From: a virus | Taxonomy: Duplodnaviria > Heunggongvirae > Uroviricota > Caudoviricetes | IMG/VR virus record: IMGVR_UViG_3300042564_004235 | Direction: 5' to 3' (one strand) | DNA length: 10,159 nt | In this document: positions 1 through 10,159 of the stretch, one piece after another | How the letters are laid out: each line of letters starts with the position of its first letter | Position numbering within the stretch: position 1 is the first letter of the stretch | The notes under the pieces: generated by a model | What the model was told of the DNA's origin: nothing | What the model saw: the letters and a program-made list of their open reading frames with translations, nothing else | Database searches by the model: none | Translations under genes and position numbers: made by a program

Positions 1-1
1 A

Positions 2-505
2 AAAGTTTTAGATAATACTAACGTATTAGAAGACTTTATTAAGTGGATGTCCACAAATAGAAATAAGTTATTTAAAGACGGATCAATACTTGATTCATTA
101 ATTGAAAAAAATATTGAATCACTTTATCAAGGAGAATTAAATGAAAGAAAGGCTTATGATTATCTATCAAAAATATTAGAAAACTTACCTAATTGGAAAT
201 TAAAAGGAAGATCGGTTCCTGGTTCAAAAACCGATAGAGACGGGGTTGATTTTGTTATGGAACATGTAAAAACAGGAAAGATGGCAAAGTTTCAAGTAAA
301 ACCTTTAGGTTATTTTAAAAGGGTCGGTAAATTCTATAAAGTTAAAAGTTATAACATCAAAAATATAGATAAAAAACCTGTTGATTACTTTGTTTTTGCA
401 TCTAATGATCAAGAAGATGTATTTATATTTAAAAATGAGATTGGTAAATATACAATCTTAGATAAAGACACGGTTCAGTTTGAAGAACCACCAATTAAGT
501 TTTAA
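2..505 (+). CDS. 5'-partial putative PD-(D/E)xK (restriction-endonuclease-like) nuclease-domain protein
   Basis: The frame of ORF 47..505 is open back to nt 2 (KVLDNTNVLEDFIKWM...), so the real start probably lies left of the window. It has the motif order GE..E helix, DRDGVDF, then FQVK, typical of PD-(D/E)xK folds with a QxK variant. Motif recognition only. Confidence 0.55.
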   Translation, partial: KVLDNTNVLEDFIKWMSTNRNKLFKDGSILDSLIEKNIESLYQGELNERKAYDYLSKILENLPNWKLKGRSVPGSKTDRDGVDFVMEHVKTGKMAKFQVKPLGYFKRVGKFYKVKSYNIKNIDKKPVDYFVFASNDQEDVFIFKNEIGKYTILDKDTVQFEEPPIKF

Positions 506-508
506 GTA

Positions 509-1537
509 ATGAGTGACGCAGCAAGAGAACTATTAGATGAATTTAATGAAGGAAATTGGGATGAAGTTGGCTCGTATTTCAACGACGACTTTAGTTTATT
601 TTTAGATTATTTAGAAAAAAATGGTTTAGAAGGAGAATTAGATTATGAAAGGGTTGACGACGAGTGGCAAAATATAATATTACTTCGTAAATTAGAAAAA
701 TACCCTCAAGAAACATTAAAATATATTTGTGATAATATAATTACAGACGTTTATCCAATGGAAGATGGGTATTATCTGCATTTAAACGATAGGACAGAAT
801 TGGCCGATTTATTTAAAACATATGGTAGAGACACTTCACCGTATGATGTTGCAAGGGCTGTTTTAGGTGAAGATTATTGGGAACCTTATTGGGACACAAC
901 TGATGACGTTTATAGAGATGTTATTGATGATTTAAATGAGGAAAATAAAAATCATTTAGCAAATTATATTGTAAAAAATATTGGAGATCAAGAACTACCA
1001 CTTGATGATTATGAAGACGCACTATTTCACCAATTTTCAGAAGAACAAGGAACTGAAGGTGTTTTTAAAATAACAAGTGAAAATGTAATGAAATTTATTA
1101 AGGATGAAGAAGCAATGAAAGAAATGTTCAGAAAAGACCTTGATGAATTAAAAAGTGAATTATATTCCATTCATAATAATGCATATAACGGAGCATATAC
1201 TGATGAAATATATAATAATGTTTGGAATGAACTTTCAGGATATTTTGAACCAAAATCATGGAAATACAATGAAAAAGAAAGATATGATGGTAAAAAAATC
1301 CAACAAGAGTATATTAAAATAAATGATTTTTATAGTGATATTTATACATTTTTAAGTGAAAATGAAGATAAACAGTATAGTGATCAGTCATTAGGATATT
1401 GGGGATCATATACTGGGTTTGTTTCAAATATGATGGATAATGGTGAAAGGGATTGGTTATCTTTTAGAATACCCGATTATCCTGATTGGACAAGAATTAA
1501 AAAGAACATAAATGATATTTTTGTTGATTATATCTAA
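509..1537 (+). CDS. Hypothetical, highly acidic 342-aa protein
   Basis: Long ORF starting 3 nt after the upstream stop, with its TAA overlapping the next ATG (TAATG). 18 of the first 52 residues are D/E and it is rich in Y/W/F. No family recognised and no N-terminal tag. Confidence 0.85.
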   Translation: MSDAARELLDEFNEGNWDEVGSYFNDDFSLFLDYLEKNGLEGELDYERVDDEWQNIILLRKLEKYPQETLKYICDNIITDVYPMEDGYYLHLNDRTELADLFKTYGRDTSPYDVARAVLGEDYWEPYWDTTDDVYRDVIDDLNEENKNHLANYIVKNIGDQELPLDDYEDALFHQFSEEQGTEGVFKITSENVMKFIKDEEAMKEMFRKDLDELKSELYSIHNNAYNGAYTDEIYNNVWNELSGYFEPKSWKYNEKERYDGKKIQQEYIKINDFYSDIYTFLSENEDKQYSDQSLGYWGSYTGFVSNMMDNGERDWLSFRIPDYPDWTRIKKNINDIFVDYI

Positions 1538-2568
1538 TGAAAGTAATAATAACACAAAAACAACTTCAACAAATTAGAGAAAACGCATCTAAAAAATTTA
1601 GTTGTGAGGGTAAGAATTGTGAACATTCTTGGGAGATAGAAAAAAAAGACGAACATCCCTATCTATGTCATATGTGTGGTTATGATTCTGCAAAAGAAAA
1701 ACATAACTACGACGAACTTGAAAACTTTTGGAAGAACTATAAAAAAGAAGAAGAGGTTACAGAAAAGTGGTCAGAGAAATATAAAAAAAGTATTAACTGT
1801 AGTAACCCAAAAGGTTTTTCTCAAAGAGCACATTGTCAAGGAAGAAAAAAGAATTTAAAAGAAGAATTTGAAAAAGAACAATTATTCAAAGAAGTTATTG
1901 AAAGAGATGTGAATGAATATGCATCAAACTATGAGTGGTGTGATGGAATAGAAATTGACATAAGAGAAACTAATTGGTTAACTGAAAAACAAAAACCTGT
2001 TTATGAATACAAAATAAAATTCAAAAACACTTCAATGGTTAGTTATAAAGAACAAGAAAATTTGTTTGATGATATTATGTTTGTTCATACCATGTATTTT
2101 CCTATAGAAGAAAGTGATGTTGATTGTTACATGTCAGTAAAATCAGTTTACCCTAATGGTGATGAAGGAGCATTTCCTTATAGTTATGATAATTATAATG
2201 AACAAATAACAGAATCGGAAGAAAAAGAAGATAAACTAAAAATAAGTGGTTACGACTTAGATAAAATAAAACAAGCCCTTCAAATGTTATCTCAAGTTTC
2301 TGAATCTGTTGGAGAATTTGTTCCATTAGAATTTAAACTTTATGGGTATCAGTTAAGAACCAACGATTTTGGTAAAAGACTAGATCTATATATTGATGTT
2401 GATAAAGATGGTGATGTTTATAATACTATGAGTAGAATTTGGTATGAAATAGGGCAGCAGTTATTAGAAATATTTCAAATGTTAGGGATTAGAGATGAAA
2501 GATATATGAAACCTATGTATGATTTTAAATTTAATAAAAGACCACTATATAATATTGAAACTGTTTGA
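1537..2568 (+). CDS. Tagged multi-module protein: leader, C4 zinc-ribbon-like module, basic KWS..CxNPKGFSQRAHC module, two acidic modules
   Basis: Begins MKVIITQKQLQQIRE. Contains C23-x4-C28...C44-x2-C47 and KWSEKYKKSINCSNPKGFSQRAHCQGRKK (aa 77-105). Coupled to the upstream gene by TAATG. Confidence 0.8.
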   Translation: MKVIITQKQLQQIRENASKKFSCEGKNCEHSWEIEKKDEHPYLCHMCGYDSAKEKHNYDELENFWKNYKKEEEVTEKWSEKYKKSINCSNPKGFSQRAHCQGRKKNLKEEFEKEQLFKEVIERDVNEYASNYEWCDGIEIDIRETNWLTEKQKPVYEYKIKFKNTSMVSYKEQENLFDDIMFVHTMYFPIEESDVDCYMSVKSVYPNGDEGAFPYSYDNYNEQITESEEKEDKLKISGYDLDKIKQALQMLSQVSESVGEFVPLEFKLYGYQLRTNDFGKRLDLYIDVDKDGDVYNTMSRIWYEIGQQLLEIFQMLGIRDERYMKPMYDFKFNKRPLYNIETV

Positions 2569-2595
2569 TTATTCAAAAAAGAATTTATATATTTG
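2564..2595 (+). promoter_or_regulatory. Bacteroidota primary-sigma promoter (-33 TTTG / -7 TAnnTTTG)
   Basis: TTTG at 2564-2567, 20-nt spacer, TATATTTG at 2588-2595, upstream of ATG 2631. Matches the Bacteroides/Flavobacterium consensus and its 19-21 nt spacing. Confidence 0.75.
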
Positions 2596-2630
2596 TACTA
2601 TTATAAATCATTTAAAAATAAACAAAAATT

Positions 2631-2882
2631 ATGGCAACAAAATCAGGAAACAAAGGACGTTACATTTGCAAAGTTGGTTATTTAGACATCTACGCTAAAG
2701 ATAGTTTAAAACCTAAAAAAGAAACTAAATATAAGTTTGTTAAGGCGGATGTTAAATCTACGGTTTATAACATTTTACATGGTAAAAAACTGACAACCGC
2801 TAATCTAAAAACAAAAGATGAAGCAGTTGCCAAGGCGATAGAATTGATGGGTGATAAGGCGGCACTTTACGGGTTAATTTAA
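2631..2882 (+). CDS. Small basic hypothetical protein (83 aa) in its own transcription unit
   Basis: Lys-rich ORF with an A-rich leader and no SD, flanked by a host-type promoter and an intrinsic terminator. No family recognised. Confidence 0.8.
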   Translation: MATKSGNKGRYICKVGYLDIYAKDSLKPKKETKYKFVKADVKSTVYNILHGKKLTTANLKTKDEAVAKAIELMGDKAALYGLI

Positions 2883-2900
2883 ACCCATCTAATATATAGT

Positions 2901-2940
2901 AAAAAGGTCAGGACGAACTCCTGACTTTTTTTGTTTTTTT
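2901..2940 (+). terminator. Rho-independent terminator
   Basis: Stem GTCAGGA (2907-2913) / TCCTGAC (2919-2925), loop CGAAC, followed by a long T tract and preceded by an A tract (possibly bidirectional). Confidence 0.85.
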
Positions 2941-2942
2941 AG

Positions 2943-2949
2943 TATTTAT
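2943..2949 (+). promoter_or_regulatory. TATTTAT motif 4 nt before the start codon; candidate phage late promoter or initiation element
   Basis: Lies between the terminator and ATG 2954. The same motif has the same 4-nt spacing at 7938-7944 (ATG 7949) and 5-nt spacing at 10052-10058 (ATG 10064). The 7-mer is common by chance in AT-rich DNA, so only its position supports the call. Confidence 0.4.
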
Positions 2950-2953
2950 TATT

Positions 2954-4465
2954 ATGGAGTTTAAAAAACGTGATTTATTGGTAGAAGACAATAGTGAAGA
3001 GGGAATCTTTAAAAAAGTGATGTCTAAATTAAAAGACGTTAAAGATAGGGCGCAATCCGAAATAAAAGAAACAAGAGCGTTAGTTAGAATATTAACTCAC
3101 GCAGTAAAATCATACGCAAAAGATAGAGAATTTGATTTAAACAAGGAAGATAAAGATTTTATCAAAGGACAATCCGCCGATGTTATAAGAACATTAGTTT
3201 TAACTATTGTTGCTATAATACCAATACCAATTCCATTAACACCATTTCTAATTATATTTGGAAAAAAAATCGGAATAGATTTAACACCAAAAGAACAAGT
3301 GATACCTGATAAAGGAAAACCAAAAAAAGATAAGATAGAAGAATCAAAAAAATTAAACATTATAATATCGGAAGAACAATATAATATTTTAAACGAAGTT
3401 GTTAAACCAAAAAATATTATATTATCGCTTTGTAAAAGACAAAAAGAACGAAACATATATTGTGATTTATATGATTTTTATTTAACTCTTGATCCTGAAA
3501 ATACACAACCGACTTTAGAGGCCACAATTGAAGAATTAAACGACTATTTTAAATACAAAAAAGTTGGTATGTTTCCAATACTTGTTAAATTAGCTCTTCA
3601 GAATAAAGAAAAAACTGTATCATATTTAAAACTGATTTCTGAATTTATAGATAGAAAACAATTTGATAAGACAGAAACAAAAAGAATAATAAACAAACAA
3701 AGAAACAGGACGGATATTTCAGTTAAAGATGTTGAACAATTGGCTAAAGATGCCAGAAGATTAGAACATCAAAAATATGAAGAAAGGTTTCACGGAGACT
3801 ATTTCAAAAAGAAATCAACATTTTTAAGACTAAATTATTCTTGTGATGATGATGTTAAAGAGAGTTTGTTCAATATTCTTACAAGAGTTGGCTCAAAAGA
3901 AAGGACAATAGATGAAGTTTTTGAACAAGTAAAAAGATGTATTTTACAAACATTTGATAAAGGAATATATTATGTCAAGGCGGATTTAGAATCCACATCA
4001 AATTTTGTTTGTAGTGGAGAAACAATTTTTAATGCCGGCAGCAACTTTGAGGTTAAAAAAATGGATCCATTTGTTGATAGTTATTTATCTGAATTTTTAT
4101 CAATCTTCAAAGAAACAGAAAAAATTCAATTTAAAGGAGAATACATAGGAATTTATAATGAGTTAATTCAAAGATTATATGAATGGCTTATTTCTTCAGA
4201 AGAGGCTAATGCGTATATAGAAAAGGTGAAGTCTCAAATAACAGGAATCATTTACGAAAATGATATAATAGTTCCAATACAATATATAGATTTATACTGG
4301 TCTAATAAAGGTCAAAGAGGTTGTGACGAAAAAAGATTGTCAATAAGATTTAAAATAAAAAATGATGTGGGGAGTGAAATACAAACATATAGATTTATTA
4401 ATAGTAACGAATTATCGCTCGTAACTAAAAAAGTCTCAACATCACAAAAAATAGTTTGCCCATGA
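2954..4465 (+). CDS. 503-aa fusion protein: LETM1-like hydrophobic domain, internal copy of the leader tag, possible PD-(D/E)xK nuclease-like C-terminal region
   Basis: aa 36-112 (EIKETRALVRIL...LNKEDKDFIKGQSADVIRTLVLTIVAIIPIPIPLTPFLII) resembles, from memory, the LETM1-related segment. aa 134-148 LNIIISEEQYNILNE matches the tag. KAD344...E366-V-K368 fits a D...ExK motif. The stop TGA overlaps the next ATG (ATGA). Confidence 0.7.
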   Translation: MEFKKRDLLVEDNSEEGIFKKVMSKLKDVKDRAQSEIKETRALVRILTHAVKSYAKDREFDLNKEDKDFIKGQSADVIRTLVLTIVAIIPIPIPLTPFLIIFGKKIGIDLTPKEQVIPDKGKPKKDKIEESKKLNIIISEEQYNILNEVVKPKNIILSLCKRQKERNIYCDLYDFYLTLDPENTQPTLEATIEELNDYFKYKKVGMFPILVKLALQNKEKTVSYLKLISEFIDRKQFDKTETKRIINKQRNRTDISVKDVEQLAKDARRLEHQKYEERFHGDYFKKKSTFLRLNYSCDDDVKESLFNILTRVGSKERTIDEVFEQVKRCILQTFDKGIYYVKADLESTSNFVCSGETIFNAGSNFEVKKMDPFVDSYLSEFLSIFKETEKIQFKGEYIGIYNELIQRLYEWLISSEEANAYIEKVKSQITGIIYENDIIVPIQYIDLYWSNKGQRGCDEKRLSIRFKIKNDVGSEIQTYRFINSNELSLVTKKVSTSQKIVCP

Positions 4466-5430
4466 AAATAATATTAACTGAAACACAATATAAAAATTTG
4501 ATGGAGGGATTAGCTGATGATGATGTATTCAGAGACACCATTAAAGGTTATGAATCTACAGTTACGGATTCAAGTGGACAACATTATACTTTTGATGATA
4601 AAGACCCAAAAAATCCGAAGACTTTTGTTAAATCATCTGCAGATAAAAAAGGTGGAACATTAACAATTGGTTGGGGACATACAGGGGAAACCGCAAAACC
4701 AGGTAAAAAAATATCAAATAGTAATGCTGAAGAATTATTAACAAGTGATATAACAAAAGAAGAAAATAAGGCAAAAACAATTTTTCCTAAGTATACTTCA
4801 TATCCACTATATGTACAAAGAGCGTTAGTAAATGCCGTTTATAGGGGAGAAGCGAAAAGTACATATGAATGGGTTAAGTCGGTAAATTCGGGTAAATGGA
4901 TTACCGCGGCAAAAGAATATTTAGAAGGTTGGGACATTGATTTTTCTCAAGCAAATAATCCAAAATATAAAGGGGGCGTTGCCGACAGAATGGTTACTAA
5001 CCAAAAAGCCTTTGAAAAATACGGAGAAGAATTAAAAAAAGGTAAAACAACCACGACCACCACAAAAAAAGAAACCACCACAACTGAATTAACATATTCA
5101 ACAGAAGGTATAAGTTATATAATGTTAGAAAACGAATTGGCGAGTTTAACTGCCGGAAAGAAATACAAAGTTCACCGATTCCCTAAAGATAGTTTTTTTG
5201 ATTTTAGATTAGAAGTTGGTCCATACCCACCATCAAAAAAAGAAGGTAGGTATTTAGTTTTTTTTAGAAATGGTGTTATTAAATGGTATAATGGAAATGA
5301 ATTCTCAGGAAGAGGTAGTTGGGGATATAATATAGATCAGAATAAATGGAGAATAATAGGTAAAAATGGAGAAATAAGTTTATCTACCGCTATCAATAAT
5401 CCCGTTAATAATTTTGCAAACGTAGCATAA
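4462..5430 (+). CDS. Tagged GH24 (T4-type phage lysozyme) muramidase with Thr-rich linker and unknown C-terminal domain
   Basis: ATG 4462 (ATGA overlap) is preferred over TTG 4456 because it begins the tag MKIILTETQYKNLME. Lysozyme motifs: IKGYE31, YTFD45D46, T68IGWGH, AEELLTSD, ALVNAVY, VNSGKWITAAKEYL. Linker TTTTTTKKETTTTE. Confidence 0.8.
   Translation: MKIILTETQYKNLMEGLADDDVFRDTIKGYESTVTDSSGQHYTFDDKDPKNPKTFVKSSADKKGGTLTIGWGHTGETAKPGKKISNSNAEELLTSDITKEENKAKTIFPKYTSYPLYVQRALVNAVYRGEAKSTYEWVKSVNSGKWITAAKEYLEGWDIDFSQANNPKYKGGVADRMVTNQKAFEKYGEELKKGKTTTTTTKKETTTTELTYSTEGISYIMLENELASLTAGKKYKVHRFPKDSFFDFRLEVGPYPPSKKEGRYLVFFRNGVIKWYNGNEFSGRGSWGYNIDQNKWRIIGKNGEISLSTAINNPVNNFANVA
5047..5088 (+). 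repeat. Low-complexity Thr-codon run encoding an interdomain linker
   Basis: aca acc acg acc acc aca aaa aaa gaa acc acc aca act gaa encodes TTTTTTKKETTTTE. Confidence 0.7.
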
Positions 5431-6000
5431 ATGAAAGTAATACTAACTGAAGCACAATATAGAAGACTCACTGAGGAAAACCTTAGAGAGTTTTTGTATT
5501 CATTTTGGGACAACCAAAAAAGACAAGGTGAAGACCCATCTTTAGATGACATTATATTTCAGGTTACCAACATTATAAAAGGTAGTAGCGATGACCACAG
5601 AACAATTAGACCAATATGGTATGAATATAATGGAGGGTATGATGTGTTACTAAAAAAAATAGATGAAGAATTTTTAAATAAAGAGTTTCATTTAGAGGGT
5701 AGTGAAAATCTTAAAATGGATTTCAAAATTGATGGTATTGAATCATATGGTGAAGACGTATATGGTGGAATGGTTGACATTATTTGTCAAATATTGGATG
5801 GAACTGTTGATGGAAACTTTTATAATCAAGAAACTGAAGAGATGGAAATGGTTCCTAACATGTATATTGGAGATCAATACGCCGAATTAGAATACGATAC
5901 AGGAGATTTTGAAACTTTTTTAAGAGACGAGATACAAAGTTTTTTGGATCCCATAATGGAAAGGTATGGAATACCTTATCATCTTGAAATGCTTGTATAA
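5431..6000 (+). CDS. Tagged acidic hypothetical protein (189 aa), probable distant paralogue of 6000-6551
   Basis: Starts MKVILTEAQYRRLTE immediately after the upstream TAA. About 42 D/E versus about 16 K/R by manual count. Confidence 0.85.
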   Translation: MKVILTEAQYRRLTEENLREFLYSFWDNQKRQGEDPSLDDIIFQVTNIIKGSSDDHRTIRPIWYEYNGGYDVLLKKIDEEFLNKEFHLEGSENLKMDFKIDGIESYGEDVYGGMVDIICQILDGTVDGNFYNQETEEMEMVPNMYIGDQYAELEYDTGDFETFLRDEIQSFLDPIMERYGIPYHLEMLV

Positions 6001-6551
6001 TGAAAATAATAATAACAGAAAGACAGTATAAGATTTTAGAATCACAACAAGACGACGATCGTGTTGCGATGAAAGCACTTCACATTATTTGGCAAGATGA
6101 AATCGATTCAACAGGAGAAATTGATTTTGATCCAAAGATTGTAGATTACATAGGTTATAGACCAAAAGGAGGAGTTCATGAAATGTATAGAGACTTTCTT
6201 GGTGGTTGGGACAATATGGTTGAAAAATCATATGAACTAATGGATAGGACTTTTGATACTATGGATTATGATTTTAGGGGAGGATATGATTTTAGATTCA
6301 CAGTCCAAGGTAATAATGACTATGAAGAAGATAATTCAACATATGTTGATTGTCCAATTAAAAGTGACGGAAAAGTAACATTAATGACAGATGGTGAAAC
6401 ACATTTGTTAAGTGAACTTGAAGAAAATTATGATATGTGGTGGGAAGTTGAAAGTGAGATTAGATCACTGATTGAAGATATTTTATATAAAGAAGTTACA
6501 AAGAAAACAGGAATACTTGTTGAAGTAAATATGTGTTGGATAAAAGAATGA
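6000..6551 (+). CDS. Tagged acidic hypothetical protein (183 aa)
   Basis: Starts MKIIITERQYKILE with a TAATG overlap. About 42 of 183 residues are D/E by manual count. Confidence 0.85.
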   Translation: MKIIITERQYKILESQQDDDRVAMKALHIIWQDEIDSTGEIDFDPKIVDYIGYRPKGGVHEMYRDFLGGWDNMVEKSYELMDRTFDTMDYDFRGGYDFRFTVQGNNDYEEDNSTYVDCPIKSDGKVTLMTDGETHLLSELEENYDMWWEVESEIRSLIEDILYKEVTKKTGILVEVNMCWIKE

Positions 6552-6952
6552 AAATAATAATAACAGAAAGTCAGTATAAAATGTTGTTGGAATCAAATAC
6601 AGATTCCATGCAAAGTCTTATTGACATGGCTTTTGATCAGGTAAAAGAAAATTGTGAAGGTGGGTATTATATTAGATCACATCAAAATCTTATTTGTGAC
6701 CCTGTAGATATGATTGAAGAAATTAAAGTAGTGGACGTATCAAAAGTAACATCTATGGATTATTTTGAAAAAAATAAAATGGATGTTATACACATAAAAG
6801 TTAATTGTTATGTTGACTCAATATACGAATATAACAATTTAGATAACTTTATTTATGAACTACAAGCAGAGGCAAGAAACATTATTGGTGGTAGATTCAT
6901 TACTATAGAAATAGGAGAAATAATTAATAAAAGAAAAGACTTCAATTGGTAA
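6548..6952 (+). CDS. Tagged hypothetical protein (134 aa)
   Basis: Start reassigned from 6533 to ATG 6548 (ATGA overlap), which begins the tag MKIIITESQYKMLLE. Confidence 0.85.
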   Translation: MKIIITESQYKMLLESNTDSMQSLIDMAFDQVKENCEGGYYIRSHQNLICDPVDMIEEIKVVDVSKVTSMDYFEKNKMDVIHIKVNCYVDSIYEYNNLDNFIYELQAEARNIIGGRFITIEIGEIINKRKDFNW

Positions 6953-7326
6953 TGAAAATAATAATAACAGAATATCAGTATAACTTACTTCAAGAAACCT
7001 TTGGTAGGGATAGGTTTGATGCTGAATATGCCGACGAATACCCAAAGTATAAAGGTATGTTTATTAACTTAATTAAAATGGAAATCACCGCATCGGGACA
7101 GACGGAAGATTCTATATTATTGGGTGATTCGGATGGTAAAATTTTGGTTAGTTATAGGAAACCTAGTCGTACTCTTTATTATGATTATAATTGGGGTGAA
7201 GATATTGAAAAGTTAATGCCTTGGCATATTTATAATAGACATTTTAAATATGCATTATTTGATTTTTTTAAATCAATTTTTCCTGATGCTGCAATAAAAG
7301 AAGTAAGAGGTGCTCACGTAGCGTAA
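6952..7326 (+). CDS. Tagged hypothetical protein (124 aa)
   Basis: Start reassigned from TTG 6946 to ATG 6952 (TAATG overlap), which begins the tag MKIIITEYQYNLLQE. Confidence 0.85.
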   Translation: MKIIITEYQYNLLQETFGRDRFDAEYADEYPKYKGMFINLIKMEITASGQTEDSILLGDSDGKILVSYRKPSRTLYYDYNWGEDIEKLMPWHIYNRHFKYALFDFFKSIFPDAAIKEVRGAHVA

Positions 7327-7334
7327 TATTAAAT

Positions 7335-7946
7335 ATGAAAATAATAATAACAGAAGAACAATTTAATAAGTTACAAGAAAGTGACAAGGATTTTAACAAA
7401 ACAAAAACTCTTGTCAACTCTATGTTTGAACAAGGATATAGTATTGATGACATACTTAAATTTACTGGTTTAGATAAAGATGTTGTTATAGTGTTATTTT
7501 ATGACCGTGAAATTATAAAAGACCAAATAGAAGAAAGTATAGATAAATATGAATACTTATATCACTTACTTTGGGATGGTGAATTATTAAATAAAACACA
7601 CAAATACGAAGACGGATCAATTGCTATTATTGGGTTTGATCGTTTTTCGGGGTCAATTCATTTTAATTATTTGTCAGAAGGTTATGAACTAAGAGGTTAT
7701 GCGACGTTATTTTGGGAGTATGACCCAAAGTTACCAATAGATATTAGTCAGTTTTTTGATATTGATGATACTGAATATGATGTGGATGGTTCTGAACACT
7801 CAAGTGTCGATTTAAGAACAGATGAAAAATTTAATAATATTAGAACATTAAGACAGTTAGTTGATTATTTTAATAATGATTATTATATTATGTTAAAAGA
7901 AGAATTGGATCCTTTATTAAAAAGATGTATAAAATACTATTTATAA
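7335..7946 (+). CDS. Tagged acidic hypothetical protein (203 aa)
   Basis: Starts MKIIITEEQFNKLQE, 8 nt after the upstream stop. D/E- and Y/F-rich. Confidence 0.85.
   Translation: MKIIITEEQFNKLQESDKDFNKTKTLVNSMFEQGYSIDDILKFTGLDKDVVIVLFYDREIIKDQIEESIDKYEYLYHLLWDGELLNKTHKYEDGSIAIIGFDRFSGSIHFNYLSEGYELRGYATLFWEYDPKLPIDISQFFDIDDTEYDVDGSEHSSVDLRTDEKFNNIRTLRQLVDYFNNDYYIMLKEELDPLLKRCIKYYL
7938..7945 (+). promoter_or_regulatory. TATTTATA motif before ATG 7949; candidate phage-specific promoter
   Basis: TATTTATAACTA here is identical over 12 nt to the minus-strand sequence starting at 10039 upstream of the 40-aa ORF. Confidence 0.4.
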
Positions 7947-7948
7947 CT

Positions 7949-8206
7949 ATGAAAACCTATAGACAAAACCTTAATCTTTGGTTAGAACAAAAAAAGAACT
8001 CAAGTGAGAACAATGAGATTAAAAACATTTTATCTGAAGTTCAAAAACATATTAAAAACATTGAAAAAGAGGAAGAACATATGGTTAATAACGCATATGA
8101 ATCTGGATATTACGATAAGGAGTTAAATAGAGGTAAAAAAGGAAATTATTACCAACAAAACTTCAAAATGCATGATAAACTTAAACAATTATTAAATTTA
8201 AATTAA
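7949..8206 (+). CDS. Small hypothetical protein (85 aa) resembling a common Bacteroidota-phage family (MK..WL...EKE..I.NAY..G...YY...F)
   Basis: ATG 7949, just past the upstream stop at 7946 and 4 nt after TATTTAT, is preferred over 7925. Family resemblance is from memory only. Confidence 0.65.
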   Translation: MKTYRQNLNLWLEQKKNSSENNEIKNILSEVQKHIKNIEKEEEHMVNNAYESGYYDKELNRGKKGNYYQQNFKMHDKLKQLLNLN

Positions 8207-8207
8207 A

Positions 8208-8522
8208 ATGGAAATAACTACACAAGAATTAGAACAAAAAATACAAAACGGAGAAAAGGTAATAGTAGAGATGTGGGCACCTTGGTGTGGTCCTTGTAGA
8301 ATGTTAAAACCTGTATTTGAAAAAGTTGCTCAAAACAATGATACTGATGTTCAAATGTATACATTAAACATTGATGAAAATAGAGACACTGCTATTAAAT
8401 ACGGAGTGAGAAGTATACCAACAATTAAAGTTTTTGATGGAGGAGAGGTTAAAGAAACCAGAGTTGGTGTGATTGCAGAACAAAGTATTAAAGAATTAGT
8501 TTCAAACCTTTTATTAAATTAA
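8208..8522 (+). CDS. trxA: Thioredoxin
   Basis: 104 aa with the WAPWCGPC active site, the cis-Pro motif VRSIPT and the C-terminal RVG..A. Confidence 0.95.
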   Translation: MEITTQELEQKIQNGEKVIVEMWAPWCGPCRMLKPVFEKVAQNNDTDVQMYTLNIDENRDTAIKYGVRSIPTIKVFDGGEVKETRVGVIAEQSIKELVSNLLLN

Positions 8523-8526
8523 TTAT

Positions 8527-8694
8527 ATGAAAAAACTTTTTGTAACAATAACTTTATTTTGTATTTTAGCATCCTGTAAATCATCTAAAGCAAATTGTGA
8601 AGCATATGGAAACAACACAAATCAAACTGACAAAAATAGAAGTGACGATCCAAGAAATGTGGGCGGCGACTCGACCTATCATACAAAAAAGTAA
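8527..8694 (+). CDS. Small lipoprotein (55 aa; not in ORF track)
   Basis: MKKLFVTITLFCILAS|CKSSKANCEAYGNNTNQTDKNRSDDPRNVGGDSTYHTKK*. It has a basic N-region, a hydrophobic core and the lipobox LAS-C17. ATG is 4 nt after the trxA stop and TAA is at 8692-8694. Confidence 0.75.
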   Translation: MKKLFVTITLFCILASCKSSKANCEAYGNNTNQTDKNRSDDPRNVGGDSTYHTKK

Positions 8695-8749
8695 AAAAGA
8701 ATACTCTCGTAAAGAAAAACATAAGAAAAAGTTTGGAAGTTTAGATTAG
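8606..8749 (+). CDS. Small basic protein (47 aa; not in ORF track) with an ArfA/BrfA-like C-terminal motif
   Basis: METTQIKLTKIEVTIQEMWAATRPIIQKSKKEYSRKEKHKKKFGSLD*. ATG 8606, TAG 8747-8749. Overlaps the lipoprotein gene by 89 nt in another frame. Confidence 0.6.
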   Translation: METTQIKLTKIEVTIQEMWAATRPIIQKSKKEYSRKEKHKKKFGSLD

Positions 8750-8763
8750 ATTACATATCTTTG
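8732..8763 (+). promoter_or_regulatory. Bacteroidota primary-sigma promoter
   Basis: TTTG at 8732-8735, 20-nt spacer, TATCTTTG at 8756-8763, upstream of ATG 8788. Confidence 0.75.
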
Positions 8764-8787
8764 TATCACAAATAAACCGATAAACAT

Positions 8788-9540
8788 ATGATGAACTTAG
8801 AACAACTTAAAAAACAGGCACCTTCAGTATTCGCTACACAAGCGTCACCTTCAGTATCTAACCAATACGTATTCGTCCCTACAATGGATATTTTGGAGAA
8901 CTTCCAAAACGCAGGATGGGAAATTGCATCCGCAAGACAAACAGGTAGAACACAATACGGAGTACATGAAATCCGTTTACGTAACGGAGAATTACCAAAG
9001 GTAGGTGACACGTTGGTTGAAGCAATCATCCGTAACTCTCACAACGGTATGTCAACTCTTAGTGTGAGTGCTGGACTACACCGACTTGTATGTTCAAACG
9101 GACTTACAGTACCAACATCAACGGCAGAGTCATTCAGGGTAAAACACCAAAGATTTGAACTTGACGACGTTAAAAGACTTACAGAGTCATTCGCATCTAA
9201 ACTACCAAAGATTGAGATGTCAGTAAATCGCATGATGGAGAAAGAACTATCTACTGATGAGAAGATTGATTTTTTACGTAAGTCTACAGAGGTGAGATTT
9301 GGTCAAAACAAAGTATTGACGGATTTAGAAATGGTTGGTCTATTAGCACCAAACAGAAAAGAAGACGAGGGGGACGATTTGTGGAGAGTATTAAATGTAG
9401 TACAAGAGAAGTTCGTCAGAGGAGGGGTGGAAATGTCATCACCAAAAGGACGAAGAACTAAACTCAGAGGTCTACAAAACATAATGGCCCTAAACAAAGT
9501 GAATACAAAACTTTGGGAGTTGGCCGAGGAAATGATATAA
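8788..9540 (+). CDS. DUF932/DUF945-family protein (YafZ/YubP-like)
   Basis: Motifs PSVFA..S..Y.F.PT..IL...GW, H.IRLR and NSHNG.S.....AGL.RLVCSNGL match my recollection of the DUF932 family. Confidence 0.8.
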   Translation: MMNLEQLKKQAPSVFATQASPSVSNQYVFVPTMDILENFQNAGWEIASARQTGRTQYGVHEIRLRNGELPKVGDTLVEAIIRNSHNGMSTLSVSAGLHRLVCSNGLTVPTSTAESFRVKHQRFELDDVKRLTESFASKLPKIEMSVNRMMEKELSTDEKIDFLRKSTEVRFGQNKVLTDLEMVGLLAPNRKEDEGDDLWRVLNVVQEKFVRGGVEMSSPKGRRTKLRGLQNIMALNKVNTKLWELAEEMI

Positions 9541-9544
9541 AAAG

Positions 9545-9577
9545 AAATGGGGGTCAATGACCCCCATTTTTGTTTTA
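9545..9577. terminator. Bidirectional intrinsic terminator between convergent genes
   Basis: Stem AAATGGGGGTC (9545-9555) / GACCCCCATTT (9559-9569), loop AAT, with a T tract after and an A tract before. Lies between the stops at 9540 (+) and 9584 (-). Confidence 0.9.
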
Positions 9578-9583
9578 ATTTTA

Positions 9584-9868
9584 TTAAAGGTTTTTCAAAA
9601 CCATCTCTAAAGAATAGATAGACTCTTTATCTTGTTTGGTCTTAACTTTCTTTGACTTTAAGTAATTTAAAGACTCAAGAAGTTCATCTTTTTTATTTTT
9701 AACAGGAACAGAAGTAACAGACATTGAGTTTTCTACCTGTGTATAAACAGGTTTTTCAACATAAACAACTTCAGTTTGTTTTGGGTATAAGGTGTTATAA
9801 ACCTCTAATGCTGTTTTAGCATGACGAGTGGTGCAACGAATAACAAGGTATTTTAATAGTTCTTTCAT
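9584..9868 (-). CDS. Hypothetical protein (94 aa)
   Basis: ORF with tandem TAA TAA stops, a host-type promoter immediately upstream and a terminator downstream. No family recognised. Confidence 0.75.
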   Translation of the reverse strand: MKELLKYLVIRCTTRHAKTALEVYNTLYPKQTEVVYVEKPVYTQVENSMSVTSVPVKNKKDELLESLNYLKSKKVKTKQDKESIYSLEMVLKNL

Positions 9869-9872
9869 ACCT

Positions 9873-9904
9873 CAAAGATACAAAAAAACAATCTATTTAC
9901 CTAA
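9873..9904 (-). promoter_or_regulatory. Bacteroidota-type promoter, probably giving a (near-)leaderless mRNA
   Basis: Minus-strand TATCTTTG at 9880-9873, only 4 nt (AGGT) before ATG 9868. TTAG, one mismatch to TTTG, lies 20 nt upstream at 9904-9901. Confidence 0.6.
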
Positions 9905-10015
9905 CTCTTCTTTATATTTTTGAAGTAATTTATTGTTGTTTTCAATAAGTCTAAGTGTCTTTAAAATACTTTTTCTTGACTTACCTTTTTTTCCTTCTTT
10001 TCTTGCCTTTGCCAT
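9893..10015 (-). CDS. Small very basic protein (40 aa; not in ORF track)
   Basis: MAKARKEGKKGKSRKSILKTLRLIENNNKLLQKYKEELGK*. ATG 10015, TAG 9895-9893, with an A-rich leader and TATTTATA upstream. It fills an otherwise empty gap. Confidence 0.6.
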   Translation of the reverse strand: MAKARKEGKKGKSRKSILKTLRLIENNNKLLQKYKEELGK

Positions 10016-10031
10016 TTTACTTTATTTTAGT

Positions 10032-10058
10032 TATAAATACTTTTAAAGTAATATTTAT
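10032..10058. promoter_or_regulatory. Back-to-back TATTTAT motifs around an inverted repeat; candidate divergent promoter
   Basis: Minus-strand TATTTATA at 10039-10032 and plus-strand TATTTAT at 10052-10058 flank TACTTT-T-AAAGTA (10038-10050), between divergent ATGs at 10015 (-) and 10064 (+). Confidence 0.45.
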
Positions 10059-10063
10059 TATTT

Positions 10064-10159
10064 ATGAGACGACTAATTAAAGAAAACGAAGATAAAAAAG
10101 AAAGAGTATCAGAGTCCATACAAACTCTAATTCATATTATTGAGGTAAATAAAAAAAGT
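10064..10159 (+). CDS. 3'-partial hypothetical protein
   Basis: MRRLIKENEDKKERVSESIQTLIHIIEVNKKS... is open to the window end and preceded by TATTTAT. Confidence 0.55.
   Translation, partial: MRRLIKENEDKKERVSESIQTLIHIIEVNKKS

Follow-up and report, generated by a model that had tools for sequence, protein, structure and literature searches.

The window analysed here, a stretch of 10,159 nucleotides of viral DNA (Caudoviricetes; IMG/VR record IMGVR_UViG_3300042564_004235), carries seven open reading frames, starting at 1537, 4462, 5431, 6000, 6548, 6952 and 7335, whose products open with the motif MK[IV]I[IL]T[EQ]xQ[YFL]xx[LI]xE, referred to below as the tag. In a six-frame scan, the motif was recovered as these seven N-terminal copies and one internal copy (nt 3353-3397, KKLNIIISEEQYNILNE). 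All eight copies lie on the plus strand in the coding frame and terminate in [LI]-x-E. The tag of ORF 6000 comprises 14 residues, with the Glu at position 14, and in the tag of ORF 1537 a Gln replaces the Glu at position 7. The features of the locus are as follows.

1537..2568, plus strand: tagged gene 1 (343 aa), acidic, with a Cys-rich, Zn-ribbon-like N-terminal part; tag codons 1537-1581, MKVIITQKQLQQIRE
2901..2931, plus strand: intrinsic-terminator-like hairpin and T-run, closing the upstream 83-aa gene
2943..2949, plus strand: TATTTAT promoter-like element, its 5' end 11 nt before the ATG at 2954
2954..4465, plus strand: 503-aa fusion ORF with a hydrophobic N-terminal domain (aa 1-112), Lys-rich linker, internal tag and ~350-aa C-terminal domain
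3353..3397, plus strand: internal, Met-less tag LNIIISEEQYNILNE inside the 503-aa ORF 2954-4465
4462..5430, plus strand: tagged gene 2 (322 aa), with tag (codons 4462-4506), phage lysozyme, Thr-rich linker and C-terminal domain
5431..6000, plus strand: tagged gene 3 (189 aa, net charge -26); tag codons 5431-5475
6000..6551, plus strand: tagged gene 4 (183 aa, net charge -23); 14-residue tag 6000-6041
6548..6952, plus strand: tagged gene 5 (134 aa); tag codons 6548-6592
6952..7326, plus strand: tagged gene 6 (124 aa); tag codons 6952-6996
7335..7946, plus strand: tagged gene 7 (203 aa, net charge -18); tag codons 7335-7379

Transcription of the unit with the tagged array likely starts at the TATTTAT element. 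An SD-like motif was absent upstream of each of 15 window genes. The small cargos have net charges of -26, -23, -9, -2 and -18. The lysozyme domain of gene 2 was identified by Pfam (PF00959, E 2.9e-10), and an 80% identical orthologue of this gene is present in the related contig L001. Orthologues of gene 1 in G001, G002 and G008 keep [IL]-R-E at positions 13-15, with Q or K as residue 7. The two domains of the 503-aa fusion also occur separately: its N-terminal domain corresponds to a 145-aa ORF in G008, while its C-terminal domain, which has no recognised fold, is a separate, N-terminally tagged protein in G003 and G004. The internal tag is kept as K[KR][LI]NII[ILV][ST][ED]xQ in dozens of homologues.

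The window is viral and syntenic with G008, a T4-like contig of 281 kb and its closest near-complete relative. We attribute the DNA to an uncultured giant T4-like phage of ~280-320 kb, whose host is probably one of the Bacteroidota. We found the tag in more than 120 IMG/VR stretches, compared with five short MAG contigs among 185,579 genomes, and four of these five resemble the tagged phage contigs. The tag is thus essentially confined to viruses. A tblastn search with the tag against 50,697 GenBank phage records returned nothing, and the tag is absent from the cultured Flavobacterium phage immuto, which has an annotated S77 protease. We found no published description of the tag in the literature. 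About 10% of the ORFs of G008 are tagged, and public data hold at least ~180 clusters of tagged proteins.

A comparison of 181 distinct tags from related contigs showed high information content at positions 1-10 and 13. Since it drops to background after positions 15-16, the similarity ends with the tag, as the first-pass annotation of this DNA had claimed. That annotation had also listed the seven tagged starts correctly, including the shorter copy at 6000. In the tag, a short aliphatic stretch (K-I-I-I-T) leads into an amphipathic helix (E-x-Q-Y-x-x-L), and the end is usually [LI]-x-E. The Glu at position 15 falls within [LI]-x-E in 43% of the 181 tags (1.3% at random positions). With the Glu anywhere at positions 14-18 this rises to 68% (6.8% at random), and 74% of tags have [LI]-x-E at positions 12-22 (14% at random), leaving 26% without. 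Moreover, I-T-E at positions 5-7 is nearly universal in the clade. At least four interchangeable tag classes exist, and by eye the class B and C leaders of G008 show [ILV]-x-E. A Sec, Tat or lipoprotein signal was rejected, in agreement with the initial statement that the leader is not a Sec signal, because only three aliphatic residues precede Thr-Glu and a charged amphipathic helix and the hydrophobic core of ~7-15 residues is missing. Among 189 tag copies, 181 form the extreme N-terminus of single-module proteins. However, the simple N-terminal leader model originally proposed misses the internal copies behind the hydrophobic N-terminal domain and at fusion joints. Tandem double tags after Lys runs also occur.

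In the 181 tags, synonymous codons are used as in the gene bodies, and the tag is therefore selected at the protein level. For example, Ser8 is encoded by both TCN and AGY, and Leu/Ile13 by at least six codons. Two AlphaFold models show the tag as an exposed, non-packed extension or linker: residues 1-14 are unpacked in the gene 3 product (pLDDT 91), and the internal tag of ORF 2954 falls within aa 113-152, a segment with pLDDT <50 between two domains. The model of the 189-aa gene 3 product had no fold match in the PDB and matched one uncharacterised phage protein of 183 aa (BFVD, E 4.5e-8); some acidic cargos may therefore be remote paralogues.

The proteins behind the tag were initially described as unrelated cargo, and at the sequence level this is borne out, although structural kinship of some acidic cargos is possible. 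An all-against-all BLASTP comparison of the tagged bodies of the window gave nothing under E = 0.1, Pfam returned nothing significant besides the lysozyme of ORF 4462, and neither Pfam nor PHROG matched the tagged window proteins to internal-protein or head families. A single paralogous family was rejected, as similarity does not extend into the bodies. Cell-wall hydrolases are abundant among the tagged cargo of the clade: the Pfam families among 150 tagged proteins comprise lysozyme (14), LysM (6), DHH (3), SleB-type hydrolase (2) and M78 (2), with sigma-70, CCA/polyA polymerase and HD represented once each. The tag is swappable, because one pair of orthologues with 83% identical bodies bears different tag classes; furthermore, a DHH protein is tagged in G008 and untagged in G001 at 66% identity. 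In relatives, neighbouring tagged genes are also joined in frame to polyprotein-like chains in which the tag is kept at the joint, as would be expected of a processing site.

The TATTTAT motif, a single element without a -35 part, lies 10-26 nt before 66 ORF starts in G008, including that of the head protease gene, and precedes 18 of 31 tagged genes compared with 56 of 285 others. It also precedes a head-tail adaptor gene, and a TnpB gene is likewise preceded by the motif. At canonical spacing it was found before none of eight replication or nucleotide-metabolism genes, among them those for DNA polymerase, UvsX, DnaB, SNF2, thymidylate synthase and RNA ligase. Upstream of many tagged genes of G008 we observed, by eye, a terminator-like hairpin and a T-run followed by TATTTAT.

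G008 encodes TerL, a portal protein, an S77 protease and a gp23-like capsid protein. The gp21-type (S77) protease and the gp23-like capsid protein were found in this 281-kb relative as well as in three further tagged contigs of ~270-320 kb. Overall, the protease is present in four of four tagged contigs with at least 96% completeness and in two of four that are 53-75% complete. For the phage of the window its presence is read from relatives; the five fragments nearest to the window contain no head genes. The capsid proteins of the relatives carry L-I-N-E|A, which aligns with L-T-E|A of RB69 gp23 at the propeptide boundary. In RB69 and T4, gp23 is cut at the Glu of this site. In the S77 proteases of the relatives L14-x-E16 is invariant, as has also been noted for T4 gp21 (PMC9026906). 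None of the head-module proteins of G008 carries any leader class.

The T-even internal proteins are diverse and have only their capsid targeting sequence (CTS) in common (PMC3012670, PMC9026906). By comparison with this system, we give an even chance to the explanation that the tag is a detachable, T4-like capsid-loading peptide that is subsequently cut off. Tagged genes would be produced alongside virion genes, and the exposed tag would bind the scaffolding core as the prohead assembles, thereby bringing in unrelated proteins; the proposed head cargo would comprise lysozymes and other cell-wall hydrolases, phosphoesterases and acidic proteins without a recognised fold. The gp21-type S77 protease would cleave after the Glu of [LI]-x-E, commonly Glu15, and possibly also after the near-invariant I-T-E at positions 5-7, which would release the cargo within the head and split fused modules, and the cargo would exit with the DNA at infection. 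We infer core binding, cutting, packaging and ejection from the T4 CTS. This capsid-targeting reading is plausible, if unproven, because near-complete relatives have the S77 protease and a conserved [LIV]-x-E capsid site. The analogous leader postulated by the first-pass annotation is supported in part, as a modular, virus-specific protein tag with [LI]-x-E in all eight window copies, and is weakened by the low share of Glu15 in the clade. Several further points count against capsid loading besides this moderate conservation of Glu15, the quarter of tags without [LI]-x-E at positions 12-22 and the untagged head-module proteins: tags on ~10% of ORFs would mean a large payload, one tag follows a hydrophobic domain of membrane-like character, which fits poorly with a protein inside the head, and the cargos are acidic whereas the internal proteins of T4 are basic (PMC9026906). 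More tentatively, and with somewhat less than an even chance, at least four interchangeable tags of uncultured freshwater T4-like jumbo phages may load ~10% of the proteins for injection; here the tags would act at gene starts, in tandem and at polyprotein-like joints, on cargo including cell-wall hydrolases, phosphoesterases, a sigma factor and many proteins without a known fold.

Other functions of the peptide appear unlikely by comparison. The tag could be processed or recognised by a phage protease, or by some other phage factor, without any link to capsid loading. It would then mark off the modules of polyprotein-like chains, which would be released or activated in the cytoplasm or at the membrane. 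The copies at fusion joints and in the disordered linker behind the hydrophobic domain, the tandem double tags after Lys runs and the enrichment of [LI]-x-E would all fit this function, but we consider it improbable, since the great majority of copies start single-module proteins, in which there is nothing to separate, and T4 gp21 cleaves within the prohead (PMC9026906). Docking to a hub other than the prohead, such as a chaperone, the host RNA polymerase, the membrane or, as an N-terminal degron, an unfoldase, is a shade less probable again. An exposed, short, amphipathic peptide that exists in several interchangeable classes on ~10% of genes would suit this role, and its Met-basic-hydrophobic-hydrophobic-hydrophobic start resembles a reported ClpX N-terminal recognition class. 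However, the motif hardly occurs in cellular genomes, so that the tag mimics no host signal in common use, and docking leaves both the [LI]-x-E enrichment and the T4-type head context unexplained.

It is very improbable that conservation acts on the nucleic acid, with the peptide being incidental to a recombination handle or to a translation enhancer for (nearly) leaderless mRNAs, the latter presuming a host without Shine-Dalgarno use. The lack of SD-like motifs in the window, the promoter-like motif just 11-24 nt before many tagged ATGs and the hairpin, T-run and promoter-like motif seen by eye before many tagged genes of G008 are in line with this possibility. Against it, synonymous sites vary at genome-wide frequencies, with two unrelated codon boxes for Ser8 and the varied codons of Leu/Ile13, and the Met-less internal copies are kept as peptide; shuffling may be a by-product and cannot account for the amino-acid conservation. 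Hardly credible, and the least probable of all, is one fast-diverging paralogue family whose N-terminus is the slowest-evolving part of a common fold. The tandem arrangement and the BFVD match would be compatible with common descent, but tagged proteins belong to unrelated Pfam families and their bodies lack BLAST similarity, and the tag lies outside the fold in the AlphaFold models and its classes are exchanged on bodies that are 83% identical.

Capsid loading by the tag would resemble the T4 CTS, which is found on IPI, IPII, IPIII and the Alt propeptides and removed by gp21, in that a short N-terminal peptide with an [LI]-x-E end is carried by diverse proteins of a phage whose head protease is of the gp21 type (S77) and whose capsid is of the gp23 type, here seen in relatives; in both cases the cargo genes lie in variable regions (PMC3012670, PMC9026906). 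In contrast to T4, the tag has another sequence, 15 instead of 10 aa and at least four classes, it marks ~10% of a genome's genes rather than a handful, its cargo is mostly acidic or enzymatic rather than basic, and it includes internal and tandem copies and polyprotein-like fusions. As its sequence differs from the T4 CTS, the tag is an analogue at most and not a member by homology, and a homologous member of the T-even internal-protein families was likewise rejected given the lack of Pfam and PHROG matches. The jumbo phages phiKZ and SPN3US also have heads with many different proteins, several of which are, according to the abstracts, cut after Glu by a T4-related protease and ejected; they belong to another lineage, and these abstracts describe no shared leader in contrast to the uniform tag seen here (PMC5694885, PMC7411985, PMC10052503).

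Encapsulin cargo-loading peptides are likewise short, exposed and transferable and direct unrelated enzymes into an HK97-fold shell, as the proposed tag would; unlike it, they are usually C-terminal and uncleaved, bind the shell protein itself and have no injection role. The head protease of phiKZ and SPN3US cuts at (S/A/G)-x-E. PeSLs (promoter-early stem-loops), reportedly described by Arbiol et al. in 2010, are mobile DNA-level regulatory cassettes of T4-type phages. As in the tagged loci, they involve small accessory genes with a stem-loop and a promoter-like element at their borders, an arrangement that would favour gene shuffling; however, the conserved element here is a peptide, and the promoter-like motif is a single element without a -35 part.

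Even if the tag does not serve capsid loading, it would represent a still unexplained, strongly selected and virus-specific targeting peptide on ~10% of the genes of a large clade. If it does, the tag would mark dozens of proteins per genome as head-packaged, injected effectors, and sequence alone would suffice to list the proteins that a whole phage clade injects. This would provide a catalogue of candidates for first-minute host takeover and anti-defence functions, most of them without a known fold, and a natural tag to load foreign proteins into large capsids. Moreover, the capsid targeting that T4 applies to a handful of proteins would be widened to a modular, genome-wide system in which polyprotein precursors also take part.

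All seven tags proposed by the first-pass annotation were recovered: ORFs at 1537, 4462, 5431, 6000, 6548, 6952 and 7335 open with MK[IV]I[IL]T[EQ]xQ[YFL]xx[LI]xE, the copy at 6000 being one residue shorter, as had been claimed, and that at 1537 carrying Gln at position 7. A six-frame scan revealed an eighth copy, internal and Met-less, at nt 3353-3397 within a 503-aa ORF (2954-4465), and no further copies in other frames or on the opposite strand of the window. The view that the cargos are unrelated was also borne out at sequence level, as their bodies lack BLASTP similarity (all E values above 0.1). The small cargos are acidic, and the phage lysozyme of ORF 4462 is the only significant Pfam domain among the tagged window ORFs. 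Fold searches gave no informative match for the 189-aa cargo (PDB, BFVD) or for the 503-aa ORF (PDB, AlphaFold DB clusters). The window (10,159 nt, GC 27-37%) is densely coding on the + strand, and GC climbs to 0.35-0.37 across the thioredoxin/DUF932 region. Features other than the tagged genes are:

2631-2882, own unit within 2565-2935: 83-aa gene, with a Bacteroidota-type promoter-like sequence, TTG ... TAtaTTTG, and a strong intrinsic terminator at 2901-2931
2901-2931: the hairpin of this terminator, then TATTTAT at 2943-2949, its 5' end 11 nt upstream of the ATG that opens the 503-aa ORF
8208-8522, after the array: thioredoxin gene (PF00085, E 1.7e-26)
8788-9540, after the array: DUF932 gene (E 1.2e-25)
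9543-9571: bidirectional terminator, the next + strand terminator downstream of 2901-2931, then two minus-strand ORFs

Megablast found no near-identical GenBank phage for the window, and a 31-aa tag query gave no tblastn match among GenBank phages. Protein-guided scans of IMG/VR revealed relatives with the same tags and the same gene order, whose full genomes, judged by CheckV completeness, should measure about 300 kb. The closest near-complete contig, G008 (281 kb, 96% complete), shares with the window the order of a 342-aa ORF (55% identity), the Zn-ribbon gene, the 83-aa gene (at 271757-272008 in G008; no Pfam match), a hydrophobic N-domain, which is a separate ORF in G008, and the 189-, 183-, 134- and 203-aa families. 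Its head module is of T4 type: besides large terminase and portal, it encodes a gp21-type protease (Peptidase_S77) and a major capsid protein resembling gp23. This capsid protein shares 42% identity with its counterparts in Flavobacterium phage immuto and Microcystis phage Mel-JY01, and 25% with RB69 gp23. The S77 protease was present in each of the four tag-bearing contigs with a completeness of 96% or more and in two of four partial ones; five related fragments contained no head genes, and the tag is absent from immuto, a cultured capsid-protein relative. A Bacteroidota host is suggested by the lack of an SD-like motif before any of 15 window genes, by a TTG...TAnnTTTG-type promoter upstream of the 83-aa gene and by the mis-binning of tag-bearing fragments into Flavobacterium and Saprospiraceae MAGs. 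We also observed an HNH-endonuclease-like insertion in the G008 portal gene and LAGLIDADG/Hint (intein-like) matches in its SNF2 helicase gene (64957-67734, 125986-128853). A 269-kb relative, G009, carries two S77 protease genes, each adjoining a gp23-like capsid gene (31291-34973, 233494-237944). Identity of the second pair is 38% for the capsid protein and 41% for the protease; either a paralogous set of vertex proteins or chimerism in the assembly could account for this.

The tag is one of four leader classes, which together mark about 10% of G008 ORFs:

Class A, MKIIITExQY: 13 G008 genes
Class B, MKRIIRLTESDLxRIVKRVIKE: 8 G008 genes
Class C, MKxLIKxILKEES: 7 G008 genes
Class D, xIITEEEK: 3 G008 genes

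Classes B, C and D are not found in the window and also occur on unrelated proteins in the related contig G001 (L019-L022; 12354-14750, 19050, 36448-38375). Leaders differ on related bodies in these two contigs: the orthologues at G001 7781 and G008 231220 share 83% identity from residue ~20 onward and have leaders of different classes, and a DHH protein has a class A tag in G008 and is untagged in G001. Among 150 tagged proteins, Pfam identified lysozyme (14), LysM (6), DHH (3), SleB-type hydrolase (2) and M78 peptidase (2) domains; a sigma-70 factor, a CCA/polyA polymerase and an HD domain were each seen once, and the majority matched no Pfam family.

The 503-aa ORF is a fusion, whose ~350-aa C-domain, matched by nothing in PDB or AlphaFold DB, occurs alone with an N-terminal tag in two relatives, G003 and G004. 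The internal tag of the ORF, kept in dozens of homologues, is embedded in a disordered linker (aa 113-152, pLDDT <50). A 995-aa ORF of a relative runs from N-domain through tag, zincin-like module and a further tag to the C-domain, and in other relatives the C-domain is followed by a tag and the 189-aa cargo or by a tag and lysozyme. Homologues of window 3404-4462 (P0179-P0232) include a tagless fusion of the C-domain to Fe/Mn superoxide dismutase. Across these partners, the C-domain acts like a shared carrier or anchor. Some proteins (P0234, P0235, P0238, P0242) start with tandem tags separated by a Lys run (tag, KKK(K), tag).

Upstream sequences may link the tagged genes to virion genes. Among upstream 7-mers in G008, TATTTAT shows the strongest enrichment (61 of 161 upstream regions, 7.4-fold). 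This promoter-like motif, (A/G)TATTTAT(A/T), is found 10-26 nt upstream of 66 ORF starts (loci L167-L181, genome-wide), with an A/T-only patch at -16 to -14; it is a single element, no -35-like element being found with it. Within 40 nt upstream, TATTTAT precedes 18 of 31 tagged G008 genes versus 56 of 285 others. At canonical spacing it is found in front of the head protease gene, a head-tail adaptor-like gene, a gene for a collagen-like fibre and head-module ORFs, and is absent before the DNA polymerase, UvsX, DnaB, SNF2, thymidylate synthase and RNA ligase genes. This pattern fits late co-expression of tagged and virion genes, which is only suggested because a TnpB gene, too, has the motif upstream and some structural genes lack it. 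That TnpB (IS605 OrfB) gene lies amid tagged genes (232076-233284). The window shows no enrichment of the T4 late-promoter consensus TATAAATA (5 copies versus 2.5 expected), and this consensus does not mark the G008 head genes. Many small genes are framed by terminator, TATTTAT motif and ATG, and their 5' leaders would therefore be very short or absent. In window ORF 7925-8206, a TATTTAT at 7938-7944 has its 5' end 11 nt upstream of the second ATG (7949); this ORF probably starts at that ATG, in which case its product would open with MKTYRQNL. This resembles the start of the capsid targeting sequence in T4 IPIII (MKTYQEF), possibly by coincidence.

The head protease may provide a further link. 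In an alignment of capsid proteins, RB69 F-L-T-E|A-E-I-G-G-D, at what we take to be the gp23 maturation site, stands opposite L-I-N-E|A in four relatives (G006-G009) and I-V-S-E|A in immuto. L14-x-E16 is invariant in the proteases, and T4 gp21 has a comparable LIE-9 site (PMC9026906). Judging from these sites, the head protease of this lineage has probably kept its cleavage behind the Glu of [LI]-x-E. Class A tags have an [LI]-x-E with Glu at position 15 in 43%, versus 1.3% at random body positions, at 14-18 in 68% versus 6.8% and at 12-22 in 74% versus 14%; the following residue is mainly Ser, Asn, Asp or Ala. A site of [LI]-x-E type is also formed by the almost invariant I-T-E at positions 5-7, and [IL]-T-E is common to classes B and D. 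Loss of Glu7 was not significantly compensated by [LI]-x-E at 12-22 (8/10 vs 119/158). When the S77 protease of G008 was co-folded with a tagged protein from the same contig (residues 1-45), the score was 0.00, below the mark, which speaks neither for nor against binding.

What is conserved is the peptide. Of 181 distinct N-terminal tags gathered from IMG/VR loci, 93% have Leu or Ile at position 13, which the search pattern left free, unlike positions 1-7 and 9-10, which it partly set; information content falls to background past positions 15-16, in agreement with the proposal that similarity stops at the tag end. In the 189-aa family (112 clusters), tag conservation equals that of the fold core, with an indel directly after the tag; the AlphaFold model of this cargo is confident (pLDDT 91), with residues 1-14 as a low-confidence, non-packed extension. 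Synonymous codon use in the tag is the same as in gene bodies and Ser8 is encoded by TCN as well as AGY codons; it is thus the peptide, and not the DNA, that is under selection. The tag is virus-specific: its DNA pattern had more than 120 IMG/VR stretches among the matches listed, and in 185,579 prokaryote genomes it occurred only in five short MAG contigs, four of which resemble these phage contigs. Searched against 1.84 billion proteins, the tag profile matched 181 cluster representatives at E <=0.001, nearly all at residue 1. The best match, P0233 (3,967 aa, 14 stretches), is a false positive, being of low complexity, rich in E/L/S/D and devoid of real tags. A literature string search found no paper containing the tag strings.

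Several explanations of the tag can be weighed. Plain paralogy of the tagged genes is refuted for most cargos and is very improbable as a whole. Conservation as a nucleic-acid-level signal is highly improbable, since both the codon data and the internal tag copies disfavour it. The tag might instead be a processing or separator site unconnected to the capsid, which we regard as unlikely, or, with slightly less probability, a docking peptide or degron for another hub. The nearest precedent is the T4 capsid targeting sequence, a 10-residue propeptide that is the sole element common to diverse T-even internal proteins, sends them into the scaffolding core and is then removed by gp21 (PMC3012670; PMC9026906). 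An Asp at P1 prevents processing in T4 and leaves targeting intact (PMC9026906). Because of this precedent, and because the tag is a protein-level, exposed, interchangeable and virus-specific element in a T4-like lineage, we favour a mechanism of this type; the likeness is one of analogy, and the chance that the tag works in this way on a larger scale seems to us about even. Against it, Glu15 is not universal, fusion to the hydrophobic N-domain is awkward for a head-internal protein, and the payload would be large. Under the T4-like mechanism, the tag would load its cargo into the scaffolding core, the head protease would cut the tag off, and ejection of the cargo would follow.

Follow-up and report, generated by a model that had tools for sequence, protein, structure and literature searches.

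A Conserved Leader Peptide Retained without Its Start Codon inside a Fused Phage Gene: Selection on the Peptide and a Possible Role in Head Loading and Cleavage

Introduction

The closest described counterpart of the leader reported here is the capsid targeting sequence (CTS) of phage T4, which heads the internal proteins IPI, IPII and IPIII as well as Alt and is removed by gp21. The first 10 residues of IPIII are enough for targeting to the head, and within this 10-residue sequence targeting and processing depend on different residues; gp21 itself cleaves after L/I-x-E (PMC9026906). Among the internal proteins of the T-even phages, the targeting sequence is the only element held in common (PMC3012670).

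Other points of comparison come from the ejection proteins of the giant phages phiKZ, 201phi2-1 and SPN3US. Their long propeptides (>100 residues) are cleaved at several sites, each time behind x-x-E, by a protease of a diverged gp21 type; paralogues have identical N-terminal 15-mers, and in one of the proteins, SPN3US gp47, a transmembrane segment is found in the mature fragment (PMC5694885). At the nucleotide level, the PeSL cassettes, mobile regulatory elements through which modules are shuffled in T4-type genomes, combine a conserved junction sequence, located in hyperplastic regions, with gene gain, loss and swapping (PMC2839356, PMC4122927).

Here we describe a 15-residue leader which, in one group of T4-like giant phages that have not been cultured, is found at the start of many proteins that are otherwise unrelated. 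The function of such a leader cannot be revealed by its N-terminal copies alone, since the constraints imposed by the peptide, by the start site and by recombination overlap there. One gene, however, contains an internal copy that lacks the initial Met, and this amounts to a natural experiment in which the constraint on the peptide is separated from that on the start site.

Results

The DNA analysed (hereafter, the window) is a viral stretch of 10,159 nucleotides, AT-rich (29.5% GC) and phage-like; a tblastn search found no relative among 50,697 deposited phage genomes. Seven genes on its + strand begin with a common peptide, MK[IV]I[IL]T[EQ].Q[YFL]..[LI].E. The first copy, MKVIITQKQLQQIRE (1537..1581), heads a 343-aa Zn-ribbon-like protein; the second, MKIILTETQYKNLME (4462..4506), heads a GH24 lysozyme gene, and the third, MKVILTEAQYRRLTE (5431..5475), heads the gene that we call ORF5431. 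The other four are MKIIITERQYKILES (6000..6044), MKIIITESQYKMLLE (6548..6592), MKIIITEYQYNLLQE (6952..6996) and MKIIITEEQFNKLQE (7335..7379). In its general form, the 15-residue leader reads x-x-I-I-I-[TS]-E-x-Q-[YFL]-x-x-[LI]-x-E.

Within 2.24 Mb of related loci, we counted 259 N-terminal copies of this leader, distributed over 67 sequence clusters of otherwise unrelated proteins, with about 13–15 tagged genes per genome. The recognisable cargos are cell-wall hydrolases, namely GH24 lysozymes (some of them with LysM) and Hydrolase_2 proteins; others are small and acidic. Such peptidoglycan hydrolases could be ordinary endolysins rather than virion proteins, which would speak against loading into the head. 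In Flavobacterium phage immuto, whose capsid protein (42% identity) makes it the nearest relative in culture, the leader pattern was absent, as it was in the 484-kb record LR756508. A literature search did not find the sequence in any publication.

To locate further copies, we built a position matrix from the seven N-terminal leaders (those starting at 1537, 4462, 5431, 6000, 6548, 6952 and 7335), with the Met excluded. When all six frames of the window were scanned, a single site other than the seven starts scored above 5 bits. This site scored 25.0 bits and corresponds to LNIIISEEQYNILNE (3353..3397, + strand), which forms residues 134–148 of a 503-aa ORF (2954..4465, + strand); the ORF has no leader at its own N-terminus. 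According to the exact score distribution, a match of this kind has a probability of 3e-9 per position, with 6e-5 hits expected per window, and the internal match is therefore not due to chance.

The internal copy contains I-S-E140 and ends in L-N-E148, and its codons read TTA AAC ATT ATA ATA TCG GAA GAA CAA TAT AAT ATT TTA AAC GAA. The preliminary description of the window had already noted a copy at this place with TTA (Leu) in the position of ATG, preceded by another IEE, lying at the boundary between a hydrophobic N-terminal and a large C-terminal domain, and showing drift in its codons. All four observations stand. The codons include ATT and TCG as against the ATA and ACA of most N-terminal copies, an I-E-E occurs just 5' of the tag at residues 128–130 (3335..3343), and an AlphaFold model shows a helical N-terminal part up to residue 106, a low-confidence segment at residues 114–152 and a confident C-terminal domain from about residue 153.

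The 503-aa protein can accordingly be divided into four parts, all encoded on the + strand. The N-domain (residues 1–112; 2954..3289) is made up of helices and includes, at about residues 78–106, a helix-loop-helix that is hydrophobic and rich in Pro. It is followed by a conserved basic linker (residues 113–133; 3290..3352) that ends in K-[LIV]128-x-E130-S-K-K, by the internal leader and by the C-domain (residues 149–503; 3398..4462), which is predicted to be an alpha/beta fold and has six invariant Cys. The strong conservation and the hydrophobic character of the N-domain are not those of a discarded propeptide, a point against a cleavage reading. Neither the 503-aa protein nor the N-domain alone matched any entry in Pfam or PHROGs. 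Likewise, neither domain gave a convincing structural match, whether with Foldseek (against the PDB and the AlphaFold DB clusters) or with VIA-align (48,161 chains); the best score had a Z of 6.0 and concerned helical segments.

A search of 5.8 billion proteins yielded 307 relatives of the 503-aa protein (E<=0.001), and the domains around the tag proved to be arranged in several different ways. The C-domain also exists by itself: one 371-aa protein (P0065, 59% identical) is a lone C-domain that begins MKIIITEYQYKKLNE, and more distant loci (L041-L048, L059 and L087; 34–38% identical) have a C-domain gene of about 380 aa with an N-terminal leader, such stand-alone genes beginning MKIII[TS]E.Q. 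Conversely, on a 281-kb contig (L094) the N-domain is encoded by its own 145-aa gene, and the gene directly 3', which follows right after the stop codon, starts MNIIITEAQ, the full opening being MNIIITEAQYNSLTE.

In other relatives the tag joins different partners. The N-domain is linked through a tag to a lysozyme-like module in L127, whereas L005 has two internal tags, in the order N-domain, tag, about 490 aa, second tag and C-domain. A Zn-ribbon protein is linked to the C-domain through a tag in P0066. In P0086 and P0109, the N-domain leads straight into the C-domain, and the tag comes next, followed by an ORF5431 relative or a lysozyme. Fusions of superoxide dismutase to the C-domain have the tag in L100, L104 and L122 and lack it in P0067 and others, so that the C-domain does not always need the tag.

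The tag can also follow the C-domain or lie at the C-terminus of the protein, as in the P0089, P0086 and P0109 types. The 563-aa protein of the P0089 type ends in a tag plus a short tail that holds I-N-E, and on a 299.6-kb contig (L231) a C-terminal tag is followed by an 80-nt gap and then by an untagged gene.

A tree of C-domains, built by maximum likelihood from 132 rows and rooted at the midpoint only, requires at least nine changes of architecture. Stand-alone C-domains are found both at the base of the tree and nested within the fused clade (P0065, support 97). Together with the variety of architectures, this indicates that fusion and fission at the leader have been recurrent. The earlier proposal that two cassettes became fused when a stop/start junction was lost, which called for homologues with the two halves as separate genes, is thus supported by the split forms on both sides: C-domain genes starting with the leader and, in L094, a free N-domain gene.

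About 60 full-length fused homologues (starting MEFKK, about 503 aa long and 51–97% identical) hold the tag at the identical place. In a weighted alignment, I136 and Q142 were conserved in 100% of sequences, E148 in 93%, T/S139 in 87% and L146 in 81%, with tag positions 8, 11, 12 and 14 free to vary. Thirteen coding sequences gave a dN/dS of 0.16 over the internal tag, with pS at 0.61, that is, with synonymous sites near saturation. For comparison, dN/dS was 0.14 in the N-domain, 0.21 in the C-domain and 0.55 in the ten residues directly after the tag. The per-position entropies of 43 distinct internal copies and 211 distinct N-terminal leaders were correlated (Spearman rho 0.73, p 0.004).

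Taken together, the conserved positions, the low dN/dS and the agreement in entropy mean that what has been kept is the peptide and not a start site. With no start codon in the internal copy, the start-site constraint is gone, and positions 3–15 can be seen to be selected as peptide. These data agree with the preliminary description, in which retention of the motif without a start codon was taken to argue that the peptide is itself functional rather than merely an initiation sequence. That view would have been contradicted had homologues failed to keep the internal motif, which they have not. That the gene arose by fusion and that the peptide in it is under selection we hold, jointly, to be very probable.

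A second translation start, giving the C-domain by itself, would be another way to account for the internal tag. An ATG is in fact retained in some relatives, in MNILL (P0107), MKIII (L127) and MKILI (P0109). In the window and in most homologues, however, the tag begins with a codon for Leu or Ile (TTA, CTG or ATT), and ATG, GTG and TTG are all absent nearby in frame. We consequently rejected an internal start for the window, on account of the TTA codon and of the lack of a close start codon, and deem such a start barely credible as the explanation of the tag.

There is, on the other hand, a genuine nucleotide-level layer in the leader. In loci that had not been chosen through the 21-mer described next, ATA makes up 74% of the Ile codons of N-terminal copies, where the background is 40% (p 3e-14), and ACA makes up 76% of their Thr codons vs 47%. 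An identical 21-mer occurs at four junctions in the window and in 109 IMG/VR stretches. One may therefore ask whether the leader is mainly a nucleotide element, serving translational coupling, initiation or cassette recombination, with the internal copy a mere passenger of the fusion. The shared 21-mer, an ATA/ACA bias exceeding what the peptide needs, and the use of K (AAA) at position 2 of the starts but N internally are all in keeping with this idea.

The internal copies, however, are relaxed in just these respects: position 3 is ATT in 65% of them, and M-K is replaced by [LI]-N. Nucleotide conservation beyond the need of the protein, as expected of a mobile junction cassette, is thus seen at the N-terminal copies and is much weaker internally. 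Moreover, the internal copy of the window has no start codon, its codons have drifted, its dN/dS is low with synonymous change near saturation, and it has been kept across homologues that are 51–97% identical, while the C-terminal copies start no gene. We therefore regard a mainly nucleotide-level role as improbable. A constraint on the nucleotides does exist, but as a layer added to the one on the peptide, and because the codon bias is relaxed and M-K replaced in the internal copies, the two are separable: M1, K2 and codon choice serve initiation or recombination, and positions 3–15 serve the peptide.

An AlphaFold2 model of the 503-aa protein, based on a 16-sequence alignment, placed the tag within a segment (residues 114–152) in which pLDDT was below 50, with block means of 31–40, and in which only a short helix, at residues 140–150, was predicted. 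The C-domain had a pLDDT of 75–90. The leader of ORF5431 behaves in a similar manner. The model of that protein (33-sequence alignment), which had no PDB match, reached a mean pLDDT of 89.7, and yet its first ten residues averaged 49 and formed an appendage unpacked against the domain; despite this low confidence, M1 and Q9 of the leader are among the few invariant columns. The low pLDDT of the linker, as in the leader of ORF5431, makes the tag look like an exposed linear motif and not a buried element.

These models bear on the notion, raised with the original observation, that the motif might be an ordinary buried strand-helix. If the tag were the first strand and helix of the C-domain, retained for folding only, a helix just ahead of the C-domain would be expected, and one is predicted; besides, the tag lies directly N-terminal to the C-domain in most family members. 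An integral element of the domain should, however, be packed and always present, and this is not what we found. Confidence is low all across residues 114–152, and the C-domain occurs with no preceding tag both in proteins such as P0067, where it is fused to superoxide dismutase, and in the P0089, P0086 and P0109 types. The motif also heads 67 unrelated clusters, and in the confident model of ORF5431 it is not packed. Given the pLDDT of 31–40 and the occurrence of the domain without the tag, we rejected the tag as a piece of the C-domain fold, a role that appears very improbable.

Low pLDDT, tagless C-domains and a spread over 67 unrelated clusters together characterise a short linear motif recognised by a partner in trans. 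Thus, the tag is probably an exposed linear motif that acts in trans, although its exposure is a prediction of the structural models.

All internal and C-terminal tags, in at least five independent contexts, have [LIVM]-x-E-[SNGD] 2–7 residues upstream, and most of them end in L-x-E. The upstream element is K-[LIV]-x-E-S-K-K in the N-domain tail, KLKESKK in P0066, KLKE[SQ]K at the second tag of L005 and of P0073, VNESK at locus L146, L[IV]TESK in L100, L104 and L122, IGES in P0109 and V[TS]E[NG]K in the P0086/P0089 group. Of 64 sequences from the family of the 503-aa protein, 58 have L, I or V at position 128 and 63 have E130.

As the background of [LIVM]-x-E is 0.0215 per position, the chance of finding it in any 7-residue span is about 14%. 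By simple arithmetic, five or six contexts would all have the motif with a probability of about 1e-5 to 5e-5; should the background be twice as high in Glu-rich linkers, this value would still be only about 1e-4 to 1e-3. In the N-terminal leaders, [LIVM]-x-E ends at position 15 in 58% of copies and within positions 13–18 in 76%, where 12% would be expected; these figures are somewhat biased by the way in which matches were selected. Only 58% of the N-terminal leaders have E15, and about a quarter of them (24%) have no [LIVM]-x-E nearby, both of which count against a cleavage reading. The leader itself also holds I-T-E at positions 5–7.

Judged by sequence, the modules are hence set apart by sites of the protease type, and the [LIVM]-x-E that precedes non-N-terminal tags matches the cleavage motif of T4 gp21. 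To find such a motif ahead of these tags is a new observation, and it lends indirect support to the other alternative of the preliminary description, a polyprotein in which the tag would work internally.

A protease of the appropriate type is encoded by relatives of the window phage. One relative (G002), in which the array is syntenic and the 503-aa gene has a counterpart 60% identical to it, has a T4-like head module. This module encodes a Peptidase_S77 (80.8 bits; L067:2907-3614) and a Gp23-type capsid protein (212.8 bits), together with an acidic protein resembling a scaffold. Both the S77 protease and the Gp23-type major capsid protein were also found in four out of four near-complete tag-bearing genomes (G006-G009; 272–322 kb, 93–100% complete). 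Judging from these relatives, the phage of the window presumably has a prohead protease of its own.

The capsid proteins of G002 and G006-G009 contain a conserved L-I-N-E followed by A, about 12 residues before the conserved core. The position of this element resembles what we take to be the propeptide site of T4 gp23. One finding counts against a connection with the head: in G006, the 15 tag matches lie at 224 kb, 252–281 kb and 1–14 kb and the head module at 69–75 kb, so that the tagged genes are about 55 kb away from it.

Discussion

We read the 503-aa gene as the product of a fusion between two cassettes of the leader array, one being a gene for a membrane-hairpin N-domain and the other a gene for a leader plus C-domain. 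The leader would be a short linear motif able to work at any place in a protein, provided in a flexible segment and recognised by a partner in trans, and the most likely partner would be the head-assembly machinery of a T4-like giant phage. Like the targeting sequence of T4, the leader would dock to the prohead core and so bring the protein into the head, where a gp21-type prohead protease could cut at the [LIV]-x-E sites beside and within the tag, that is, at I-E-E130, at I-S-E140 and/or at L-N-E148. Cutting would free the mature C-domain (V149–P503) from the N-domain. Docking to the core, packaging and cleavage are all inferred. The T4 targeting sequence has been seen to work at the N-terminus, and its working internally is an extrapolation.

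Selection on the internal peptide would be explained most readily by a tag for head loading and for cutting by the head protease. This scheme would also explain why fusion and fission are so frequent: if a protease cuts the modules apart anyway, it should be nearly neutral for them to be fused or split. By analogy with T4, we consider the chances about evenly balanced that the leader serves head loading and cleavage and does so from within a gene fusion. The more general proposition, that one 15-residue address peptide acts N-terminally, internally and C-terminally and that its non-N-terminal copies bring along their own upstream protease site, is more tentative, and we consider it somewhat less likely than not.

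The leader might instead dock in trans to a partner other than the capsid. A chaperone would be one candidate, a protein of the membrane or a hub protein another (the N-domain itself might play this part), and a route of export or compartment targeting peculiar to the phage a third, in which case the flanking Glu motifs would merely reflect linker composition. An exposed, flexible tag conserved on 67 unrelated cargo clusters would suit such a partner, the lysozyme and SleB-type hydrolase cargos must get to the cell wall, and the tagged genes do not adjoin the head genes. The L127 protein, in which a hydrophobic-hairpin N-domain is followed by the tag and a lysozyme-like module, resembles a membrane-tethered lysin. 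What this alternative leaves unexplained is the [LIVM]-x-E ahead of every non-N-terminal copy. Furthermore, the leader is too short and too charged for a Sec or Tat signal. Every tag-bearing genome that was checked has a T4 head-maturation module, and the protease of this module has precisely the specificity that the motif calls for (PMC9026906). We therefore think a non-capsid partner unlikely, albeit worth keeping in mind.

Head loading with cleavage has the merit of being testable, as it predicts three cleavage points within one protein. If it is true, the head cargo of these phages would consist of interchangeable cassettes, existing as separate genes or as beads of a polyprotein and made equivalent by the prohead protease; this would be a modular packaging-and-processing system much larger than that of T4, with 67 or more cargo families. 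Were it confirmed, the principle of the T4 targeting sequence would hold for a large group of uncultured phages as well, and a portable, position-independent tag for loading proteins into large capsids would become available.

Comparison with Known Systems

Among cellular systems, the cargo-loading peptides of encapsulins offer a parallel, in that a short terminal peptide sends varied cargo into a shell of the HK97 fold and cargo may be fused to other modules. However, the encapsulin shell is cellular, the peptide is usually C-terminal and there is no processing by a protease, so that the parallel is one of analogy only. The PeSL cassettes share with the present array a conserved sequence at the junctions of genes that are gained, lost and swapped, but PeSLs consist of a non-coding promoter and stem-loop, whereas the repeat described here lies in coding sequence and it is the peptide that is under selection.

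The ejection proteins of phiKZ, 201phi2-1 and SPN3US differ in another way. Their propeptides are protein-specific, with the motif A/S/G-x-E, whereas here one portable 15-mer is found across families. Moreover, what lies upstream of the internal tag is a conserved domain, the N-domain, which can also be encoded by a gene of its own.

The likeness to the T4 CTS is the closest. Both are short conserved leaders carried by unrelated proteins of a plastic gene array; the clade, as represented by the relatives, has a Peptidase_S77 and a Gp23-type capsid protein; and the leader holds, and usually ends with, L/I-x-E (PMC9026906, PMC3012670). The features by which one would recognise a T4-type CTS, namely a shared leader, the protease and capsid pair (in relatives) and the L/I-x-E ending, are thus found here. 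Nonetheless, our leader has 15 residues rather than 10 and no detectable sequence similarity to that of T4; visual inspection shows no more than M-K and a Q/E in common, 10–15 residues being too short for a meaningful test. The relation between the two is one of analogy, not homology. The system described here is also broader than its T4 counterpart, with at least 67 cargo clusters and some 13–15 tagged genes in each genome, and its leader occurs internally and at C-termini as well, where it is always preceded at a short distance by an additional [LIVM]-x-E-[SNG].

Domain Architecture and Tag Position in Relatives of the 503-aa Protein

In one branch of the family, the P0089 type (563 aa; L231:4977-6692), no tag separates the N-domain from the C-domain. 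Proteins of this type carry instead a terminal tag, IKFIVTDGQFKDLMK, which lies 26 residues from the C-terminus and is followed by a tail with I-N-E; downstream of it there is no cargo. A tag-like peptide, QNIVITEAQLEKLLE, was also observed in the near-complete, tag-bearing relative genome G006 (134119; L222), within a short open frame and 19 codons upstream of the stop. This peptide is distant from the main tag clusters and could be a decayed or a C-terminal copy of the tag.

A further fusion partner of the C-domain is an Fe/Mn superoxide dismutase (P0067-P0120, e.g., P0072; L100, L104, and L122), which in these fusions follows an N-terminal domain that is ~130 aa long and contains an HExxH-like motif. 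The tag-less dismutase fusions emerge at two points of the C-domain tree; the L100 group (L100, L104, L122) forms a clade of its own, in which the tag is retained between dismutase and C-domain.

As for the N-domain (window 2954-3289), its best structural neighbors, including LETM1-like ribosome-binding domains and four-helix bundles, were weak matches (probability ≤0.2, Z ≤6.0). Its Pro-rich hydrophobic segment, IPIPIPLTPF, is nearly invariant.

Organization of the Array and Possible Host

Between the 83-aa and 503-aa genes we noted a terminator-like element (window 2905-2935), consisting of a GC-rich 7-bp hairpin and then a T run. Downstream of the hairpin the genes follow one another without gaps from 2954 to 7946, and this arrangement suggests that they form a single transcription unit.

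The slot directly after the 503-aa gene is occupied by different types of leader-bearing cell-wall hydrolase: a GH24 lysozyme in the window (4462-5430), and in two related loci (L078:7509-8339 and L231:7545-8342) a Hydrolase_2 of the SleB type that includes a peptidoglycan-binding domain. No signal peptide was seen on any of these three enzymes.

The next two products, ORF5431 (window 5431-6000) and ORF6000 (window 6000-6551), are 22-23% identical and fall into one BLAST cluster. They are diverged paralogues, meaning that the tagged neighbors are not all unrelated. No PDB match was found to the confident AlphaFold model of ORF5431 (pLDDT 89.7).

In G002, a relative with a syntenic array, the capsid gene is adjoined by the gene for a 689-aa protein (L067:7496-9565) whose start resembles a signal peptide and which contains a GEVED domain (67.9 bits). 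Such domains are typical of Bacteroidota surface proteins. Taken together with the nearest cultured relative, Flavobacterium phage immuto, this hints at a host among the Bacteroidota.

Follow-up and report, generated by a model that had tools for sequence, protein, structure and literature searches.

What does a small basic peptide contribute to a phage, and is the reading frame that would encode it a gene at all? In the window, the whole 10,159-nucleotide stretch of AT-rich phage DNA analysed here, a 47-codon open reading frame (ORF47) lies between a thioredoxin gene and a DUF932 gene. The sequence-only reading had proposed that this frame carries a ribosome-rescue motif resembling those of ArfA and BrfA; its placement of the frame and its 47-residue peptide are exact, as our own translation from 8606 to the stop codon agrees. 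The features of the locus are as follows:

8208-8522: thioredoxin gene, the upstream neighbour of ORF47 (PF00085, E 1.7e-26)
8527-8694, + strand: lipoprotein-like ORF of 55 residues, MKKLFVTITLFCILASC..., with lipobox LASC, in another frame and sharing 89 nt with ORF47
8606-8749, + strand: ORF47, basic 47-residue peptide METTQIKLTKIEVTIQEMWAATRPIIQKSKKEYSRKEKHKKKFGSLD, from ATG at 8606 to TAG at 8747-8749
8606-8632, + strand: clade-specific nine-residue N-terminal extension of ORF47, preceding the conserved head
8633-8668, + strand: conserved hydrophobic head, residues 10-21, KIEVTIQEMWAA (family consensus KTIEITIQEIWxA)
8669-8731, + strand: ArfA-like basic tail, residues 22-42, TRPIIQKSKKEYSRKEKHKKK, aligned with ArfA L24-R48 with a three-residue gap at GKG
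8717-8722, + strand: Lys38-His39, by alignment only the counterpart of the KH motif of ArfA (K44-H45) and BrfA (K49-H50)
8788-9540: DUF932 gene, the downstream neighbour of ORF47 (PF06067, E 1.2e-25)

ORF47 is a conserved gene under purifying selection

We fetched 80 related IMG/VR loci with the neighbouring DUF932 protein as query and found ORF47 homologues in six of them, among them L001, which has two copies, L002, where the homologue stands without the lipoprotein-like ORF, and L003, L063 and L064, where it is directly upstream of DUF932. Homologues at the same position are present in relatives L001, L002, L082-86 and L155-160, and gene callers predict them in the close relatives. A family profile had 855 matches in a set of 5.8 billion proteins, and an exhaustive HMMER search of 1.84 billion cluster representatives returned 181 clusters at 50% identity (E <= 1e-3). 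Family members are 33-50 residues long (median 46), many of them having 36-40 residues and starting MKTIE; their consensus, MKTIEITIQEIWxATRPxVxK(S/N)KKxY(T/S)RKxKHK, joins a hydrophobic head to a basic tail containing Lys-His. The head columns are conserved across 248 members (T 90%, Q 85%, E 92%, I 84%, W 82%, A 83%), and the KH motif is kept in 229 of the same 248.

Selection distinguishes the two overlapping frames. In five close relatives, summed over 10 pairwise comparisons that are non-independent and form a small sample, so that the values are descriptive, pN/pS in the ORF47 frame is 0.05 where ORF47 stands alone and 0.23 where it overlaps the lipoprotein-like ORF, whereas in the lipoprotein frame it is 0.52 outside the overlap and 0.90 within it. 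The ORF47 frame is therefore the one under selection in the shared segment (0.23 versus 0.90). Taken with its homologues in related phage loci and its many clusters, this makes the frame picked out by the sequence-only reading a real, strongly conserved gene under purifying selection.

The overlapping ORF at 8527-8694, which the sequence-only reading had missed, encodes a classical signal peptide, is open in 10 of 11 close relatives and is lost in L002. It has a weak PHROG match to the Cor superinfection-exclusion lipoprotein (E 0.027) that covers the signal peptide only. It is probably a real, young, clade-specific overlapping gene whose C-terminal half, with the overlap value given above, is unconstrained or neutral. 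We rejected a +1 frameshift fusion of this ORF with ORF47 at an A6 run, since most relatives have ORF47 by itself.

The spacer between ORF47 and DUF932 is an insertion hot spot in the relatives. It holds a NUMOD1 homing-endonuclease-like ORF in L002 (2091-2909, - strand), a 218-residue ORF together with a second, 36-residue ORF47 paralogue before DUF932 in L001 (2158-2982), and a 171-residue ORF in L082 and L085 (4206-4721, - strand). Elsewhere in the window, the genes of a run at 4456-7946 all start MKIIITExQY.

TAnnTTTG is the -7 promoter consensus of Bacteroidota. The related motif TAnnTTTGTA occurs at 8756-8765, 23 nt upstream of the DUF932 start, and at 2588-2597, 34 nt upstream of the gene at 2631; its count in the window is not above chance. 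A candidate promoter for ORF47 itself lies inside the lipoprotein-like ORF and reads TAnTTTG, one base short of the Bacteroidota-type sequence, and when we tested this candidate by counting TANNTTTGTA, its number in the window was likewise not above chance.

The basic tail and its likeness to ArfA

ArfA, for which several structures are available (5MDV, 5MGP, 5U4I and 5H5U, cited in PMC8012679), places residues 31-48 in the mRNA tunnel and H21-E30 in the A site; the RF2 sheet gains a strand from Q27-E30, F25 packs on RF2, and residues 1-24, including A18, order and open RF2, with A18 needed for RF2 activation (PMC5378476, PMC8012679). ArfA truncated at N47 is active, and ArfA cut after M40 is inactive (PMC5378476, PMC8012679). 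The KH motif is common to ArfA and BrfA, being Lys49-His50 in the latter, and contacts U534 of 16S rRNA (PMC6881298, PMC8012679).

ArfA is a small peptide, hydrophobic at its N-terminal end and basic in its C-terminal tail, and in this it resembles the members of the ORF47 family. The stretch of E. coli ArfA that the sequence-only reading had quoted is correct, as checked against the annotated arfA of MG1655, and the ORF47 tail matches ArfA at R26, V29, K31, K33-K34, Y39, R41-K42 and K44-H45. To compare whole families we used hhalign, which aligned the family core (248 sequences) with ArfA (66 sequences) over 22 columns with a P value of 4.8e-6 and a probability of 86%; the ArfA profile, made of these 66 sequences and four phage ArfAs, is shallow, because the homologue search gave enterobacterial sequences only and the J2-1 ArfA query retrieved only itself. 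The alignment pairs A21-K42 of ORF47 with L24-R48 of ArfA, leaving a three-residue gap at GKG (family atRpxVxknKK---kYtRKxKHk, ArfA lFrqrvekxkkGkGsYxRKxk).

Controls that preserve composition and destroy order do not reproduce this match. The hhalign score observed was 27.4, whereas 300 column shuffles averaged 8.1 and did not exceed 16.3, and the reversed profile scored 13.4. A family HMM built from 265 members scored E. coli ArfA at 17.4 bits and the ArfA of phage J2-1 at 15.8 bits, and none of 2000 composition-preserving shuffles reached either value (maximum 8.2 for E. coli ArfA). The match is thus far better than that of shuffled Lys-rich peptides, which the sequence-only reading had named as the comparison that might undo it, and because the order-specific controls fall so far below the observed scores, composition alone does not explain it. 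The phage ArfAs of Arash and pf16, in which the KH end is missing, received no score from the family HMM, and the signal is therefore located in K-x-K-K...Y-x-R-K-x-K-H. The KGKGS motif of ArfA is not kept in the family, which has K(S/N)KKxY with GKG absent; every family member extends at least as far past KH as the shortest active ArfA truncation (N47), ORF47 having eight residues beyond the motif. As judged from these alignments and controls, the likeness of the tail to the channel-binding tail of ArfA is specific and non-random.

The likeness stops at the tail. No significant counterpart of the ArfA head (residues 1-24, including A18) was found in the family head by hhalign, whose significant match is confined to the tail, and the one alignment that extended into the head had a probability of 4%; residues 1-12 and the A18 helix of ArfA lack a counterpart in the typical family member, whose head is unrelated and shorter. 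Comparison with the ArfA family PF03889, which the sequence-only reading had put forward as a check, turned out negative: none of 55 members was listed at E <= 10, whereas controls passed the gathering threshold of 25.5 bits (E. coli ArfA at 89.5 bits, phage ArfAs at 29.6-72.5 bits). By these profile scores the ORF47 family is not a member of PF03889. Of the proposed ArfA-like rescue motif, then, the tail stood, through the shuffles, the hhalign match and a link by way of DUF7230 and the J2-1 ArfA, while the head bore no detectable likeness to the RF2-activating part.

That link runs through an uncharacterised family of basic peptides, DUF7230 (PF23876), which at 37-46 residues has the same size and colinear layout as the ORF47 family. 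It was matched colinearly by 48 of 55 members (best E 1e-4), all of them sub-threshold, with scores of 14-23 bits against a gathering score of 27 bits; ORF47 of the window scored 18.0 bits, and the best among all sequences scanned 22.9 bits. The family tail matches profile positions 16-37, and the first 15 residues, with the IEITIQEIW head, are unmatched. With scores below gathering and the head unmatched, the ORF47 family is therefore a sister family of DUF7230 and not a member of it. E. coli ArfA matched DUF7230 with an E value of 0.11.

Phage-borne ArfAs provide the other half of the link. They are known from Pseudoalteromonas phage J2-1 (ATN93434.1), Citromicrobium phage RXM (gp10; PMC8953757), Pseudomonas phage pf16, Salmonella phage Arash and pelagiphage HTVC027P (gp30; PMC12753301), and in J2-1 and RXM they are already annotated as such in GenBank. 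Like ORF47 they are small (47-60 residues) and end at normal stops; unlike the ORF47 family, they pass PF03889 and keep an ArfA-type head (DPLF/SDLF-R-x-R-V-E). The J2-1 protein has the same GKG deletion and spacing as ORF47 (...RVERDKTKYRRKKKHKNR, within the stretch ...FRTRVERDKTKYRRKKKHKNR) and yet passes both PF03889 (41.3 bits) and DUF7230 (28.6 bits). DUF7230 and this GKG-less ArfA together support a tie between the ORF47 family and ArfA at the level of profile matches.

Other libraries added little. NCBIfam gave no match for the family, PHROG matches were weak and fell on phrog_2701, 6310, 18092, 1359 and 20887 (E 1e-3 to 0.1), which like DUF7230 are uncharacterised basic peptides of 37-46 residues, and no Pfam, NCBIfam or PHROG model captures it. 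ArfT and BrfA (B. subtilis YqkK) are small, rescue ribosomes with the help of a release factor and place a basic tail in the mRNA channel; BrfA also has the KH motif in common with ORF47. The BrfA-like spacing that the sequence-only reading had also described did not extend to a sequence relation: PDB-wide HMMER searches with three profiles and two single sequences retrieved neither BrfA nor ArfT, nor ArfA.

We also considered how ORF47 would be expressed. ArfA has an RNase III hairpin and a hydrophobic C-terminus; ORF47 has neither, and it ends at a normal stop. No terminator-like site was found on the + strand within ORF47, whose RNA fold z-score of +1.8 indicates less structure than in shuffles, so that the absence of a nonstop-mRNA design noted in the sequence-only reading is borne out. 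Ending normally and lacking both a hairpin and a hydrophobic C-terminus, ORF47 is therefore not under tmRNA control. ArfT of Francisella, which has 40 residues, acts with RF1 or RF2 and is free of nonstop control (PMC6299226), resembles ORF47 in both size and regulation and so sets a precedent for a short factor with a normal stop. With its KH motif, hydrophobic head and normal stop without a hairpin, ORF47 has a layout closest to a constitutive minimal ArfA or to ArfT.

Distribution of the family

Nearly all family members come from phage-like metagenome contigs. Searches of 50,697 cultured-phage records at the DNA and protein levels, in which a low-complexity filter may mask short Lys-rich matches, found no member, and an earlier scan of contigs with narrower patterns likewise found nothing. 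A scan of prokaryotes with the pattern N[KR]KKYxRKxK, taking one genome per species (185,579), gave 23 loci that are almost all from Bacteroidota, including Flavobacteriales, Crocinitomicaceae, Fluviicola, Sphingobacteriales and Weeksellaceae; these are mostly contigs of metagenome-assembled genomes (MAGs) and may be mis-binned phage. The family is rare in cellular genomes, being matched in two of 301 searched Bacteroidia genomes, and no host rescue role anchors its function. It is thus mainly phage-borne, a gene of uncultured giant phages whose hosts are probably Bacteroidota. ArfA, by contrast, is described as limited to some beta- and gammaproteobacteria.

One isolate genome alone, that of Flavobacterium aciduliphilum DSM 25663, yielded a member (L103, 4001-4117), MKTIQITLQERWAASRATIFKNKKKYSRKTKYKKSHLA, in which KY replaces KH. 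It sits between a SIR2-family gene and SLOG-domain genes, with a promoter-like motif, TAtcTTTG, about 18 nt upstream. On MAG chromosomal contigs of Bacteroidales (L113-L118, 0.3-1 Mb, at about 3900-4100) we also observed proteins of about 60 residues, MKIKKVQLSEKDKRKAY...LDKVTRPKIYKNRKKYTRKGKQK, that carry a TRPxxYKNxKKYTRK tail as in the family on a helical basic head and end at a normal stop; no internal terminator was found in the L118 gene, and these proteins may be a cellular cousin family.

Two giant phages place such a gene among tRNAs. In G336, a 99%-complete phage of 291 kb, a family member is flanked by tRNA-Leu and tRNA-Met within a tRNA island. G337, a relative of 304 kb, has at the syntenic site a 51-residue ORF (L163, 1399-1554, + strand), MKAYDQHKTKRTQVRKDQIEAGFFDGRFVSRVETPKNLYTRKTKHKKLLFN, that adjoins tRNA-Phe, tRNA-Cys and tRNA-Leu and ends in the family tail, ...YTRKTKHKK, behind another head; Pfam gave no match for it. 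This difference at one site suggests, on a comparison of two sequences, that heads may be swapped on a constant tail. Besides these two phages we scanned 26 further loci, of which 23 are mostly from MAGs, and found no tRNA near the gene at any of them. Five related jumbo-phage records were free of any RF-1-domain gene, and any release factor that the peptide might use would therefore be the host's.

Rescue, blocking or generic binding

Our preferred reading, to which we give a probability of roughly 45%, is that ORF47 encodes a stand-alone peptide that is made constitutively and rescues ribosomes in the manner of ArfA, in a giant phage whose hosts are most likely Bacteroidota. The basic tail with its Lys-His would thread into the mRNA entry channel of the 30S subunit, which it could enter only when the channel is empty, as it is once a ribosome has run to the 3' end of an mRNA that is broken or lacks a stop codon and has stalled there. 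The segment around TRPxVxK would then sit in the A site, and the hydrophobic head, IEITIQEIW, would recruit and activate a host release factor that hydrolyses the peptidyl-tRNA, so that the freed ribosome could serve phage mRNAs. What we infer for ORF47 is that it binds ribosomes, recruits a release factor and benefits infection; an anti-defence role is speculation. A predicted complex of the peptide with the post-frameshift part of Flavobacterium aciduliphilum RF2 had a score of 0.00 and counts neither way.

The same tail evidence also fits a peptide that fills the vacant mRNA channel and blocks it instead of releasing the nascent chain, possibly excluding tmRNA-SmpB, parking ribosomes in a hibernation-like state or hindering host initiation as a form of shut-off. 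SmpB, ArfB, ArfA and BrfA compete for this one channel, so that a channel binder would exclude them, and the family head is unlike the RF2-activating part of ArfA. Conservation of the head as strong as that of the tail, however, points to a specific protein partner and not to a mere plug; a plug would moreover harm phage translation as much as the host's, and other phages carry true ArfA homologues, that is, rescue factors. We regard blocking as unlikely.

Of similarly low probability, in our view, is that ORF47 is a basic peptide that binds nucleic acids generically and has nothing to do with the ribosome; it might then act as a chaperone of RNA or DNA or as a regulator, or be packaged, and its ArfA-like motif would have arisen by convergence. 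The significant similarity is limited to about 22 Lys/Arg-rich residues, which could have converged on a motif for binding RNA, and the similar tails of ArfA, BrfA and ArfT are, according to the literature, of independent origin; all family-library matches are sub-threshold, and an AF2 model of the monomer, which says nothing on the bound state, is a single helix spanning residues 15-43 (pLDDT 78), as in many basic helical binders. Against this, shuffled sequences and shuffled columns never came near the observed scores, and the family keeps the spacing R-x3-K-x-K-K ... Y-x-R-K-x-K-H, including a KH whose contact with rRNA is known. That spacing, GKG-less, is identical in a bona fide ArfA, that of J2-1, and one family member is placed in a tRNA island. 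Least probable by a wide margin, and already refuted by the conservation of ORF47 where no overlapping frame exists, is that ORF47 is an accidental frame of a true lipoprotein gene or of a frameshifted fusion: the textbook signal peptide and lipobox, the retention of that frame in close relatives and the A6 run at its stop codon speak for it, but ORF47 homologues occur alone in L002, L003, L063, L064, G336 and hundreds of contigs, and in the overlap it is the ORF47 frame that is constrained.

What is new is a sister family that the libraries do not catalogue, its head conserved but different, together with a link to Bacteroidota phages and a hint of head exchange. Phage ArfA genes are already annotated and published, and the ORF47 family therefore represents a new branch and no new principle. 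More small rescue factors that sequence searches have overlooked are expected (PMC8012679, PMC6881298). A bolder and rather doubtful extension is that the IEITIQEIW head is a new release-factor-recruiting module of Bacteroidota phages, grafted onto a channel tail of the ArfA/DUF7230 type; if true, this would define a class of constitutive rescue factors that are modular and borne by phages, that may differ from ArfA in RF1/RF2 specificity and that act in a phylum where published surveys record no rescue factor dependent on release factors.

Release-factor-dependent rescue factors (ArfA, ArfT and BrfA) are known from few bacterial lineages only, and the family described here supplies about 180 clusters of candidates of 36-48 residues, carried by giant phages of Bacteroidota, in which an ArfA-type tail is combined with a different, equally conserved head. 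If these peptides are functional, phages would routinely provide constitutive ribosome rescue, whose purpose is probably to return to use the ribosomes left stranded when host mRNA is degraded or when defences cut RNA. Rescue factors would then be modular, and a second route to release-factor activation would be open to structural study.
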